Below, piece after piece: positions 1-64,000 of a stretch of DNA of 64,000 nucleotides. The position numbers and the translations under genes were made by a program. The DNA is taken from sequence record AP025670.1. One strand, written 5' to 3'. Positions within the stretch are counted from its first letter, which is position 1. The number at the start of each line of letters is the position of its first letter. Under the pieces are notes generated by a model. The model searched no databases. It was not told the origin of the DNA and saw only the letters and a program-made list of their open reading frames with translations. The DNA is from a plasmid.

Positions 1-148
1 TAAGTTAAGTGGTGAGAATAGACAAGCCGTATTAGAAGCAACGACACCAGATCAGTTGGATGAGGTTTTAAAAGCCTCGGAAAATGAGGTATGGACTGAG
101 TTGCAACTGCTATGTGAACAGCAGAACAACCTAAACTAAGAATCCAAA

Positions 149-541
149 ATGAAACTGACAATATCCTTGCCTTTCATTCTGATAACTACGCTGATCTCAG
201 TGCCAGCGTTGGGTAATAGTTATTCTGCAATGGAAGGGATTGAAGGACAGCGATATTCTGATTTAGAGAAATACAAAGCCAACTGTCCAGCTTGTATGAG
301 TGTTGTACAAAACATTAAAGATATCCGCTATCGGGCATGTGCACAATCAGTCACGGCAGATGATGTGATAATTAGGGACCCATTATATGGCTATTTGAAT
401 AGTTTGAAATTCATGTTGAATGATGATGCTTATAAACAGGTATTGACAATCATTGGTCATGAGAAGGATTGTTCTAATAGTATGAATTGGCTAGAAAAGG
501 CTAATTCAAAGATCGAGCCACAGCTAAACAAGACATATTGA
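149..541 (+). CDS. hypothetical secreted protein (N-terminal signal peptide)
   Basis: 130-aa ORF with a hydrophobic N-terminus (MKLTISLPFILITTLISVPALG) followed by a Cys-containing mature region. No recognisable family. Confidence 0.4.
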   Translation: MKLTISLPFILITTLISVPALGNSYSAMEGIEGQRYSDLEKYKANCPACMSVVQNIKDIRYRACAQSVTADDVIIRDPLYGYLNSLKFMLNDDAYKQVLTIIGHEKDCSNSMNWLEKANSKIEPQLNKTY

Positions 542-639
542 CGGCTATGTGCTGCGCTTTGTACCTCTATTTTTCTGCCCTGCCAAAATGACAGCCAAAA
601 AAAAACGCCACAATGTGGCGTTATAACCCTAGTGTTGGT

Positions 640-780
640 ACTTATTATAATCATATAACGTATGGCAAAACTAATTATACACATAAACACCCATGTGTAT
701 ATGTGTTAATGTGTATTTGTGTGTGATTCGTCACATATACACATATGTGTTAATGTGTGTACGCACATATAAAAATATTT
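640..780. repeat. array of TGTGTTAATGTGT-type iterons and inverted repeats (candidate centromere or origin repeats)
   Basis: The motif gtgttaatgtgt recurs at about 700 and 750 together with palindromic acatatacacatatgtgt. The same motif recurs at 1650-1675 and 2360-2490 on either side of parFG. Confidence 0.5.
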
Positions 781-882
781 TAGGCTTTATAGGTAATCAA
801 TCTAAAATCTAAGTGAAGAATTAAATCACAGGTACAATAATAAAAAGCAAAAACACTACCAGTTAAAGTAGAGGACCGGAGC

Positions 883-1251
883 ATGTTTGTTTTTAATGAA
901 GAAACGTTCCAACGGAACCCCAGTAATCCATGTCCAGATAATGAATTCAATAGTGACGTGATTGATTTTATAAAGGAAATAAGAAAGTTTTATCCTGAGT
1001 TAGAACATTGGAGCAATACCGGTGTACTGTTTGCTTGGGAAGGATATCTGCAAGATGTATACGCGGTCGGTTGGACTGAATTGGTACGCAAGAGAGAGAA
1101 CGGCTTTCTCGCATACTGCTACATATCGCAGTTACGACCATGCTTTGATTTTGGTGGAACAGGGACATACAACACTGAAGTTTGGGATCTTGGAGAGCAA
1201 GAGCCGTGGAAAAAACAACTATTGCCAAAACTACCAGATTGGCTCGAATAA
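883..1251 (+). CDS. hypothetical protein
   Basis: 122-aa ORF with no recognisable motifs. An overlapping opposite-strand ORF (968..1228) is less likely. Confidence 0.3.
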   Translation: MFVFNEETFQRNPSNPCPDNEFNSDVIDFIKEIRKFYPELEHWSNTGVLFAWEGYLQDVYAVGWTELVRKRENGFLAYCYISQLRPCFDFGGTGTYNTEVWDLGEQEPWKKQLLPKLPDWLE

Positions 1252-1348
1252 TTGAGCATGAGGCACTTTTGTTTTGAATGTTACCTAGTGAAATTGAGAT
1301 AAAAGTACAATAAAAAGGGATGAAATATCATCCCTATAAAACCACTAC

Positions 1349-1576
1349 CTATTCATTTTCCTTTAGCCACTGATGAACATAATCTGATATTACATCTTTC
1401 ATTGTGGTGTTTCGTTTGACACATGCAGCTTTGAATCGAATTTGAGTATCTTCGTCAAGATCTACATTAATGCGTTTGGTTTTTGTACTTTTATCAAGAA
1501 TTTTATCTAAGTCTCTGTTTTCACCGAATTTCATTTTCTGTGAATTTGCTGATTCGTTAACTTTTTTAAGTGCCAT
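1349..1576 (-). CDS. parG: ParG-like ribbon-helix-helix centromere-binding protein
   Basis: 75 aa. Close resemblance to TP228 ParG in the motifs KMKFGENRDL, KRINVDLDED and IRFKAACVKRNTTMKDV. Lies immediately downstream of the parF-like ATPase. Confidence 0.8.
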   Translation of the reverse strand: MALKKVNESANSQKMKFGENRDLDKILDKSTKTKRINVDLDEDTQIRFKAACVKRNTTMKDVISDYVHQWLKENE

Positions 1577-1589
1577 AAAGTATCTCTTT

Positions 1590-1680
1590 TAATTTCAAAA
1601 CACATATGCGCTTATGTGTTTTAGCGCACACGTGTAGATACACGTTCGTGTTAATGTGTTAATGTGTGAATACACATTAT
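1590..1680. repeat. TGTGTTAATGTGT iteron cluster downstream of parG
   Basis: Sequence cgtgttaatgtgttaatgtgtgaatacacatt plus flanking gtgt-rich repeats. Confidence 0.5.
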
Positions 1681-2300
1681 GACTCAAAAATAGTCAAAAT
1701 TTCTCTGGTTAGTATTTCTATCTCGCCTTTTGCATTTCCATCATTAGTTTCAAAAATACTCTTACCATCTAGAATAGATTTGATATAGCTCTGCCGTTGA
1801 GAAATAGCTGTTTTGAAAGAAGGCAAGCCAGTATCTTTGAGGTTGTCTTTTAATACTTGCAACATAGTTGTTTGGTCAATTTTACGAGTAATCAGAAATC
1901 TAGCTTCTACTTTACGGCTGTATGCTTGAGCTTCGAGGACCGATGTAACACTACCGGCTGCGGAAAAATCAAGAGGGCTTGGCGAGACTGGAATTATAAC
2001 TAGATCACTAACCATAACTGCTGCTGATGTAATGACAGAAAGTGAACCAGCTCCATCTACAATGACAAAATCATAATCACTTAGATCTTTACGGATGCTA
2101 TAAACGTCTTTCTCACTGGCGGCGGTGAAAACATCATAATCACAGTTCCCTTCTTTAGACCAGTTAGATAGGCTCATTTGAGGATCTGTATCTACAACTG
2201 CTAATAAATAACCTGCTTTCTGCATAGCAGTAGCAACATTTATGACGGTGGTTGTTTTTCCAGAGCCGCCTTTCGGATTTAAAAAAGAAATTACTTTCAC
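1677..2300 (-). CDS. parF: ParF-like small ParA/Soj-family partition ATPase (type Ib)
   Basis: 207 aa. Deviant Walker A motif KGGSGKTT at the N-terminus. Its small size and the adjacent ParG homolog support the call. Confidence 0.85.
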   Translation of the reverse strand: MKVISFLNPKGGSGKTTTVINVATAMQKAGYLLAVVDTDPQMSLSNWSKEGNCDYDVFTAASEKDVYSIRKDLSDYDFVIVDGAGSLSVITSAAVMVSDLVIIPVSPSPLDFSAAGSVTSVLEAQAYSRKVEARFLITRKIDQTTMLQVLKDNLKDTGLPSFKTAISQRQSYIKSILDGKSIFETNDGNAKGEIEILTREILTIFES

Positions 2301-2339
2301 TGGAAAACCTCATATGTTTGTTTGTGTTTTTTTCATTAT

Positions 2340-2500
2340 CTAAGGAAGCCAAAAAATAATCAATGTGTATTTGTGTTAATGTGTATTTAAGCAAAAACAC
2401 ATTAAATTATAAGAAAAACATACCTGACCTGTGAAATCAGTTAGTTACACACGCGATAATGTGTTTATGTGTTTATGTGTTTAGTCACATTAACACAATC
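2340..2500. repeat. iteron array upstream of parF (parH-like centromere or operator)
   Basis: caatgtgtatttgtgttaatgtgtatttaagc, then gataatgtgtttatgtgtttatgtgtttagtcacattaacacaatc. These are multiple direct and inverted copies of the same core. Confidence 0.5.
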
Positions 2501-2569
2501 AACAATGTTGATACATTTAAATTAGAGTGCTACTATTAAAACTCGGACGTTGAATTGTAGAGGTGATAA

Positions 2570-2815
2570 ATGGCTCAGGTCACAGTAAAAAAATGGGGCA
2601 ATAGCCCGTCTGTACGGCTTCCTGTTGCAATCATGCAAAAAGCGGCACTTAGCGTTGATGATACGGTTGAAATAGCGGTAGAAGAAGGTCGTATCATCAT
2701 TACGCCAGTTAAAGCAGTAGAATACTCATTAGAAAATTTGTTAGCCGGTATCACGCCGGAGAATATTCATGAGAAAGTAGACTTCGGAGCTCGAACAGGT
2801 AAGGAATTAATTTAA
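2570..2815 (+). CDS. MazE/PemI/ChpBI-family antitoxin (AbrB/SpoVT fold)
   Basis: 81 aa with the motif VKKWGNSPSVRLPVAIM typical of MazE-family antitoxins. Its stop overlaps the toxin start (taATGg). Confidence 0.8.
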   Translation: MAQVTVKKWGNSPSVRLPVAIMQKAALSVDDTVEIAVEEGRIIITPVKAVEYSLENLLAGITPENIHEKVDFGARTGKELI

Positions 2816-3147
2816 TGGTATCTCGATACGTTCCTGATTCTGGCGATTTGATTTGGATTGACTTTGATCCAGTTGAAGGACATGAGCAGGGCGGTCATCG
2901 TCCAGCAGTTGTCCTCAGCCCATTTGCATACAATAATAAAGTAGGGCTCTTATTATGCGTACCATGTACAACTAAGGGCAAAGGCTATCCATTTGAATGC
3001 GAACTCTCGAACGAAAGAGACAGCTACGCATTAGCGGATCAAGTTACATGTGTTGACTGGAGAGCTCGTAAGGTTACTAAAAAGGGCAAAGTGGAGGCAT
3101 CAGAACTGGCAGAGATAAAAGCTAAAGCAAAGGCGTTAATAGGTTAG
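2815..3147 (+). CDS. MazF/PemK/ChpBK-family endoribonuclease toxin
   Basis: 110 aa with motifs PDSGDLIWIDFDP and GHEQGGHRPAVVLSP characteristic of MazF/PemK. Confidence 0.85.
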   Translation: MVSRYVPDSGDLIWIDFDPVEGHEQGGHRPAVVLSPFAYNNKVGLLLCVPCTTKGKGYPFECELSNERDSYALADQVTCVDWRARKVTKKGKVEASELAEIKAKAKALIG

Positions 3148-3177
3148 ATATAATAATTATAAGGGTTATGGGATAGA

Positions 3178-3558
3178 ATGGAAAATGAAACACTACACAC
3201 AGCAACAGGTAATCAAACTCCTTTAGATAATGCTATATCATCATTAAGCTCTATTTTAGATGTTATTTTCACAGTAAATGATTATGTTTTGTTTTTTATA
3301 ATTTTAATAATGATTTTCGCTAAATCGAAATCAAGACTATTCAAATTGGCATTTGGTTATTCTGGTATATCAGTTGTATTTTTACTCTCTAGCTATTTTA
3401 TCAGGGATGATTTACTGTTTGATATTAATAATACACCGCGATTCGGATTATTAATGATCAATATAGGCATGATTACAACAGCATTATATTTAATATACTG
3501 GCTTATCTATCTATTCAACGAAAGTGGTATGATTGATAGCAAAAAGAGTGAACCATAG
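3178..3558 (+). CDS. hypothetical integral membrane protein
   Basis: 126 aa with several hydrophobic helices. No known motif. Confidence 0.4.
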   Translation: MENETLHTATGNQTPLDNAISSLSSILDVIFTVNDYVLFFIILIMIFAKSKSRLFKLAFGYSGISVVFLLSSYFIRDDLLFDINNTPRFGLLMINIGMITTALYLIYWLIYLFNESGMIDSKKSEP

Positions 3559-3615
3559 CTAACCGAAAAAGGGTGCTTGTATCACCAATCCTTCGTAATC
3601 TATAAAAGAGAAAAT

Positions 3616-3633
3616 GTGGGGGTTTCCCCCCAC
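3616..3633 (-). terminator. GC hairpin gtgggggtttccccccac followed by a T-run on the minus strand (probable 3' end of the hok-like transcript)
   Basis: A perfect 7-bp GC stem. The reverse complement is followed by ATTTTCTCTTTTAT. Confidence 0.45.
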
Positions 3634-3643
3634 AAGAGCAACA

Positions 3644-3787
3644 TTACTTATCACAAGATAGCGTAGCTTGAACCACTGTGCCTCCGCTTGTGAAATTTAG
3701 TGAACATAAGCGATCACGCATTAACAATGAGAAGCACAGAACTGTGATGCACACAGCAATCAGCCCAATCAGGGCAAATTTGCTCAT
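3644..3787 (-). CDS. hok: Hok/Gef-family type I toxin (47 aa), absent from the ORF track
   Basis: Manual translation of the minus strand gives MSKFALIGLIAVCITVLCFSLLMRDRLCSLNFTSGGTVVQATLSCDK. It aligns with the Hok/HokB core (LIICITILTFTLLTR..LYELRF). The segment VCITVLCFSLLMRDRLCSL matches the transmembrane helix plus the R-x-x-L-C-E/S motif. Confidence 0.65.
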   Translation of the reverse strand: MSKFALIGLIAVCITVLCFSLLMRDRLCSLNFTSGGTVVQATLSCDK

Positions 3788-4151
3788 TTCTCTTGACTCC
3801 TTGAGTAAAAGGAGACAGAATCAAATTGCGAAGTTTGTAGACTGCCTCGAATTAAGGGTTATACCTGATTCGGGGCTTTCGTCTTTTTGGCTCGTATCAA
3901 TGCTCGAACCAAAATGATTCAAGCACCCAAAACGATATTAGCAGATTATTATTAATTGCAATACTATTTATTATTAATAATATTTGTTTGTTTTTATGAT
4001 ATTTCTTTAAGTATTTTAATATAAATGGCTCATACTAACTTGAATTGAATAATATCAATTATATATTTAAATATTCTATGAAATCACCATATATTAGTGG
4101 TGGGTATAATTTTATTTACACCCACATGTTATTAATACCTTTCAATAAACC

Positions 4152-4982
4152 TTAATAGCTACCTTTGTAGCAAGTAGAGATGAATTGTAATTCTCCGTTA
4201 TTAGATATTTTTGAGTGTAGCACATCAATGCTATATTTAATCATAAAATCTGAAATCTCTTTTGTACAAAAGCTATTCTTCCATTTAGATATTCTTGATA
4301 TGTTTTGTTCAAAAGCAAACGCATCAACATCTGCATTTTTAAGAGAGAGTAACTTTTTATCTGTGGTATCAAAATTTAGCATATAAGTATTAACCGGACT
4401 AGACATCGTTTGTGTAACACCAATATATTTAACATCCCACGCATTAGTTTTATTGAATGAATTGGTTATGTACTCATCTAGCCAGATGTTTATCTTATCC
4501 ATTTCATCCTTAGATGTTTCCTTCTTGTCAATAAAATCATTTCTACTAAATATATATGTTTTTAAGGTTTCTCCGTTAACAACATCTCTTATAGTTAGCA
4601 CATTGTTTGCCGTAGAGAAAAATATCTGTGGTTCAGACAGATCAGCACCATACCAACGAGCATTGGGTAAGTTTTCGTCAAAGAAACTTAGTCTGTTTGT
4701 TGACTCTTTTCTACACAGATATGAAAAGAGTTTACCATCTTGGCTTCTTATGTATCTAATTCTACTGATATTATTTGAAATTTCCGTCGATTGCATTATA
4801 TCTATATCACGATCATATATGGTAGATAATCCTGCTTTACAAATTTCTGATAGTGAAAATGACATTTGACTTTCAGCGGAAATCGCATTTTGGATATGTG
4901 TGATACTCAATGATAAGACTGCAAATAAAATTAATTTATTGGCTTTCACATTTTTTCCTTTATTTTTACTATAAATTAGCAC
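4152..4982 (-). CDS. hypothetical secreted protein
   Basis: 276 aa with an N-terminal signal-like segment (KANKLILFAVLSLSITHIQNAISA). No family assignment. AT-rich. Confidence 0.4.
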   Translation of the reverse strand: MLIYSKNKGKNVKANKLILFAVLSLSITHIQNAISAESQMSFSLSEICKAGLSTIYDRDIDIMQSTEISNNISRIRYIRSQDGKLFSYLCRKESTNRLSFFDENLPNARWYGADLSEPQIFFSTANNVLTIRDVVNGETLKTYIFSRNDFIDKKETSKDEMDKINIWLDEYITNSFNKTNAWDVKYIGVTQTMSSPVNTYMLNFDTTDKKLLSLKNADVDAFAFEQNISRISKWKNSFCTKEISDFMIKYSIDVLHSKISNNGELQFISTCYKGSY

Positions 4983-5351
4983 TTATAGAATTATAAAAAT
5001 TTATAATTATAGCTACATGGTAGCTATTCAATTGATTCTGATATTACCAAAAAAAGGAAATCACTAATCAGTGTATTAAACCTACTTTCTACCCACAAAT
5101 TCATAATACAAGTTACATTATGGATTTTAATCATCAATAATGTGCAATATATCACCGAGTATTGTTATATTTGCAATAATATCTATGTTTTAACTTTTGG
5201 ATGATAAATCCTTGTGTTACTCTTTACTCGGTTAAATATACGTTTAATGTAGTAACTTTTTTTATTTTATGATTTATGGTTAATGATGCTATTTGATGCA
5301 CCAGAATTCACCACAATTTTCACACCAATTTTCAGCACCAAGGAGGCACTG

Positions 5352-6308
5352 ATGGGAGAGTTAATTTTACGTGACACCGTAACAGATATTGTTGATGTAA
5401 ATAACATGACGAAAAACACCAACAATCCAGCAACCAGCTACTTGCTACGGCTCCGTTCCAAACAAAGTCAAAAGACAATGCGATCCTGTCTAGTGTCAGT
5501 GGTGAAATTGTTTCGTGCTATGGACCCGTTTACTTTCGATTGGTCAATCATGGATCGAGATGCCGTTCAATTGGTACTTCAGAAATTAATACTGGAGAAA
5601 AAGACCCCAAATAGTATCAACTTGATATTGAGTGCCATTAAAGGGGTGGCTGAAGAAGCCAGAGCATCACGAGTCATAGATAGTGATACATATCAGGATA
5701 TTAGAAGCATACGCCGGATTCGTGGGAACCGTATTGGTCGAGGGCGTTCACTGAGTAGTAGTGAAATAACGCACATTTATCAGCATCTTGATAGCATAAA
5801 TACCGCAGTCTCGGTACGTGATGCAGCGATTGTATCATTAATGCTTGGCTGTGGTTTGCGCCGTGCTGAAGTCACTTTGTTGGATATGGAAGATATCAAT
5901 TTTGATAATTACTCCATTAAAATCATGGGTAAAGGAAACAAAGAAAGAACTAACTTCATGCCAAGTGACACGCTCCGTCGTATTCGCTTATGGATAGAAA
6001 CTGTAAGAGGGGATCATACCGGTGCAGTTTTTACCCGCATACGTAAAAATGATGATGTAACTTGCGATAGAATAACAACCGATGGTTTACGGTATATTAT
6101 TGATAAATTGGTGAAAGATTCAGACTCAGATTCATTTACACCGCATGATTGCCGACGAACCTATGCCACTAAGTTGTTAGAACTAGGTGAGGACCTACTT
6201 ACTGTCAGAGAAGCTATGGGACACAGTAGTGTCGCTACTACACAGCGATATGATAAACGAGGTGTAACACGCTTAGAGGCTGCTGCACGTAATCTGCAAT
6301 ATTATTAG
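5352..6308 (+). CDS. int: tyrosine site-specific recombinase/integrase
   Basis: C-terminal catalytic motifs: R at LRRAEV, then HDCRRTYATKLL, then GHSSVATTQRYD (R-H-R-Y). The start was chosen at the ATG preceded by AAGGAGG (5352). The ORF could extend to 5283. Confidence 0.8.
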   Translation: MGELILRDTVTDIVDVNNMTKNTNNPATSYLLRLRSKQSQKTMRSCLVSVVKLFRAMDPFTFDWSIMDRDAVQLVLQKLILEKKTPNSINLILSAIKGVAEEARASRVIDSDTYQDIRSIRRIRGNRIGRGRSLSSSEITHIYQHLDSINTAVSVRDAAIVSLMLGCGLRRAEVTLLDMEDINFDNYSIKIMGKGNKERTNFMPSDTLRRIRLWIETVRGDHTGAVFTRIRKNDDVTCDRITTDGLRYIIDKLVKDSDSDSFTPHDCRRTYATKLLELGEDLLTVREAMGHSSVATTQRYDKRGVTRLEAAARNLQYY

Positions 6309-6321
6309 AGATATAACACAA

Positions 6322-7161
6322 ATGAGATCACAATCGCATTTTGTAGAAACTGAAGCTATAAAGATAGTCCACAATCAGATACCCAGTAAAAATTGGGTGT
6401 TACGTTCCATTGGTGAAAGAGATTACGGCTCAGATTTCATGATTGAGCTTTTTGATAATAAAGAATCAACTGGTGATTGTTTTTTTGTACAATCCAAAGG
6501 CACTGAAAAAACATTTACAGAAGATGTAAAAATCAGCTTTCCTGTTAACACTATAAAATATGCAATGCTATTTAACGTACCATTTTTTTTGTTTTATACG
6601 TCTATCACTTCAAAGCAAACAAAATTTATTTGGTTACAAAAATATACTAACTTAGTGCTTAATGAAAAAAATTGGGAAGATAAAAAGTCAATAACAATCT
6701 ATTTTCCAGAAGAAAATGACCTCTCTAAAAATAGAGAAAAAATAATCAAATTACTTGCAAATAGCCGTGCAGTTAATGATTTTATATCATTTAAGCATAC
6801 AATCGAAAATTTGAAATTTTGGGGTGAAATGGTCATATATAACAATGATTATTATCATGGCAGTAAATGCATAGAATTATGTCACAAAATCAATGACATG
6901 AAAAATGTAATTTTATATGCATCTGAACTATATGTTGATGATAGTTGCCCTTTTGAAATGAGAACTCAGTATCAGAAACTTAGAATTAATAAAATGATTT
7001 CCACATTTAATAAATTCATTAAATATAAAAAAACAACAAATAAAAAGATTAACTTTATTAAAAAACAATTTGAAATATTAGATTGCATTTGTAATGACAT
7101 TATTTCTTCATCAGAATTAGAAAGATGGGGTTATGAGTCTGAAGCCTTAATTCCATTTTAA
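6322..7161 (+). CDS. DUF4365-like predicted PD-(D/E)xK nuclease-domain protein
   Basis: The N-terminus ETEAIKIVHNQIPSKNWVLRSIGERDYGSDFMIELF...FFVQSKG fits the DUF4365 / restriction-endonuclease-like D..(D/E)xK pattern, assigned from memory. The C-terminal 150 aa is unknown. Confidence 0.45.
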   Translation: MRSQSHFVETEAIKIVHNQIPSKNWVLRSIGERDYGSDFMIELFDNKESTGDCFFVQSKGTEKTFTEDVKISFPVNTIKYAMLFNVPFFLFYTSITSKQTKFIWLQKYTNLVLNEKNWEDKKSITIYFPEENDLSKNREKIIKLLANSRAVNDFISFKHTIENLKFWGEMVIYNNDYYHGSKCIELCHKINDMKNVILYASELYVDDSCPFEMRTQYQKLRINKMISTFNKFIKYKKTTNKKINFIKKQFEILDCICNDIISSSELERWGYESEALIPF

Positions 7162-7181
7162 TTTATTTTGAGATAATTATA

Positions 7182-8192
7182 ATGAGAAATTTAACCACAT
7201 GGACTTGTTCCGAAATAACAAAGTTGATTGGGACTATTGACGAACCATTCTTCATTGAAAAAATATGCAAATTTACCGGACGTAGTGTAAATGATGTCCT
7301 CTCTAAATTGTTGCACATGGGATTGTGTGAAATAAACTATAAGGATAATAAGATATCTACGGCTAGGAATACAAATTTAAACCATCTCATTCCTTATTCA
7401 TCATTTATTCCTAAATTATTAGAACTTGGTTGGATATATGAGTTATTAAATAGGGAGGAATCTCTTAAAGCCCCCAAGTGGTGGGTAAATAATGATCAGT
7501 TCCCTATAAGTAACACTATCGAATTGAATCGTAATGAAACAGTATGGGTTAATGAGGAAATTCATACAGTTATCTCCATGATACAAAACAAGATGAACCT
7601 AAGCTCAATCGCAAATAAAATACATAGAAATCAATCATCTATTACCGCAATGTTAATAGATCTTGGTATTTTAGAATGCATTGATAAACAAGAAATCTTT
7701 TTGTCTGAAGTTAATGAATTGAAACTTTCAAAGTATACATTTAATAATGCGCTTGTTCTTATTAATCATGGATGGGTTGTTACCAACAATAATTTATCTG
7801 CGCCTAATTGGTGGCTTGAAAATAACAAGGATAATAAGAATGTTCATAATAGCCACTACGATGAAAGGAAAGAAATAACCGGTAATGATAGCAGACAATT
7901 GTATATGTTTATTAAATCAGAATTAGAGGGCATACTAAACACTATTCATGAAAATAAGCGTATCGAAGAATTGTCAGATGTAACGTATTTAGGTTATACA
8001 CTTGCAGATTTAACGACCTACATTGGTATTACTTCAGTTAAGGTAGCAGGGCAGGTCACAAAGAACAATAAAACCCACATGAGCTATTTTATGGATAAAC
8101 CTTATAATATAAAGAAAATGTTGATTAACTTTGGTTGGAAAGTTTCAGATGATTCATTAGCAGCTCCTGAATGGTGGTCTAATGAAGAATAA
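7182..8192 (+). CDS. hypothetical protein with three internal ~105-aa repeats, each an HTH-like segment plus GW...AP-x-WW motif
   Basis: The three repeats end in KAPKWWVNND, LSAPNWWLENN and LAAPEWWSNEE. Each is preceded by LGWIYE, HGWVVT or FGWKVS, and by a helix-turn-helix-like stretch. Confidence 0.5.
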   Translation: MRNLTTWTCSEITKLIGTIDEPFFIEKICKFTGRSVNDVLSKLLHMGLCEINYKDNKISTARNTNLNHLIPYSSFIPKLLELGWIYELLNREESLKAPKWWVNNDQFPISNTIELNRNETVWVNEEIHTVISMIQNKMNLSSIANKIHRNQSSITAMLIDLGILECIDKQEIFLSEVNELKLSKYTFNNALVLINHGWVVTNNNLSAPNWWLENNKDNKNVHNSHYDERKEITGNDSRQLYMFIKSELEGILNTIHENKRIEELSDVTYLGYTLADLTTYIGITSVKVAGQVTKNNKTHMSYFMDKPYNIKKMLINFGWKVSDDSLAAPEWWSNEE

Positions 8193-8604
8193 ATACATCT
8201 CTTTCATTCAAATTATTTTTTTTACCGTTGCTTGTGTATATCCAGCGTATTTATTAATACGCAGAAAAAACATAATTGATATTTCCATGTTAATATTTAT
8301 TGTATTAATTGCAGTAATTGGAGATTTTATTGAGTGCATAACATTAATTGAATTATCTAAGATGTTAGCATCATTCTTTCTTATTGCAATTTATGTGAAT
8401 TGCTACCGCAGCTATTTTAAGTACTCTAAAAGTAATATTGATTTAATTAGTTTTAAAGCAGTAGATAATAAGATGGGGTATCTTGTTTTTTCCAGTGAAA
8501 CTATATGTTATTTCTTGCCTTTAAAAATAAGTAGCCACTTTAATATGTTATGGTTTTATGGATATTTGAAAGCCATAACCATGCACCTTCAAAATAGAAA
8601 GTGA
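8182..8604 (+). CDS. hypothetical membrane protein
   Basis: 140 aa, strongly hydrophobic. Its start overlaps the stop of the preceding gene. Confidence 0.35.
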   Translation: MKNKYISFIQIIFFTVACVYPAYLLIRRKNIIDISMLIFIVLIAVIGDFIECITLIELSKMLASFFLIAIYVNCYRSYFKYSKSNIDLISFKAVDNKMGYLVFSSETICYFLPLKISSHFNMLWFYGYLKAITMHLQNRK

Positions 8605-8684
8605 TACTTTTAAGACTGTTTACTAAGAAAAAAGATACCATATAACGGGTACATTGCCTTTTTAATTTCTGAAGGCTGAAGCTC

Positions 8685-9434
8685 ATGAACTTCATAAGTA
8701 CCCTTATTCTTGCACTTATCCTACGAATTCTTTACCTCATATATCGAAAACGTAAGCCTAGTTTTTATACTGTTAGCTTGGTAATAATATCAGTTATTGT
8801 GTGGTCCGTTAAATCCTACCTATTGGACTATTACATTATCCCAACATCCTCTATGGCACCGACATTAAAAGCCGGTGATCTCATTTTTGCAAAGCCGGTT
8901 GACACGCAAAAAGAGCAATTGATGCGTGGAGATATCGTGATTTTCCGAGCTCCTGCATTCCCTTCATTCATTTATGTAAAACGCATAATCGGATTGGCTG
9001 GCGATACTATCACTTATGCCGATGATAAGTCAGTCCAGATCAACGGAAGGATGATCGGGCAGCTAAACCATCATAATGACCATACGAGTACCTATCAGGC
9101 GCTTCAGGAACGTAATGCGCAACAATATGAGTACGTCATTGATAACCGTAAACCATTCGTTAAGCCAATTTATACACAATGGGTAATCCCTGATGGATAT
9201 GTTTTTGTTCTTGGCGATAACAGGGATCACTCATGGGATTCACGGTTTTTTGAAAATGCAGTTGGAACTCCAAGGCATTTGCGAGGGCTTGTTAAAAAGG
9301 AACTTTTGATAAGCCGGTATTTAGCCACGGCTTTTACACTTGAGTTTATGAAAAGCGATTTTGATATAGGGGAGAATAGCTTAAAAGTAATTTCTGAAGC
9401 TCAAACGGCAGAGGGGAATGATGGGGATAAATAG
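8685..9434 (+). CDS. signal peptidase I (S26 family; LepB/TraF-like)
   Basis: N-terminal transmembrane segment. Catalytic-Ser box SSMAPTLKAGD. The KR in YVKRIIGLAGD and the motif GDNRDHSWDSRFF are conserved S26 boxes. Confidence 0.8.
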   Translation: MNFISTLILALILRILYLIYRKRKPSFYTVSLVIISVIVWSVKSYLLDYYIIPTSSMAPTLKAGDLIFAKPVDTQKEQLMRGDIVIFRAPAFPSFIYVKRIIGLAGDTITYADDKSVQINGRMIGQLNHHNDHTSTYQALQERNAQQYEYVIDNRKPFVKPIYTQWVIPDGYVFVLGDNRDHSWDSRFFENAVGTPRHLRGLVKKELLISRYLATAFTLEFMKSDFDIGENSLKVISEAQTAEGNDGDK

Positions 9435-9771
9435 AAGCTGTATCGCATTAGTTTGCTTTTTCTTGTCATCTTGTGGTTCTACCACAGGGGCGATCACTAC
9501 ACACGAGCATCTTGTGACGCAAGCCACACAAGATAAGCATGTCAGTTCAGGTGGCTTCGACAGAGTAGCTGATACCTATGTACTGGCAAGAGAGATTACT
9601 GGTCTTGAATCCAACGAAATAAAGCAACTCTATGAGGTGAAGGGGAGTGACAACACATTAATAAAAATTGATATGGCATCTATACCATGCTCGATATTGC
9701 TTAAAAAGAACACAAGTCAAAGTAGTGAGATTTGGCTTATAACTGATATGGGTTGCAATGAATATTTATAA
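9418..9771 (+). CDS. putative lipoprotein
   Basis: A signal peptide ending FFLSSCGS forms a lipobox-like Cys. Overlaps both neighbouring genes. Confidence 0.4.
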   Translation: MMGINRSCIALVCFFLSSCGSTTGAITTHEHLVTQATQDKHVSSGGFDRVADTYVLAREITGLESNEIKQLYEVKGSDNTLIKIDMASIPCSILLKKNTSQSSEIWLITDMGCNEYL

Positions 9772-10327
9772 AATCTCAGTAATCAGCTCCCTTTTATTTT
9801 CTTCTTTGTCATACAGCAAACCTATTTTTATAGGAGATTCACTTACCTATGAGATAGCTAAAGGGTACAGCACAATCCAAGCTGTTGATGCTCGATACAA
9901 AGTAGGTAGCGGATTATCCACAAAGAATATCCTTGATTGGCAGAGATACGCAGAGCAATTCAGTTTTGAAGAATACGATACCGTTTATGTGATTCTCGGT
10001 ACTAACGACCATGTTCAAATATCAGAAAAAGAAAAGTACACCTCTAAAGTTCGGCATTTTATCCAAACCATAAAAGCCAGAAACCAAAATGTAATCTGGT
10101 TACTTCCTCCAACCCTTAAAGACACCGCCAAAAACAGACTATTAGATAACACTCGGCAAGCCATAATGACGGCTTCGCAGATAGAGGGGATCACCACCGT
10201 AGATACACGAACGGTTCTTGGTGAAACATACAAGGATGTCATAGATGGGACAACAGTTCGCACAAAGGATGGAATACATATCACTCCAAACGGAGCCTTA
10301 CTTACCGTGACACAGCTACTATTTTAG
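9758..10327 (+). CDS. secreted SGNH/GDSL-family hydrolase
   Basis: Signal peptide, then block I IFIGDSLT (GDS(L)), and a C-terminal DGIHITPNG (DxxH catalytic block). Confidence 0.6.
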   Translation: MNIYKISVISSLLFSSLSYSKPIFIGDSLTYEIAKGYSTIQAVDARYKVGSGLSTKNILDWQRYAEQFSFEEYDTVYVILGTNDHVQISEKEKYTSKVRHFIQTIKARNQNVIWLLPPTLKDTAKNRLLDNTRQAIMTASQIEGITTVDTRTVLGETYKDVIDGTTVRTKDGIHITPNGALLTVTQLLF

Positions 10328-10344
10328 TAAATTGGAATGTTGTA

Positions 10345-11280
10345 ATGAGAAGAAAGCGTAGATTTAAGAAACGAAATCCCTATGTAACTAATATGAATAT
10401 TGCATTTATATTCTATATGACCACTCTGGTATTTCTTAGATTTGATTCTATTGCGAGAGTTTTAACTTTAGTAATACCTTTATTTGCTGTTTATATATTG
10501 TCACCTAGCAGCAAAATATTGAGGTTACACAAGAGAAAGAAACCTGAATGGGCTTCAGTGGGAATCAAAAGAAATGCCCCTCTATTAAACCCTCAAGTTG
10601 CATTAGTGATAATTGCTGTTACCACAATAACTGTATTTTTTCTTCGTTATGACCATGTAATAACAACGAAAATCATACAACTGATATGGGGAGATATAAA
10701 AACAGCATATGCTGATATTTTCGGGAAAAGCAGTGCGAATAAATTATTCTCTCTGAGGAATATCCCAGTTTGTACATATTATACATTCCATATATTACGT
10801 TCATGCGTTGCATTTCTGCTCGTGGCTTATTCAGCAAGTGTCTATTTTCGTTATAAACAACAAACTATGTTTAAAAAGGTACTTTTTAATGCCACCTATC
10901 ATGAAGATGCATTGCAATTTATCCGAGAATTATCATGGCGAGAATTTGAGGAATTTATAAGAGAGTTATTCAACAGCCTTGGGTACAGAGCTACTGTCAC
11001 TAATTATGGTCCAGATGGTGGGAAAGATATCATTATGGAACGTGATGGAATCAAAGTTTTCGCTCAATGCAAACACTGGAAATCTGACAATGTAGGTGTT
11101 GCTATCGCCCGTGAAATGGTTGGTGTACTAGAAGCAGAACCCGAATTTAAGCATGTATTTCTAGTCACATCAGGTAAGTTTTCTAACGATGCAGTTCTAT
11201 ACAGTCACAGAACATCTGACCGTCTGACACTCATGGACGGAAAAATGATAGCCGATAAATTATTGCTGTTAAGAAAGTAA
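10345..11280 (+). CDS. membrane-anchored Mrr-like (PD-(D/E)xK) restriction endonuclease-domain protein
   Basis: The N-terminal ~170 aa is hydrophobic with multiple transmembrane helices. The C-terminus SWREFEEFIRELFNSLGY...YGPDGGKDIIMERDGIKVFAQCKHWKSDNVGV matches the Mrr catalytic core (D...D/E-x-K). Confidence 0.6.
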   Translation: MRRKRRFKKRNPYVTNMNIAFIFYMTTLVFLRFDSIARVLTLVIPLFAVYILSPSSKILRLHKRKKPEWASVGIKRNAPLLNPQVALVIIAVTTITVFFLRYDHVITTKIIQLIWGDIKTAYADIFGKSSANKLFSLRNIPVCTYYTFHILRSCVAFLLVAYSASVYFRYKQQTMFKKVLFNATYHEDALQFIRELSWREFEEFIRELFNSLGYRATVTNYGPDGGKDIIMERDGIKVFAQCKHWKSDNVGVAIAREMVGVLEAEPEFKHVFLVTSGKFSNDAVLYSHRTSDRLTLMDGKMIADKLLLLRK

Positions 11281-11357
11281 TCCGCTTTTAGAACCTTTGC
11301 GCCCTATTCGTAGGGCGTAATTCTATAACATATATCAGATACACGTAACACAGATTA

Positions 11358-12332
11358 TTGAGGCTCAAAATGACGGATGTTTCTTCCAATGCAAAAAAAA
11401 ATGAAAGTAAAAAAGGACTTGGTTTTCTTCTGAATAAAAAATCCATGATTGCAGTTGCAGTTGCAGCAGGTGCAATAGCAGTATTTGTTTTACTCAAACC
11501 AGCAACAGACACGACAGAAATTGATGTTAATTATTATAGTGACGTTGAAACCTCTATTCCTGTTTTTAACAATCCCAAAGAGGCAGAACCAGAATCGAAC
11601 AGTGCCGAGAACGTAACTAAAACCGATTCTCCGGCATCAGAGGTTAAATCCGACTCTGTTACAGGAGATGTTGCTAAGACGCTCTCAGAAGCAGAACAGG
11701 AGCATTCTGACGTAACAGAAACACAGAATCCATCAGATAGCGAACAAAGCATTAATGGCATGCTTGAGCATGTTAGCGAAGCTGCTACTTCAGTAGTGGA
11801 ACACACTCAGGCATTAAGTACAAACTTTACAGGTCAACCACCTGCACCGGCAGCTCAGGAGCTCAGTGATGTGTATTACAGCAATCAGGCTCCAACACAG
11901 CAACAAGACTTTAAAAACGTATTTGATGCAGCATTGGAAGAAAGAAACAAACGCCTTGAAAATGACCAAAACCTCGACTATGTAGGGAAGCAATTAACGA
12001 TCCCATACGCGCCAAATTCACAAACTAAAGTCTATCTCTACCGTAATTTTGCAGTGAAAATTTTCCTACCTGCACAATCCGAAGCCGTTAAAGAGCTCAA
12101 TTACTTCATCAATGGCTCAGACCATGACGATCATTTCGACATCAAATTATTACCAAATAACATTTTGCTCTTATCGAAAAAGCCAAGTTCTGAAGTGTGG
12201 GGCGGCACAGACTTATTCATCACTCATGGTAAACAAAATTATACATTTATATTACTTAGTGCGAAAAACCCTGATGAAAGAACTGATTCTATTCATTATG
12301 AAAAAGTAAGCGCAAACACAACCAATAAGTGA
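11358..12332 (+). CDS. hypothetical protein with an N-terminal transmembrane segment and an acidic, low-complexity S/E/T-rich middle region
   Basis: 324 aa. Transmembrane helix AVAVAAGAIAVFVLL, then an acidic region. Followed by a strong terminator. Confidence 0.4.
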   Translation: MRLKMTDVSSNAKKNESKKGLGFLLNKKSMIAVAVAAGAIAVFVLLKPATDTTEIDVNYYSDVETSIPVFNNPKEAEPESNSAENVTKTDSPASEVKSDSVTGDVAKTLSEAEQEHSDVTETQNPSDSEQSINGMLEHVSEAATSVVEHTQALSTNFTGQPPAPAAQELSDVYYSNQAPTQQQDFKNVFDAALEERNKRLENDQNLDYVGKQLTIPYAPNSQTKVYLYRNFAVKIFLPAQSEAVKELNYFINGSDHDDHFDIKLLPNNILLLSKKPSSEVWGGTDLFITHGKQNYTFILLSAKNPDERTDSIHYEKVSANTTNK

Positions 12333-12354
12333 TCGTTAACTCTCCAAAACTACC

Positions 12355-12379
12355 TTACAGCCCCTTTTTGGGGCTTTTT
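12355..12379 (+). terminator. rho-independent terminator
   Basis: cagcccctttttggggcttttttgg: a GC stem followed by a T-run, directly after the stop at 12332. Confidence 0.6.
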
Positions 12380-12389
12380 TGGATTCAAA

Positions 12390-12947
12390 ATGGAAAAATA
12401 CACGAGTCTGAGAACAATAGCTGACGATATTCAGATGTACCCATATTCATATCTATTATGCCGACAATTATTAAAAAAGGGATACATCGAGGGCGAGGCT
12501 GTGATTGGTATCTATAAGCAAGAACTGGTCCACACTCCGGAGACAGATTTAGCTTACACAAACAGCATTTTGCAATACTCATGGATCGAGACAAAGGCTC
12601 ATACCGTCATAGACCCTTTAATTGATTTTCGCGACGGAAACCGAGAAATTAACCTAATCGAGAGAGACAAAACACCAAATTACCATGCAGGCGTAAATCC
12701 CTTGAAAATTACGAAGGAATTACTTCCAGAACATCGTTGCTCTGATGAAGTGTTTACACTAATGAGAGGGGCTGAATCAGAGGCTATGAGGCGAATTTTA
12801 GGTTTAGAACAAAACCCCAATGGGATCACAATGACTGAAGCGGCTTACATAGCAAATTATCATACGTGTGATTACTTAGGATATGATAGGATTATTTTGA
12901 ATTTTTTTATTAAACACAAATTAACACCAATCATAATAAACGAATAG
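12390..12947 (+). CDS. hypothetical protein
   Basis: 185-aa ORF with no recognised motif. Confidence 0.35.
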   Translation: MEKYTSLRTIADDIQMYPYSYLLCRQLLKKGYIEGEAVIGIYKQELVHTPETDLAYTNSILQYSWIETKAHTVIDPLIDFRDGNREINLIERDKTPNYHAGVNPLKITKELLPEHRCSDEVFTLMRGAESEAMRRILGLEQNPNGITMTEAAYIANYHTCDYLGYDRIILNFFIKHKLTPIIINE

Positions 12948-12995
12948 TCGCTGCTTTATTCAAGAGTGAAACATAAACCATATAAGAGATAAATT

Positions 12996-13310
12996 ATGCC
13001 AGATTTAGAATATTACTTACTTTCCCCTGCTTCACACAAAGGTGTAGAAAACGAACATGCAAACTCAGGTAGAATGTTAGACCGATATTTGAATACTAAT
13101 GGTCGCTGGAGTGCATTTCCACCCAAGAAGAATATTAGCTTATTATATTGGAGCTCAAGAGAGGAAATATTAAAAGCCGCAGAAATAGCAATCAATTCAG
13201 GGCGAGATGTGCATATTTGCAAAATATCAACAAATGGAAAAGTAAACCAAGATAGAATGATTAATTACAACGAAAATCATTTACCCTGCCTAACAGGATA
13301 TATAAAGTAA
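12996..13310 (+). CDS. hypothetical protein
   Basis: 104-aa ORF with no recognised motif. Confidence 0.3.
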   Translation: MPDLEYYLLSPASHKGVENEHANSGRMLDRYLNTNGRWSAFPPKKNISLLYWSSREEILKAAEIAINSGRDVHICKISTNGKVNQDRMINYNENHLPCLTGYIK

Positions 13311-13361
13311 CTACTAGCAAAATTAAATGCAGATATGTGGAATATATCTGCATTTATTTGT

Positions 13362-13799
13362 TTATTTTATAAATTTAAATTTATGCTCATCTGATTTAGA
13401 ACAATGTTTTTTATCACAAAACTCTCTTTCTTTGTTTATAAACTCACCTAGATATGTGTAAAATCCATCCGGTTCTTCATTTACAGATTTTTTTAATTTT
13501 TCGTATGCCTCTTGGTTCATCGGCGTATACTTCAATAGCAATTGGTCTAAGTATTCAATTTTATTACTTGCTATTTTTCTGCCAAATACTCTATATGCTA
13601 TATATCCAGCTAACAATGATAGAAATAATGATAGCCACAGATTAAATTCAGCTTTCAAAGGTAGAAAAAAAATTAATAAGAAAAATATCAAGGCTGCGGG
13701 TCCATACGATGCTTTTGCCAATTCTCGGTTTACTGTCATTTCATCTAGTTCATAGCATCGTTGAATTTGGTTAAGACTGGTTCTATTTTTCTTTGACAT
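13362..13799 (-). CDS. hypothetical membrane protein
   Basis: 145 aa with two central hydrophobic helices. Confidence 0.35.
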   Translation of the reverse strand: MSKKNRTSLNQIQRCYELDEMTVNRELAKASYGPAALIFFLLIFFLPLKAEFNLWLSLFLSLLAGYIAYRVFGRKIASNKIEYLDQLLLKYTPMNQEAYEKLKKSVNEEPDGFYTYLGEFINKEREFCDKKHCSKSDEHKFKFIK

Positions 13800-13856
13800 A
13801 CTAAATCCTCTTACTGCTGATAGTATTATATTAATTACTATTAATGAAAAAGTTGG

Positions 13857-15392
13857 TTAGATTTGTGTTGTACTATTTAAAAAAATGTGTAGTTCTTCCG
13901 GAGTTACTATTGGAATGTTTCTTTTTTTGTCTTTTCTATATTTTATTAATGAAATTATTTCCATAATTACCATTGATACCGATAGAGCTTTCGTAGCTCT
14001 GGTTACTGCAACGTATAACAAATTTAATTCATCATTAATAAATATTAGATTCTGTTTTTGTTTTGGTGTTTTCTCAATATATTCAACTAATGAAACATAA
14101 TCATCATCAATCTCAATATATTCCCATTCAAGTCCTTTCGATGAATGTGCAGTTACAAGCGTTAAATCAGCATCATTGTAATTATTAACTGCTGCTTCTT
14201 TAATTTTATCAACCAGCTCTAGAATATCAGGCTCATTTTCAATTAGGTGTATCGTCCTTTTCAACGTATTGTCGCCTGAGTTCTCTGCAACGCTTACAAC
14301 CCGATCCCAATTTGGATAGTCGTATAAAAATGCTTTTCTCTTAATCATTTTAGTATTGCCGATATACAGATAGTAAAAATCAGCAATATCGTCTAAAGCA
14401 TACCTATCAATACCACCTACGAAGAACACTTTTTTACCGTTTCTTCCAGCGTCAATTGCATTGATCAACACAGATAGATTGGTGCGTGAAATCACAGTTC
14501 TAGGGAAGATATTCTTGATTTCAGCTTTATTTATGAGCTTATCAGTAATACCGGTCGTTTTAAGGCTTACAGTCTCCCCTTTTAACATCAGTATGGCATT
14601 TGCGATAGCTGCTACACATCGTCCAAACCGATATGACGTAGTTAGACGCAATATCTGAGCTCCATCACGTACAGAGGCATCTAGGGCATCATTTGCCCCA
14701 CGCCAGCGGTTGATCATCTGGTGCGTATCACCTACAAAGATTCGTTTGCATTCACATTTATCTAGCATTGCCTTCGTTACTAAGTTGGCATCCTGTGCTT
14801 CATCAAACAAAATGATATCGAACCATGTATGTAGGGGAGGGGCTACTAACTGAAAATATTTTATGTAAAAGTCAGGGGGAGCAGGGAAGTCACTGTTAGG
14901 GTCAGCTTGTAATTCAAAAATGAGTTTTGCATTTTCTAATGCGCATTTCCTAACATTTTCAGCATGTTTTTTACCATTCCCTGTGTTCTCTGTTGGAACG
15001 TGATGTATCTGTAACGAATAATCAGCAGACCTATAATAATTATTTAGAGTCTCGATTATGAGAAATTGCAATTGAACAGATGTAATATTTAGTAGCCGAG
15101 CCACATCGAACCCATTGAAATTAAACTTCATTTTGTACTTCAATTTTTTCAAATACCGATATGCCATTGCATGAGTGGTGATCACTTTGGTATTAGAAGG
15201 AAATTTTTGTGATGCTTCTATCTGTATGCCTTTGTTGTAAGCTAAGTACAAAATACGTTTATCCGGATTACGCTTTGCCAATTGAGTCAATATGAACGTT
15301 TTGCCTGAACCTGCATAAGCCTGACAGCAAATATACTTTTCTTCAGAGGCTAAAATGGCTTCTTGTTCTTGAGATAAGATTATCTTTGACAT
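13857..15392 (-). CDS. small UvrD/Rep-like SF1 DNA helicase (paralog of the helicase at 50102..51613)
   Basis: Walker A AYAGSGKTF, then RILYLAYN, DEAQD (Walker B) and a C-terminal VTAHSSKGLEW. Clearly homologous to the 510-aa helicase in the backbone segment. Confidence 0.7.
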   Translation of the reverse strand: MSKIILSQEQEAILASEEKYICCQAYAGSGKTFILTQLAKRNPDKRILYLAYNKGIQIEASQKFPSNTKVITTHAMAYRYLKKLKYKMKFNFNGFDVARLLNITSVQLQFLIIETLNNYYRSADYSLQIHHVPTENTGNGKKHAENVRKCALENAKLIFELQADPNSDFPAPPDFYIKYFQLVAPPLHTWFDIILFDEAQDANLVTKAMLDKCECKRIFVGDTHQMINRWRGANDALDASVRDGAQILRLTTSYRFGRCVAAIANAILMLKGETVSLKTTGITDKLINKAEIKNIFPRTVISRTNLSVLINAIDAGRNGKKVFFVGGIDRYALDDIADFYYLYIGNTKMIKRKAFLYDYPNWDRVVSVAENSGDNTLKRTIHLIENEPDILELVDKIKEAAVNNYNDADLTLVTAHSSKGLEWEYIEIDDDYVSLVEYIEKTPKQKQNLIFINDELNLLYVAVTRATKALSVSMVIMEIISLIKYRKDKKRNIPIVTPEELHIFLNSTTQI

Positions 15393-15600
15393 GAAAATGC
15401 CTTTATATCATTATGTTACAGTTAACATAACATAATTGCGTAATGGTTTTTAGCGAAAGGGAATGTAATCCTTCCCCAAAGATTACTGTCTATTGTTTTT
15501 GTGCCCCGCAGATCCTATGCTGATATCCAAGTGGGGTTATGGATACACAAGAGAGTATCCGGATGGTGATTTTAATATCCATTAATATTACTCAGATAAA

Positions 15601-15632
15601 AAAAGCCGTATTCTCATACGGCTTTTCTTTGA
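15601..15632 (-). terminator. rho-independent terminator of the pilin-like gene
   Basis: On the minus strand: aagccgtatgagaatacggctttttttatc, immediately after the stop at 15647. Confidence 0.55.
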
Positions 15633-15646
15633 GTTGCTGCTTTCTA

Positions 15647-16006
15647 CTACAATATCGGTAATGCCGTTGTTACTGCAACAGATGAAGTCATGATACCGTT
15701 GATGATATCCGGAGCATAGTACAGACCAATTGCCGCACCAACCGCCACTGCAAAGGTCATTAACGACTGACGAACAACCGCCGCAGCAATACCAACAACT
15801 ACAATCAGCCCCACTAACACACGACCTAATGACCCCTGCATATATGCAGTAATTTGCATCCATACTTCTTTGAAACCGGACTGTTCGGTTCCTTTGCCAT
15901 AGGCAAACATAACTGCCAGTGCCGCTACACATAACACTGCGAAAACCACGAAAAGCACTTTTTTGGTATCAATTTTCGGCATGGCACATGTTTTTACTAA
16001 TTGCAT
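15647..16006 (-). CDS. TrbC/VirB2-family conjugative pilin-like protein
   Basis: 120 aa from the ATG preceded by GAAGGG. A signal-like N-terminus, then two hydrophobic helices separated by a short basic loop, as in TrbC (RP4). Assignment by architecture only. Confidence 0.45.
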   Translation of the reverse strand: MQLVKTCAMPKIDTKKVLFVVFAVLCVAALAVMFAYGKGTEQSGFKEVWMQITAYMQGSLGRVLVGLIVVVGIAAAVVRQSLMTFAVAVGAAIGLYYAPDIINGIMTSSVAVTTALPIL

Positions 16007-16119
16007 ATCTAACCCTTCTATATTTACAGTATTAAAATGACAGCAAACTACTATCAACGTGGATTTTACATTTACTAATTAATATTTATCTTTTATAAGG
16101 TTACTAAAACGAATTGGTT

Positions 16120-16926
16120 TTATTGTGATTTTTTCATCATAGCTTCGATGGTGTTTACAAACATATCCATTGGTACAGCACCTTCTATCACACGTTTTTC
16201 TCCAGTTTTATTATCAACTATTACCGTTGTAGGTGTGCCTGAAACACCAAGAGAACGGCTTTCTGCCTTGTCTTTATCTAAAGTTAACTTTACAGAGTCA
16301 GTTTTAAGACATGTGTTATACGCAACAGGGTCTAACTCAAACATTCCGATCATATCTGCGGTAGCAAAATCAAATTCATGATTCCCCCACATTGAAATGA
16401 TCTTCCAGTGATTGTCAGTGTTTTGAGCACCAGCACAGAGCATTTTCACGGCATAATCAGTAGCATTTGGCTCGTGGAATGGTAGAGGGCTGTTTTTCCA
16501 TTTCCAATTGACTAAACCACCATTCGCCTTATCAACTAGTGTTTTAGGAGTAGATGCGAAACGTTGGCAATATGGACATTGGAAATCCATGTATGTTACA
16601 AGTGAAAATCTCGCATTCTCATTGCCATAAGTTAGTGTGTTGGAATCAAGCTGGACTTGGGAAAGATTGAGATTTGGTTCTTCAGGTTGAGCTTCAGGCT
16701 GTTGGACCGGCTCAGTATTTTCAGACAGAGACAAAATTTTGCTTAAAGACTGGTTTACACCAGCACTTTCTGTTTTTGTAGCATTTTGAATAGTAATTGA
16801 CGAAGCCAATAGTATATTAGTTTGCTTTAGCTCACTTGTGGTTAAATAGGTACTGGTTATTCCTACGCCAACTATTGTAGTTAAAAGTGCAATCACTGAT
16901 TTTTGATACGTTGATAATTTATTCAT
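16120..16926 (-). CDS. DsbA/DsbG-like thiol:disulfide oxidoreductase (CPYC active site)
   Basis: N-terminal signal or transmembrane segment. The motif FQCPYCQRF is a thioredoxin-fold CxxC. Common in conjugative-transfer regions. Confidence 0.65.
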   Translation of the reverse strand: MNKLSTYQKSVIALLTTIVGVGITSTYLTTSELKQTNILLASSITIQNATKTESAGVNQSLSKILSLSENTEPVQQPEAQPEEPNLNLSQVQLDSNTLTYGNENARFSLVTYMDFQCPYCQRFASTPKTLVDKANGGLVNWKWKNSPLPFHEPNATDYAVKMLCAGAQNTDNHWKIISMWGNHEFDFATADMIGMFELDPVAYNTCLKTDSVKLTLDKDKAESRSLGVSGTPTTVIVDNKTGEKRVIEGAVPMDMFVNTIEAMMKKSQ

Positions 16927-16942
16927 AATGAAAAATACCTTT

Positions 16943-17584
16943 CTACTTTATTGCAGGTGATGGTTCGTTTTGGTTATCAATATAGATTTTCATTCGATAG
17001 TTTTTGAGAGAGTCAGGCTCTCCATTTTGTAAAATAACTAATTCTTCATTAGTTAATTTATACTCTGGATCAGAACAGTATTTTTCTTTGATACGAATAT
17101 ATTCATTCCGAGATTTTTTATTCTCAGGCGTTTCCTTCAGAAAATAATTTCGTGAATTTTCACCACAGAACGATGGTAATTCAGGTTTGGTATAAACGTT
17201 CGATGAACTACTGCGAGCTAAACTACTTATTAACAGGTCTGTATGAAAGCTACGGTCCACAGGAATATGTTTTTTACCTTGGTCGTAGATCTCGTATGGT
17301 GATGCAATTACGTGCCTGTAACCTTGCTGTCGCAATGATGCGCCACCTCTATTCGTATCTTTCCAATTTTCGCGATATGTATAGTCAGCAGGATAAGTAG
17401 CCGTTACTGCTTTTCGAGCAATTTGCTTATCAATTACGTCATTCGCTGTACCGCCATAACCCGATTCAATGCTAATTGTGGATGTTTTTACATAATTTCC
17501 ACACCCAAATATGGGCTTATCTGCGCTACTACAACCTGATAAGGATGTTGCAAGCAGACAACAAAATATAAATGACTTTTTCAT
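16943..17584 (-). CDS. putative lipoprotein
   Basis: Lipobox in MKKSFIFCCLLATSLSGCSS. Confidence 0.45.
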   Translation of the reverse strand: MKKSFIFCCLLATSLSGCSSADKPIFGCGNYVKTSTISIESGYGGTANDVIDKQIARKAVTATYPADYTYRENWKDTNRGGASLRQQGYRHVIASPYEIYDQGKKHIPVDRSFHTDLLISSLARSSSSNVYTKPELPSFCGENSRNYFLKETPENKKSRNEYIRIKEKYCSDPEYKLTNEELVILQNGEPDSLKNYRMKIYIDNQNEPSPAIK

Positions 17585-17605
17585 CTAAGTTCCTCACTGA
17601 AGATC

Positions 17606-20116
17606 GTGGTGAGTATGAACTATTTAGGTGCAGTTTTTCCCGATATAACAATGCAAAACGGTTCTAATTATGAAATTGCAAATTTAAAAACAGGTAACAT
17701 TGTTGCATCAAATAATCTTAAAAATTTAGAGAAGCAGGTTCGCCGAATGTTTATAAACTGGTTAAAATCCATACTGAAATCAGGGAAAGATCCCTTCTCA
17801 GTAGATGTGTCAACATCGCCAGATATGCAGGAATCACAGCATTCCATACTTCAAAAAGGTGAGATTGAAATTCCGGATGATATTAAATCTCAAATAGAAA
17901 CATTCAAAATGCCGATTGGATATCCGCCAAAAATTGAAGGATATCCTGCAAGAATCAGCGGAAAACAATTGCTGATTAAAACCCAAGCGGAAATGATCAC
18001 AAAAATCAAAAGAGAAATGCAAATCGGTGAGCTATTTGATGAATTGGTCATGCCACTACTATGTAATACTGCTGATTTTATACACTTACTACCGGCTTCT
18101 GAAGCACATCACCACAGAGCTCAAGGAGGGCTTTTACGACACAGTTTAGAAGTCTGTTACATCGCAGTTAAGCACACAAAGACCACTGACTTTGATAGCA
18201 ATGAAACCCCTGAAGAACGGTCTGCTAACGCTTTGAAATGGCGTCTTGCAGTGGCTGTAACAGCATTACTGCACGACATTGGTAAACCAGTGTCTGACTA
18301 TGAAATTTGGGATCAGACTGGTGTATATCAGTGGAAACCGAGTGGAAAAAACCTGTTTCATTGGGCTGTTGAACACGATATAGAAAGATATTTTTTACAG
18401 TGGAACAAGAAAAGGCATAACAATCATAGAATTATAGCACCTTCGCTTATTGAAAAAATTGTTCCTGCGAAAGTGATAGAACTACTTCAGCAAAATAGTA
18501 AAAACCTATATTTCAAAGTTATAGAGGCAATTTCTAACAGCGATAACATGGAACTGGCGGATAAAAAAACAATCAATGGCAATCAGTTGTTTAATATTCT
18601 GTTACTCGCAGACCGAGCCTCTGTTGCAAATGACCTTAAATTGACATCAGGTGATGCGATACGCGCTGCCGGTTCTGGTGTATCAACTATTCAGCGTCTG
18701 GTTGATACTATGCGCCAATTTATATCATCAGGTCGTTGGACCCCAAACGTTCCTCCTAGTCCGATTTGGTCAACGCCAGATGGGGTCTACATTATTTGGG
18801 CTAGTGCCGCTGAAGAATTATGCAAAGAGATAAAAAACCTTGGAATTTTTATCCCACAATCAGCAGATAGTTTAGGTGAGATACTATTAGCTCATGATGT
18901 AATCATTGAAGCGCCAAGAGGTTCACTCTATTGGAAGATTGCACCAAAAAAGTTACTCAAATCAGCGTCGTTTATAAAAGATCCAGACACGTTCTTTTAC
19001 TGCGTGAAATTAGCTTCAGACGAATTACTATTTGGCGAAAATATAAAGCCAACACATGCATCTGTTTATGTCAAAAACGAAACGAGTTGGGTTAGTTTTG
19101 AACCAAAAACAGGAACTAATGTAGAAATCACAGGTGAAAAAACTGAACCAACTATCGTAAACAATGATTTTAAGCATCAACCGATTGATATTGTAGATAA
19201 AATAATAAATGATACACCTCCAGAATCTGATAATGTAACTAGCATAATGGAAACGCTTGAAGAACTAGCCATTATCGAGCCGGTATGTAATGAACAAGCC
19301 GTTGAAGTACCTGAAGTTCAAGTTATAGCAGCATGTGATCTCAAGATACAGGGTGGTGATACACTGCCAGTAGGCAATCCTGCTTCTGAGATAACCCATA
19401 AACACAGCCTAGGGTTAAAAGAACGGATTATTGCCATGAGTAAACCGTCAGTAGCACTACCAATGAAATCACTGACTGATATACCAGTAGCTACTCAATT
19501 ATCTGAGCAGAAATCATTGTTTGCAGACGTGAAACTTGATGACACCGACTCCGTAGAGATTACAACTCAAAAGGGTATGCATAGTGATATCTATATTACA
19601 GCTGATCTTCATATCAGAGAGGCTTTTGAAATATATCTATTAGGGCTTTCAAAAAAACAGTTAATTAGCAACATAAATCAAAATCACTTACTGGTTGATG
19701 ATAAACTCGAAATACCCTCGGCATGGAAAGCCAGAAGCCCTCAAGCATCGCGTTCTAAAGATGATGAAGCGCTGGTGCTTTTAAGATCAAATTTCTATCT
19801 TGTTTTGAAAAAAGAATTACTCATTGATGTATTTATCATCACTGGATTTTCTGAAATTGAACAAATGTTAAATCCAGTCATTCCTGACTTAGCAACTTCA
19901 TTAATTGAAGATGTCATATTTTCTATTCACAATGAAAACGACATTTCAGAAAACCAATTTAAAACGATTCAATATATAGAGTTGAGTCGGACAGAACTTA
20001 TTGAAATATCTGCTAAGTTGGGGGTGTCTCAAACGACATTCAAACAAATCATGGCTGTTAGGTTTGAAAGCTACAACAGCCATTTTGGACTTCAATTTAT
20101 GCGAGAAAAACAATGA
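17606..20116 (+). CDS. traI: MOBH-family conjugative relaxase (TraI-like; 3H motif plus HD domain)
   Basis: SEAHHHRAQGGLLRHSLEV is the alternative 3-His relaxase motif. LLHDIGKPVSDYEIWD is an HD hydrolase motif. Both are diagnostic for MOBH relaxases of the R27/SXT/PAPI type. Confidence 0.7.
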   Translation: MVSMNYLGAVFPDITMQNGSNYEIANLKTGNIVASNNLKNLEKQVRRMFINWLKSILKSGKDPFSVDVSTSPDMQESQHSILQKGEIEIPDDIKSQIETFKMPIGYPPKIEGYPARISGKQLLIKTQAEMITKIKREMQIGELFDELVMPLLCNTADFIHLLPASEAHHHRAQGGLLRHSLEVCYIAVKHTKTTDFDSNETPEERSANALKWRLAVAVTALLHDIGKPVSDYEIWDQTGVYQWKPSGKNLFHWAVEHDIERYFLQWNKKRHNNHRIIAPSLIEKIVPAKVIELLQQNSKNLYFKVIEAISNSDNMELADKKTINGNQLFNILLLADRASVANDLKLTSGDAIRAAGSGVSTIQRLVDTMRQFISSGRWTPNVPPSPIWSTPDGVYIIWASAAEELCKEIKNLGIFIPQSADSLGEILLAHDVIIEAPRGSLYWKIAPKKLLKSASFIKDPDTFFYCVKLASDELLFGENIKPTHASVYVKNETSWVSFEPKTGTNVEITGEKTEPTIVNNDFKHQPIDIVDKIINDTPPESDNVTSIMETLEELAIIEPVCNEQAVEVPEVQVIAACDLKIQGGDTLPVGNPASEITHKHSLGLKERIIAMSKPSVALPMKSLTDIPVATQLSEQKSLFADVKLDDTDSVEITTQKGMHSDIYITADLHIREAFEIYLLGLSKKQLISNINQNHLLVDDKLEIPSAWKARSPQASRSKDDEALVLLRSNFYLVLKKELLIDVFIITGFSEIEQMLNPVIPDLATSLIEDVIFSIHNENDISENQFKTIQYIELSRTELIEISAKLGVSQTTFKQIMAVRFESYNSHFGLQFMREKQ

Positions 20117-22026
20117 GTGATTGGAAACATTTAATGCCATTTCGTACTAACTACGAGATGTATGAAGTTTGTGGTTGGGGAACCGGTGTATTAGCTACGG
20201 TCGGTGTTGGTACATATCTATCAATGCCTCTAACTGCTACGCTATCTGCTGCTGCGATACAAAGCATTTTCGCTATGAAATCATTGCCAAATGCAATTAA
20301 AATTGCAGTCTTGCATAAAAACCTAAAAACCAGACCGGCTCCTACGTTTACTTCAGCCTATGATGTTGTCAAAGAAATGATGAACAATCGCGACACGACA
20401 TTGATAGGTAAAGGCTTTACATGGCGGCATGAGCATGGACAACGGGCATATGAAATTTTAAAAAGTGGTGTTGCTGACAGGTTTTTACCTAATGATCATG
20501 AAAGCATGGGGCACGGTTGGATTCATAAATTAGGGAATTCAAATGAGTGGATCAGCGTACCTGACGACTTAATGACGCTACATACGTCATTAACTGGTAC
20601 TACGGGTTCCGGTAAAACGACTCTTTACAAATTACTTATTCTGCAAGCTGCTTTAAAACGGCAACCTCTTATTCTAATTGACCCTAAAAATGATGAGGAA
20701 CTTGCTGATTATATGTACAAGTGCATGAAACTAATGGAACGAGAAGATGATTTTTATTATCTTTCCATTGCACACTTGGATAAATCCAACCGGATTTCAC
20801 CAATATCAAATTATTCCAACTCAACTGAAGTAGCCAGCCGTATTATTTCCGTTATCCAGAAGGCTGATAACACAACTGATCCATTTATTTCATTTGCGAC
20901 AATGACGTTGACAACTATTGTGCAGTTGATGAATTTCGCAAACGTAAAGCCTACTCTTGTAAATATAAAAGCACAGCTTGGTACTAATTTGGGTAATTTT
21001 GCTGAATTACTTGTTAAAGCAATCGACAAATTAGGATATGAGCTATTTCCTGATGTATACGACTCACTTCTTGATCGTAGACTAGAACATCAATCAATGA
21101 CTAGAACGACAGGAACTATCGAGAACCATGCCGGAATAAGAATCACTATCTATCTGAATGATATTGCAAAAATTAAGGAATATACATTCATTAAAAGTGG
21201 AATTGACCTATTTCAGCATAATCGTGAACATTTCCAAAAGATGATATTAACGGCACTACCTGTATTAAGCATGTTAACTAGTGATGGGTTAGATGAAGTA
21301 TTGTCACCGTCCAGTGAGAATATTGATGATGAAAGAGTCATTACTAATATGAAAGATATCATCAATACAAACGGGATGATGTATTTAGGGCTTAATTCTC
21401 TTGCTGATGGTGATAAAGGAAACGCTGTTGGCTCAATATTTCTAAGCGATATCACTGCTGTTGCGGCTGATATTTATAACTATGCAAAACCGCGCGGTGA
21501 AAAGAAACGCGATACAAATATTCTTATTGATGAAGCTGCTGAAGTTATCAACGATCAGGTTATTCGGCTTCAAAATAAAGGGAGAGGGGCAGGGTTTAAG
21601 TTATTCATTGCCTCACAGTCTACCACTGACTACGTTGCTACCCTTGGCTCTGAAGCGAAAAAAGAACAAGTTAGTATAAATGCGAACCATAACATTGCAT
21701 TACGGACTATCAATATTCAAGGTCAAAAAGATTTAATAGAAAGAATACCAACTACAAATTTCAAGTACATCCAAAGAGGGCATGGTACGAGTTCGGGGGA
21801 AGATCCAGAAAAAATCACCGGAAGTATTGGTGAGCGATTGATGGAGGTTGAGAGTGAGTTATTTCCTCCACAACTATTAGGAAACCTCCCAAATCTAGAG
21901 TTTTGCGCTATTTTAAAAGCGGGGAATATATGTAAAGGTCAAATTCCAATTGTACAATTACCAACCAGCGAAAAAGAAGTATTAAAGTTAAAGATGCTAA
22001 TCAAAGAATTTAATAAGGCACGTTAA
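20113..22026 (+). CDS. traD: type IV coupling protein (TraD/VirD4-like)
   Basis: N-terminal transmembrane helices, Walker A LTGTTGSGKTT, and a Walker B-like ILIDEAAE. The start overlaps the relaxase stop. Confidence 0.65.
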   Translation: MSDWKHLMPFRTNYEMYEVCGWGTGVLATVGVGTYLSMPLTATLSAAAIQSIFAMKSLPNAIKIAVLHKNLKTRPAPTFTSAYDVVKEMMNNRDTTLIGKGFTWRHEHGQRAYEILKSGVADRFLPNDHESMGHGWIHKLGNSNEWISVPDDLMTLHTSLTGTTGSGKTTLYKLLILQAALKRQPLILIDPKNDEELADYMYKCMKLMEREDDFYYLSIAHLDKSNRISPISNYSNSTEVASRIISVIQKADNTTDPFISFATMTLTTIVQLMNFANVKPTLVNIKAQLGTNLGNFAELLVKAIDKLGYELFPDVYDSLLDRRLEHQSMTRTTGTIENHAGIRITIYLNDIAKIKEYTFIKSGIDLFQHNREHFQKMILTALPVLSMLTSDGLDEVLSPSSENIDDERVITNMKDIINTNGMMYLGLNSLADGDKGNAVGSIFLSDITAVAADIYNYAKPRGEKKRDTNILIDEAAEVINDQVIRLQNKGRGAGFKLFIASQSTTDYVATLGSEAKKEQVSINANHNIALRTINIQGQKDLIERIPTTNFKYIQRGHGTSSGEDPEKITGSIGERLMEVESELFPPQLLGNLPNLEFCAILKAGNICKGQIPIVQLPTSEKEVLKLKMLIKEFNKAR

Positions 22027-22377
22027 ATGGATAATATTGTCCCAGAGTATGAGTTTAGATCCAATGCAAGCGACATATATTTTGCTCGTTTTCTTCTCCA
22101 GTGGAATATTTGTAGCCGTCAGATCATATTGATGCTTCTATCTATGAAGGACACTGAATTTGAAACCATTTTCTGTGACTACTTCAACGAACAAATTGAG
22201 AAATATTATCAAAGAAAAAAAACTGATTTGAAGATTTCAGATTGGGACAATCTAGCAATAGTCATTTCAAAATCCATAATTTTTCTTTCAAAGTTAAATA
22301 ACACTTCGCCTTTAGATGAATATCACAAGTATAAATTCCCTGAAAGGTTAGATAATAGCGTTATTTCCAGTTTCTAA
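22027..22377 (+). CDS. hypothetical protein
   Basis: 116-aa ORF directly after the coupling protein. Confidence 0.3.
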   Translation: MDNIVPEYEFRSNASDIYFARFLLQWNICSRQIILMLLSMKDTEFETIFCDYFNEQIEKYYQRKKTDLKISDWDNLAIVISKSIIFLSKLNNTSPLDEYHKYKFPERLDNSVISSF

Positions 22378-22388
22378 AGAGGTTATTA

Positions 22389-22586
22389 ATGTCAGCCGAT
22401 ACACAATCTAACGGTAGCTCAATTAAAAAACTGTTACTTACGGTAACAGTTTTACTCATTATCATGTCATTGTTTATCCCTGCTGAATGGTATAAATCAA
22501 ACATGGTTAGCGAGTTAAAAATGGGCGAATTGATTACTGGTTCAAGTTTGATTCCTTGGACTCTTCAGAATACAGACAGCAAATAA
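22389..22586 (+). CDS. small hypothetical membrane protein
   Basis: 65 aa with one transmembrane helix. Confidence 0.3.
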   Translation: MSADTQSNGSSIKKLLLTVTVLLIIMSLFIPAEWYKSNMVSELKMGELITGSSLIPWTLQNTDSK

Positions 22587-22655
22587 AGACCTTTCGTTTG
22601 AAGTATGTATTTCTTGCAGCAAAAATAATCAAAACCGCAAGATATGTAATCATGA

Positions 22656-22915
22656 AGTTGTCGGAAAACTATCCGTACAAGGGAGTGTATGAAAAATGTC
22701 TGGTATAATAAGAATATCATCAATAAAATTGAGTGTTGCTCTGTGGATAACTTGCAGAGTTTATTAAGTATCATTGCAGCAAAGATGAAATCAATGATTT
22801 ATCAAAAATGATTGAAAGGTGGTTGTAAATAATGTTACAATGTGTGAGAAGCAGTCTAAATTCTTCGTGAAATAGTGATTTTTGAAGCTAATAAAAAACA
22901 CACGTGGAATTTAGG
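22656..22915 (+). mobile_element. truncated ISEcp1 right end (3' tnpA fragment, promoter, 14-bp IRR)
   Basis: Matches the well-known ISEcp1 3' end. The tnpA C-terminal frame ends ...QSLLSIIAAKMKSMIYQK with its stop overlapping TTGAAA. The IRR ACGTGGAATTTAGG is at 22902-22915. The upstream frame is broken at 22653, and no full IS1380-type tnpA is present. The left boundary is approximate. Confidence 0.7.
22812..22841 (+). promoter_or_regulatory. ISEcp1 outward promoter (-35 TTGAAA, 18 bp, -10 TACAAT) driving blaCTX-M
   Basis: TTGAAA at 22812-22817 and TACAAT at 22836-22841. Established role in blaCTX-M expression. Confidence 0.7.
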
Positions 22916-22964
22916 TTCAATGAATACTTGAAGGCCAAGGGATAATACTAATAGAGGATTTTTA

Positions 22965-23840
22965 ATGATGACTCAGAGCATTCGCCGCTCAATGTTAACG
23001 GTGATGGCGACGCTACCCCTGCTATTTAGCAGCGCAACGCTGCATGCGCAGGCGAACAGCGTGCAACAGCAGCTGGAAGCCCTGGAGAAAAGTTCGGGAG
23101 GTCGGCTTGGCGTTGCGCTGATTAACACCGCCGATAATTCGCAGATTCTCTACCGTGCCGATGAACGTTTTGCGATGTGCAGTACCAGTAAGGTGATGGC
23201 GGTCGCGGCGGTGCTTAAACAGAGCGAGAGCGATAAGCACCTGCTAAATCAGCGCGTTGAAATCAAGAAGAGCGACCTGGTTAACTACAATCCCATTGCG
23301 GAGAAACACGTTAACGGCACGATGACGCTGGCTGAGCTTGGCGCAGCGGCGCTGCAGTATAGCGACAATACTGCCATGAATAAGCTGATTGCCCATCTGG
23401 GTGGTCCCGATAAAGTGACGGCGTTTGCTCGCTCGTTGGGTGATGAGACCTTCCGTCTGGACAGAACCGAGCCCACGCTCAATACCGCCATTCCAGGCGA
23501 CCCGCGTGATACCACCACGCCGCTCGCGATGGCGCAGACCCTGAAAAATCTGACGCTGGGTAAAGCGCTGGCGGAAACTCAGCGGGCACAGTTGGTGACG
23601 TGGCTTAAGGGCAATACTACCGGTAGCGCGAGCATTCGGGCGGGTCTGCCGAAATCATGGGTAGTGGGCGATAAAACCGGCAGCGGAGATTATGGCACCA
23701 CCAACGATATCGCGGTTATCTGGCCGGAAAACCACGCACCGCTGGTTCTGGTGACCTACTTTACCCAACCGGAGCAGAAGGCGGAAAGCCGTCGGGATAT
23801 TCTGGCTGCGGCGGCGAAAATCGTAACCCACGGTTTCTGA
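22965..23840 (+). CDS. blaCTX-M: class A extended-spectrum beta-lactamase, CTX-M-2 group
   Basis: 291 aa. N-terminus [43 protein letters not shown]-terminus AAKIVTHGF. Motifs STSK, SDN and KTG match my recollection of CTX-M-2/KLUA. The exact allele cannot be assigned without alignment. Confidence 0.85.
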
Positions 23841-23847
23841 TGCAATA

Positions 23848-23873
23848 AATGGAGCGAGGTATCGCTCCATTTA
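23848..23873 (+). terminator. hairpin terminator after blaCTX-M
   Basis: aaatggagcgaggtatcgctccattt (perfect 9-bp stem) followed by a T-containing tail. Confidence 0.5.
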
Positions 23874-24075
23874 CGTTAAAAATGTGCTCCTGAACTTCAG
23901 TCTTGTCTTGCAACGAACCCTCATCTCTTTCTATCATTCCGCTCTTTTTTCTGGACCAAATATCTTAGCTTCAGGAAGGTAATAGATAACAATTTCTTAT
24001 GTAAACTATTTTATTTTAAATAATGTTTAAGGCATTTAATTATTAGGTTGTTTGTTTTTATTGTAATTATCTGAT

Positions 24076-24726
24076 TTACACTTGCAGTATTCCTATAGTA
24101 AACAACGACCACGGAGATTTATCAGGACTATACAGCCAACTTGCAGATTTTAAACGGGCGCTTGCAATATCACGTCTGGTTATGAAGTAAATCAAGTGAG
24201 TATCGTCATGCAGAAGGTAGTCAACATACACCCCCCTGAAATTACCTCTTTCACCGATTGAGCCTTTGTCGAATTGGTCTATAAGAATATTTCCAACATC
24301 AGCAAAAGGGTCATAGTGATGTGTTGGTGGTGTCCGTCTGCCATTGAACTCAAATTTATCTTTTTCAAAAACTAAATCTATAATTAAGTTTTTGCACATT
24401 TGAGCTTCAATAGCCATTTTAATTAAACCCAAATACGAGACATCAAGAATAACACGCTCATCTCTGGGTACTAAGTATGCTAATTTTTGAGCAGGGTCTA
24501 ACGTTAGTGACGTTGTTGCAAGCTGTAAAAAAGCAGTTTTAAAACTAGCGGGATTATTAATAGCAATCGCCATTAGTTTTTTGTTGTTATCAATCTGATT
24601 CTTAGCAAAAATTGCTTCATTAAAATACGATGTTTCACTAAGAGAGTTCTCAGTAAATTTCGGTTTTAAACTTGCGATTATGTTAGAAACAGCTTTGCTA
24701 CCTTGAACTATATTCGATGATGACAT
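24076..24726 (-). CDS. possible RecT-family single-strand annealing protein
   Basis: 216 aa. The motif AYLVPRDERVILDVSYLGLIKMAIEA resembles the RecT core (Y.VP....V.FQ.GY.GLI.LA). Weak. Confidence 0.35.
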   Translation of the reverse strand: MSSSNIVQGSKAVSNIIASLKPKFTENSLSETSYFNEAIFAKNQIDNNKKLMAIAINNPASFKTAFLQLATTSLTLDPAQKLAYLVPRDERVILDVSYLGLIKMAIEAQMCKNLIIDLVFEKDKFEFNGRRTPPTHHYDPFADVGNILIDQFDKGSIGERGNFRGVYVDYLLHDDTHLIYFITRRDIASARLKSASWLYSPDKSPWSLFTIGILQV

Positions 24727-24803
24727 ATATAAGATACCTATTTAAGAAACAAAAAAACCGCATATAGCGGCTATTGTTTGAATTGGAATTGATGAATATT
24801 AGT

Positions 24804-25301
24804 TCAAATAGATTTTTTACTATTTAATGAACTTAATAATTGGCTTTTTAACAAAAGCTGATTATTATCATATTTATTTTCTTCCAATTTTTTATTTGAT
24901 TCATCAAGCGAATTTCTGGATTTATTAAAGTTTAATATATCCGTTAACTCTCTGATGCGTTCTAAACTTCTAACGCGCTGTTGTCTTGCTTCCTCATCTA
25001 TTTCAATCTCTGATTTTGTTTGGTAAGTATTAACGCCATTGATTGATAATATAAATGGAAGAATATAGAATCTTTCTTTAACAATATTGTTAATTACAGA
25101 TTCTTTTAATTTAACTTCACCCTTTGCAAATATCGTATCATTGCTTTTAGCATTTGATAATATCTCTGCAAGTTTGGTGTCCTTACAAACTATATGAAAG
25201 TAAGCACTTTGATCTTCAAGCATAACATCATAGACTATTTTGTCTTTTACTTGAGTCGAGCGAATAATATTTATTTTACCTGAGAATGATAATTCACACA
25301 T
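24804..25301 (-). CDS. hypothetical protein
   Basis: 165-aa ORF downstream of the RecT-like gene. No motif recognised. Confidence 0.3.
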   Translation of the reverse strand: MCELSFSGKINIIRSTQVKDKIVYDVMLEDQSAYFHIVCKDTKLAEILSNAKSNDTIFAKGEVKLKESVINNIVKERFYILPFILSINGVNTYQTKSEIEIDEEARQQRVRSLERIRELTDILNFNKSRNSLDESNKKLEENKYDNNQLLLKSQLLSSLNSKKSI

Positions 25302-25431
25302 ATTTTCACCTATTTATTAAATAAGAGACACATAATTAAAACTATGAGCTCAGAGTTTTTGAATAAAGTATATTCAATGATTGAATATATTTTATTAGGG
25401 CGTAGAAAAGCCTTGACTGTTAAGCGTGATG

Positions 25432-26160
25432 CTAAACAGTTGTGATTAACCAGAAAGATCTCCGTTTGGGAGATGCCAGTTTCTCACTACCGAGTCGGTT
25501 TCCTGACTCATCAATTATACGGGCATATTCAACAACTTCTTCACGCTCTTTTTTGAGTGTGATGAAATCACCTTTCTGCACCGTTGAGTTAGCAATTGCA
25601 TCTGCCAGACCTAAACCCCAAATGATATCTTCATCAATACGAACGTAATAGGACCGTCTGTTTTGAGGTTTGAACTGGTAGTGCGCTACTCCGAAATCAC
25701 GTAAAATACCGTGGTATTCTTTGTGAGAGCCCTTTCGACAGTCGTTAGAAGATGAAAGCTGTGCTTCATTTCTATCCAATCTATCGCTATTTAAGGCGCA
25801 AATTTCCGGATAATTATTGCTTGAGTCGTCTTTTTGCTCACAATCGTGTGCAATCATTAACTCGTGTGAAGTTGGAACTTCAGCGTTTGGATATAGGTTC
25901 ACATCATCGGCATTGCGAAAATGTGCCTTTCGTCTATTAAGCTGATCTCTATTGCGTTTATTCAGATACAAAATCATGAAGATAGTTGTACTGATAGCAA
26001 TCGAAACCAGATTTTTAGTGCTAAAACTTTCTACGTTTGGTAGTGATCCATCCCACAAAAACACAAGCGCAAACATTATTGAAGCGTATGCAACCGTGAA
26101 TTTATAGTTCAGGCAGGCGTGAACAAGCACACCAATCACTAGTATTGATATGATTAACAT
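25432..26160 (-). CDS. hypothetical membrane-anchored protein
   Basis: 242 aa with two N-terminal transmembrane helices and a soluble C-terminal domain of unknown function. Confidence 0.3.
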   Translation of the reverse strand: MLIISILVIGVLVHACLNYKFTVAYASIMFALVFLWDGSLPNVESFSTKNLVSIAISTTIFMILYLNKRNRDQLNRRKAHFRNADDVNLYPNAEVPTSHELMIAHDCEQKDDSSNNYPEICALNSDRLDRNEAQLSSSNDCRKGSHKEYHGILRDFGVAHYQFKPQNRRSYYVRIDEDIIWGLGLADAIANSTVQKGDFITLKKEREEVVEYARIIDESGNRLGSEKLASPKRRSFWLITTV

Positions 26161-26341
26161 ATAATTTACCTTCGTAAACTTGGGTATTATTGGAGAGTTT
26201 AAAGCCGTTAGTAGTAAAAACTACTTCGGGGGAGAGAGGGATTATTGAGATCTCTCTGAATTGAACTATGAGTTAACATAGCTAGATGTAGTGTCAATCA
26301 GACACTTGTAACAGAACCATTTTGTTTCAAAAATAATAAGA

Positions 26342-27106
26342 ATGCAAGTCCCTTTTTTGATTACAACTTTTATTGCTATCATGAAAAGTTCTTTTTTATT
26401 GGTACGTATAATGAAGGTCTTTGAAACCGGTTTTGGAGAAAACATGAGTCAGGATAAAGAAGTTGTCGATTCAGTAACTACACGAAAAACAAGACGGAAA
26501 AAAGTAACTTCTGTACCGTCGTCTGAATACCAAATGCATTTAGATACCACTATTGCGATTGATGCCTATCATCAACGGTTCTTTGTAGCAAGCCAAGCCG
26601 CCTATTTGTTGGAACAGCGCCTTGAACGCTGTCTTATGCATCGAGACAAAATTATGCGTGATCGAGCTGCTGCTATCATGAAGTCACTCAATCAGGCAGT
26701 TGATAGTAATTTTTCTGATATAGAAAACTATAAGCAGACATTGGCACAGGTCATAGCTGAAGTAGAGGCTGAACGGGGTACTAAATATGAGTTATTGAGT
26801 TACTCTACTCCCCGCGATATGACGATTGAAAACCGTACCTATCTGGCTACACGAATGTGCAGTGGTTTAGAAACACTGGATCTCATAATCAAGTACCTTG
26901 ATGTTTGCCGACATTACTCGTTAGTACCATTGGCTGAAATACTGGAAACTCAAATCACTGCCGATAAGCGTATTCGCGGTATATTTAGTACGATTATTCG
27001 TCATGGCGAAACAATGAAGCGTTTAGAAATCGATCATTCGATAAATGCAAAAAATGCTAAAAATGAATTAAATAATAATGACAGCACTGGTGCTGAAGAT
27101 AAATAA
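26342..27106 (+). CDS. hypothetical protein
   Basis: 254-aa ORF. The true start is probably an internal Met (MKVF or MSQDK). The N-terminal region is basic. Confidence 0.35.
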   Translation: MQVPFLITTFIAIMKSSFLLVRIMKVFETGFGENMSQDKEVVDSVTTRKTRRKKVTSVPSSEYQMHLDTTIAIDAYHQRFFVASQAAYLLEQRLERCLMHRDKIMRDRAAAIMKSLNQAVDSNFSDIENYKQTLAQVIAEVEAERGTKYELLSYSTPRDMTIENRTYLATRMCSGLETLDLIIKYLDVCRHYSLVPLAEILETQITADKRIRGIFSTIIRHGETMKRLEIDHSINAKNAKNELNNNDSTGAEDK

Positions 27107-27170
27107 TTTTTCTGTAAACTAAATGTATAAAGGTGGTCAGCTACGTGACCACCTAGTTAATATTTTAAAT

Positions 27171-27806
27171 TTATAATTCATTACTATTTGGTGGAATAAC
27201 TGTAAATTCTTTATCTTTTGCATTCGATTCTAGCAACATTATCTTTTCTCTCAACCTATAAATTTCAATATCTATTTTATATTGTTTATGTGCCTTTCTG
27301 TTAAGAATTGAGGGTTTTTTAGGCTCGGTATCTAAATTATAAATTGGATGTAGATACCAGTCTTTATTTCTAACCACAGTAGGGGATGGATTCCAGTCTA
27401 CACCTTGAAAAATAAGCCCGCGAGTATTCGGATATACGACTGATTGCCAATGATTTAGTGTGCTAAATGTTGATATGTTATTTGGGTCATATTTTACTTC
27501 ATCTGAAGTTATCAAGTGAAAAATACTATTTTCAAATTCTGGCGGGGGGAGGGGCTGATCAAATGTGTTACCAAATGCTAATTTATGAATCCCTTTAAAC
27601 TTGAATATAAGTCGTATTTGCGCGTTTGTTTCGTAATCTTCTATTTTATCCTTTATGTGAAAATTAGCATGTCTGCCTACATCTTTATTACTATAAATAT
27701 TTTCACTTTCTAAAATTGATATGGCTGATTTAATAGATGTCCAATGATATAACTTTTCAAATAAGTTTATTTTAATTTCAGGAACAGCATAAATTTTAGT
27801 TATCAT
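27171..27806 (-). CDS. hypothetical protein
   Basis: 211-aa AT-rich ORF with no recognised motif. Confidence 0.35.
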   Translation of the reverse strand: MITKIYAVPEIKINLFEKLYHWTSIKSAISILESENIYSNKDVGRHANFHIKDKIEDYETNAQIRLIFKFKGIHKLAFGNTFDQPLPPPEFENSIFHLITSDEVKYDPNNISTFSTLNHWQSVVYPNTRGLIFQGVDWNPSPTVVRNKDWYLHPIYNLDTEPKKPSILNRKAHKQYKIDIEIYRLREKIMLLESNAKDKEFTVIPPNSNEL

Positions 27807-27952
27807 ATTACCCTTATTTTACGTAATGTACTCTCTGTTAAAGAGTACATTACATGCTTTTAAAGTATGATTCTACAACAATCCATCCACTGAAAGATCA
27901 TATACGTACTTTCTTGTCCTGATCCCGTAGGGTATCTGAATGAGCCCCCCTG

Positions 27953-28772
27953 GGCACTGTTGCAAAGTTAGCGATGAGGCAGCCTTTTGTCTTATTCAAA
28001 GGCCTTACATTTCAAAAACTCTGCTTACCAGGCGCATTTCGCCCAGGGGATCACCATAATAAAATGCTGAGGCCTGGCCTTTGCGTAGTGCACGCATCAC
28101 CTCAATACCTTTGATGGTGGCGTAAGCCGTCTTCATGGATTTAAATCCCAGCGTGGCGCCGATTATCCGTTTCAGTTTGCCATGATCGCATTCAATCACG
28201 TTGTTCCGGTACTTAATCTGTCGGTGTTCAACGTCAGACGGGCACCGGCCTTCGCGTTTGAGCAGAGCAAGCGCGCGACCATAGGCGGGCGCTTTATCCG
28301 TGTTGATGAATCGCGGGATCTGCCACTTCTTCACGTTGTTGAGGATTTTACCCAGAAACCGGTATGCAGCTTTGCTGTTACGACGGGAGGAGAGATAAAA
28401 ATCGACAGTGCGGCCCCGGCTGTCGACGGCCCGGTACAGATACGCCCAGCGGCCATTGACCTTCACGTAGGTTTCATCCATGTGCCACGGGCAAAGATCG
28501 GAAGGGTTACGCCAGTACCAGCGCAGCCGTTTTTCCATTTCAGGCGCATAACGCTGAACCCAGCGGTAAATCGTGGAGTGATCGACATTCACTCCGCGTT
28601 CAGCCAGCATCTCCTGCAGCTCACGGTAACTGATGCCGTATTTGCAGTACCAGCGTACGGCCCACAGAATGATGTCACGCTGAAAATGCCGGCCTTTGAA
28701 TGGGTTCATGTGCAGCTCCATCAGCAAAAGGGGATGATAAGTTTATCACCACCGACTATTTGCAACAGTGCC
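27953..28772 (-). mobile_element. IS26 (IS6 family), complete 820 bp
   Basis: Terminal 14-bp inverted repeats: GGCACTGTTGCAAA at 27953 and TTTGCAACAGTGCC ending at 28772. The internal sequence is the canonical IS26. Confidence 0.9.
28005..28709 (-). CDS. tnpA: IS26 transposase Tnp26
   Basis: MNPFKGRHFQRDIILWAVRWYCKYGISYRELQEM... is the characteristic IS26 Tnp (234 aa). The ORF-track N-terminal extension (MLMELH) lies upstream of the true start. Confidence 0.9.
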   Translation of the reverse strand: MNPFKGRHFQRDIILWAVRWYCKYGISYRELQEMLAERGVNVDHSTIYRWVQRYAPEMEKRLRWYWRNPSDLCPWHMDETYVKVNGRWAYLYRAVDSRGRTVDFYLSSRRNSKAAYRFLGKILNNVKKWQIPRFINTDKAPAYGRALALLKREGRCPSDVEHRQIKYRNNVIECDHGKLKRIIGATLGFKSMKTAYATIKGIEVMRALRKGQASAFYYGDPLGEMRLVSRVFEM

Positions 28773-31885
<3,113 letters not shown>

Positions 31886-31950
31886 CAGAAAGAGGGCGGT
31901 ACATTCGGTGAATGTGCCGCCCTTTTTCTGGTGCTGGGGGAATACCCCCG

Positions 31951-32373
31951 CTAGTCGTACTGCTCTTCCATCCAGGCCTCGACGATGAGCTGGGCGGAGA
32001 CGCCATCCACGCTGCCCTTGTCCAGGGCCTTGTAGCCGCCACGCTCGAACAGGCGGGCGCGTGCGTCCGTGGTGGTGAGCCGTTCGTCCTTGAATTCCAC
32101 TGGCTTGCCGAAGCGGCCGTGCAGGCGGTTGCCAAACTTGCGGGCCCGCACCGTGATCTCCTGATCCGTGCCGTCCATGTTCAGCGGCAATCCCACCACC
32201 AGCAGGTCCGGCTGCCACTCCTTGAGCAATTTCTCTATCTCGTCCCAGTTGGGGATGCCGTCGTTGGCCTTGAGGGAACGAAGGGGGCGGGCGCTGCCGG
32301 TGATCTCCTGGCCGATGGCGACACCTATGCTCTTGGTGCCGTAATCAAAGCCCATGATGCTGCGTGATGACAT
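31951..32373 (-). CDS. yqgF: YqgF/RuvX-like Holliday junction resolvase family protein
   Basis: 140 aa. [16 protein letters not shown] at the N-terminus is the RuvX signature. Confidence 0.7.
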
Positions 32374-32432
32374 GGGGTTCCTTACAACGGAATGAGTAAA
32401 AGGGGCCCTTGGGGCCCGCTTGGTACAAGGCT

Positions 32433-32600
32433 AGCTATGCCCCACCTGGCTGGAGAGGTGCAGGGGATTGACGCCTATGCTGATGGCGACAATGGCCTGC
32501 GGCCAGCGTTGGCGGTGCATCAAGGTATCAAACCGCATCAGCTATGCCCCACCTGGCTGGAGAGATGCAGGGGATTGACGCCTATGCTCGCGGCGGCCTG
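32433..32600. repeat. imperfect tandem direct duplication (~50 bp identical core plus diverged tail) spanning the yqgE 3' end and the yqgE-yqgF spacer
   Basis: agctatgccccacctggctggagag[g/a]tgcaggggattgacgcctatgct occurs at 32433 and again at 32540. The following ~40 bp are similar but diverged. Confidence 0.6.
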
Positions 32601-33092
32601 TTGCCAGCGCAGGTGGATGGGGGTGTCGAAGACCAGTTTGGGATTGGGCGGGATCACCAGCCAGGCGCCATCCGCCAGCTCCTGCTCCAGCTGCCCTGCG
32701 CTCCAGCCGGCGTAGCCGAGGGCCACCAGCCAGTGGTCCGGGGCTTGGTCGGTGCCCAGGGTCTCGAGGATGTCCTTGGAGGTGGTGACCATCATCTCGT
32801 CGCTCACCTGCAAGGTGGAGTTGAAGCCCGGGCGGAAGCTGTGCAGCACGAAGCCGCGATCCCCGTGCACCGGGCCGCCCTGCAGCACCGGCTGCTTCAT
32901 CTCGGCCGTATCGGGGGGGCTCAGCTTGAGCTTGGTCAGCATGGTGTCCAGGGACATGTCGACCGGAATGTTGACCACCAGGCCCATGGCGCCTTCGCTG
33001 CTGTGCTCGCACAGGTAGACCAGGGAGCGCTGGAAATAGGCGTCCGTGAGGCTCGGCATGGCGAGCAGGAAGTGATTTTGCAATGTCTGCAT
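32538..33092 (-). CDS. yqgE: YqgE/AlgH family (UPF0301) protein
   Basis: MQTLQNHFLLAMPSLTDAYFQRSLVYLCEHSSEGAMGLVVN matches the YqgE N-terminus. The start was set at the internal Met (33092) rather than the ORF-track start. Confidence 0.65.
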   Translation of the reverse strand: MQTLQNHFLLAMPSLTDAYFQRSLVYLCEHSSEGAMGLVVNIPVDMSLDTMLTKLKLSPPDTAEMKQPVLQGGPVHGDRGFVLHSFRPGFNSTLQVSDEMMVTTSKDILETLGTDQAPDHWLVALGYAGWSAGQLEQELADGAWLVIPPNPKLVFDTPIHLRWQQAAASIGVNPLHLSSQVGHS

Positions 33093-33333
33093 AGAGTGCA
33101 TAGGACTAATAGTGCAAAGGTAGTTGGGGTGATTATGGCAGTTAGGGGCGGCAGGCAAAACCGCTTTTTGCGACCGGGGAAGGCGGTGGATCGCCTCGGC
33201 GCAAGGGGATGAACGGGGCCTTTGAAGACCCCGGTCGGTTTTATTTACCCAGTCGGCCAAACTATCAGGTCAAGTCTGCTTTTATTATTTTTAAGCGTGC
33301 ATAATAAGCCCTACACAAATTGGGAGATATATC

Positions 33334-33681
33334 ATGAAAGGCTGGCTTTTTCTTGTTATCGCAATAGTTGGCGAAGTAATCGCAACATCCGCATTAAAAT
33401 CTAGCGAGGGCTTTACTAAGCTTGCCCCTTCCGCCGTTGTCATAATCGGTTATGGCATCGCATTTTATTTTCTTTCTCTGGTTCTGAAATCCATCCCTGT
33501 CGGTGTTGCTTATGCAGTCTGGTCGGGACTCGGCGTCGTCATAATTACAGCCATTGCCTGGTTGCTTCATGGGCAAAAGCTTGATGCGTGGGGCTTTGTA
33601 GGTATGGGGCTCATAATTGCTGCCTTTTTGCTCGCCCGATCCCCATCGTGGAAGTCGCTGCGGAGGCCGACGCCATGGTGA
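33334..33681 (+). CDS. qacEdelta1: quaternary ammonium efflux SMR protein QacEdelta1 (integron 3'-CS)
   Basis: 115 aa, [27 protein letters not shown]...[13 protein letters not shown], the canonical qacEdelta1. Confidence 0.9.
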
Positions 33682-34514
33682 CGGTGTTCGGCATTCTGAA
33701 TCTCACCGAGGACTCCTTCTTCGATGAGAGCCGGCGGCTAGACCCCGCCGGCGCTGTCACCGCGGCGATCGAAATGCTGCGAGTCGGATCAGACGTCGTG
33801 GATGTCGGACCGGCCGCCAGCCATCCGGACGCGAGGCCTGTATCGCCGGCCGATGAGATCAGACGTATTGCGCCGCTCTTAGACGCCCTGTCCGATCAGA
33901 TGCACCGTGTTTCAATCGACAGCTTCCAACCGGAAACCCAGCGCTATGCGCTCAAGCGCGGCGTGGGCTACCTGAACGATATCCAAGGATTTCCTGACCC
34001 TGCGCTCTATCCCGATATTGCTGAGGCGGACTGCAGGCTGGTGGTTATGCACTCAGCGCAGCGGGATGGCATCGCCACCCGCACCGGTCACCTTCGACCC
34101 GAAGACGCGCTCGACGAGATTGTGCGGTTCTTCGAGGCGCGGGTTTCCGCCTTGCGACGGAGCGGGGTCGCTGCCGACCGGCTCATCCTCGATCCGGGGA
34201 TGGGATTTTTCTTGAGCCCCGCACCGGAAACATCGCTGCACGTGCTGTCGAACCTTCAAAAGCTGAAGTCGGCGTTGGGGCTTCCGCTATTGGTCTCGGT
34301 GTCGCGGAAATCCTTCTTGGGCGCCACCGTTGGCCTTCCTGTAAAGGATCTGGGTCCAGCGAGCCTTGCGGCGGAACTTCACGCGATCGGCAATGGCGCT
34401 GACTACGTCCGCACCCACGCGCCTGGAGATCTGCGAAGCGCAATCACCTTCTCGGAAACCCTCGCGAAATTTCGCAGTCGCGACGCCAGAGACCGAGGGT
34501 TAGATCATGCCTAG
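33675..34514 (+). CDS. sul1: sulfonamide-resistant dihydropteroate synthase Sul1
   Basis: [28 protein letters not shown]...RDRGLDHA, 279 aa. The start overlaps the qacEdelta1 stop, as in the 3'-CS. Confidence 0.9.
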
Positions 34515-34641
34515 CATTCACCTTCCGGCCGCCCGCTAGCGGACCCTGGTCAGGTTCCGCGAAGGTGGGCGCAGACATGCTGGGCTCGTCAGGATCAAAC
34601 TGCACTATGAGGCGGCGGTTCATACCGCGCCAGGGGAGCGA

Positions 34642-35142
34642 ATGGACAGCGAGGAGCCTCCGAACGTTCGGGTCGCCTGCTCGGGTGATATCGACGAGGT
34701 TGTGCGGCTGATGCACGACGCTGCGGCGTGGATGTCCGCCAAGGGAACGCCCGCCTGGGACGTCGCGCGGATCGACCGGACATTCGCGGAGACCTTCGTC
34801 CTGAGATCCGAGCTCCTAGTCGCGAGTTGCAGCGACGGCATCGTCGGCTGTTGCACCTTGTCGGCCGAGGATCCCGAGTTCTGGCCCGACGCCCTCAAGG
34901 GGGAGGCCGCATATCTGCACAAGCTCGCGGTGCGACGGACACATGCGGGCCGGGGTGTCAGCTCCGCGCTGATCGAGGCTTGCCGCCATGCCGCGCGAAC
35001 GCAGGGGTGCGCCAAGCTGCGGCTCGACTGCCACCCGAACCTGCGTGGCCTATACGAGCGGCTCGGATTCACCCACGTCGACACTTTCAATCCCGGCTGG
35101 GATCCAACCTTCATCGCAGAACGCCTAGAACTCGAAATCTAA
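34642..35142 (+). CDS. GNAT-family acetyltransferase orf5 of the 3'-CS
   Basis: 166 aa, MDSEEPPNVRVACSGDIDEVVRLMHDAAAWM...; matches orf5. Confidence 0.8.
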   Translation: MDSEEPPNVRVACSGDIDEVVRLMHDAAAWMSAKGTPAWDVARIDRTFAETFVLRSELLVASCSDGIVGCCTLSAEDPEFWPDALKGEAAYLHKLAVRRTHAGRGVSSALIEACRHAARTQGCAKLRLDCHPNLRGLYERLGFTHVDTFNPGWDPTFIAERLELEI

Positions 35143-35676
35143 CGTCCGTTCGGGCATCGAGGTCCATGTCGGGGTGGGACGGGCCCGTGGCTTCAAGATC
35201 ACTTGCAGTCCGACCGCGATGTCTTGGTTGCGCGAGAGGTTGTCGATATCCTCCACTTCCATCATCAACCCTGGATAATGCCGCCGCCGTCATCGCCGCC
35301 GACGCCCGTGCCGGGCTTTTCGGGCCTGTCAGGCTTGCTCGGCCTTCAGCCTGCCTGGGCGAGATCTCCGGCGGACGGATTAACGGCGGAGCTTCGCCGC
35401 CTTTCGTGCGTGTGAAGGCCGAAGATAGTTCTCTCAAAAACATCCGTTTATGAGAGATACCAAAGCCGACAGTCTGCCGAAGGTTGAAGGTCTCTCAAAA
35501 CTGCCTCTCGCTTCCGATCTCTCACCGATCTACGTTTCTAAGTGTTTTGAGAGGAGAACAGCATGTTGGTGGGGTACGCCAGGGTTTCGACACGTGATCA
35601 AACCCACGCTGTTGATTTGCACCCAAATTTGACCCGGGATTTGCATTGAATTTTGACCCACCCCTTGTTGTCAGAA

Positions 35677-36462
35677 TTATGTCTCGATTTTCAGTTTGCG
35701 GGTCTGTTTTTCCTCCTGCTTATTCTGAGTTGAACTGTGTTTGAAGCGGTAACTTTCATTGCCGGTTTCCAGGATGTGGCAGTGGTGGGTTAGTCGGTCC
35801 AACAACGCTGTTGTCATCTTTTCATCGCCAAACACTCGGCTCCATTCCGAGAAGCTCAAGTTGGTGGTCAGTATCACGCTGGTTTTTTCGTACAGCTTTG
35901 AGAGCAGGTGAAACAGCAGTGCCCCACCGGTTTGGCTAAAAGGCAAATATCCCAGCTCATCCAGAATCACCAAATCGGCATACAACAGACGGTTTGCGAT
36001 TTGTCCCTGACGCCCAGATGATTTCTCTTGCTCCAGTGCATTGACCAAATCCACGGTGGAGAAGAAACGCACCCGTCGGTTCAAGTGCATCACTGCTTGT
36101 GTACCAATGGCTGTGGCCAGGTGAGTCTTGCCTGTGCCTGGCCCACCAATCAGCACCACGTTCTGGGCTTGTTCCATGAAGTCGCACCGGTGCAATTGTT
36201 TGACCGTGGCCTCATTAACCAGGCTTTGACTGAAGTCAAAGCCCACCAAGTCCCGATACACGGGGAACTTGGCCACCCGCAATTGATAGTTCACCGAACG
36301 TACTTCACGCTCTGCCACTTCAGCTTTAATCAAGCTGTCCAGCATGGGCAAGGCTTGATTAAATGCTGGTGAATTCTGATTGCCCAACTCCTCAATGGCG
36401 TGTGCCATGCCAAAGAGTTTCAAGGATTTGAGGATTCTCACATGGCCTTCATGCTGCATCAT
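35677..36462 (-). CDS. istB: IS21-family helper ATPase IstB
   Basis: 261 aa with Walker A GPGTGKTH and Walker B DELGY. Confidence 0.85.
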
Positions 36463-37972
36463 GGGCTCTCCTTAAACTGTCATAGCGGTTCACGTTGGCC
36501 TGTGGTTCCAATGTCAGCCTTAACCCCTTGGGAATTGGAATCGGTTTGGGTGGAGGTTCTTCGGTCAAACGTCCCAACAGATTAAGCACATGCTCCTTCG
36601 ATGGCTTGCCACACTCCAATGCCAATTCCACAGCACTGAGTACCGCACCTTCATCGTGGTGCAATACAAGGGCCAGAATTTCCACCATGTCACGGTCACC
36701 GCCGGGGCGTTGCAGCAAGATGGATTGAAGCTTCTTGAACGCGGGTGGCAATTCAGCAAATGGCGCACCATTGCGCAACGCCCCAGGTTTCTTCTGAAGC
36801 ACAGACAAGTAATGGTGCCAGTCGTATTGTGTGTGGCCACGCCGAGCGTGGCCACTGCCAAACAATCTTGGATGCTCGGCAATGTGTTGGCCTTCGGCAG
36901 CCATCACCAGCTTGTCTGCATAAATCCGAAGGCTGATGGCCCTGTTGGCGTAACTGGCAGGAACGCTGTAGCGATTGCCCTCGTGGTGAACAAGGCAGGT
37001 TGAAGTGACTCGCTTGGTTTGCTCCACGAATGCATCAAAGGCATTGGGTAGCGCCATCAACTCGCCTTGTTCATCGGCAAAGGCCTCTTGCACGGTTTGG
37101 TCCAATTCGGGGTGGCGCAGCTCAGACCACAGCGCTTTGCAGCGATGCTCAAGCCACACATTCAAATCAGCAAGGCTTTGAAAGTCTGGTGCCCCTTGCC
37201 ACAGGCGTTGGCGGGAATCCTGCACGTTCTTCTCAATCTGGCCTTTCTCCCAACCCGATGCTGGATTACAGAACTGCGCATCAAACAGGTAGTGGCTGAC
37301 CATGGCAGTGAACCGCTGATTGACCCTGCGCTCTTTGCCACGCCCCACCGAATCCACAGCGGTCTTCATGTTGTCGTAGATGCCGCGCTTGGGAATGCCA
37401 CCGAAGATTTGAAAGGCATGCCAGTGGGCATCAAACAGCATTTCATGTTTTTGCTGGTAGTAAGCCCGAAGCACAAAGGCCCGGCTGTGGGCCAACTTAA
37501 ACTGGGCAATCTGAAGTTTGACCTGTTTGCCCGCTATGCGGGCAAAGTCCTCACTCCAATCGAATTGGAAGGCTTCGCCACAAGCAAAGCGCAAGGGGAT
37601 GAAACAACCCTTGCCCGAGGTTTGCGCCTTGAACTGTTCGGAATCTTTCCACTGTCGGGCAAAGGCACACACTCGGTCATAAGACCCGGTAAAGCCCAAA
37701 GCGACCAAATCCCGGTACATGCTGCGCAGGTTTCTGCGCAGCTTCTTTGTCTTTTTGTGCTCGGTGGAGAGCCACTGCCTTAACTTGGGCTCAAAAGGAC
37801 TTAACTTGCCAACGCTGTCTCGCGCTGGGTACTGCGGTTCAACCACCTTGCTTTGCAAATACTTGCGAACGGTGTTCCTGGACAGGCCGCTTCGTCGGGC
37901 TATTTCCCGAATCGACGCACCATCGCGAAAATGCCAGCGTCGAATTGCGCTCAATATCGCCACGTTTATCAC
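36449..37972 (-). CDS. istA: IS21-family transposase IstA
   Basis: 507 aa with an N-terminal HTH and a DDE domain. Overlaps istB as in IS21/IS1326. Confidence 0.85.
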
Positions 37973-38073
37973 TCCTTGATTTCTCCCGCCATATCCAGAC
38001 GGGAAACAGTGTCATACGTGGGTCAAATTTCGACGCAAATCTTTACCCTAAGTGGGTCAATTTTAGATGCAAC

Positions 38074-38943
38074 TCAACAGGCCATGCTGAGTGTGCGATG
38101 GTTGATCGCTTCCTCGCCGCTCTCCACGGCGACGATGGCCGCCGCCATCAGCAAGTGCGCCAGTTCCCCTATGGTGCCCTCGCTGCGTGTGAGCAGGTAG
38201 CGAGCCATGTCCAGCGTGGCAATTGGGGAAGGCCGGCGCAGCGGGAGCGAAGCGGCGAAGCTGGCCAGCAGTGAGCAGCAATCGTCGTTGGCCTCCCATA
38301 CCGGCAGCATCATCGGCTCGAAGCGATTTTCCAACTGGTCATCGGAGCGGATGGCTAGGTAGGCGTCGCGCGTGCCTACCCCAACCAACGGGATGCGCAG
38401 TTCGTTGCCGAGGAAGCGCAGCAGGTTGAGGAATTCCCGGCGGTTGACGCTGTTGCCGGCCAGCACGTTGTGCAGCTCGTCGATCACCAGCATGCGCACG
38501 CCGACCTTGCGCAGCAGTGCCAGAGCCAGTTGCTCCATTTCCGGCAACCGTGGGCGTGGGCGCAGCGGCGCGCCCATCGCGGCGAGCAGCGCGACGTAGA
38601 AGCGGATCACGGACGGCTCGGACGGCATCTGCACGACCAACACCGGGATGTACTCCTGGTCGGCGTCGGAGCTGGCCGGGTGGGTGCGGCGGAACTTCTC
38701 GACGATCATCGACTTGCCATTGTTGGTCGGGCCAACCAGCAGCAGGTTGGGCATGCGTTGCTTGTTTGGCCACGCATAAAGGGCTTCCAGCCGGTTCAGC
38801 GCCTCGACTGCGCGCGGATAGCCGATCCAGCGGTCGGCGCGAAGGCGCTGGATGCGCTCGTCCGCCGGAAGACGGGCCAAGCCCTGGGCCGCCGGCAGCA
38901 GGTGGGACAGGTCGATGATGGGATATTCGTCCACGGCTACCAC
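38074..38943 (-). pseudogene. tniB: tniB-delta1 (3'-truncated Tn402 TniB ATPase)
   Basis: Matches TniB (…GPTNNGKSMIVEKF…) but ends …AINHRTLSMAC where the intact TniB continues. This is the IS1326 junction, as in In2/In0. Confidence 0.8.
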
Positions 38944-40619
38944 TCCTCAATCTGGTCGAACGGTTTGGCGGGTGGCAAGTTGTCTGCCTGCGGGTCGGCA
39001 ATATCCGTATCCGGCGGAACGGGCTTGTCCGGCCGAGCTGATGTCTTGAGGTGCTGGCGGCGATCCGCGTCACGCCGCGCCTTGCGTGTGGCCTTCTGCG
39101 CGCTGGTCACAATCTCACGCATCTGGCCGATCATGCGGAACAGCGCCGACTCATCCACCTGTTCGCGCCCTTGCTGCCGCAGTTTCGCCAGCGCCTGCCG
39201 TTGTTCCCAGAGGGTGACAGCCGGATGCGACAAGGTACGGTAGGGAATTTCCAGGTAATGCTGTCCCTCCGGTTCCAGGACCCAGATACGGCTGATGTCG
39301 CGCGGATCGCGCCGGATCAGAAAGGACGGCCAGCGTTCACGCCGCGCAATCCACGGCTTGAGCGCATCGGCGTAGTAGTGGATGTGGTCGATGACAAAGC
39401 CGGTGCGGGTCAGCGTGCGCCGGAGGATCGGCAGAAAATCGACCAGGAACGAAGTAGCGCGTGTGACGACGGCCGGTACGCCGACACGCGCCACGGCCTC
39501 GGCCCAGCGCGCGGCCGGCGGTTGGAGCAGGCCGTTGTGCACCGAACCGTGGTAGGTGCCGACCGCCAATGTGAGCCAGCGCTCTAGCTCGCGCAGCGTC
39601 AGGGCGGCCTTGTTTTCGGAATCGTAGTCGCCGCGCTGGTCAGGGTTGGAGAAGGTCGTTCCCGGCAGTTCGTCGTGAATCATCTGCATCGCCGTGCCGA
39701 TGATCCGTTCCACGATGCCGCCATAGTGCGGCTGTCCCAGCGGGCGATAGTCCAGCCGGATGCCATGCTGCTCGCAACCCCGGCGCAGGGCCTCGCTCTT
39801 GAACTCGGCCGCGTTGTCTAGGTAGAGCAGCAAGGGCTTGCCGCTCATCTGCCAATCCATTTCCACGTTCAGTCCTTCCAGCCAAGGGCGCTTGTCGCAG
39901 GCGACATGCACGAGGCACAGGCCAACCGAAACGGCAGACGGCGCTTCCAGCGTGACGACCATGCCGAGCACGCAGCGGGTGAACACGTCGATGGCGAGGG
40001 TCAGGTACGGGCGGCCAATAGGTTGCCGGTCGCGGTCATCGACCACGATCAGGTCGATGACCGTATGGTCTATCTGCACCTGCTCCAGCGGCGCGGTCAC
40101 GGCAGGAGGCTCGCCGCCCACACCTTGTAGGTCACGAGCGGCATCCTGGCCTTCCCGCCGGCGGATGACCTTGCGCGGGTCAAGGCTAGCGATCCGTAAG
40201 GCCACGGTATTGCGCGCCGGCACTCGCAGTTTTTGAGCCTTGCACACCTGAGTGACTTCGCGGTGAAAGGCCGCTAGGCTGCGCTTCTGCTTGGTCAGGA
40301 ACCGCTTTTGCAGTAGCTCGTGGATGACGCGCTCGACCGGTTCCGGCAAGCGCCCCTTACCTTTACCTCCACCGGACTGGCCGGGCACCAGATCCGTCAC
40401 GAGGCCGCTGCCTTGCCGGGCACGCCGGATCAGAACGTATACCTGGCGCCGAGACAAGCCCAGCGCCTGAGCCGCCATATCGGCCGCTTCGTGCCCGACC
40501 GTCTCCGACTGCGCCAACGGACTGATGATCTCCGCACGACGGCGCGCACGCTCCCAAGCCTCATCAGGCAGAGTGGCCACGCCTTGTTCTGGAATCCGTG
40601 GGGTGTCCGTCGCCATGCT
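38937..40619 (-). CDS. tniA: Tn402-family transposase TniA
   Basis: MATDTPRIPEQGVATLPDEAWERARRRAEII... DDE transposase. The start is set at MATDT. Confidence 0.85.
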   Translation of the reverse strand, partial: SMATDTPRIPEQGVATLPDEAWERARRRAEIISPLAQSETVGHEAADMAAQALGLSRRQVYVLIRRARQGSGLVTDLVPGQSGGGKGKGRLPEPVERVIHELLQKRFLTKQKRSLAAFHREVTQVCKAQKLRVPARNTVALRIASLDPRKVIRRREGQDAARDLQGVGGEPPAVTAPLEQVQIDHTVIDLIVVDDRDRQPIGRPYLTLAIDVFTRCVLGMVVTLEAPSAVSVGLCLVHVACDKRPWLEGLNVEMDWQMSGKPLLLYLDNAAEFKSEALRRGCEQHGIRLDYRPLGQPHYGGIVERIIGTAMQMIHDELPGTTFSNPDQRGDYDSENKAALTLRELERWLTLAVGTYHGSVHNGLLQPPAARWAEAVARVGVPAVVTRATSFLVDFLPILRRTLTRTGFVIDHIHYYADALKPWIARRERWPSFLIRRDPRDISRIWVLEPEGQHYLEIPYRTLSHPAVTLWEQRQALAKLRQQGREQVDESALFRMIGQMREIVTSAQKATRKARRDADRRQHLKTSARPDKPVPPDTDIADPQADNLPPAKPFDQIEEW

Positions 40620-40731
40620 CACCTCGCTTTGGTGCACACGAGTATTGAGCATAGTCGAGATTGGTGCAGATCACTTCTGATATTGAACTGTCAGGAGCTG
40701 GCTGCACAACAGCCATTACGCCCAATCAACT

Positions 40732-40756
40732 GGTGCAGTCGTCTTCTGAAAATGAC
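40732..40756. repeat. IRt, 25-bp terminal inverted repeat of the Tn402/class 1 integron tni module
   Basis: gtgcagtcgtcttctgaaaatgaca is the reverse complement of TGTCATTTTCAGAAGACGACTGCAC. Confidence 0.75.
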
Positions 40757-40797
40757 ATCGTTTGCACATGGCATCTGACATCAAGTTAGGGTATGCC

Positions 40798-41787
40798 TCA
40801 GTCTGACAGTGATGAGTCGCAGGCGTTCGGATCGGCATCGGTTTCGCTCCCGGTCTTGGCGCGCGCCTGGAAGCGCTGATAGCACTCCAGCCCGCAGAAG
40901 TGCTCGACGTATTCCGCGCCTTCCGGGGTGAAGGCGGCATCGAGCGGGATTTCCTTGCAGCACACGCAGCAACTGGTGGCAGTCGGATCATTTGCATTCA
41001 TGGTGGCACCCCTCCATTGACTGACGAAGACGGCGAATGCCGCCGCCGGCATCGGCTTGGCGAACAGGAAGCCTTGTCCTGTGTCGCAGTCCGCTTGTCG
41101 CAACAAATCAAGACTCGCCGATGTTTCCACGCCTTCGGCCACTACTTCCATGCCAAGCCCATGCGCAAGCTGAATCACGGTGCGCACGATGGTCTGGTCG
41201 CGGTGGTCGTTGGCGAGTCCGGCGACAAACGATTGGTCGATCTTGAGCGTGCTGATGGGGCAGCATTTCAGGTGTTGCAGGCAGGAATAGCCGGTGCCGA
41301 AGTCGTCGGCGGCGAAGCGCACACCGATCTGTCGCAAAGCTTCCAGGGCGGGGAAGATCGCCGGATCACCGAACGCAACCGATTCGGTCAGCTCAATTTC
41401 AAGATACGCGGCGGGCAACCCGGCATCGGCCAGCACGCCCTTTACCCACTTGTCGAAATCTGGCCCCACTTGGCTCGCCGAAACATTGACGGCCAGCCGG
41501 AACGGTTGCCATGCCAGCACCCGCCAGTCGCGCATTTGACGGCAGGCTGCGCCCAGCACCCATGCGCCGATTTCCGGCATCAGGCCGGACGATTCGATCA
41601 CGGGCAGGAACTGGCCCGGCGGCAACAGTCCGAGCGTCGGATGACGCCAGCGCAACAGGGCTTCCGCGCCGACAATCTGCTCACTGCGCAAATCGACAAT
41701 CGGCTGGTAGTGCAGCTCAAGCTGCCCGCGCTCGACCGCCTGCGCCAGTTGCGCCACTGTCCATTCAATTGGCTGGGAAGCGCTCAT
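40798..41787 (-). CDS. urf2: urf2 (EAL-domain protein of Tn21-family transposons)
   Basis: 329 aa starting [17 protein letters not shown]-domain motifs QPIVDL and EALLRW. The ORF-track N-terminal extension is spurious and overlaps merE/merD. Confidence 0.7.
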
Positions 41788-42020
41788 GATCGACCTCTGA
41801 AGGCCCGCAGCAGCCGCGTCACAGACAGGACAAACAAGCCGGTCAGCGTGAGGGCTGCAATACCCCAGTGCTCGCCGATGAACGCGCCGGCCGTCGTGCC
41901 GGCCAGCACAATGGCGAGAATCGGCAAATGACAGGGACAGGTGAGCACCGCCAGCGCACCCCACAGGTAGCCGGTGAACGGCTTGTGTGTCTCGGCCGGC
42001 ATGCGCTCGGGGCTGTTCAT
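41784..42020 (-). CDS. merE: MerE mercury transporter
   Basis: 78 aa, [41 protein letters not shown]... Confidence 0.8.
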
Positions 42021-42382
42021 GGCAAACTCTCCGCATGCTGTGCCGGCGCGGTCGGCATGGCGGCCAACTGCACTTCCAGATTGGCCAACGCTTCGCGCCG
42101 GCGTTCGACGAACTGACGCAGCACAGCAAGCTGCGCGGCAGTTTCATCGCAGTTCGCCGCATCCAGCGCCCGGCACAGCCGCGCCAATGCGCCGAGGCCG
42201 ATGCCCGCCTCGAAGGCGGCCCGCACGAAGCACAGTCGCTGCAAGGCGGCGTCATCGAACAGGCCGTAGCCACCCGTGGTGCAGGCGACTGGCCGCAGCA
42301 ATCCGCGCAGCAGGTAGTCGCGCACGATATGCACGCTCACCCCGGCATCAAGGGCCAGCCGGGACACCGTGTAGGCGTTCAT
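42017..42382 (-). CDS. merD: MerD co-regulator
   Basis: [29 protein letters not shown]... HTH. Start at 42382, preceded by GGAGG. Confidence 0.8.
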
Positions 42383-42493
42383 CGAACACCTCCTTTTGGT
42401 CGGTTCACGGCAATGCATATACCGTTTCGCCGAGTTCAATCCGCGCGCTGCGAATCCGATGCCGGTGCCGTAGAACATTGGGTCGATATCCGA

Positions 42494-43132
42494 TCACGGT
42501 GTCCTAGATGACATGGTCTGCAACAGATGTCGATTAAACTCCTGGCCCAAGCCGAAAGCCTCGTGGACACTGACGATCGCCAATCCTTCCAATCCTTGAT
42601 GCTTGGAGGCCCAGTCTTCCGCCGTCGGGACAGATGCAAAGAAATGTACATGGCAACAGAAGGACTGACGAACGTCGGCTGCTTCCTGCGGCAATACCAA
42701 GGACACCGCCATGCCGGCAGGTTCGACAGCCTGTATCTCGCTGGGTGAAACCGTGAGTGAAACGGGTGCTCCGGTTGCAGCGCAATGCGATGAGACGCGA
42801 GCTGTACGGCCGATCAGCGCCGGAAATATCAAGGTGTCCAGCGCGCACCAGGCATACAGACGGCGGTCGTCAATTTCAAAGACATACGAAGTCTCGCGCA
42901 AGGTGAGGCCGTAGCCGATGATGTTCCCATCTTTGTCATATTCGGTACTGGTGGCCTGTTCGAGTACGGCGGCCACTCGCTCAGCGGGCCAGTCGAGAAT
43001 CCCGGCAAGTGTCGTTCGTGAAACCGGACGCCCCTTGGCGAGTTCCCGCAGTAGCGGGACCAAGAGATCCGCAGTACCATTGGTACGATTGACCGAAGTG
43101 AGACGTTCTAAAATATATGGGGCGAGCTTCAT
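42494..43132 (-). CDS. merB: organomercurial lyase MerB
   Basis: [36 protein letters not shown]... matches pDU1358-type MerB. Start set at MKLAPY. Confidence 0.8.
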
Positions 43133-43146
43133 GGTTCCATCTCCTT

Positions 43147-44895
<1,749 letters not shown>

Positions 44896-44903
44896 TCAGT
44901 GCC

Positions 44904-45179
44904 TCACTTCTTGACGCTGGACGGATAGCCCGCGTCTTCGGTGGCCTTGGTCAGCTTCTGCACGCTGGTCTTGGCATCATCGAAGGTGACAACCGCTTCG
45001 CGTGTCTCGAAGGTCACGTTAACTTTGCTGACGCCTTCGACCTTGGAAATCGCCTTCTTAACGGTGATCGGACAAGCGGAGCAGGTCATGCCCGGTACGG
45101 ACAGCGTGACGGTCTGGGTGGCGGCCCACACGGGGGCAACAACGGCAGCGATGGCGAGAGAGGCAAACAGTTTTTTCAT
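44904..45179 (-). CDS. merP: periplasmic mercury-binding protein MerP
   Basis: 91 aa with a signal peptide and GMTCSACPITV. Note: no merC lies between merP and merA. Confidence 0.9.
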   Translation of the reverse strand: MKKLFASLAIAAVVAPVWAATQTVTLSVPGMTCSACPITVKKAISKVEGVSKVNVTFETREAVVTFDDAKTSVQKLTKATEDAGYPSSVKK

Positions 45180-45194
45180 GATGAACTCCTGTGA

Positions 45195-45545
45195 TTAATA
45201 GAAAAATGGCATGACGTAGGGAAATCCGAGCGCGACCAGAACCAGCGCGGCCACGACCCAGAAAATGAGCTTGTAAGTAGCGCGCACTTGGGGAATCGCA
45301 CACACATCCCCTGGTTTGCAGGCTTGCGCCGGTCGGTAGATGCGCCGCCAGGCGAAAAACAGCGCCACCAACGCCGCGCCGATGAAGATCGGGCGATAAG
45401 GTTCCAACACCGTCAAGTTGCCGATCCAAGCGCCGCTGAACCCCAGGGCGATCAGAACCAGCGGCCCCAGGCAGCAAGCCGAGGCGAGGATGGCGGCTAG
45501 CCCGCCAGTGAAGAGCGCCCCGCGCCCGTTTTGAGGTTCAGACAT
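45195..45545 (-). CDS. merT: mercuric ion transporter MerT
   Basis: 116 aa, …[22 protein letters not shown]… with a CC pair in the first transmembrane helix. Confidence 0.9.
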
Positions 45546-45588
45546 ACGCTTGTCCTTTCAAATCTGGATTGGATAGCTTAAGCTTACT

Positions 45589-45606
45589 TCCGTACCAATG
45601 TACGGA
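45589..45606. promoter_or_regulatory. MerR operator dyad (TCCGTAC-N4-GTACGGA) in the divergent merR / merTPA promoter region
   Basis: ttccgtaccaatgtacgga lies between merT (minus strand) and merR (plus strand). Confidence 0.7.
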
Positions 45607-45616
45607 GTCAAGCGAT

Positions 45617-46051
45617 ATGGAAAAAAATTTGGAGAATCTGACTATTGGCGTTTTCGCCAAGGCGGCCGGGGTCAACGTGGAAACAATCCGGTTCTATCAG
45701 CGCAAGGGCTTGTTGCCGGAGCCGGACAAGCCCTATGGCAGCATCCGCCGCTATGGCGAGGCGGATGTGACGCGGGTGCGCTTCGTGAAATCAGCCCAGC
45801 GGCTCGGATTCAGCCTCGACGAGATCGCAGAGCTGCTGAGGCTGGATGACGGCACCCACTGCGAGGAAGCCAGCAGCCTGGCCGAGCACAAGCTTCAGGA
45901 CGTGCGCGAAAAAATGACCGACCTGGCGCGCATGGAAACCGTGCTATCCGAACTTGTGTTCGCCTGCCATGCGCGGCAAGGGAACGTTTCTTGCCCGCTG
46001 ATTGCTTCGCTGCAAGGGGAGAAAGAGCCGCGTGGTGCCGACGCGGTGTAG
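45617..46051 (+). CDS. merR: MerR Hg(II)-responsive transcriptional regulator
   Basis: [33 protein letters not shown]... with C-terminal Cys ligands. Start at the internal Met of the track ORF. Confidence 0.85.
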
Positions 46052-46084
46052 CCGAGGGTAGTTACGCCTTAGCGTGCTTTATTT

Positions 46085-47411
46085 AATGAGATGGTCACTC
46101 CCTCCTTCCCAGTACTATGCTGAGGACAGGCTTTCATTCGGAGAACCATCATGGAAAACATTGCGCTTATTGGTATCGATCTGGGTAAGAACTCTTTCCA
46201 TATTCATTGTCAGGATCATCGTGGGAAGGCCGTTTACCGTAAAAAATTCACCCGACCAAAGCTAATCGAATTTCTGGCGACATGCCCGGCAACAACCATC
46301 GCGATGGAAGCCTGTGGCGGTTCTCACTTTATGGCACGCAAGCTGGCAGAGTTAGGGCATTTTCCAAAGCTGATATCACCGCAATTTGTCCGCCCATTCG
46401 TTAAAAGCAACAAAAATGACTTCGTTGATGCTGAAGCTATCTGTGAAGCAGCATCACGTCCATCTATGCGTTTCGTGCAGCCCAGAACCGAATCTCAGCA
46501 GGCAATGCGAGCTCTGCATCGTGTCCGTGAATCCCTGGTTCAGGATAAGGTGAAAACAACTAATCAGATGCATGCTTTTCTGCTGGAATTTGGTATCAGC
46601 GTTCCGCGAGGTGCTGCCGTTATTAGTCGACTGAGTACCCTTCTTGAGGACAGTAGTTTGCCTCTTTATCTCAGCCAGTTACTGCTGAAATTACAACAGC
46701 ATTATCACTATCTTGTTGAGCAGATTAAAGATCTGGAATCTCAGTTGAAACGAAAGTTGGACGAAGATGAGGTTGGACAGCGCTTGCTGAGTATTCCCTG
46801 CGTTGGAACGCTGACTGCCAGTACTATTTCAACTGAGATTGGCGACGGGAAGCAGTACGCCAGCAGCCGTGACTTTGCGGCGGCAACAGGGCTGGTACCC
46901 CGACAGTACAGCACGGGAGGTCGGACGACATTGTTAGGGATTAGCAAGCGGGGCAACAAAAAGATCCGAACTTTGTTGGTTCAGTGTGCCAGGGTATTCA
47001 TACAAAAACTGGAACACCAGTCTGGCAAGTTGGCCGACTGGGTCAGGGAGTTGTTGTGTCGGAAAAGCAACTTTGTCGTCACCTGTGCTCTGGCAAACAA
47101 GCTGGCCAGAATAGCCTGGGCACTGACGGCGCGACAGCAAACTTACGAAGCATAAAGGCAGAAATACACCAGTTTAAACAATCATTCATCTGGTTTTGCG
47201 AATACTGATATTGATGATACTAACGGCCCACCGGCCTGTTGAGGAACCTGTAAAACGGAAAGGCTCATTGAAGCCGTATATTTTCTGGAGGTTCATCAGG
47301 CGCGGAACTCATCGAGGCGCGGGAATAAAATCCCATTCAGACGCCGGATAGATTCAAGCAAGCCAACTTGTCGTCAAAATCGGTGTTGCAAAAACGGGAG
47401 TGACCATAGAT
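46085..47411 (+). mobile_element. IS5075/IS4321-like IS110-family element (1327 bp) inserted in IRmer
   Basis: Exactly 1327 bp lie between the two IR halves. Encodes an IS110-family transposase. This IS group is known to target the 38-bp IRs of Tn21-family transposons. Confidence 0.8.
46151..47155 (+). CDS. tnp: IS110-family (IS1111 group) transposase
   Basis: 334 aa, MENIALIGIDLGKNSFHIHCQD..., DEDD-type N-terminus typical of IS110. Confidence 0.85.
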   Translation: MENIALIGIDLGKNSFHIHCQDHRGKAVYRKKFTRPKLIEFLATCPATTIAMEACGGSHFMARKLAELGHFPKLISPQFVRPFVKSNKNDFVDAEAICEAASRPSMRFVQPRTESQQAMRALHRVRESLVQDKVKTTNQMHAFLLEFGISVPRGAAVISRLSTLLEDSSLPLYLSQLLLKLQQHYHYLVEQIKDLESQLKRKLDEDEVGQRLLSIPCVGTLTASTISTEIGDGKQYASSRDFAAATGLVPRQYSTGGRTTLLGISKRGNKKIRTLLVQCARVFIQKLEHQSGKLADWVRELLCRKSNFVVTCALANKLARIAWALTARQQTYEA

Positions 47412-47529
47412 TCCGTTTTCTGAGACGACCCCGAAATAGTCCCAACACCACAAACTTAGACCATCATGCAAAGTGGGGTATAAAGGGTGCCAGCCCCACC
47501 CCCGCAGTCCCCCTCGGCCACATTTCTGG

Positions 47530-47600
47530 CTTGCCCCGCGCTTTTCTTCTTTCTCTCTTTTTCTCTCTTTTTCTCTCTTTTTCTCTCTCTTTCTCAATCT
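47530..47600. repeat. pyrimidine-rich tandem repeat (tctctttttc)n
   Basis: ttcttctttctctctttttctctctttttctctctttttctctctctttctc. The overlapping ORFs 47337..47630, 47473..47706 and 47487..47681 are artefacts of this repeat. Confidence 0.7.
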
Positions 47601-47746
47601 AATCTCACACGCGAAGGTCAAACAGGACACCCGCCGACGCGAAGCGGAGGCGTATTCTTGCCCCTCCCCCTCGTTGCATGATGGTCTAAAGCTGTCTACT
47701 ATGTAACCAATGATCTGTTAGAACAAACCCACACATAGGCGGCAAC

Positions 47747-48622
47747 ATGGCTAAAAACTTCATATCAGAACAATTCTCGGCCATGTGCCGCGACTTAACG
47801 AACCTGTCCTCCCTTATCAAACGACTACCGCCACGGTACGCAAAAGTTGCGGCCATCCCTCCTACCAGAAAAGGAATGGAGAACGAGCCCGTCAACAAGA
47901 TTGTCGTAACTGAACAAACTGGCCGCGAAGCTCTTGAACTGGCAGCGCACAGCTACAGAGATCTTCACATCAACCCAGACTATTCGCAGAAGTCTGCCAG
48001 GCGCACCGTGGGGGTACTCTGGTTCTCCCCTTCCAGGATTGGTGTAGCTGACGAAATTGCGGCGACGGTTGAACGCATCAACGCGGCCAAAGCTGGTATC
48101 GAGGAGTTCATTATCTCGACGTACCCCACCAGGCAAGAAAGGTTTGAAGCACTTCGAGCGGACTGTCCTGGCGTCATGACTCTCCACCTTTACAGACAAA
48201 TTCGGTGCTATACCAATGGCGACATCGACTCTATCCGCTTCACCTGGCAACGGAAGGACTCCTTGAAGAAGCCCGTAAAAGAGGAGCTTTTGCAACGCAT
48301 CAGAGAGGAGCTGGAGCGTTCTGGGCCAGACTATCAACTTCCCCTGGAGCAGCTTATCCAGAAGATCGCCAGCACCCCGGAGCCTTATCTCCGGGAACGA
48401 AGGGAAGTAAAGGTTCAGCCAGTGGCAAACGTCATGGCCGCAGGGGTACTCAAAACCGTTACCGCGCCAATGCCTCTGATCGTGCTCCAGGATAAGGAGG
48501 TTCAGCTCAAATTGCTTCGTAGCTTTGACGCCTCAGAACAACGCAAAACCCGATCTGATAAAGCGGCATCGGAAATCCTTGGCACCTTCGGTGGAGTCAC
48601 CATCGAATCCTTCCCTGGATGA
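47747..48622 (+). CDS. tus: Tus-like replication terminus-binding protein homolog
   Basis: 291 aa, collinear similarity to E. coli Tus. [26 protein letters not shown] versus [54 protein letters not shown] versus KVQPIARVWYKGDQKQVQH..PTPLIALINRD. Confidence 0.55.
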   Translation: [291 protein letters not shown]

Positions 48623-48774
48623 ACCAGCGTGACCACGTAACAAGGCTCTTCCGCAGGCGGAAGGGCTTTGTACCACCCAAACAATTCCAATCGACAGCAG
48701 TATGATATATAATTATGATAATTACCGTATTACCGTAATTATCATAAACATTACAAATTGAAAGGAACGTTCTC

Positions 48775-49815
48775 ATGGCAAGAAAATTGGTTGAGTTTGA
48801 CGATGTAGCGGCTGCGGCCCAGAAGCTCAAGGACGCCGGTAAACGCCCAACGGTCATCGCTATCAGAGACATCATTGGCAAGGGGAGCTTTACCACCATT
48901 TCAACGTATCTCAAACAGTGGTCAGAGGAACACTCCCTCGATGAGGAGCCGGTAGAGGTAGTCCTTCCAGAATCGGTTATGAGTGATGCTGAGCTCTTCC
49001 TACAGAAGATCTATACGGTAGCCAAAGCAAGCGCCGATGAGCAGCTTGAGCGCGAGCGTGAACTGCTACGACAGAAAGAGCTTGAGTACCAGGAAGATAT
49101 GCAGCAAGCCGTGGACATGGCAAATGATGCCACCGAACGGGCTGAACTACTGGAAGAACAACTTGAAGCTCTCACCAACAAAAAAACAGAGCTCGATGCG
49201 GCCCTTGGTAAGGCAGAAAACTCGCTATCCCTCAAGTCTGCGGAGCTAGAACGCTCACTGGCTGACATTGATAAGTTGGAAAAGCGGATCGTTGAGTTGG
49301 AAGGCAAGCTGGAGGCGAAAGCCGCAGATCTGACCCGAGCACAGGATCACCTGGAGCAAGCTGAAAGCGAAAATCGCTCTTTGAGCCAAAAATTGGCAAC
49401 TACAGAGGGTGAGTTGGAGGTGCAAAAAGGCAAGAGTATAGAGCAGACAGAAAAGCTCCGAGCCGCTCAGGAACAAAATACATCGTTGAAAGAGCAGCTC
49501 GAAAATGTACAGGCCAAACTGGCCCAATCACAGGACTCCCTTGCCACAGCCAAAGCTCATGGCGAATCCGCTGAACGAGAGTGCCAGCGCCTATCTGGAG
49601 AGGTAGAAAAGCTGGACGCCAAATTATCCAGCGCCGAAGCAGAAGCTCGCGCTCTTGTTCAAGACAAAGGCATGATGGCTGGTCAGTTGCAGGAAAAAGA
49701 CCAGCAGGCCAAGAGCCTCGAACAAAGACTCAATGATGCACTGACCAAAATTTCTGGGTTGGAGCAAGAGCTAGTTAAAGCTGGTAAGGGAGGGAAAAAG
49801 AAAGAGGAAAACTGA
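48775..49815 (+). CDS. kfrA: KfrA-like plasmid DNA-binding coiled-coil protein
   Basis: N-terminal KfrA_N-type domain (KRPTVIAIRDIIGKGSFTTISTYLKQW), then ~250 aa of heptad-rich, E/K/Q-rich coiled coil. Confidence 0.7.
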   Translation: MARKLVEFDDVAAAAQKLKDAGKRPTVIAIRDIIGKGSFTTISTYLKQWSEEHSLDEEPVEVVLPESVMSDAELFLQKIYTVAKASADEQLERERELLRQKELEYQEDMQQAVDMANDATERAELLEEQLEALTNKKTELDAALGKAENSLSLKSAELERSLADIDKLEKRIVELEGKLEAKAADLTRAQDHLEQAESENRSLSQKLATTEGELEVQKGKSIEQTEKLRAAQEQNTSLKEQLENVQAKLAQSQDSLATAKAHGESAERECQRLSGEVEKLDAKLSSAEAEARALVQDKGMMAGQLQEKDQQAKSLEQRLNDALTKISGLEQELVKAGKGGKKKEEN

Positions 49816-50093
49816 TGGCGCGAAAGGCTAAATATTCAGAAGAGTGGCGACACAGAGCTGCGGCTCTTCAAACCAAGATTGAGGAGGCTATGACACTAGC
49901 CGCCTCATCTATTGGCGACTATCGCTGGTTACACCGTCTCCATAGTTGGGTTACGGAGGTGGCTCAAGGTAAAGCCCCAGACTGGTGGACAGATCTGGAT
50001 TGTGAAGTATCCCTCCCCCGAGAAGAAAAGCGGATCAGCACGTTCCTCTCGACACAAAAGAAGCGCATCACTCTCCAGATGTGTTTGTCGTAG
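49815..50093 (+). CDS. hypothetical protein
   Basis: 92-aa ORF, translationally coupled to kfrA. Confidence 0.3.
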   Translation: MARKAKYSEEWRHRAAALQTKIEEAMTLAASSIGDYRWLHRLHSWVTEVAQGKAPDWWTDLDCEVSLPREEKRISTFLSTQKKRITLQMCLS

Positions 50094-50101
50094 GGGGCCT
50101 C

Positions 50102-51613
50102 ATGAAACAACTTCCTCCTGACACACCAGAACAATCACTGATCACTCAGTACAAAGGGCCTCGCCTTGTCGTTAAGGCCTACGCTGGAACGGGTAAAACC
50201 ACGACACTGGTGAAGTACGCCCACAACAACCTCGATTCACGTATCCTCTACTTGGCATACAACCGGGCTATCCGCGATGAGGCAAGAGAAAAGTTTCCTG
50301 CAAACGTAGACTGCAAAACGTCCCACCAGCTTGCCTACGCCACTATAGGACGGGGCTACCAGCACAAGCTCTCCGGCAACCTAAGGCTCACCGATATTGC
50401 CCAAGCGGTGAATACCAAGAACTGGACGTTTGCCAAAGATATTCTCGATACGCTCAACGCCTTTATGTGCAGTGCAGACATGCGGATTCTTTATACGCAT
50501 TTTGCTCGCGCCGATACGGGTAAAGTGCTTACGTCCAAACAGGAGAGATACCAAATCCAGGTAGTCGAAGGTGCTGAGCTCATATGGAAACGGATGACAA
50601 ACGTTCAAGATCCGTTCCCGACCGTACACGACTGCTACCTCAAACAGTATCAGCTCGGGATGCCGAATCTGTCTCGCCGGTACACCACCATTCTTTTTGA
50701 TGAGGCACAAGACGCTAACCCCGTAACAAGTAGCATCGTCCTACAGCAGAACTGCAAGGTAATCCTGGTTGGAGATCGCCACCAGCAGATCTATAGGTTC
50801 AGAGGCGCAAACAACGCCCTTGATAGCAAAGAGCTCATGAACGCCGACCAACTCTATCTCACTCATAGCTTCCGCTTTGGCCCTAACGTTTCCCTGGTGG
50901 CAAACGCCCTTCTTGAACTCAAAGGTGAAACACGACCTGTTGTTGGCCGGGGACCAGCAGATCAGGTAGTCATGTTTTTACCAGGTGATGTGGGCCATCG
51001 CGCAATACTTCACCGAACCGTCATGGGGGTTATAGAGACGGCGCTCTCTGCGACCGAATCCGGAGCGAAGGTTTTCTGGGTCGGTGGAATCGACGCTTAC
51101 CAGATCAATGAGCTCCAGGATTTGTACTGGTTTTCGATGGCAGAGCCAGACCGGGTAAAGAATAAGAAACTGCTTGATGAGTATGAAGACTACTTCGAGT
51201 ATCAAGAAGTAGCGAAGGCGACCAAAGACCCTGAGATGATGAGGGCTGTCAAGATCATCAACAGCTACGATGAAATCCCTGAACGACTCACCACTCTACG
51301 ACGCAATACAGTCAAAGAAGAGTTTGGGGCTGACATTACGGTCTCAACAGCTCATCGGTGCAAAGGGTTGGAGTGGGACTTTGTTCAGCTCTATGACGAC
51401 TTTCCGGATGTCCTGGACCCAGAGCTCGACCCAATGGCCCGTGACGATGAAATAAACCTGCTCTACGTTGCATCCACCAGAGCGATGCGAATCCTTGCGT
51501 TGAACAGCGCTGTCGAGATGGTTATCCGCTACATCACCCAAAAACGCATGGTCGAGAAGCAGATGAAGATGGCCGCAGAAGCGACAGAAGTTGAAGAGGA
51601 CACGACCAAATAG
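50102..51613 (+). CDS. small UvrD/Rep-like SF1 DNA helicase (backbone copy)
   Basis: AYAGTGKTT, RILYLAYN, DEAQD and VSTAHRCKGLEW. Homologous to 13857..15392. Start at the Met preceded by AGGGGG. Confidence 0.7.
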   Translation: MKQLPPDTPEQSLITQYKGPRLVVKAYAGTGKTTTLVKYAHNNLDSRILYLAYNRAIRDEAREKFPANVDCKTSHQLAYATIGRGYQHKLSGNLRLTDIAQAVNTKNWTFAKDILDTLNAFMCSADMRILYTHFARADTGKVLTSKQERYQIQVVEGAELIWKRMTNVQDPFPTVHDCYLKQYQLGMPNLSRRYTTILFDEAQDANPVTSSIVLQQNCKVILVGDRHQQIYRFRGANNALDSKELMNADQLYLTHSFRFGPNVSLVANALLELKGETRPVVGRGPADQVVMFLPGDVGHRAILHRTVMGVIETALSATESGAKVFWVGGIDAYQINELQDLYWFSMAEPDRVKNKKLLDEYEDYFEYQEVAKATKDPEMMRAVKIINSYDEIPERLTTLRRNTVKEEFGADITVSTAHRCKGLEWDFVQLYDDFPDVLDPELDPMARDDEINLLYVASTRAMRILALNSAVEMVIRYITQKRMVEKQMKMAAEATEVEEDTTK

Positions 51614-51620
51614 TTTGGTC
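51604..51620. terminator. hairpin gaccaaatagtttggtc at the helicase stop
   Basis: A 7-bp perfect inverted repeat that includes the TAG stop. No strong T-run. Confidence 0.3.
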
Positions 51621-51624
51621 AATT

Positions 51625-51640
51625 CTTTCACATGTGAAAG
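51625..51640. promoter_or_regulatory. 16-bp palindrome CTTTCACATGTGAAAG 84 bp upstream of traF (copy 1 of 2)
   Basis: Perfect palindrome, identical to 58352-58367. Candidate operator for a conjugation regulator. Confidence 0.4.
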
Positions 51641-51723
51641 TTGACAAATAAAACGCTCTAAGCGCCCTAAATGGGCGCTTACACCTGCCTAATTTCACGC
51701 CTCCCACCTCTACCATATCGAGC

Positions 51724-52764
51724 ATGGGAAAATACGTGCGTGAGACTATGAAAAAATCACCTTTGAATTTACTGCTCCTTGCAGCGCTCACGCTGGGGGC
51801 ATCACACCAGGCTTGGGCTCAAGATGGCACAAGACCTGGTTTTTATGAGCGAAAGGAAGAGGGTTGGTTCTGGTACAAGGAAGAGCCCAAAGAACCAGAG
51901 AAAAAACCCGAAAAGCCCAAACCAAAGCCTGTGGCAGAAGCGAAGCCTACACAGCCTAAGCCTGCTGCTCCGCTTCCGAGCGGCCCAGAAATGTTCTCAG
52001 CGGAATGGTTCCGGGAAAACTTACCCAAGTACAAAGACCTTGCTTGGAACAACCCTACCGTTGAAAACGTCAGGACGTTTCTCTACTTGCAACGATTTGC
52101 GATAGATCGCTCTGAACAATTTTCCGATGCTACAGAGCTGGCGGTCGTGGGTGATCCGTTCCTGGATGAAATTACTCGACGTCCTGCTGCCACGTTTGCC
52201 TCACAACAGGTTGATCGTGACGCTGGCAACGCAAAAAACAAGCTACTGAAAAGCGTGGCTGACCGCGTAGGGATATTCTTCTTTTACAAGTCCGACGACG
52301 ACTACAGTGACTTGCAAGCACCGCTCATCAAGATGCTGGAGCAAGGTGAAGGCTTCTCGATCATTCCAGTTTCTATGGACGGCAAACCTCTCCCCAGCGG
52401 GCTTTTCCCCCATTACAAGACCGATGAAGGCCATGCCAAACAACTTGGCATCGTGACTTTCCCTGCTGTTTACCTCGCATCTCCAGACGGTCAGTTCGCT
52501 CCTATAGGACAAGGCCCAATGTCTCTTCCTGAGCTGAATCACAGGATTTTGGTCGCAGCAAAACGCAACGGTTGGGTCACAGACGAAGAGTTCAACCGTA
52601 CACGTCCGGTACTCAACCTGGAAAACAACATAGCCGAACGCTTGGCCTCACCAGAGCTGGGCTCTGACCTCAAACAGCTATCTCAAGCGAGCGGCGATAA
52701 AGACAACTTTGTGCCACCGGAACAACTCATGAAGTACATCCGGGACAAATTACAGGAGAACTAA
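51724..52764 (+). CDS. traF: F-type conjugative pilus assembly protein TraF (thioredoxin-like)
   Basis: 346 aa with a signal peptide. Position and order traF-traH-traG as in the IncA/C and SXT/R391 MPF-F systems. Low-complexity PEKKPEKPKPKP linker. Confidence 0.65.
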   Translation: MGKYVRETMKKSPLNLLLLAALTLGASHQAWAQDGTRPGFYERKEEGWFWYKEEPKEPEKKPEKPKPKPVAEAKPTQPKPAAPLPSGPEMFSAEWFRENLPKYKDLAWNNPTVENVRTFLYLQRFAIDRSEQFSDATELAVVGDPFLDEITRRPAATFASQQVDRDAGNAKNKLLKSVADRVGIFFFYKSDDDYSDLQAPLIKMLEQGEGFSIIPVSMDGKPLPSGLFPHYKTDEGHAKQLGIVTFPAVYLASPDGQFAPIGQGPMSLPELNHRILVAAKRNGWVTDEEFNRTRPVLNLENNIAERLASPELGSDLKQLSQASGDKDNFVPPEQLMKYIRDKLQEN

Positions 52765-52765
52765 G

Positions 52766-54199
52766 ATGGTCACGCACAAGACAGTAAAAAGGAGCCTGCT
52801 TGCCCTGAGTGTGGCGGCCAGTCTCTTCATGGCACCTACAGGGGCGATAGCCGCTAACGGCCTCCAGTCACAGATGGACAAACTCTTCAATGAAATGAGC
52901 AACACAACACCACCTGGCGTTTATGAAAGCCAACGACGTGGCGTTTTAGCTGGTGGCCGGTTCACAGCAAAGACTCGAATCTTTGACGAGAACCTGGTGA
53001 GTTTTGCCCCTCCATCATGGAAAGCTGGTTGCGGTGGTGTGGATCTGTTCGGCGGTTCGCTTTCCTTCATTAACGCGGACCAAATTGTCCAACTCCTCCG
53101 AGCTGTCGCAGCCAACGCCAAGGGCTATGCCTTCCAGCTTGCGCTCGACAATGTTTTCCCGGACGGAGCGAAGTGGATAGAGAACTTCCAGAAGAAAGTA
53201 CAAGCGCTCAACCAACATCTGGGCAACTCCTGCCAGCTCGCTCAAGGTTTCGTGAACGACCTAACCAGTGGTATGGACCTTAAACACAAAACTGATGCTT
53301 CTATCACCGCGACAACTTCCGGCCTGTATGAAGACTTCTTCGGGTCCAAGCAGGAAACCAGCGGCAAGAGCCCCCTGGAAGAACTGAAAGCTAACAAGCC
53401 TGACGAATACAACAAGATGATTGGCAATATCGTCTGGAAGCAACTCAAGAGCAACAACGCCAACACCTGGTTCCAGTACGGGGATAACACCCTGCTTGAA
53501 GCGATCATGTCTTTAACCGGCACAGTCATCATTGGTGATCTGGTAAACGACCCTAACTCAACCGGCACGGGTGCGAAAACAACCCCCCTGACAACCCTGC
53601 CAGGTAACAAGATCACCTTGTCAGATCTGATTTCAGGCGGTTCTGTTGAGATCTATTCCTGTGACTCTGATACGACCAACTGCCTGAGTGCTGGCACCAG
53701 CAATAAAACTGTCGTGCTCAAAGGTATCAAGAACCAGATCACCGACATGCTATTGGGAACCAGTTCTACGCCTGGCGTCATCTACAAATACGCAACGAAC
53801 TCTGGAACCTTAACCGACCCAGAAAAGGCCTTTGTTTCTAACCTCCCTGGAGGGATTGGCACCATCGTTCGTAACTTGTCTGTCCTTTCACAGGACGGCG
53901 CTAACCTGTTCGCAACAGAGTCATCAGGAGCGATAGCCCTGACCATGATGTATAGCTTCTCGGAAGAGTTCTTCCGTGCAGCTCGCATTGCGATGGCTAA
54001 TAGCAAATCGCCCTACAAGAAAGAGGCACTGGAGCTTCTCGCGCAATCGCAACAGCAAATCCGCGCTGAATACACAATTCTGTCCTCTCAATACGGCGAC
54101 CTGGCAAGCCAGATTGAGAAATACAACAACCTACTGGACAACATCCGCAAGCAAAAATACATGCTGGCAACTTTGTCCAATCCTCCTAGCACGAACTAA
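52766..54199 (+). CDS. traH: F-type conjugative pilus assembly protein TraH
   Basis: 477 aa with a signal peptide. Motif SWKAGCGGVDLFGGSLSFIN is typical of TraH. Translationally coupled to traF. Confidence 0.75.
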   Translation: MVTHKTVKRSLLALSVAASLFMAPTGAIAANGLQSQMDKLFNEMSNTTPPGVYESQRRGVLAGGRFTAKTRIFDENLVSFAPPSWKAGCGGVDLFGGSLSFINADQIVQLLRAVAANAKGYAFQLALDNVFPDGAKWIENFQKKVQALNQHLGNSCQLAQGFVNDLTSGMDLKHKTDASITATTSGLYEDFFGSKQETSGKSPLEELKANKPDEYNKMIGNIVWKQLKSNNANTWFQYGDNTLLEAIMSLTGTVIIGDLVNDPNSTGTGAKTTPLTTLPGNKITLSDLISGGSVEIYSCDSDTTNCLSAGTSNKTVVLKGIKNQITDMLLGTSSTPGVIYKYATNSGTLTDPEKAFVSNLPGGIGTIVRNLSVLSQDGANLFATESSGAIALTMMYSFSEEFFRAARIAMANSKSPYKKEALELLAQSQQQIRAEYTILSSQYGDLASQIEKYNNLLDNIRKQKYMLATLSNPPSTN

Positions 54200-54211
54200 G
54201 GGGCCATTGGA

Positions 54212-57200
54212 ATGGGAGCTTTTTCAATCCACTCTATCGGTGACTCTGCTTTTCTGGAGCAAATCCTGATTGCAGTATCAATGATCACCGGCACCGGAGA
54301 CTTCGAGAAGATGGTCAGTATTGGCCTGCTTCTTGGGGTCTTGATGATCTGTATTCAGTCCGTCTTTCAGGGCGCAAAGCAAATCAACCTCCAGCAAGTG
54401 CTGGTAGGTTGGATTCTATATGCCTGCTTCTTCGGTCCAACCACAACGGTGACTATCGAGGATGCGTACACAGGGCAGGTTCGAGTCGTCGCCAATGTCC
54501 CTATTGGGGTGGGCTTTGCTGGAGGTGTCATATCCAACGTGGGATACACCATCACCAATTTGTTTGAAACCGGATATGGAGTAATCGTACCCAATGTCAC
54601 GGAAAGCCACTTTTCCGAAACACTGAAACTGTTGAATGACGTCAGACGGCGAGCCTATGACACCGGGGTTTTCACTGCGCTTAATTCAGCAAATGGGGGC
54701 GGCTATGTTGATGTGAGGCGTTCTTGGAACAATTACATTCGGGAATGCACGTTGACCAAAGTTGATCTCAACCTAATGTCCCTTGATGAGTTGATGAACC
54801 GTTCAACCGACTCAGCTTTGCGGTTCAACTCTCAGCTCTACGGAACCCGGTTGTATTTGTCCACATCAAACCCTGATGGCGCTGACTACACATGTACTGA
54901 CGGATGGGTGGCTATTAGCACTGCAACCGCCAACCTAAGCAGCCCGGTTGTTGTTGATGCTCTTAACAGCCTACTGGGTATTGACACATCAACTGGCGAT
55001 AACGCTATAACTAAGCTAACTGACTCCCTGCAAGCAATGGGGGCCACAACTACGTCATCAATCGACTACCTGAAAGCCGCCGTTCTGGAGCCCCTCTATT
55101 ATGAAGCCGCAGCAGGACGCTATCAGGACCTCCAGGACTACGGCTCTGCATTGATGATCAACCAAGCCATTCAGCAACGTAATACTCAGTGGGCCGCAGA
55201 GCAGTCGATGTTCATGACCGTTGTCCGACCAATGCTGACGTTCTTTGAGGGCTTCATTTACGCTATCACCCCGATCATTGCTTTTATTATCGTGATGGGC
55301 AGCTTTGGCCTCCAGTTAGCCGGTAAATATGTGCAAACCATCCTCTGGATTCAGCTATGGATGCCAGTCCTCTCAATTATCAACCTGTTTGTTCATACCG
55401 CCGCGTCAAATGAGATGTCTAGTCTCAGTGCTGGTGGTCTCAACTCCATGTACGCACTTTCCTCAACTGGAGATGTGCTGCAACACTGGATTGCAACCGG
55501 CGGCATGTTGGCTGCGGCCACTCCGGTGATTTCCCTGTTTATCGTCACAGGTAGCACCTACGCCTTCACCAGCTTGGCATCGAGAATAAGTGGTTCTGAC
55601 CACGTTGACGAAAAGATGCAAACGCCAGATCTACTCAAGCAAGGTCCGGTTATGCAAAGCCAACCAGCGTACAACCACAACCAATTCAGTGGTGCGATTG
55701 CAAACGGCGCAGAAAGCATGATCAGCACCTTCTCGCTTGGCTCCACCTTGGCATCGGGCGTGAGCTCCGCACAGGCATTACAAAGTCAGAAATCGGAGGC
55801 TTTCCAAAGCACCCTCGGTCGAGGTTTTTCTGATGGAGTAAGTCAGGATCAAGCCTATTCAAGACTCTCCAATGTCGGGCGCAACGTTTCGTCGCAAAAC
55901 ACAGCTCAGAGCCAATTGATCAACCAGCAAGCCAAGAACTTCATGGATAAGTTCCAGGTGGATGATAGCCACTCTGATGCTGTCAAAGGTGCTTTTGCCA
56001 TGCAGGCTATGGGCACACTCGATGTTGACGAAGCTGCGTCCATGCTTATGCCTATGGTTGGTAAGGCCGGGGCAGCAATGAAGGCCGCTGCTGGTGTGAA
56101 ATCAAACAGTACAGCCCTTGTTCCTGCTGGTGGTGATGGCGAATCAGGCGGCGGTAGTGATGTCCTGGACATCAAAGCGCAAGCGAAGGGGGCAACGGAG
56201 TCATCAGCTCAAGACTCGTCAAGCTGGTCAGCGAGTGATGTGTCCCAGTTCATGAAGGGTGTGAGCTATTCGCAAACCGATAGCCAGGCGTTGACAAATC
56301 AATTGGCGCAGGGTTTCAGCCGTTCTGGAAGCGAGTCATTTAAGCAAACCTGGGGTGACAGCTTATCCCAGAATCTGTCCAAGTCGGCCTCTGAACTGGT
56401 GTCTGCATCAGACACCTTCACAACAATGAGTCAGCTCCAAAATCAAATGGGCTCCATGACTAACACCGACTTTAAAACTCTCGGTGGTGCAGTGGCACAA
56501 ACCCCTGCGGCCATGAACCAACTGAATGACTATTTCCGAAATGCCGCGCCGCAATCGGTTAAAGACGAGGCGGCTTCACTACAGCAAAGATACCAAGCCT
56601 ACGGAATGTCGCCTCAAGTGGCCCAAGCAGCAGCGCGAATGACAGCAATGACCAACTCCAAAAATTACGAACCGGGTAAGGAGCTTGGCGGGTATCAAGC
56701 CGCACTACAGGCGATCAATACCGCGTCCGGTCGCAATGGAGCATTTAGTGGTGATGCTTACGGAAATAACGGCATTGAAGGCCCGAATGTTCAAGGCCTA
56801 CCAGGTCAGGTTCAAGGTGCTGTAGGCAGTGGACCTAACATCCCAACCGGATTCCGGGAGAATGTGGCTGGGATGGCTGGAACTAATCCGGCATCAGAAG
56901 CTGGTCAGTTACCAACAAATAGCCCCCTTGTTCAAAATGAACATGCAGCCGGTACGTCAGCTCTTCACAACCAAGCGCAGCAAACAGAGCGAAATGTATC
57001 TGCTCCTGAACTGAAAAAAGCCCAAGATAACCTTATGAACTCACTTCCGGAAATGTCTTGGAGCGCTTCGGCATGGGGGGCTTGGGATAACTCCACTGAC
57101 TGGATGGGCCGCAGAGCTGAACAAGCTGGTGGAGCTCTTATTGCTGGTGGTCAAGCTGGCGCTGATGCGTTCTCAAAAGCAATGGATCAAATGAGAACGA

Positions 57201-57826
57201 TGACGCCTGAACAACGCGACCAATTCATCGCGGCAACTCAACGCGGCGACCAGGCCGTTCAAGAAGAGTTTGGCTGGGCCGGTGACGCGATGGTTGGGAT
57301 GGCTAAACTTGGCCGAAACGTCATGGGAGCTGCTGCAAGCGGCTATGATGCAGCTAAAGAATGGTTAACTGGTAAATCTGACCTATCAGAAGCCGCTAAA
57401 GGGATGAGCATTGAAGAACGCGGCGCGTTCTATGCAGCAGCTCTATCCTCTGCCGCAGAAGCCGGTGGTGGAGCGGCGCAGCAGTTTATGAACCAGTATG
57501 GCGATGAGTTCAAAGAGACAATGCAGTCAATTGCTCAAAACCGCTATGGACTGACTCAAGCGCAAGCTGCTGTTTATGCTGAATCCTTTGACACAAACGA
57601 AGGACGCATGGATCAGGCAGTTCAGAACCTGAAAATGGAATATGCAGAACGTAACCCGGATGGTTCACCAATGATGCAAGGTGGTCAGCCTGTTCTTTCT
57701 CAGCAGAACGAAGAGTTTACAGACAAGCTGGTAAACGTATTGCAGAACTCGACAGGGGCAGGAGATCGTTCAGGAAGCTACTTGACTGCTGTCAGGGGGT
57801 ACAACATAGCAAATCAGAGGTTCTAA
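54212..57826 (+). CDS. traG: F-type mating-pair stabilisation / entry-exclusion target protein TraG
   Basis: 1204 aa. N-terminal polytopic membrane domain followed by a long Q/A/S/G-rich periplasmic domain. Size and position match TraG of IncA/C / SXT. Confidence 0.8.
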   Translation: MGAFSIHSIGDSAFLEQILIAVSMITGTGDFEKMVSIGLLLGVLMICIQSVFQGAKQINLQQVLVGWILYACFFGPTTTVTIEDAYTGQVRVVANVPIGVGFAGGVISNVGYTITNLFETGYGVIVPNVTESHFSETLKLLNDVRRRAYDTGVFTALNSANGGGYVDVRRSWNNYIRECTLTKVDLNLMSLDELMNRSTDSALRFNSQLYGTRLYLSTSNPDGADYTCTDGWVAISTATANLSSPVVVDALNSLLGIDTSTGDNAITKLTDSLQAMGATTTSSIDYLKAAVLEPLYYEAAAGRYQDLQDYGSALMINQAIQQRNTQWAAEQSMFMTVVRPMLTFFEGFIYAITPIIAFIIVMGSFGLQLAGKYVQTILWIQLWMPVLSIINLFVHTAASNEMSSLSAGGLNSMYALSSTGDVLQHWIATGGMLAAATPVISLFIVTGSTYAFTSLASRISGSDHVDEKMQTPDLLKQGPVMQSQPAYNHNQFSGAIANGAESMISTFSLGSTLASGVSSAQALQSQKSEAFQSTLGRGFSDGVSQDQAYSRLSNVGRNVSSQNTAQSQLINQQAKNFMDKFQVDDSHSDAVKGAFAMQAMGTLDVDEAASMLMPMVGKAGAAMKAAAGVKSNSTALVPAGGDGESGGGSDVLDIKAQAKGATESSAQDSSSWSASDVSQFMKGVSYSQTDSQALTNQLAQGFSRSGSESFKQTWGDSLSQNLSKSASELVSASDTFTTMSQLQNQMGSMTNTDFKTLGGAVAQTPAAMNQLNDYFRNAAPQSVKDEAASLQQRYQAYGMSPQVAQAAARMTAMTNSKNYEPGKELGGYQAALQAINTASGRNGAFSGDAYGNNGIEGPNVQGLPGQVQGAVGSGPNIPTGFRENVAGMAGTNPASEAGQLPTNSPLVQNEHAAGTSALHNQAQQTERNVSAPELKKAQDNLMNSLPEMSWSASAWGAWDNSTDWMGRRAEQAGGALIAGGQAGADAFSKAMDQMRTMTPEQRDQFIAATQRGDQAVQEEFGWAGDAMVGMAKLGRNVMGAAASGYDAAKEWLTGKSDLSEAAKGMSIEERGAFYAAALSSAAEAGGGAAQQFMNQYGDEFKETMQSIAQNRYGLTQAQAAVYAESFDTNEGRMDQAVQNLKMEYAERNPDGSPMMQGGQPVLSQQNEEFTDKLVNVLQNSTGAGDRSGSYLTAVRGYNIANQRF

Positions 57827-57862
57827 AAGACCAATCAATAATAAGGGGGCCATCAGGCCCCC

Positions 57863-58225
57863 TTATTCGTCTCCAGCTCCAATATGGTAGCGCTGGTCAA
57901 AATCATAGGAATCTTGAAATCCACCAGCATGTTTTTTTCTGCGCCGGGTTGGCGGTGCCTCTTTATATGCTGACCGCGCAGCACGGATAAACCATGTTAG
58001 CCCAAACAGAGCCCCGACAGCCAAAGCAACTTGCCACTGGAAGTAGGCAATCCCTCCCCAGAAGATAACAGCAGCCCAAAGACTTCTGTGAATGAAAAAC
58101 AGGAAGCGCGCTCCCCAAACGGCAAAAGGAGCCAGGGCGACAGCCAGCCCCCAAGACGTATCAGCCATCATAGCTATCCCTAGAAGGACAACTCCCAGCA
58201 GAAAAATATTGACCACATGTTTCAT
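57863..58225 (-). CDS. eex: small inner-membrane protein, candidate entry-exclusion protein Eex
   Basis: 120 aa, 3-4 transmembrane helices, convergent with traG as eex is in SXT/IncA/C. Assignment by position and architecture only. Confidence 0.4.
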   Translation of the reverse strand: MKHVVNIFLLGVVLLGIAMMADTSWGLAVALAPFAVWGARFLFFIHRSLWAAVIFWGGIAYFQWQVALAVGALFGLTWFIRAARSAYKEAPPTRRRKKHAGGFQDSYDFDQRYHIGAGDE

Positions 58226-58351
58226 ACCAACCCCCTTACTCTTTACCTCCAGTTTACCACAGCATCAAAAAATGCAACTGTGAAAATTTGACTATTTTTT
58301 GCTAAATAAGCATTCCATTGGCAATTTTTATGATTAGAATTTGCTCTGAAA

Positions 58352-58367
58352 CTTTCACATGTGAAAG
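58352..58367. promoter_or_regulatory. 16-bp palindrome CTTTCACATGTGAAAG upstream of the eex-like gene (copy 2 of 2; 20-bp perfect palindrome here)
   Basis: aactttcacatgtgaaagtt. Lies 127 bp upstream of the minus-strand start at 58225. Confidence 0.4.
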
Positions 58368-58940
58368 TTAGGCCTTACGGAACAAGGCATTTGTTGACAA
58401 AGCATTACATAGTTGAACATGTCAAACAGATCGCATACACTATGGAATAGGCCATTGCTAACGCTTTGGTCCCCATCTGCAACACCGCAGAGTTCTCTTT
58501 CCCAAATACCTCGTATTGTAAACACCATCATCCTCGTGTGGTCGGGTCGCACCTTTGCCTACCCTACCCTCATCAGCTCCTGCTGTATTCGCAATTTCAG
58601 CCCTCGCTGTATCCCTAAAATCACTTATACCTAAACGCTATTTAATATCACAAAATACCGCACTTCCCGTGCGCTATTTCCGCCATTCTTTTGGCGCACT
58701 TTCCATTACTATCGCAAAAATATTCGTATCCCATTGATTACTAACAGTATTGTAACTTTGTTCCGTCGGTACAAAGTTAAGTGTATGTTTTTAAAGGTTT
58801 TTTATTGTTTACAGCATCATTATTTGGGCTTATAAAGGCGCAAAATATGTCAGTTTGTGACAATAGAAGAACTCTAAAAGCGTTCATTGAATAACGCACT
58901 TTTTGTATGGGTAACAACGCAGTTTAAGGGGTGGCAAACA

Positions 58941-59213
58941 ATGGATAAATGCCAAGTGATAGACATCCCAAGCGACCCAGAGAAGAAACGTGAGTGGATC
59001 AAGTACAAACTCAAGATCCAGGGGCTTTCTCTGGCCGCATTGGGCAGAAAACACAAAACATCTCGGCAGGTGGTGTCTACGGCACTCTACAAGCCCAGTC
59101 CACGCTGGGAACATGAGATAGCGACAGCTTTGGGTATGAAGCCGTCTGAGATTTGGCCGGAGCGGTATGACGAAGAACACGAAATCCCCCTCAGACATAA
59201 GGAGGCAAGCTGA
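58941..59213 (+). CDS. Ner/Nlp-family small DNA-binding regulator (Acr1-like)
   Basis: LSLAALGRKHKTSRQVVSTAL...ALGMKPSEIWPERY parallels Ner (LSLSALSRQFGY...ALETKPEVIWPSRY). An upstream in-frame start at 58887 is possible. Confidence 0.6.
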   Translation: MDKCQVIDIPSDPEKKREWIKYKLKIQGLSLAALGRKHKTSRQVVSTALYKPSPRWEHEIATALGMKPSEIWPERYDEEHEIPLRHKEAS

Positions 59214-59746
59214 TGAAGAACAAAGCCAAGGCGCTGGTTCTGTCTGCGGCTCTCCTGTCATCAACAGCGAATGCTATTGACCTGAGCGGAACCATCTTCG
59301 ACAAAGCGGCGAAAGCATATAACCTCGACCCTCTTCTAGTGTATTCGGTCGCATTGGCCGAATCTGCATCAGGGAGAGGTAATGGCTCTATAAGTCCTTG
59401 GCCTTGGACGCTTCGCGTTCCTGGGCTTCCTTTCTATGCCAAGTCGGAAGATCAGGCAAAGGCTAAGCTCGCAGAGTTTCAGCAGCAGTACGGTCGTGCC
59501 ATTGATGTCGGGTTCATGCAAGTGAGCATCCGCTGGAATGGTCATAGAGTTTCTTCTCCAGCAGATCTTCTCGACCCAGAGACCAATGTCATGGTTGGGG
59601 CAGAGGTGCTATCAGAAGCCATTCAGTCATCTCCAAATGACTTGGAGCTTGGCGTTGGCCGCTATCACGCCTGGGAAGACGAAATCCGAGCCAGAAACTA
59701 TGGTAGCCGAGTCTTGGCTATCTATCGCAACCTTCGTGATTTGTGA
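59213..59746 (+). CDS. lytic transglycosylase (SLT domain)
   Basis: Signal peptide. DVGFMQVSIRWNG and NYGSRVLAIYRN are typical of SLT/LtgA-like proteins in conjugation loci. Confidence 0.65.
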   Translation: MKNKAKALVLSAALLSSTANAIDLSGTIFDKAAKAYNLDPLLVYSVALAESASGRGNGSISPWPWTLRVPGLPFYAKSEDQAKAKLAEFQQQYGRAIDVGFMQVSIRWNGHRVSSPADLLDPETNVMVGAEVLSEAIQSSPNDLELGVGRYHAWEDEIRARNYGSRVLAIYRNLRDL

Positions 59747-59755
59747 GGGGGCGGA

Positions 59756-60364
59756 ATGTTGGAACTGGATATTATTGGTGCGTGGGATGCAAGAGCCGTC
59801 AACCTCGATCAAGAAGAAGCTGATAGAAACGTCTACGAGTTCGATCTGACATTGTGGAACCTGCTATCCACTCTGGCAAAAGAACGTCCAGATGATGCGG
59901 CCTCACAATTTTCTTTGGGCATGGACACCGTTCAAAAGCTGTCACTGGCAACACCTTCCCAATTGGAAGCTCTGGCCTCTGGCGTGTTGATCTCTTTCAA
60001 GCTCGAAACAGCAGAGCAGAACATCATCACGCGACTCTCTGGCGACTACGACCCGGTAGTTTTCATCAACCATAGTGTTGATGAATTTGATGCTGCCTAC
60101 TGGTTGCTATTTAACCGCGTCGCATCGAGAGACCCGGAGATGGCAAAGGAAGTTTTCGGGGTTTCGAGAGAGCTTGCGGAGCTGGTGGCTAAGGCAACAG
60201 ACAGCCAGTTGCGCCACATGTCTGGAACAACGGTTACGCATTTTACGCTTCGTTTTGCTCCGAGCATCATTGAAGAAATTCTCGATGACAGCCGGGAAGA
60301 GTTAACACACCCGGTATTGAAAAAACTGCAACAGTCTCTACAGGGACGTGGGAGGTGGAGATGA
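59756..60364 (+). CDS. acaD: FlhD-like transcriptional activator subunit (AcaD/SetD-like)
   Basis: FSLGMDTVQKLSLATPSQLEALASGVLISFKL resembles FlhD [36 protein letters not shown]. Immediately followed by, and overlapping, the FlhC-like gene. Confidence 0.5.
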   Translation: MLELDIIGAWDARAVNLDQEEADRNVYEFDLTLWNLLSTLAKERPDDAASQFSLGMDTVQKLSLATPSQLEALASGVLISFKLETAEQNIITRLSGDYDPVVFINHSVDEFDAAYWLLFNRVASRDPEMAKEVFGVSRELAELVAKATDSQLRHMSGTTVTHFTLRFAPSIIEEILDDSREELTHPVLKKLQQSLQGRGRWR

Positions 60365-60912
60365 ACATTGGCAACTCTGGTACATTGGGTCGCTGGGTTA
60401 CAGCTCGACACATGGCCCTTGCTGGGTACATCACAAAAATCATCATGATCGAGACTGGCCTAACCTACAAACAGGTCAGACGGCTTTACCAGGATCTGGA
60501 GAGGGACGGATATACGCTGGAACGAAAATCCAGAACCTTCCGGGGTGGTGCGACACTGATTCATAGTCACACATCCAAGATACAGGCCTCTCTTCTGATG
60601 CAGCTCTACTTCAACATTGGTGGAGAAGCCGTGTTGCGGTCTGTGAACATCAAAGCCTTGAACAAGGCATTTAGAATGTATCACGCAATCCGCAAAGAAG
60701 TGCCCGGAATGAAAGGTGCTCGATGGGCTCCGTTTGATATTACTGATGCCTGGTGTCTTGCTTCGGAGTTGAGAAGTGGGGACGCAATGCTGGAGGTGTG
60801 CGACAACTGCAAGTGTACGTACTTCACCTCTGTTAATCAAAGAACCTGCGTTGAATGTCCGTTCTGCAAAGAACAAGGAAGGCATGGTGGTGGGGAGAAA
60901 GAGTGTGCTTGA
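60355..60912 (+). CDS. acaC: FlhC-like transcriptional activator subunit (AcaC/SetC-like)
   Basis: 185 aa with a C-terminal Cys4 zinc site (CDNCKC...CVECPFC) as in FlhC. Paired with the FlhD-like gene. Confidence 0.6.
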   Translation: MEMNIGNSGTLGRWVTARHMALAGYITKIIMIETGLTYKQVRRLYQDLERDGYTLERKSRTFRGGATLIHSHTSKIQASLLMQLYFNIGGEAVLRSVNIKALNKAFRMYHAIRKEVPGMKGARWAPFDITDAWCLASELRSGDAMLEVCDNCKCTYFTSVNQRTCVECPFCKEQGRHGGGEKECA

Positions 60913-60971
60913 GTAGACTATGACATTTCGGACCAGAAGATGAGCGCCCAAACTTTGCGGCGCTCATTTTT

Positions 60972-61391
60972 TTACTTCTTCTGTGGGATACGGTAGCGCT
61001 CCAGCTCGACAGCTCCCAACCCCTTGAAAGCATCCGGGCGACGTCCTTGCCCACTCCACGAAACTCCGTCTTTTGAATATTTAGCATTATCAGGTTCTGA
61101 TTTGCTCGTGAACATTTCGTTGAGCAAGCCGATGTCCACACCGCAGGATTCCATGTCGCTCATTATTCGCTCGGCCTGAGCTCGCTTTTCTTTTTCTTCT
61201 TCTTCTCGCTTTTTGTACTCTTCCTCCAGTTCATTGAGAACGCCCTTCATTCTGTCAATGATCTCCCGAACTTCATCTAACGGGAGCCCTCGCAACAGGG
61301 TGCGAATGCGGCTTTTACGCTTTAACTCTGCGATTATTAACTCTCTACGTTCAGCCGCTGATAGCGTAGAGAACTCCTCGTGGTCTTTCAT
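60972..61391 (-). CDS. H-NS-like nucleoid-associated protein (Acr2-like)
   Basis: Coiled-coil N-terminus (E/K-rich). The C-terminal VSWSGQGRRP matches the H-NS DNA-binding loop (TWTGQGRTP). Confidence 0.65.
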   Translation of the reverse strand: MKDHEEFSTLSAAERRELIIAELKRKSRIRTLLRGLPLDEVREIIDRMKGVLNELEEEYKKREEEEKEKRAQAERIMSDMESCGVDIGLLNEMFTSKSEPDNAKYSKDGVSWSGQGRRPDAFKGLGAVELERYRIPQKK

Positions 61392-61392
61392 G

Positions 61393-61686
61393 TCATACGG
61401 AGCCCATCAGTTTTCCTTTAAGTGAATCACGTTGAGAGTTCAGTTTTGCGTCAGCCTGCACTGGCGGATTTTGATGCTGTGCAGGTTGACTCTCTGAACC
61501 CTGTTGCTCAAAAGACCCAATGTTGCCAGAAAATCGAAGAGAATAAAGACCCAATAGAGCAAGGGCGCGGAGCCGATCACTACGCGCCTTATGCTGCATC
61601 TGGGACAGTTCACGATAGAGCTCCGGAAAGGCTTGCTCCGATATGTTCAGATTAGATATTTTTCCATCCCATTTGCTACCAGCCAC
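61393..61686 (-). CDS. possible ParR/StbB-like centromere-binding adaptor
   Basis: 97-aa ORF immediately downstream of the ParM-like gene in the same orientation. No sequence similarity was recognised; assignment by position only. Confidence 0.3.
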   Translation of the reverse strand: MAGSKWDGKISNLNISEQAFPELYRELSQMQHKARSDRLRALALLGLYSLRFSGNIGSFEQQGSESQPAQHQNPPVQADAKLNSQRDSLKGKLMGSV

Positions 61687-61702
61687 AACGACCTCCTATC
61701 TA

Positions 61703-62686
61703 TCAGCCGCAGAACCAGAAGCCCCTGGCATTGGATGCCACGGATTCGTTGGGCAGTACAATCCTGCTCTTAGGGAAAAGCTCCTTGGCCGCATCTTGGT
61801 AAGCCTCGGCACCGCCACCAGCCAGCAGAACTACGTCAGCATCCATCCCGTCCTCACGCATTGACTTCCGCATAGGGATCAAGGCGTTTTGAGCGACTTT
61901 GGTTGAGGCTTTCTTGAAGTAGTCTTTGATCGATACCTTTTCGCCGTAGAGGAAGATTTCGGCCTTACCGGCACGAATAGCTTTCTCGATCTTCTCGATG
62001 CCTGGGGCACCGCCGTGGTCTTCCTGAATTAGCCGATCCGTTTCCTGTAGCAACACCGACATCGCCTTGAGGCTGGTGCCAGATGAATGATAGCGGACCT
62101 CTCCCTCTTCAAGAGCTACCCAGTCTACAGAGAAGAACCCAGGGTCAATTACAACGGTTTTTCCTCCCTGGATAATTTCCAGGAGGTCTTCATCTTTGGT
62201 TGAACTGACAACATCCATGTAAGCACCGGCAGGTTGAGGTACAACCACGACAGACTTAACCGCCACAGATCGTTTTGGCGTGATCTGGTGCTCGCCCTCA
62301 AGTCGAGCTTTCAACGCCTCTCTGCGCTCTACTTCCATGTACTGACTAACAGGCAGGCCAGTCACCAGCACATCGATCTCCTTCTGCTCGGACATCAGGA
62401 GTGCAGCGTAGAAAAGAGCCTTGTATGGATTGGTCGAAGGATAGTCGCCGTGAAGCTCACGCTCCCAACCTTGCAATCGGTCAGGCTCGACGCCTGCAAC
62501 CCATTTCTCTCCATCAATCACAACCTGAATGCTGGCCCCTGCACCGCCAGTTAACTGTTGTGGCATCAGTTCCAGTGGACCCGCCCCCACCGGCATGACG
62601 ACTGTGCGAGCTTCCTCACCTTTATGCCCCATTGCCATTTTCAGGTTGGAGTAACCAATATCCAAACCCAGAACAAATTGACTCAT
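61703..62686 (-). CDS. parM: actin-like ATPase ParM/StbA-family plasmid segregation protein
   Basis: MSQFVLGLDIGYSNLKMAMG (phosphate-1 motif DxG), VVIDPGFFSVD and LLAGGGAEAY (actin-fold motifs). The start at 62686 is preceded by GGAGGA. The ORF-track extension to 62800 is upstream of it. Confidence 0.65.
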   Translation of the reverse strand: MSQFVLGLDIGYSNLKMAMGHKGEEARTVVMPVGAGPLELMPQQLTGGAGASIQVVIDGEKWVAGVEPDRLQGWERELHGDYPSTNPYKALFYAALLMSEQKEIDVLVTGLPVSQYMEVERREALKARLEGEHQITPKRSVAVKSVVVVPQPAGAYMDVVSSTKDEDLLEIIQGGKTVVIDPGFFSVDWVALEEGEVRYHSSGTSLKAMSVLLQETDRLIQEDHGGAPGIEKIEKAIRAGKAEIFLYGEKVSIKDYFKKASTKVAQNALIPMRKSMREDGMDADVVLLAGGGAEAYQDAAKELFPKSRIVLPNESVASNARGFWFCG

Positions 62687-62699
62687 GAAATCCTCCAAA

Positions 62700-63175
62700 G
62701 ATTGCTTTTTGATTGCTTTTTGATTGCTTGCCGCGTGTTGGATAGAGAATAAGGCTAAAAGCGGGGACAAATGGCCTGTGTAATTGCCCAAAAGGGGCAT
62801 TTAGGTTGCTTTTCGGTGGCTTTTTGATCGTTGAACAAGGAAACCTATGGGAACGCTGCACGGATAGGTTCACATAAACAGACCTTACCCCTACATCGAG
62901 AACCGCTTTCCCTCCAGCACCGAGAGACGGCGGTAAAGAGGCAACTGGAATCTTTGGTGCTATGTCCAATATATTTGGAATCTTTATCTATAGATTCACA
63001 TTGAAAGAGGAGGTGAAAGAATAAGGGCATCAAGATTCCAGATAGATAGAGGGAAATTTGACAAATTCCAAGGATGGGTTAGCCTAGAGACAGAACTAGA
63101 TTCCAGTAGTGGAATAATCAGCTTTAAATTCCAGATAGATAGTTATGTGGATAGGAATTGGATAGGAATTGGGAG
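62700..63175. repeat. direct-repeat arrays upstream of parM (candidate parC centromere and promoter)
   Basis: ttgctttttgattgctttttgattgctt at 62703-62731. attccagatagatag at 63036 and 63128. ggataggaattggataggaattgg at 63150. Confidence 0.45.
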
Positions 63176-63724
63176 GGTTTTGAGGTGAGTCTACCAACGG
63201 AGCGATGGCTAGATCTACTAGATCCGAAGCTCGAAGAAGAACGATCCGAGATAACAGAGGACCTGCTAGAGGCAGAGGGACGTGAGTTTGTTGCAGAGGT
63301 ACGGAGCAAACTGGATCACGCCTTAGCGGTTCTTGCTGTCGAGGCGCAGCAGGAAGCGGATATGTACTGGAACGCGCACAAATCGGCGCGTGAAGAAGCA
63401 TCAGAGGACGAACAAGGGCGTGTCGGTACACGGGTTCGCATTCTAGGCGTATCACTCGTTGCAGAGTGGTATCGCAACAGATTTGTCGAACAGGTTCCCG
63501 GACAAAAGAAAAGGGTTCTATCGACACATATCAAGAAGGGTCGGGGTCATGCCTATAGCATGTCGCACTTCAAGAAAGAGCCTGCCTGGGCACAAGAGTT
63601 GATCCAGCAAGTTGAAACCAGGTATGCCGTGTTACGACAACGCGCCACTGCCTTAGCAAAAATTCGCCGGGCGCTAAACGAGTACGAGCGCCAGCTAAAC
63701 AAGACACATAGCGACGAGGTGTGA
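63158..63724 (+). CDS. hypothetical protein
   Basis: 188-aa ORF, charged and helical, with no motif recognised. Confidence 0.3.
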   Translation: MDRNWEGFEVSLPTERWLDLLDPKLEEERSEITEDLLEAEGREFVAEVRSKLDHALAVLAVEAQQEADMYWNAHKSAREEASEDEQGRVGTRVRILGVSLVAEWYRNRFVEQVPGQKKRVLSTHIKKGRGHAYSMSHFKKEPAWAQELIQQVETRYAVLRQRATALAKIRRALNEYERQLNKTHSDEV

Positions 63725-64000
63725 CAACATGACAGCATCTGTAGCGGCCACTGAACTGGCGAAACTGGGGAAATGTGAAGCGATGATCAAGAAAGTCGCC
63801 AGCCATCCTCGCCCTGCCCTGTCAAAGCGCCCACAATCGCCACAGGGGACAGATAGCACTCTTCGGGGTGAGTTCGCCCATTTCCGGTATGAAGCGGCAG
63901 CCCTGCGCTTCATGAGCAGCACTGCGGGGGCTAAGCGTCGCATCTACCAGCTAGTGTTTTCAGCAACGGTAGCAGCGGGAGTTTTGACACTGCTGGCGGC

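Follow-up and report, generated by a model that had tools for sequence, protein, structure and literature searches.

Does the short open reading frame (ORF) on the minus strand of this plasmid encode the toxin of a hok/sok-type system, and is it accompanied by the RNA elements that would control such a toxin? The first-pass annotation of the window (the whole 64,000-nucleotide stretch of plasmid DNA analyzed here, from record AP025670.1) had proposed an unannotated hok/sok-like type I toxin-antitoxin locus on the minus strand at 3616–3900. Matches to Pfam Hok/Gef and Rfam sok, both above the curated thresholds, were found there and bear out this proposal. Both the Hok-family HMM match and the sok leader elements, on which the proposal had been made to depend, are present. 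The locus is unannotated in the ORF track on which the first-pass annotation was based, but RefSeq contains the CDS as "Hok/Gef family protein". Thus, the locus is already known at the database level, with the toxin gene bearing the family name in public records. With a probability of about 0.9, we read the locus as an intact type I toxin-antitoxin module of the hok/sok type, which would act by post-segregational killing and belongs to the maintenance region of a conjugative Proteus/Providencia plasmid resembling pPrY2001. Every RNA element of the R1 hok/sok model can be recognized here (Table 1), and the span of the locus is better widened to approximately 3566–3963.

Table 1. Observed and predicted features of the hok/sok locus, in window positions.
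Feature	Position	Strand	Basis
hok toxin gene, 47 aa and stop codon	3644..3787	-	ORF list, Pfam PF01848, RefSeq WP_071547955.1
Antisense ORF, 79 aa, GTG start	3678..3917	+	ORF list
Predicted hok promoter, extended -10 TGcTAATAT	3935..3943	-	Read from sequence; TGnTA in homologs
Predicted full-length hok mRNA, ~360 nt, closed form	3566..3928	-	Fold and homolog similarity; predicted ends
tac box GGGUGCUUG, mRNA 5' end	3920..3928	-	Pairs with 3579-3571 in MFE fold and RNAalifold
ucb / anti-SD box GCCCCG	3871..3876	-	Identical in all 9 aligned sequences
GAGG where R1 has its mok Shine-Dalgarno (SD)	3845..3848	-	GAGGC kept in all homologs
mok-like overlapping frame, 45 codons	3714..3851	-	Open from just before GAGG to well inside hok
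Hairpin CUCCUUUUACUCAAGGAG sequestering the hok SD (GGAG 3800-3797)	3797..3814	-	RNAalifold and single-sequence folds
GC-rich stem-loop past the hok stop, then U-run 3614-3605	3615..3634	-	Terminator-like site
fbi box CAAGCACCC, then UUUUU (3570-3566)	3571..3579	-	Perfect 9-nt complement of 3928-3920
Predicted Sok promoter, -35 TTGACT, 17-nt spacer, -10 CAGAAT	3793..3821	+	Promoter scan
Predicted Sok RNA, ~61 nt, predicted ends	3828..3888	+	Folds; hairpin and U-rich tail in homologs

The ORF at 3787..3644 (minus strand) is a member of the Hok/Gef family. A 47-aa ORF with Hok-family features had been described in the first-pass annotation, and the ORF list gave the same translation, MSKFALIGLIAVCITVLCFSLLMRDRLCSLNFTSGGTVVQATLSCDK. 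The protein scored 35.7 bits against Pfam HOK_GEF (PF01848; gathering score 22, E = 6.4e-09), with residues 5–45 aligned to profile positions 2–42 of 42. As read from the sequence, it consists of a hydrophobic helix, FALIGLIAVCITVLCFSLLM, followed by RDRLCSL and a polar tail. The R/K-x-x-L-C motif was kept in all intact homologs, and R1 Hok has RKSLCEI. The best NCBIfam matches were HokA (NF007290) and the Hok family (NF007279), with scores of 35.0 and 28.6, which were below the curated cutoffs of 89 and 73, respectively. Since these scores are far under the cutoffs, the protein is not an equivalog of any named Escherichia coli Hok. Taken together with its 33% identity to R1 Hok over 36 aa, they place it in a divergent Hok branch. 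No second Hok-like ORF was found in the 64-kb window by tblastn.

The opposite strand offers a different reading of the same region, in which the plus-strand 79-aa ORF is the real gene and the Hok-like one an antisense reading that arose by chance. The 79-aa ORF does occur in the sequence and exceeds the Hok-like ORF in length; however, it had no match in Pfam or NCBIfam and is absent from the RefSeq annotation. Its frame was open only in the closest relatives (81–86 aa in three sequences) and was broken in more distant homologs; in five more distant Morganellaceae homologs, the longest antisense open stretch in any frame was ≤54 aa. The Hok ORF, on the other hand, was conserved and scored above the Pfam cutoff. 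We consider it extremely improbable that the 79-aa ORF is a real gene. It is probably a spurious by-product of the Hok coding strand, in agreement with the first-pass annotation, which had doubted it.

An Rfam scan had been suggested as a check along with the original proposal. In the whole 64-kb window, the scan yielded RF01794 "sok" at 3928..3777 (minus strand) with 74.8 bits (cutoff 59, E = 9.1e-15) over the full model length (positions 1–157 of 157), and no second Rfam match. The leader thus belongs to the Rfam sok/hok-leader family. RF01794 also matched eight homolog loci, including the R1-type IncFII locus, and always on the hok-sense strand. Because the match always lies on the Hok-coding strand, it marks the hok mRNA leader, with the Sok gene itself encoded on the other strand. 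The family is named "sok antitoxin", and in the window and in loci L002–L010 its match runs on the hok-sense strand from +1 to just past the hok start. Leader and Sok elements had been expected at 3787–3900. They are indeed present upstream of the ORF, but the leader reaches 3928 and the promoter lies at about 3943–3935, outside that span.

The ends of the hok transcript were predicted from the conservation of the locus, for which the window, seven Morganellaceae homologs, and one R1-type locus were aligned (nine sequences in total). Similarity among the Morganellaceae sequences begins at a TGnTA(A/T)NNT box (3943–3935), 7 nt upstream of GGGTGCTTGA (3928), and all eight Morganellaceae homologs carry a TGnTA motif where the hok -10 lies. 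Transcription is predicted to start at the G at 3928, 7 nt downstream of the -10 box, and position 1 of the Rfam model aligns to this G. The sole -35 candidate, TTGCAA at 3961–3956 with a 15-nt spacer, is poor. Because the consensus promoter scan of 3450–4100 did not report a hok promoter, we infer this promoter from the -10 motif and its occurrence in the homologs. At the other end, similarity among the homologs stops right after CAAGCACCCTTT (3579–3568).

A 367-nt transcript of this region folded with an MFE of -132.1 kcal/mol (z = -6.4 compared with 100 dinucleotide shuffles), and nt 1–9 were paired with the 3' end. Together with the Pfam E-value, this puts the locus well outside what chance would produce. 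The fbi/tac elements, for which RNA folding had been proposed, were thereby recovered as a 9-bp helix, which was also present in the RNAalifold consensus of the nine sequences. Pair 4/402 of this helix shows a compensatory double change: all eight Morganellaceae sequences have U-A where the R1 type has C-G. The eight intact homolog loci, as well as the identical locus L001, contain the fbi sequence AAGC[A/G]CC; only L009, which lacks hok, does not. In the RNAalifold consensus, double changes were observed in 14 of the 61 pairs. They included C-G/U-A changes in the 5' hairpin in four sequences, a U-A/A-U double change in the hairpin holding the hok SD (columns 147–170) in four sequences, and C-G/U-A double changes at columns 341/359 in the stem-loop past the stop codon in three sequences. 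The long-range and local helices of the hok mRNA are conserved, with compensatory changes.

The ucb box is able to pair either with the GAGG region, as in the closed form, or with tac, as in the open form. GCCCCG (3876–3871) and CGAGGC (3849–3844) close a hairpin that folded in every homolog, despite an inner sequence that varies in nearly every lineage. In the fold of a nascent 60-nt RNA, GGG-UGCU of tac was paired with AAAGCCCC of ucb, in agreement with the Rfam consensus structure, and the tac/ucb helix was predicted in both the 60-nt and the 141-nt nascent folds. The MFE fold of the truncated mRNA (3928..3608) did not contain the tac/ucb form and had the 5' end paired with the coding sequence; long single-sequence folds of this kind are unreliable.

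The first-pass annotation had noted a GC-rich hairpin with a T-tail past the hok stop codon. This stem-loop is present at 3634–3615, where TGTGGGGGGAAACCCCCACA and TTTTCTCTTT form eight pairs, six of them G-C. Three terminator-like sites were found in 3450–4100, compared with 0.2 expected from shuffles. However, since the tac/fbi pairing and the homology among eight plasmid homologs extend to 3571, the hairpin is probably not the end of the primary mRNA; the transcript most likely runs about 45 nt further, to 3571. By analogy with R1, the hairpin may be the protective 3' stem-loop of the processed, translatable mRNA. In R1, the full-length mRNA is closed by tac/fbi pairing, with the GAGG SD of mok sequestered by ucb. 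Slow 3' processing then converts it to an open truncated form with a tac/ucb stem, and the last stem-loop of this truncated mRNA protects it against 3'-5' exoRNases (PMC9841398).

On the plus strand, the predicted Sok promoter has the form TTGACT-17-CA(G/C)AAT in eight of eight Morganellaceae homologs. The predicted Sok RNA consists of a 16-nt 5' tail, GCGAAGUUUGUAGACU, a hairpin GCCUCG...CGGGGC (3844–3876; GCCUCGAAUU...GAUUCGGGGC), and the tail UUUCGUCUUUUU. Folding energies of -18.1 and -21.1 kcal/mol were calculated for the hairpin alone and for the 61-nt RNA, respectively. The hairpin and the U-rich tail were present in every homolog, with a divergent inner stem. The predicted 5' end of Sok is complementary to CUUCGC in the loop of a predicted target hairpin (3848–3812) in the hok leader. 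The UUCG of this loop presumably corresponds to the YUNR U-turn motif described for R1.

In R1, the mok start lies 58 nt upstream of the hok start, that is, at an offset of 1 modulo 3. The start codons of the mok-like frame in the window are likewise 1 nt out of register with the hok ATG. In each of the eight Morganellaceae homologs, this frame stays open from the GAGG region to beyond the start of hok, while the other frame is closed in most of them. Of the mok-like leader elements anticipated in the first-pass annotation, the open frame and the GAGG were found, but no canonical start codon could be assigned. In the window subgroup, the codons of the frame are GAG GCA GUC UAC AAA CUU CGC AAU UUG, and no AUG, GUG, or UUG occurs in this frame within 5–13 nt of GAGG. 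Its first canonical start is the UUG at 3824, 20 nt downstream of GAGG, and the ORF list contains the frame only from this codon. In the more distant pPM1162 subgroup, the only codon available is AUU, 5 nt after GAGG. A leader ORF in the other frame, ending in an AUGA overlap with the hok start, was also considered and was rejected, as it is closed or has no start in most homologs.

These features bear on the possibility that the locus, though related to hok/sok, does without mok-type translational coupling. In that case, Sok would act via pairing and RNase III decay or via a structural switch, or the leader would start at a non-canonical codon such as UUG 3824 or CUG 3818. This reading is favored by the missing start codons near GAGG in the window subgroup, by the lone AUU in the distant subgroup, and by the good SD sequence of hok itself (GGAG at 3800–3797 on the minus strand, 9 nt before the ATG). 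However, it is the mok-equivalent frame, and mostly not the other one, that all eight Morganellaceae homologs have kept open past the hok start, and neither GAGG nor its ucb partner varies. In addition, the hok SD is locked in a conserved hairpin, for the opening of which an upstream ribosome would be needed. In R1, the mok AUG is located 7–8 nt after GAGG, and mok must be translated as far as the hok SD (PMC9841398). On balance, we regard this reading as unlikely. It is similarly doubtful, though conceivable, that the Morganellaceae plasmid branch is a natural "mok-less" hok/sok variant in which the canonical mok start has been lost. In that event, control of Hok would fall to a leader frame with a non-canonical start or a very long spacer, or to Sok purely via RNA structure and decay. 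Any departure of the locus from the textbook mechanism would be confined to the mok start.

Read as a coupled hok/sok module, the locus would operate as follows, according to the R1 model (PMC9841398). The weak promoter with its extended -10 would give rise to a stable mRNA of about 360 nt (3928 to ~3566), whose 5' tac and 3' fbi are paired with each other. As long as the mRNA is closed in this way, the GCCCCG of ucb would be paired with the GAGG region and the hok SD would be held in its own hairpin, and neither ribosomes nor Sok would be able to act. Slow 3' trimming would remove fbi and halt at the GC stem-loop at 3634–3615, and tac would then pair with ucb, exposing the GAGG/target hairpin. 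In plasmid-carrying cells, the short, unstable Sok (~3828–3888, plus strand), transcribed from its strong conserved promoter, would pair via its 5' tail, block leader translation, and trigger RNase III decay. Upon plasmid loss, Sok would decay first, ribosomes would read the mok-like frame through the hok SD hairpin, and the 47-aa membrane toxin would be made, leading to cell death. For this locus and its subfamily, the transcript ends, the processing step, and the toxicity are predictions.

The distribution of the locus was analyzed by blastn against a plasmid collection. The 401-bp locus was found in 148 plasmid records, including 68 from Providencia and 57 from Proteus, and 89 of the records were conjugative plasmids. 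Twenty-two records showed ≥99% identity, and diverged copies showed 91–97%, 77%, and 68% identity. At least 14 of the listed plasmids, from several Proteus and Providencia species, carry the locus at 100% identity. The window (positions 1–25000 compared) was 100% identical to the Providencia rettgeri plasmid NZ_LC507075.1, a pPrY2001-like conjugative plasmid. The RefSeq name "Hok/Gef family protein" (WP_071547955.1) is given to the CDS in this plasmid and in at least 14 other Proteus/Providencia plasmids with the identical locus.

These data also bear on whether the locus might be inactive in spite of its intact appearance, a remnant comparable to most chromosomal hok loci of E. coli K-12 and of no consequence for plasmid stability. 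Some relatives have clearly decayed: Hok is frameshifted (21 aa) in the Providencia alcalifaciens plasmid OU659126, and the leader in pPROV084-1 stands before an unrelated ORF. In the window, however, every element is intact, and the identical sequence recurs among the plasmids listed above. Moreover, homologs at 68–77% DNA identity have kept both the protein and the RNA helices, the latter with compensatory changes, and the Hok protein identity to the pPM1162 group (76.6%) is higher than the DNA identity (~68%). We therefore consider a remnant very unlikely and retain the reading as an intact module.

Two of the homolog loci differed in organization from the others. In L005 (P. alcalifaciens plasmid NZ_OU659126.1, 705–1468), a 1-nt deletion in the hok homolog leads to a stop after 21 aa, and the mok-like frame continues into the C-terminal part of Hok for 75 codons; no CDS is annotated there, and this hok homolog is probably a pseudogene. 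In L009 (Providencia sp. PROV084 plasmid pPROV084-1, NZ_CP096333.1, 416–830), the hok leader and the Sok region are kept, with an Rfam sok score of 81.6 bits, and hok is replaced by an unrelated, non-hydrophobic 87-aa ORF (WP_131680344.1), which had no match in Pfam or PADLOC. The fbi box is absent and the Sok -35 TTGACT is lost. Either L009 has decayed, or its leader module has been taken over by another gene.

The hok/sok locus adjoins mazE/mazF, a ParA-like ATPase gene, and parG within the maintenance region of the plasmid. The putative role of the locus in post-segregational killing is in keeping with this context. The mazE/mazF type II pair is located at 2570–3147 (plus strand; Pfam MazE_antitoxin, 41.7 bits; PemK_toxin, 84.8 bits), about 420 bp past the hok/sok locus on its 3' side. 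With mazEF beside hok/sok, the plasmid carries two addiction modules side by side, near the genes for the ParA-like ATPase and ParG. Two conserved hypothetical genes flank hok/sok, one encoding a hydrophobic protein of 126 aa (3178–3558, plus strand) and the other a protein of 276 aa (4152–4982, minus strand). Neither had a match in Pfam, NCBIfam, or PADLOC. The 126-aa gene and hok converge, with the stop codon of the 126-aa gene only 13 nt from the fbi box.

The pPrY2001-like plasmids considered here are of the MOBH/MPF_F type. Such plasmids carry NDM-1 carbapenem resistance in Proteus and Providencia (PMC6737455), and their description apparently contains no discussion of the hok/sok locus. 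The present analysis adds one more maintenance function, a type I killer module, to those listed for these plasmids, and this module may help to explain their persistence. Beyond correct annotation, the importance of the finding is small, and the mok start is a small wrinkle in a very well-studied regulatory model.

Among known systems, the gene order and the RNA logic of the window locus are the same as those of hok/sok (parB) of R1 and of R1-type IncF loci. Both types share GG(G)YGCUUGA at +1, the tac/fbi pairing, the GCCCCG ucb, the GAGG leader SD, an overlapping leader frame with the same offset to hok, and a stem-loop past the stop codon. They also share an antisense RNA of about 60 nt, composed of a GCCUCG-hairpin-CGGGGC and a U-rich tail; the Sok region of the R1 type, GCCUCGUGG...CUACGGGGC UAUCUUCUUU, is of the same design. 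The R1-type locus compared here, L010 (E. coli IncFII plasmid NZ_CP128973.1, 32150–33005), encodes a Hok that is 100% identical to R1 Hok, and RefSeq annotates only a 33-aa CDS (408–509) there. In L010, no start codon was found in the mok-equivalent frame upstream of hok, and the only ATG after GAGG appears to be in frame with hok.

The two types differ in several respects. The toxin has 47 aa in the window and 52 aa in R1, and the mRNA is about 360 nt long, compared with about 400 nt in the aligned R1-type sequence (369 and 404 nt, respectively); the hok mRNA of R1 itself has 398 nt. The 5' hairpin is 19 nt shorter in the window than in the R1 type. The Sok -35 is TTGACT between the hok SD and the AUG in the window, whereas it is TTGCGC just upstream of the SD in the R1 type. 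Unlike in R1, the mok-like frame of the window has no AUG start. The host range also differs, the window type occurring on Morganellaceae plasmids and the R1 type on IncF plasmids.

With regard to the hokA–E genes of the E. coli chromosome and the NCBIfam Hok models, HokA and the Hok family come nearest to the window protein, at the sub-cutoff scores given above. Related Hok/Gef family proteins are encoded on small Proteus mirabilis plasmids (pPM1162 group, 38–53 kb), the Hok of which (WP_012368889.1) shares the 76.6% identity with the window protein mentioned above. The leader, the Sok promoter, the fbi box, and the stem-loop of this group are the same as those of the window, and its Rfam scores, 94.8–106.3 bits, are higher. 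The group is distinguished from the window by a 6-nt insertion in the target region and by the AUU past GAGG, which is a possible leader start.

Follow-up and report, generated by a model that had tools for sequence, protein, structure and literature searches.

The locus considered here lies in a window of 64,000 nucleotides of plasmid DNA (AP025670.1), positions 1–28000 of which represent, as judged from synteny and annotation, backbone DNA of a conjugative pPrY2001-like plasmid (MOBH/MPF_F) from Morganellaceae, a plasmid family described previously (PMC6737455). Matches were found in 73 plasmid records, 63 of them conjugative, and a stretch of 3.5 kb is 100% identical to pIB_NDM_1 and three further plasmid records. 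The backbone genes follow in the order ParG–ParA, MazEF, Hok/Sok, a XerC/D-like tyrosine recombinase (int), a DUF4365 gene, a gene for a triple-repeat protein, a gene for a small membrane protein (ORF3) and an S26 signal-peptidase-like gene (lepB), succeeded by lipoprotein, GDSL and membrane-Mrr genes and, further on, by traA, MobH and TraD (table 1). The three genes between int and lepB had been described in a first-pass annotation as tightly packed, co-oriented and AT-rich, and this description is accurate: the coordinates proved exact, only 13 nt separate the recombinase from the DUF4365 gene and 20 nt the latter from the repeat gene, the repeat gene and ORF3 share an 11-nt overlap, and the GC content of the trio is 29–32% compared with approximately 36–40% over most of the remaining backbone. 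The co-oriented run extends past the trio through lepB, GDSL and Mrr. When the region 4800–9600 was scanned, no terminator on the + strand was found between int and lepB, promoter-like sites were no more frequent than expected by chance, and no family of DNA repeats was convincing.

Table 1. Positions in the window of the genes, domains and repeat units discussed in the text.
Feature	Position	Strand	Protein	Remarks
XerC/D-like tyrosine recombinase (int), backbone gene	5352–6308	+		Pfam Phage_integrase PF00589, 104.9 bits, 5.1e-30
DUF4365 gene	6322–7161	+	279 aa	
DUF4365 nuclease domain, N-terminal	6322–6771	+	~aa 1–150 of 279	PF14280, Mrr-like D38, Q57-x-K59
Hypervariable C-terminal domain	6772–7161	+	~aa 151–279	drop in nucleotide identity; without family match
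Triple-repeat protein	7182–8192	+	336 aa	three repeat units, G-W...L-x2-P-x-W-W
Repeat unit 1	7182–7499	+	aa 1–106	
Repeat unit 2	7518–7829	+	aa 113–216	
Repeat unit 3	7884–8189	+	aa 235–336	
Small inner-membrane-type protein (ORF3)	8182–8604	+	140 aa	overlaps stop of repeat gene
S26 signal-peptidase-like gene (lepB)	8685–9434	+		Pfam Peptidase_S26, 2.6e-36

The trio had been regarded as integrase-proximal cargo of a genomic island, a view that has to be abandoned, as the recombinase is a conserved backbone gene of the pPrY2001-like conjugative plasmid. Its reading frame extends without a stop back to 5283, but translation probably begins at the ATG at 5352, which is preceded by an AAGGAGG Shine–Dalgarno sequence; the RefSeq version is shorter (262 aa). 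Counterparts with 94% (pPrY2001), 82% (Photorhabdus) and 58% (Xenorhabdus) identity are adjoined every time by par and toxin–antitoxin genes. The protein resembles Xer-like recombinases of plasmids in having a Phage_integrase catalytic domain, a SAM-like N-domain and partition and toxin–antitoxin neighbours, whereas it differs from XerC and XerD in falling far under the equivalog cut-offs (the NCBIfam XerC match of 2.8e-39 reaches 135 bits versus the 335 bits demanded) and in being missing from pPm60-type plasmids. From its position we assume it to be a multimer resolvase.

The first gene of the trio was predicted to encode a DUF4365-like protein, and by its sequence the product is indeed a DUF4365 protein of the PD-(D/E)xK, Mrr-like nuclease type. 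The Pfam model PF14280 matches aa 10–141, corresponding to profile positions 2–134 of 139, with 58.2 bits (cut-off 24.3) and an E-value of 1.2e-15. The catalytic signature, originally read as E-x-K, needs to be corrected to D38 ... Q57-S-K59; these residues and D34 are invariant in an alignment of seven homologues sharing 30–87% identity. The PADLOC model Aga_REase, for a restriction endonuclease associated with prokaryotic Argonautes, matches aa 3–90 weakly (8.6e-7) and at the domain level only; no system-level PADLOC model recognises the protein, and neither Mrr_cat nor mREase_IV, the models indicative of type IV Mrr-type restriction, gave a match. Nothing significant was retrieved by a PDB sequence search with the whole protein, and the C-terminal domain has no match by sequence in Pfam or PDB.

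This C-terminal domain is hypervariable. Between positions 6745 and 7147 the nucleotide identity to a sister plasmid drops to about 40%, i.e. the sequences are unalignable, compared with 90–99% in the flanks. Plasmids of Morganellaceae carry at least five alleles of the DUF4365 gene with a mutual identity of 39–50%, inserted between flanks that are roughly 90–99% identical. The synonymous divergence (dS) of the gene is 1.8, versus 0.02 for ParA and 0.08 for Mrr. We considered an integron-like exchange of cassettes by the adjacent recombinase and rejected it, because the divergence fades gradually into the flanking genes with no discrete stops and because a 20-nt inverted pair flanking int is not kept in sister plasmids.

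The clustering of the three genes had been taken to suggest a single defence or abortive-infection system, in which the DUF4365 protein would be the effector, the repeat protein a DNA-binding sensor and the membrane protein a second effector or an anchor. Besides the tight co-oriented packing without an intervening terminator and the overlap of the last two genes, this idea is favoured by the contiguity of the trio, seen without exception in the 70-odd plasmids of the pPrY2001-like type and also in Photorhabdus, and by the observation that dS is raised across the whole segment from int to ORF3 (0.23–1.8 versus 0.02–0.09 outside), so the four genes may sometimes be exchanged together, and some functional connection between them is conceivable. 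Outside the pPrY2001-like clade, however, the association breaks both ways: the pair of repeat and membrane genes is unaccompanied by DUF4365 in four lineages, and DUF4365 genes stand without the pair in six other genomic contexts. The plasmid of Xenorhabdus sp. TH1 is particularly instructive, as its DUF4365 slot, a variable site between the recombinase and repeat genes, is empty, with int overlapping the repeat gene (ATGA) and a 139-aa membrane ORF and lepB following. In pPm60-type plasmids, which lack int as well, insertion of a resistance region has disrupted the DUF4365 gene at aa 40 with the loss of D38, yet its two partners, the repeat gene (90% identity) and ORF3, remain intact and conserved. 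Finally, one DUF4365 allele (39% identity) is found with either a 92% or a 75% allele of ORF3, which attests to reassortment. The first-pass annotation had itself named a lack of co-occurrence in other genomes as evidence against its proposal, and this is what we observe. Given the separate occurrence, the pPm60-type truncation and the allele reassortment, the trio fails to behave as a single system, and it is very improbable that its members are the parts of a common defence machinery.

The explanation we favour, with a probability of roughly 60%, is that the interval is a composite: a hypervariable stand-alone DUF4365 nuclease gene would occupy a slot in a conserved backbone next to a separate repeat/membrane module. 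The repeat gene and ORF3 constitute a module inherited with the backbone, which evolves under purifying selection. In four plasmid lineages of deep divergence it has kept its place upstream of the block headed by the S26 peptidase gene.

A role of the DUF4365 gene in defence or competition is very likely considering its hypervariability, the defence contexts of its relatives and the precedent of SPARDA and Divona; this much of the original proposal of a defence candidate survives. We found 72 homologues belonging to a family of DUF4365 proteins of approximately 272 aa, whose members stand singly in defence islands and in an integron array of Vibrio cholerae. One relative adjoins HEPN_Apea and an integrase; one in Acinetobacter is part of Tn7 cargo with a methyltransferase, PRTase-CE/ORC-CDC6-like genes, HipA and type I-F CRISPR; one in Burkholderia is accompanied by Vsr, Abi_C and a methyltransferase; and one in Janthinobacterium abuts a BsuBI/PstI restriction–modification system. 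The V. cholerae relative P0109 (278 aa), a member of the integron cassette array, is 49% identical over aa 1–151. DUF4365 is also the domain of the effector nuclease (DREN) of SPARDA, which once activated degrades DNA and RNA non-specifically (PMC10810196, PMC12205087). The window protein shares with DREN the PF14280 domain, the PD-(D/E)xK/Mrr-like catalytic core and the weak match to the PADLOC pAgo-associated nuclease model, but carries the hypervariable domain of about 130 aa instead of APAZ; neither APAZ nor Argonaute was detected with Pfam or PADLOC in the DUF4365 protein or in its neighbours, the recombinase and the repeat protein. Divona, a single-gene anti-phage DUF4365 cassette from the chromosomal integron of V. 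cholerae (bioRxiv 10.1101/2024.07.02.601686), is similar in consisting of a single gene on mobile DNA, in which a DUF4365 Mrr-like nuclease at the N-terminus is joined to a different domain at the C-terminus. The C-terminal crr6 domain (PF08847) of Divona, in contrast, is detected neither in the window protein (E ≤ 0.1) nor in P0109 or the other ~272-aa relatives (E ≤ 1).

That the gene encodes a single-gene defence nuclease is plausible from these sequence comparisons. By analogy with its family and genomic contexts, the product would act as a stand-alone Mrr-like PD-(D/E)xK nuclease, the conserved N-terminal DUF4365 domain cutting nucleic acid and the hypervariable C-terminal domain perhaps sensing or selecting the target, be it a component of an invader or a feature of its DNA. 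The nuclease may shield the host of the plasmid from phages or competing mobile DNA, forming a single-gene defence of the SPARDA-DREN/Divona effector type.

The second protein of the trio is built from three repeats of about 105 aa each with a GW...AP(K/N/E)WW motif, as noted initially. Pairs of repeat units score 78–93 in local alignment compared with 27–31 ± 5 for shuffled sequences (z = 10–11, a score reached by 0 of 300 shuffles). The AP(K/N/E)WW motif occurs at aa 97, 207 and 328, and seven members of the family, with 21 repeat units in total, share without exception the more general pattern G-W-x(6-10)-L-x2-P-x-W-W. The assertion that the protein falls outside described families can be upheld: it belongs to no Pfam, NCBIfam or PADLOC family (no family of PADLOC-DB v2 at E ≤ 0.1), and the Pfam Myb, GcrA and HTH models yield sub-threshold matches only (Tra_M 0.035, MarR 0.085, Sigma70_r4_2 0.054). 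The suspected HTH-like helices also reappear in a structure model of a single unit, which predicts a tri-helical Myb/GcrA-like HTH followed by a small alpha/beta subdomain, and a structure search retrieved Myb/SANT- and GcrA-like folds as similar to the N-terminal half of the unit. Unlike in Myb/SANT- or GcrA-like repeat proteins (PHROG 323; GcrA, PDB 5yiu), the units of the window protein add the subdomain of about 50 aa, comprising strands, a helix, a GW hairpin and a P-x-W-W helix, and no solved structure aligns past the HTH part. The full-length model is poor (pLDDT 58.7) and its best Foldseek match in PDB has an E-value of 0.66, i.e. nothing significant; neither was anything significant found by a PDB sequence search with a repeat-unit profile. 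The protein is near neutral (pI 5.9; homologues 5.3–9.1), and its third HTH is devoid of the basic recognition helix present in distant homologues.

The repeat unit has a narrow distribution. A complete unit is present in only a handful of 1.84 billion representative proteins; among phage proteins the whole unit occurs only in three unnamed proteins and PHROG 10107, and a tblastn search of phage genomes with the repeat protein gave one marginal match to the HTH. Wherever the context of a repeat protein could be traced, its gene has a syntenic location on a conjugative MOBH plasmid of Enterobacterales, which is unlike mobile defence genes and adds to the case against a three-gene defence system. 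Three repeats with the same motif characterise the repeat proteins of the pKPC_CAV1321-like, Providencia 250-kb, Kluyvera and metagenomic lineages, and in all of these except Providencia, where the stretch examined ended short of the lepB/Mrr/traA block, the gene precedes lepB, Mrr and traA by a few kilobases. The homologues of the three lineages with this synteny are 20–23% identical; in none of the four are DUF4365 or int nearby. A lepB homologue (35–45% identity) is located downstream of the repeat-protein homologue in four loci (L010, L012, L013 and L015). In every plasmid lineage examined, the repeat gene keeps its synteny with a block of backbone genes that begins with lepB.

An association of the repeat protein with the recombinase deserves mention in this context. 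The protein might assist the neighbouring enzyme in an accessory or architectural capacity, e.g. in multimer resolution, with the DUF4365 gene being an unrelated insertion between the two: the DUF4365 slot aside, int adjoins the repeat gene in pPrY2001-like, Photorhabdus and Xenorhabdus plasmids, the ATGA overlap in Xenorhabdus points to one operon, and three DNA-binding modules would fit the assembly of a recombination synapse. However, the CAV1321-like, Kluyvera and metagenomic lineages have no recombinase within 10–12 kb of their repeat genes, the pPm60-type plasmids keep the gene in spite of having lost int, and no conserved repeated DNA sites surround int, so that we hold this role to be highly doubtful. 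Candidate DNA repeats that could serve as binding sites of the repeat protein were not found nearby either.

ORF3 encodes a small membrane protein, as was originally thought, with at least two clear transmembrane segments in its N-terminal part (Kyte–Doolittle peaks at aa 8–26 and 38–56) and possibly a third. Its start overlaps the stop of the repeat gene and a Shine–Dalgarno-like GGTGG precedes the ATG by 8 nt; ORF3 is translationally coupled to the repeat gene. Like the repeat protein, it has no Pfam, NCBIfam or PADLOC family (no PADLOC-DB v2 family at E ≤ 0.1). An intact frame of 140 codons is present in all but one of 66 plasmid records, with 75–100% identity, and dN/dS is 0.26. Apparent frameshifts in two loci (L007 and L002) raised the possibility that ORF3 is not a real gene, which we rejected, as the shifts coincide with homopolymers in draft assemblies and the frame is kept by 65 of the 66 finished plasmids.

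The coupling of a cytoplasmic repeat protein to a small membrane protein brings to mind a two-gene envelope module acting in conjugation or infection, which would mediate entry or surface exclusion or form a DUF4365-independent abortive-infection pair of a sensor and a membrane effector. A membrane ORF is a recurrent companion of the repeat gene, as single-pass ORFs of 62–63 aa follow it in three distant lineages and the 139-aa ORF of Xenorhabdus takes the position of ORF3. In addition, ORF3 is 75% identical where adjacent backbone genes are 97–99% identical, and specificity determinants are often strongly divergent. ORF3 also recalls Eex proteins, the small inner-membrane proteins of related MOBH/MPF_F elements, which we take to resemble it by size and topology alone. 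On the other hand, the membrane ORFs of the different lineages have no detectable sequence similarity to each other, there is no family match of any sort, and some plasmids encode shorter repeat proteins (228, 190 and 188 aa). Moreover, the locus is not close to traG or traN, near which the exclusion genes of IncC/SXT relatives are situated (PMC11493245). An envelope module of this kind is thus unlikely.

Returning to the composite interpretation, the repeat protein could bind plasmid DNA via up to three Myb/GcrA-like HTH modules and, together with its co-translated membrane partner, might serve as a regulator or architectural factor in plasmid maintenance or transfer. A rather improbable variant is that the repeat/membrane module acts at the membrane on incoming or resident DNA, in exclusion or abortive infection, and that DUF4365 was recruited as an exchangeable effector in pPrY2001-like plasmids; if true, it would amount to a new modular plasmid-borne system of immunity or competition. 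What our analysis provides is a refined annotation and a correction of an over-reading of gene adjacency, with no surprise of principle.

NDM-1 is among the resistance genes that pPrY2001-like plasmids disseminate in Proteus, Providencia and Morganella. The presence of a hypervariable nuclease at a fixed backbone slot suggests an ongoing conflict with phages or rival plasmids, which could shape the hosts and co-resident elements that these plasmids tolerate. Although no system model of PADLOC matches the window protein, its ~272-aa DUF4365 family is widely distributed in defence islands. The repeat protein, in turn, represents a small uncharacterised family of large MOBH resistance plasmids, including the pKPC_CAV1321-like ones, as far as contexts can be traced, and understanding what it does could uncover a backbone function peculiar to such plasmids. 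Rfam models matched the backbone at sok only, and a separate gene of the window (10345–11280) matches the Mrr_cat and mREase_IV models of Pfam and PADLOC.

The assumption of the first-pass annotation that the genes studied here are integrase-proximal cargo of a genomic island does not hold, as window positions 1-28000 represent the backbone of a pPrY2001-like conjugative plasmid family (described in PMC6737455). This stretch matches 73 plasmid records from Providencia, Proteus, Moellerella, Morganella and E. coli, with a 100% match to Proteus mirabilis pIB_NDM_1 and three other plasmid records; 63 of the 73 were typed as conjugative, and the type among the matches examined is MOBH/MPF_F. The gene order runs from ParG-ParA through MazEF, a membrane ORF, Hok/Sok and a 276-aa secreted-type ORF to the tyrosine recombinase (int), and from there through the DUF4365 gene (gene 1), the triple-repeat gene (gene 2), ORF3, an S26 peptidase gene (lepB), a lipoprotein, GDSL and membrane-Mrr_cat gene, with UvrD-like, traA, MobH and TraD further along. 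The co-oriented array extends past 8604 to about 13310, with no terminator-like site on the + strand between int and lepB.

Features of the plasmid backbone around the DUF4365 gene
Feature	Position	Strand	Basis or remark
MazEF	2570-3147		upstream of Hok/Sok, as is ParA/ParG
Hok/Sok-type post-segregational killing locus	3678-3928	- (sok)	Rfam sok, 74.8 bits
276-aa ORF	4152-4982	-	signal-peptide-like N-terminus, 28.8% GC
TGTTATATTTGCAATAATAT (20 nt)	5163-5182	+	upstream of int
Tyrosine recombinase (int)	open from 5283, likely start ATG 5352, to 6308	+	AAGGAGG precedes ATG
Inverted copy of TGTTATATTTGCAATAATAT	6299-6318	-	3 mismatches; exactly at int stop/DUF4365 spacer
Gene 1, DUF4365 protein, 279 aa	6322-7161	+	ORF
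Gene 1, C-terminal half	6745-7147		unalignable with sister plasmid
Gene 2, triple-repeat protein, 336 aa	7182-8192	+	ORF
Gene 3 (ORF3), membrane protein, 140 aa	8182-8604	+	ORF
311-aa Mrr_cat protein	10345-11280	+	about three N-terminal hydrophobic segments, C-terminal Mrr_cat

The three co-oriented ORFs behind the recombinase gene lie exactly where they had been annotated. Gene 1 indeed carries a DUF4365 domain (Pfam, E 1.2e-15), with the proposed E-x-K signature being replaced by an Mrr-type D38 ... Q57-S-K59 that is invariant among homologues. The description of gene 2 as three internal repeats is borne out by comparison with shuffled sequences (z = 10-11), the motif AP(K/N/E)WW occurring at aa 97, 207 and 328. 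ORF3 overlaps gene 2 by 11 nt and, in keeping with its annotation as a small membrane protein, has at least two strong hydrophobic segments, located N-terminally. It is a genuine gene, since 65 of 66 plasmid records keep its 140 codons open (identity 75-100%) and its dN/dS is 0.26. ORF3 frameshifts in two draft assemblies all fall within homopolymer runs and are taken to be assembly errors. In a draft contig of Photorhabdus sp. RM322S (L002) both the DUF4365 gene (68 + 212 aa, 6319-7112) and ORF3 (8170-8585) are frame-broken and the adjoining genes intact, so that either sequencing went wrong in homopolymers or precisely this pair of genes has decayed in Photorhabdus. For pIB_NDM_1 (NZ_CP045540) the PLSDB gene table has no gene entered at ORF3, which bears the label 'hypothetical protein' in another search, and the recombinase is 262 aa long in the RefSeq annotation versus the 318-aa product from 5352 backed by homologues and a strong Shine-Dalgarno sequence.

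That the three genes constitute one system, as the first-pass annotation proposed, finds no support in co-occurrence, truncation data or allele linkage. In a plasmid of Xenorhabdus sp. TH1 the stop of int (58% identity) overlaps the repeat gene (39% identity), which is followed by a 139-aa membrane ORF, lepB, GDSL and Mrr; no DUF4365 gene is present in this stretch. A repeat-unit profile searched against 1.84 billion representative proteins found the complete unit in only a handful of proteins, including homologues of 385-434 aa (20-23% identity), each with exactly three units and the invariant motif, from pKPC_CAV1321-like Citrobacter/Klebsiella plasmids, 250-kb Providencia/Proteus plasmids, a Kluyvera contig and a 124-kb metagenomic contig. 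None of these four lineages has a DUF4365 or recombinase gene near the homologue; in three of them, homologues of lepB, Mrr and the next two backbone genes lie a few kb downstream of it, the compared stretch of the 250-kb Providencia/Proteus plasmid stopping short of the lepB-Mrr block. Conversely, full-length homologues of gene 1 (about 272 aa; 72 matches) are found singly elsewhere: between IS elements in Gluconacetobacter; beside HEPN_Apea and an integrase; in Acinetobacter Tn7 cargo with a methyltransferase, PRTase-CE/ORC-CDC6-like genes, HipA and type I-F CRISPR; with Vsr, Abi_C and a methyltransferase in Burkholderia; abutting a BsuBI/PstI restriction-modification pair in Janthinobacterium; and in an integron-type cassette array of Vibrio cholerae. 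A class 2 integron region in pPm60-type plasmids truncates DUF4365 at aa 40, so that D38 is lost, and takes the place of int; ORF3 and the repeat gene (90% identity) are intact there. Finally, a DUF4365 allele 39.0% identical to that of the window accompanies a 92% ORF3 allele in some plasmids and a 75% one in others, and a 46.5% allele is partnered by ORF3 alleles of 84% or 76%. A three-component system is thus not supported, and the first-pass interpretation is borne out in part; the locus is a predicted single-gene DUF4365 nuclease plus two uncharacterised backbone genes. The repeat family and the nuclease are both useful leads, the latter a testable one.

The recombinase-less plasmids with DUF4365 cut at codon 40 make up a large sublineage of pPrY2001-like plasmids. 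At two related loci, L016 and L025 (pW17-3-a and pPm60), a dfrA1-sat2-aadA1 class 2 integron multidrug-resistance region abuts the cut gene (compared with window 6322-6440); the resistance region has therefore inserted in, and inactivated, a putative defence gene.

Nucleotide identity to a sister plasmid is 81-99% (mostly above 90%) in int, 60-78% in the nuclease half of DUF4365, about 40% in its C-terminal half and 83-96% in the repeat gene past its first 90 nt. Across 75 plasmid records, at least five DUF4365 alleles with 39-50% protein identity are found in this one slot. Values of dS between the window and pPrY2001 are 0.02 for ParA, 0.44 for int, 1.8 for DUF4365, 0.23 for the repeat gene, 0.47 for ORF3, 0.09 for lepB, 0.02 for GDSL and 0.08 for Mrr. 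With dN/dS of 0.06-0.30, all four genes from int to ORF3 are constrained, and the segment harbours an old, recombining polymorphism peaking at DUF4365. Because divergence tapers into the flanking genes without discrete end sites, the variation points to homologous allele exchange rather than cassette recombination. The two copies of TGTTATATTTGCAATAATAT flanking int (chance expectation for such a match, 0.01) may be a site for a recombinase or a regulator, or may have arisen by accident in the window's allele; a sister plasmid has the upstream copy unchanged, and the downstream copy is absent in the related locus L007 and in pPrY2001.

Gene 1 most likely encodes a stand-alone defence or competition nuclease, given that its catalytic residues are intact, that a conserved nuclease half is fused to a C-terminal half that is hypervariable, that its homologues have defence-island neighbourhoods and that the plasmid can do without it. 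The C-terminal domain would supply specificity or sensing. In SPARDA, DUF4365 is the effector nuclease called DREN (PMC10810196, PMC12205087), and in the single-gene anti-phage cassette Divona it forms the nuclease part (bioRxiv 10.1101/2024.07.02.601686). The crr6 domain of Divona is not detectable in the gene 1 product. The PADLOC match of gene 1 is weak and at domain level only. Gene 1 is a further predicted nuclease of the single-gene DUF4365 kind seen in defence islands, in this case occupying a hypervariable plasmid slot.

Concerning the repeat protein, a confident single-unit AlphaFold model from 15 repeat units (pLDDT 86.5, pTM 0.79) shows three N-terminal helices forming a tri-helical HTH, followed by a three-stranded segment and two helices, with a G-W hairpin and P-x-W-W in the last helix. 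Foldseek searches of predicted viral structures found three unnamed phage proteins (140-208 aa) matching the whole unit (TM 0.70-0.80, E 3e-5 to 1e-3), and PHROG 10107 aligns with one whole unit of a distant homologue. This makes the unit a rare HTH-plus-extension domain, present once each in a few phage proteins; the family with the triplicated version could be traced only to MOBH plasmids. Synteny across lineages of 20% identity, together with purifying selection (dN/dS = 0.20), favours a role in the plasmid backbone over that of a mobile defence gene. Our best guess, with thin support, is that the protein is a DNA-binding regulator or architectural protein acting with its co-translated membrane partner; a degenerate third HTH in the window's protein, a near-neutral pI and the absence of DNA repeats near the gene in our search count against DNA binding. 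We keep as a rival a two-gene envelope-associated module for exclusion or abortive infection, because a 62-63-aa single-pass membrane ORF also follows the repeat gene in the three distant lineages.

A conserved small protein precedes the repeat gene in three distant lineages (related loci L013 11490-11888, L014 11560-11826 and L010 9430-9852) and is missing in plasmids of the window's type. Its length is 132-140 aa in two of the lineages, and the annotation of the third gives 88 aa; it has the motif G-H-Y-W-C-E ... (S/T)-A-D-Q-F-G-F-E ... W-P-R-Y-I-P-G and may adopt a cysteine-hydrolase-like fold.

The region between hok/sok and int is a second variable slot: the 276-aa ORF, which has no family match, recurs at 99.6% identity in one sister plasmid, and three unrelated small ORFs take its place in pPrY2001. 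At the Hok/Sok position, sister plasmids have a Hok/Gef gene annotated on the - strand. The backbone also contains a second defence-type nuclease, the 311-aa protein (Mrr_cat Pfam 5.4e-23; PADLOC candidate PDC-S02 1.6e-12; mREase_IV 1.3e-7), retained at 29-99% identity beside the lepB block by each of the four MOBH plasmid lineages examined and resembling in architecture 'Epona' of an integron defence preprint, which combines Mrr_cat with transmembrane segments. GC content, 29-40% in the backbone, is 54-64% at about 28 to 46 kb and then about 50% to the window end, a sharp change after 28 kb that would fit the acquisition of a resistance or transposon region.

Follow-up and report, generated by a model that had tools for sequence, protein, structure and literature searches.

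The closest described counterpart of the locus analysed here belongs to the IncT plasmid Rts1, the transfer of which was studied by Murata, Gotoh & Hayashi (DNA Res 2024; PMC10838148). In that plasmid, mating-pair formation depends on the LepB homolog Orf185, whereas Orf192 is dispensable for mating-pair formation yet required for conjugation to be efficient. Deletion of orf191 lowered conjugation to 0.056, which complementation raised to 0.51, and mobilisation of pSU4628 to 0.031. As such, the loss of orf191 cuts conjugation and mobilisation about 20-30-fold, and Orf191 was therefore seen to act in mating-pair formation and classed by the authors as an Mpf protein. They reported no homology for Orf191, observed growth inhibition of the host when orf191 was supplied on a high-copy vector, and left Orf189 undiscussed. 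Their Supplementary Table S1 gives a conjugation frequency of 0.38 of wild type for an orf188-190 deletion, a value that describes the removal of three genes together and E. coli-to-E. coli matings only.

The second set of relatives comprises nucleases with an Mrr_cat domain of the PD-(D/E)xK type. EcoKMrr, a type IV methyl-directed restriction enzyme, is soluble and carries an N-terminal winged-helix domain that binds DNA. The Vibrio cholerae superintegron encodes Epona, an anti-phage system of one gene, the product of which was described as a holin-like 2TM domain joined to Mrr_cat; it is active against phages (bioRxiv 10.1101/2024.07.02.601686). PDC-S02 is an unvalidated candidate defence family, the one tested representative of which gave zero protection against T4, T5 and T7 and is absent from the positives.

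Here we compare these systems with two adjacent genes, called A and B below, in a 64,000-nucleotide stretch of plasmid DNA (record AP025670.1; hereafter the window). An earlier note on this DNA had described A as a membrane-anchored Mrr-like nuclease, perhaps an abortive-infection or exclusion effector, that might form a sensor/effector couple with the acidic membrane protein B. Both genes are real and conserved, and they are probably not such a pair. We favour, at a probability of roughly 55%, a reading in which A and B are adjacent but separable backbone genes of an accessory transfer operon, with A serving as a defence or exclusion DNase and B as a mating-pair formation accessory.

The gene block and its plasmid

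The whole window is plasmid backbone, from a conjugative resistance plasmid of the pPrY2001 type (MOBH/MPF_F) with hosts in Proteus and Providencia. The 6 kb around A and B (8000-14000) match pIB_NDM_1 at 100% identity, and likewise other pPrY2001-like plasmids; these are typed as MOBH/MPF_F. The genes of the block are as follows:

8685-9434, + strand: LepB-type signal peptidase (Pfam Peptidase_S26; 39% identity to Rts1 Orf185)
9418-10327, + strand: 117-aa lipoprotein with a weak match to Rts1 Orf187, then a secreted GDSL/DUF459 esterase, just upstream of A
10345-11280, + strand: gene A, predicted inner-membrane-anchored Mrr_cat nuclease of 311 aa, homolog of Rts1 Orf189
11370-12332, + strand: gene B, bitopic membrane protein of 320 aa, homolog of Rts1 Orf191 (ORF and homolog alignment)
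12359-12385, + strand: intrinsic-terminator-like hairpin and T-run, after gene B
12390-12947, + strand: 185-aa ORF, homolog of Rts1 Orf192 (32% identity, E 5e-27)
13857-15392, - strand: UvrD-like helicase, homolog of Rts1 Orf193

A traA pilin gene and a DsbA-like gene come next after the UvrD-like gene, so that the window is collinear with orf185 (lepB), orf187, orf189, orf191, orf192, orf193, traA and dsbA of Rts1. The A/B block thus corresponds to orf185-orf193 in order and strand, near the same lepB, uvrD-like, traA and dsbA landmarks. The two plasmids differ in that Rts1 has orf186, orf188 and the ParB gene orf190, all absent from the window, which has the GDSL/DUF459 esterase in their stead. 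The gene block with A and B is also found in MOBH plasmids of Citrobacter, Klebsiella and Providencia, and in plasmids of Arsenophonus and Xenorhabdus.

No promoter-like or terminator-like site was predicted on the + strand between the GDSL gene, A and B, and the first terminator-like hairpin on that strand is the one 3' of B (AGCCCC-TTTTT-GGGGCT at 12359-12375, followed by TTTTTGG), where a terminator had been proposed before. The plasmid backbone also carries the addiction modules mazEF and hok and encodes a separate TraK. Through plasmids of the pPrY2001 and IncT types, NDM-1 and other resistance genes spread in Enterobacterales, Proteus and Providencia among them. Where such a plasmid conserves a membrane nuclease in its transfer operon, this enzyme could influence which phages and competing plasmids the hosts accept, with a bearing on phage therapy and plasmid ecology.

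Gene A, a predicted membrane-anchored Mrr-type nuclease

For gene A, two starts come into question, 10345 and the PGAP start at 10393. We favour the former, since homologs from Xenorhabdus, Arsenophonus and Photorhabdus have kept the basic N-terminus MRRKRRFKK. The protein falls into two parts:

10345-10899, + strand: membrane domain, aa 1-185, with four predicted TM helices after a basic N-terminus (hydropathy, K/R distribution)
10921-11256, + strand: Mrr_cat PD-(D/E)xK domain, aa 193-304 (Pfam)
11014-11016, 11026-11028, 11065-11067 and 11071-11073: catalytic residues D224, D228, Q241 and K243, in this order

The presence of an Mrr-type nuclease core was borne out by Pfam, where residues 193-304 match Mrr_cat (PF04471) at E 5.4e-23 and 81.7 bits, against a gathering cut-off of 21, over profile positions 1-113 of 115. 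The motif quoted earlier is found as G222-P-D224-G-G-K-D228 and A240-Q241-C-K243-H-W. The catalytic residues D224, D228, Q241 and K243 are intact, occupying invariant columns in an alignment with the catalytic domain of E. coli K-12 Mrr and eight other homologs. A thus shares the catalytic domain family of EcoKMrr, with an aligned D-x3-D...Q-x-K motif, but has a membrane domain where EcoKMrr has its winged helix. A search of PDB sequences with the nuclease domain returned a single match, staphopain at E 0.005, which was judged to be due to chance and discarded. In addition, neither annotation nor Pfam scans of the neighbouring genes revealed a methyltransferase in the window, or in the corresponding loci of Rts1, Citrobacter, Providencia, Arsenophonus and Xenorhabdus, and a restriction-modification context for A was rejected on the ground of this absence from all loci examined.

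Comparison with a 92%-identical sister plasmid revealed 15 synonymous and 2 non-synonymous changes in A (dN/dS 0.036), neither of the latter in the nuclease domain, and a dN/dS of 0.03 for the C-terminal domain of B. Both A and B are under purifying selection.

The replacement of the winged helix by a polytopic membrane domain, as suggested in the earlier note, agrees with the profile searches, since neither Mrr_N nor another winged-helix domain was detected in A and residues 1-192 had no meaningful Pfam match even at E <=10, holin families included. TM-like segments are located at approximately residues 17-35, 38-54, 84-102 and 146-168, and K/R residues cluster ahead of TM1 (eight) and in the loop 55-83 (eight). 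By the positive-inside rule, this distribution therefore predicts an N-in/C-in topology with a cytoplasmic nuclease domain, a topology for which hydropathy is the sole basis. The four-helix layout recurs in the homologs from Rts1, Providencia, Arsenophonus and Xenorhabdus, and the positive-inside charge pattern is conserved across the family. For the membrane domain, phmmer with residues 1-192 against 1.84 billion representatives returned only 3 close relatives, and tblastn against plasmids returned the same lineage only. A scan of genome contigs for a single peptide pattern recovered only same-lineage loci along with Mrr_cat-only relatives in assorted MAGs.

Rts1 Orf189 has the same four-TM domain joined to Mrr_cat. 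The two proteins are 26% identical over 300 aa (BLASTP, E 4e-34), and the alignment, which pairs residues 4-302 of A with 19-296 of Orf189, includes the membrane domain. They differ at the C-terminus, where Orf189 has an extra zf-C4_Topoisom zinc ribbon while A ends at residue 311 without it. The corresponding CxxC...CxxC segment, missing from A, is found in the versions of Rts1, Citrobacter and Providencia. The zinc ribbon was lost in the lineage of pPrY2001, Arsenophonus and Xenorhabdus, whereas the Rts1 lineage carries it, as do many further plasmid-borne versions. Going by the C-terminal domains of topoisomerase IA, this zinc ribbon is of the type that binds single-stranded DNA.

Proteins that combine a membrane anchor with Mrr_cat, some of them with a zinc ribbon and some without, are common on plasmids from several phyla, and stand alone on plasmids of Xylella, Nitrosococcus, Bacillus and Staphylococcus. 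Small families that combine an N-terminus with Mrr_cat also occur in phages (PHROG matches, to the nuclease domain only). PADLOC matched A to PDC-S02, to the nuclease domain of ZorD and to type IV REase models, again through the nuclease domain only. The best of these matches, PDC-S02 (E 1.6e-12), is close to A in length and has its Mrr domain in the same place (192-303 of 334), but the alignment is limited to the nuclease domain (residues 192-303 of A). The likeness to Epona, drawn from the published domain description only, lies in a stand-alone gene with an N-terminal TM domain and Mrr_cat; Epona, however, has 2 holin-like TM helices and is an integron cassette, whereas A has 4 predicted TM segments with no holin match and is a conserved plasmid-backbone gene. 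The architecture of A is therefore less unusual than the earlier note assumed, being widespread and already listed among defence candidates, with Epona as a validated case.

Gene B, a membrane protein with a predicted VirB9-like domain

The ORF of gene B spans 11358-12332. Judging by the homologs, translation probably begins at the ATG at 11370, with an alternative TTG at 11358. Three parts can be told apart:

11439-11495, + strand: single TM helix, residues 28-46 numbered from 11358 (hydropathy 2.31)
11523-11957, + strand: acidic S/E/T/A-rich low-complexity linker, predicted to be periplasmic and disordered
11970-12311, + strand: C-terminal beta-sandwich with a fold like the VirB9 N-terminal domain (AlphaFold2, Foldseek)

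The description of B as a single-pass membrane protein with an acidic S/E/T-rich region holds. Its N-terminus has a net charge of +6 ahead of the TM segment, indicating an N-in orientation, and residues 56-200, rich in S, E, A, V and T, have a net charge of -19. The linker varies in length among homologs and has a pLDDT below 50, while the C-terminal ~115 aa are conserved. Rts1 Orf191 shares this architecture of TM helix, acidic linker and beta domain, with 34% identity between the two C-termini (E 2e-16). An additional word-index protein search yielded few further B homologs.

The full-length AlphaFold2 model of B was unusable (pLDDT 38), and a model of the C-terminal domain alone, built with a slightly deeper alignment (pLDDT 78, pTM 0.72), was used in its place. 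The best 8 Foldseek matches of this model in the PDB all belong to the VirB9-NTD family (E 7.5e-7 to 5e-4) and include TrwF (7o3t_B, E 7.5e-7), 6gyb_B, CagX and chains of the Dot/Icm T4SS. The beta-sandwich superimposes on 7o3t_B with a target TM-score of 0.71 and an rmsd of 2.5 A over 105 columns. B differs from VirB9 in that it does not have the C-terminal domain, which in VirB9 binds VirB7 at the outer membrane, and in that an N-terminal helix, via the long acidic linker, ties it to the inner membrane. Rts1-type homologs of B matched Pfam CagX/VirB9/TrbG (PF03524) only at profile positions 6-104 of 198, with 17-23 bits against a cut-off of 34.2, and the B protein of the window had no match to this profile. 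With hhalign, the B domain had a weak similarity to a single Xylella VirB9 sequence (probability 16%, E 0.0016) and none to the TraK of the same plasmid. Given the weak or absent hhalign signal, the VirB9 assignment is founded on the fold search together with the sub-threshold Pfam matches.

The VirB9-NTD fold suggests that B is a structural part of a type IV secretion system. Taken with the published phenotype of orf191, it leads us to infer that B is an accessory part of the mating-pair formation machine and not a sensor for A. The model also offers Orf191, for which no homology had been reported, a putative structural assignment as an inner-membrane-anchored protein with a VirB9-NTD-like domain.

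Possible roles of A and B

Under the favoured reading, A is predicted from its sequence to be a four-helix inner-membrane protein with a C-terminal Mrr_cat DNase on the cytoplasmic side, and B a bitopic inner-membrane protein that presents a VirB9-NTD-like beta-sandwich on a disordered acidic periplasmic linker. A would be produced together with the transfer apparatus and would cleave DNA at the cytoplasmic face of the membrane, its target most probably being incoming foreign DNA, either of a phage or of a rival plasmid arriving by conjugation. In this respect, A might work as a single-protein defence or exclusion nuclease in the manner of other TM+Mrr_cat proteins, such as Epona and the PDC-S02 candidates. 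Its homolog Orf189 would appear to be dispensable for conjugation, judging by homology and the published orf188-190 deletion. Of the abortive-infection or exclusion role put forward previously, defence or exclusion is thus kept as the best guess, with A most likely a membrane-tethered DNase facing the cytoplasm, while the pairing with B is given up. As matters stand, A and B count as an unremarkable pair of backbone genes, one of them uncharacterised, rather than as a novel type of system, and Orf189-type nucleases can be flagged as a conserved, unexplained passenger of conjugation operons.

It is possible, if doubtful, that A is instead a conjugation-linked DNA-processing factor at the T4SS, which may trim or clear DNA at the channel or aid establishment in the recipient, and which may be needed only under certain conditions, such as native hosts, surface mating, interspecies transfer or the presence of competitors. 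Defence genes are usually variable cargo. A, in contrast, stays at one place within a transfer-associated operon even where MOBH plasmids have diverged deeply, down to 26% identity, and this fits a transfer-linked role better than generic defence. In addition, Gram-positive conjugative plasmids have, in their transfer operons, genes for one TM helix, Mrr_cat and a zinc ribbon directly 3' of those for TOPRIM primase and topoisomerase, 254 of the 479 matching plasmids were typed as conjugative, and the single-stranded-DNA-binding type of the zinc ribbon would suit such a function. However, the ribbon is gone from the pPrY2001 lineage, A is sometimes truncated in otherwise intact plasmids, transfer of the Rts1 orf188-190 deletion stays at 0.38 of wild type, and we know of no conjugation system that requires a PD-(D/E)xK membrane nuclease.

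A more speculative variant, which we consider unlikely, is that A acts as a gatekeeper nuclease in physical contact with the plasmid T4SS, possibly docked via B/Orf191 or another Mpf protein, and destroys DNA that enters through or beside the conjugation apparatus. Its targets might then be genomes of pilus-specific phages, retrotransferred DNA or T-strands of rival plasmids. TM-Mrr_cat genes, with or without a zinc ribbon, recur in transfer operons of unrelated plasmids, both Gram-negative MOBH plasmids and Gram-positive conjugative plasmids of the pWBG749 type and of Bacillus. If A were such a gatekeeper, these genes would represent a general, undescribed self-protection module of conjugation systems.

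The sensor/effector couple supposes that the periplasmic domain of B senses an envelope event, such as phage adsorption or mating-pair contact, and activates A, making the two genes an abortive-infection or exclusion system. Both are membrane proteins of complementary topology, in each lineage the plasmid loci examined have them side by side on one strand, and B-positive and A-positive plasmids are nearly equal in number (60 and 60 in Providencia, 59 and 58 in Citrobacter, 26 and 26 in Proteus, 19 and 19 in Klebsiella); the growth inhibition by high-copy orf191 could also be taken in its favour. The co-occurrence, however, is accounted for by backbone synteny with lepB, orf192, uvrD and traA, and the two genes come apart elsewhere: a ParB gene separates their homologs in Rts1, B is retained in plasmids where A is truncated (hits H52 and H55), and many plasmid-borne relatives with a TM domain and Mrr_cat have no B-like neighbour. 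The Rts1 phenotypes are likewise uncoupled, in that deletion of orf191 lowers mating-pair formation whereas that of orf188-190 does not and has no real conjugation phenotype. Together with the T4SS structural fold in the conserved domain of B, this makes the couple improbable.

We attach an equally low likelihood to A being a suicide or addiction-type toxin, freed or activated by membrane damage or depolarisation to degrade host DNA, with abortive infection or post-segregational killing as the outcome. The holin-like 2TM domain of Epona and the presence of mazEF and hok on the same backbone lend it some plausibility, but there is no antitoxin-like small gene associated with A, no holin family match in its membrane domain, and no toxin-antitoxin cassette around it, the gene being part of a long operon of envelope and transfer genes. 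Finally, the notion of a catalytically dead relic kept only as a membrane scaffold, to which a sub-threshold match with the inactive-REase family NA-iREase1 (22.9 bits, cut-off 27) might point, is highly improbable given the far higher Mrr_cat score, the four invariant catalytic residues and a nuclease domain free of non-synonymous changes between sister plasmids.

The nuclease gene and its neighbour

Both open reading frames named by the earlier note, here called genes A and B, were found in place, and they belong to a same-strand run of genes, presumably co-transcribed, that mostly code for envelope proteins.

Features of the region (window coordinates)
6322-7161, +: DUF4365-type PD-(D/E)xK-like protein, between an integrase gene and the lepB block
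Same-strand run, in order: 140-aa membrane protein; LepB-type signal peptidase; lipoprotein; secreted GDSL/DUF459 esterase; A; B
10345-11280, +: gene A, Mrr_cat nuclease, 311 aa
11358-12332, +: gene B, likely start ATG 11370
12359: terminator-like hairpin and T-run after B
Beyond the hairpin, same strand as A and B: 185-aa ORF
Downstream of the run, opposite strand: UvrD-like helicase (13857-15392, -), traA pilin gene, DsbA-like gene
After the DsbA-like gene, +: mobH relaxase gene

The Mrr catalytic domain attributed to A is clear (Pfam Mrr_cat, residues 193-304, scoring 81.7 bits where the cut-off is 21), and the polytopic membrane domain proposed ahead of it is borne out by hydropathy analysis, with four hydrophobic segments at about 17-35, 38-54, 84-102 and 146-168; residues 1-192 matched no recognisable Pfam family at E values up to 10. 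Eight Lys/Arg residues precede the first hydrophobic segment and another eight lie in the 55-83 loop, and by the positive-inside rule A is predicted to be N-in/C-in, which would place the nuclease domain on the cytoplasmic side. The nuclease reading hinged on conserved catalytic residues, and in an alignment with the E. coli K-12 Mrr catalytic domain and eight other homologs D224, D228, Q241 and K243 of A all fall in invariant columns; the D-x3-D...Q-x-K centre is thus intact. Compared with a sister plasmid of ~92% DNA identity, A shows 15 synonymous and 2 non-synonymous differences (dN/dS 0.036) and the C-terminal domain of B has a dN/dS of 0.03; both genes are maintained under purifying selection.

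Gene B encodes, as described in the earlier note, a single-pass protein with an acidic low-complexity region, followed by a terminator: a basic N-terminus, one TM helix (residues 28-46), a S/E/T/A-rich stretch of roughly 150 residues with a net charge of -19, and a conserved C-terminal domain. The acidic linker (11523-11957) differs in length among near-identical plasmids, giving products of 312 to 382 aa (P0012-P0015), and in two database variants the C-terminus is extended in an odd way that has the appearance of frameshift read-through.

Gene B and the Rts1 mating-pair formation genes

The block holding A and B has long been conserved. Relatives that match A over its full length, with 43-47% identity, were found only on Arsenophonus and Xenorhabdus plasmids and one unassigned metagenomic contig, and around each of them the order lepB ... 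A - B - ~190 aa ORF is kept. The C-terminal domain of B matched 205 plasmids by tblastn, including the IncT plasmid Rts1 and large MOBH plasmids of Citrobacter, Klebsiella, Enterobacter and Providencia, in which the gene at the position of A is annotated 'restriction endonuclease' (about 357 aa). Like A, this counterpart has a four-helix membrane domain of roughly 170 aa and then Mrr_cat, but it carries an extra C-terminal CxxC...CxxC zinc ribbon of topoisomerase type; the window lineage has lost the ribbon. A and Rts1 Orf189 share 26% identity across 300 residues including the membrane domain (BLASTP, E 4e-34), and tblastn with the Rts1 block gave collinear matches in the window for orf185 (lepB), orf187, orf189, orf191, orf192, orf193, traA and dsbA. 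Unlike the window, Rts1 has orf186, orf188 and the ParB gene orf190, for which tblastn found no homolog in the window (8685-10327 against L008:1712-3954, the Rts1 locus); orf190 separates orf189 from orf191, whereas A and B adjoin. Rts1 orf186 is essential for mating-pair formation (PMC10838148). The corresponding window stretch is filled by the GDSL/DUF459 esterase, with a weak match to the peptidoglycan O-acetyltransferase PatB; the Xenorhabdus locus holds both this esterase and a 196-aa ORF after lepB.

Murata, Gotoh and Hayashi deleted all Rts1 genes but repA (PMC10838148), and the positions and sizes that they tabulate (orf191, start 132842, 410 aa; orf192, 221 aa) agree with the Rts1 loci examined here. 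Their genetics settles the identity of B and constrains A. Deletion of orf191 reduced conjugation to 0.056 of wild type (0.51 on complementation) and pSU4628 mobilisation to 0.031; deletion of orf192 reduced conjugation to 0.018 with mobilisation unaffected, and the orf191-192 deletion to 0.00065 (PMC10838148). The authors placed orf191 in mating-pair formation and found no homology for its product. Since orf191 (L008:6122-7354) on pUC18 inhibited host growth, making complementation from that vector impossible (PMC10838148), B-type proteins seem toxic at high-level expression. B belongs to the experimentally defined Orf191 family of Mpf accessory proteins.

For this family we propose a VirB9-NTD-like fold, based on modelling. 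The whole-protein model of B was unusable (pLDDT 38), but modelling its C-terminal 132 residues gave pLDDT 78 and pTM 0.72, and all top eight Foldseek matches in the PDB were VirB9-NTD-family chains, namely the R388 TrwF/VirB9 NTD (7o3t_B, E 7.5e-7, rmsd 2.5 A) and Xanthomonas VirB9, CagX and Dot/Icm T4SS chains, ranking above generic Ig-like domains. In addition, CagX/VirB9 Pfam matches, below threshold, occurred in 3/6 family members (profile positions 6-104 of 198). With no VirB9 C-terminal domain and a profile score under threshold, B is filed as VirB9-NTD-like and not as VirB9. It is best described as an inner-membrane-anchored protein in which a disordered acidic tether would extend into the periplasm and carry a putative VirB9-NTD-like module, which fits an Orf191-type role in mating-pair formation.

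A predicted membrane-tethered nuclease beside the transfer genes

The architecture of A is not very unusual. Orf189 matched 479 plasmids by tblastn, and outside the MOBH group translated examples (Xylella, Nitrosococcus, B. mycoides, S. aureus) gave the architectures: two TM helices and Mrr_cat on Xylella pXF-RIV25; the same plus a zinc ribbon on Nitrosococcus plasmid A (38% identity to Orf189 across 190 aa); a single N-terminal hydrophobic helix, Mrr_cat and a topoisomerase-type zinc ribbon on a B. mycoides conjugative plasmid (L014:5983-6645); and the same layout on S. aureus pWBG637 (L011:5905-6468), whose short hydrophobic N-terminus falls below the hydropathy threshold used. A word-index search also recovered metagenome proteins with 2TM+Mrr_cat+zinc ribbon, and PHROGs holds families with a short N-terminus and Mrr_cat. 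Judged by domain content, A is a lineage-specific variant of the membrane-anchored Mrr_cat nuclease, an already known kind of protein; what is distinctive is its four-helix membrane domain, for which a search of 1.84 billion representative proteins detected only three relatives, and its fixed place in a transfer-associated operon.

The best reading is that A is a membrane-tethered DNase for defence or exclusion, dispensable for transfer. Predicted to face the cytoplasm and presumably produced along with the transfer apparatus, it would cleave DNA, most plausibly foreign DNA coming in, on the inner side of the membrane, and would thus serve in defence or exclusion as a single protein. The orf188-190 deletion, which removes the A homolog orf189, left conjugation at 0.38 of wild type, and these genes lie outside the 32 conjugation genes counted (PMC10838148). 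A TM+Mrr_cat protein of the V. cholerae superintegron, Epona, which we liken to A from its published domain description, has reported anti-phage activity (bioRxiv 10.1101/2024.07.02.601686). The best PADLOC match of A, through the nuclease domain alone, is the candidate family PDC-S02, one representative of which gave no protection against T4, T5 or T7. Some copies are truncated, such as Photorhabdus sp. RM322S P0003 (202 aa), which ends just past the SWREFE motif without the nuclease domain, and the partial genes of plasmid matches H52 and H55; A is thus dispensable in certain hosts.

A conjugation-linked role, whether as a transfer factor needed under some conditions or as a T4SS gatekeeper, carries meaningful weight: the operon position is fixed and similar genes recur in Gram-positive transfer operons, although removing the Rts1 homolog barely affects conjugation. 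In the B. mycoides plasmid and pWBG637 the Mrr_cat gene directly follows topoisomerase IA and DUF3991/TOPRIM-primase genes, as the last gene of the transfer cluster; the pWBG749 paper (PMC4652767) makes no statement that we found on the function of these small proteins. The weakest option is the sensor/effector couple of A and B suggested in the earlier note, whose nuclease and membrane architecture was confirmed while this pairing was not supported, because the orf191 and orf188-190 phenotypes are uncoupled, the predicted fold of B is that of a structural T4SS part, the two Rts1 genes have a ParB gene between them, and no B-like gene sits beside the TM-Mrr_cat genes found elsewhere.

Plasmid setting

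Around A and B the sequence matches pIB_NDM_1 and further pPrY2001-like plasmids, from Proteus and Providencia, at 100% identity; these plasmids are typed as MOBH/MPF_F and conjugative. Two matching records, pPp47 and pPm60, are called pPrY2001-like in PMC6737455. The UvrD-like helicase next to traA gave many PADLOC matches to GajB, the Gabija helicase (best E 1.4e-17), and is 39% identical to Rts1 Orf193, the deletion of which still allowed conjugation at 0.93 of wild type (PMC10838148). The DUF4365-type protein matched PADLOC Aga_REase-PNTD (E 8.6e-7) and phrog_22932, and its domain also occurs in 'Divona', a validated V. cholerae system. As no such gene was called at the corresponding position of the Arsenophonus and Xenorhabdus loci, it is possibly defence cargo acquired by insertion.

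The window is a mosaic of a pPrY2001-type backbone (about 1-28 kb, about 36% GC), a mer / class 1 integron / sul1 resistance island (about 28-46 kb, 54-64% GC) and a second transfer backbone with traF, traH and traG (about 46-64 kb, about 50% GC), which is taken to be IncC-type and contains a second UvrD-like gene (50123-51529). As a whole it resembles LC507075 and has the look of two MOBH plasmids joined in a cointegrate.
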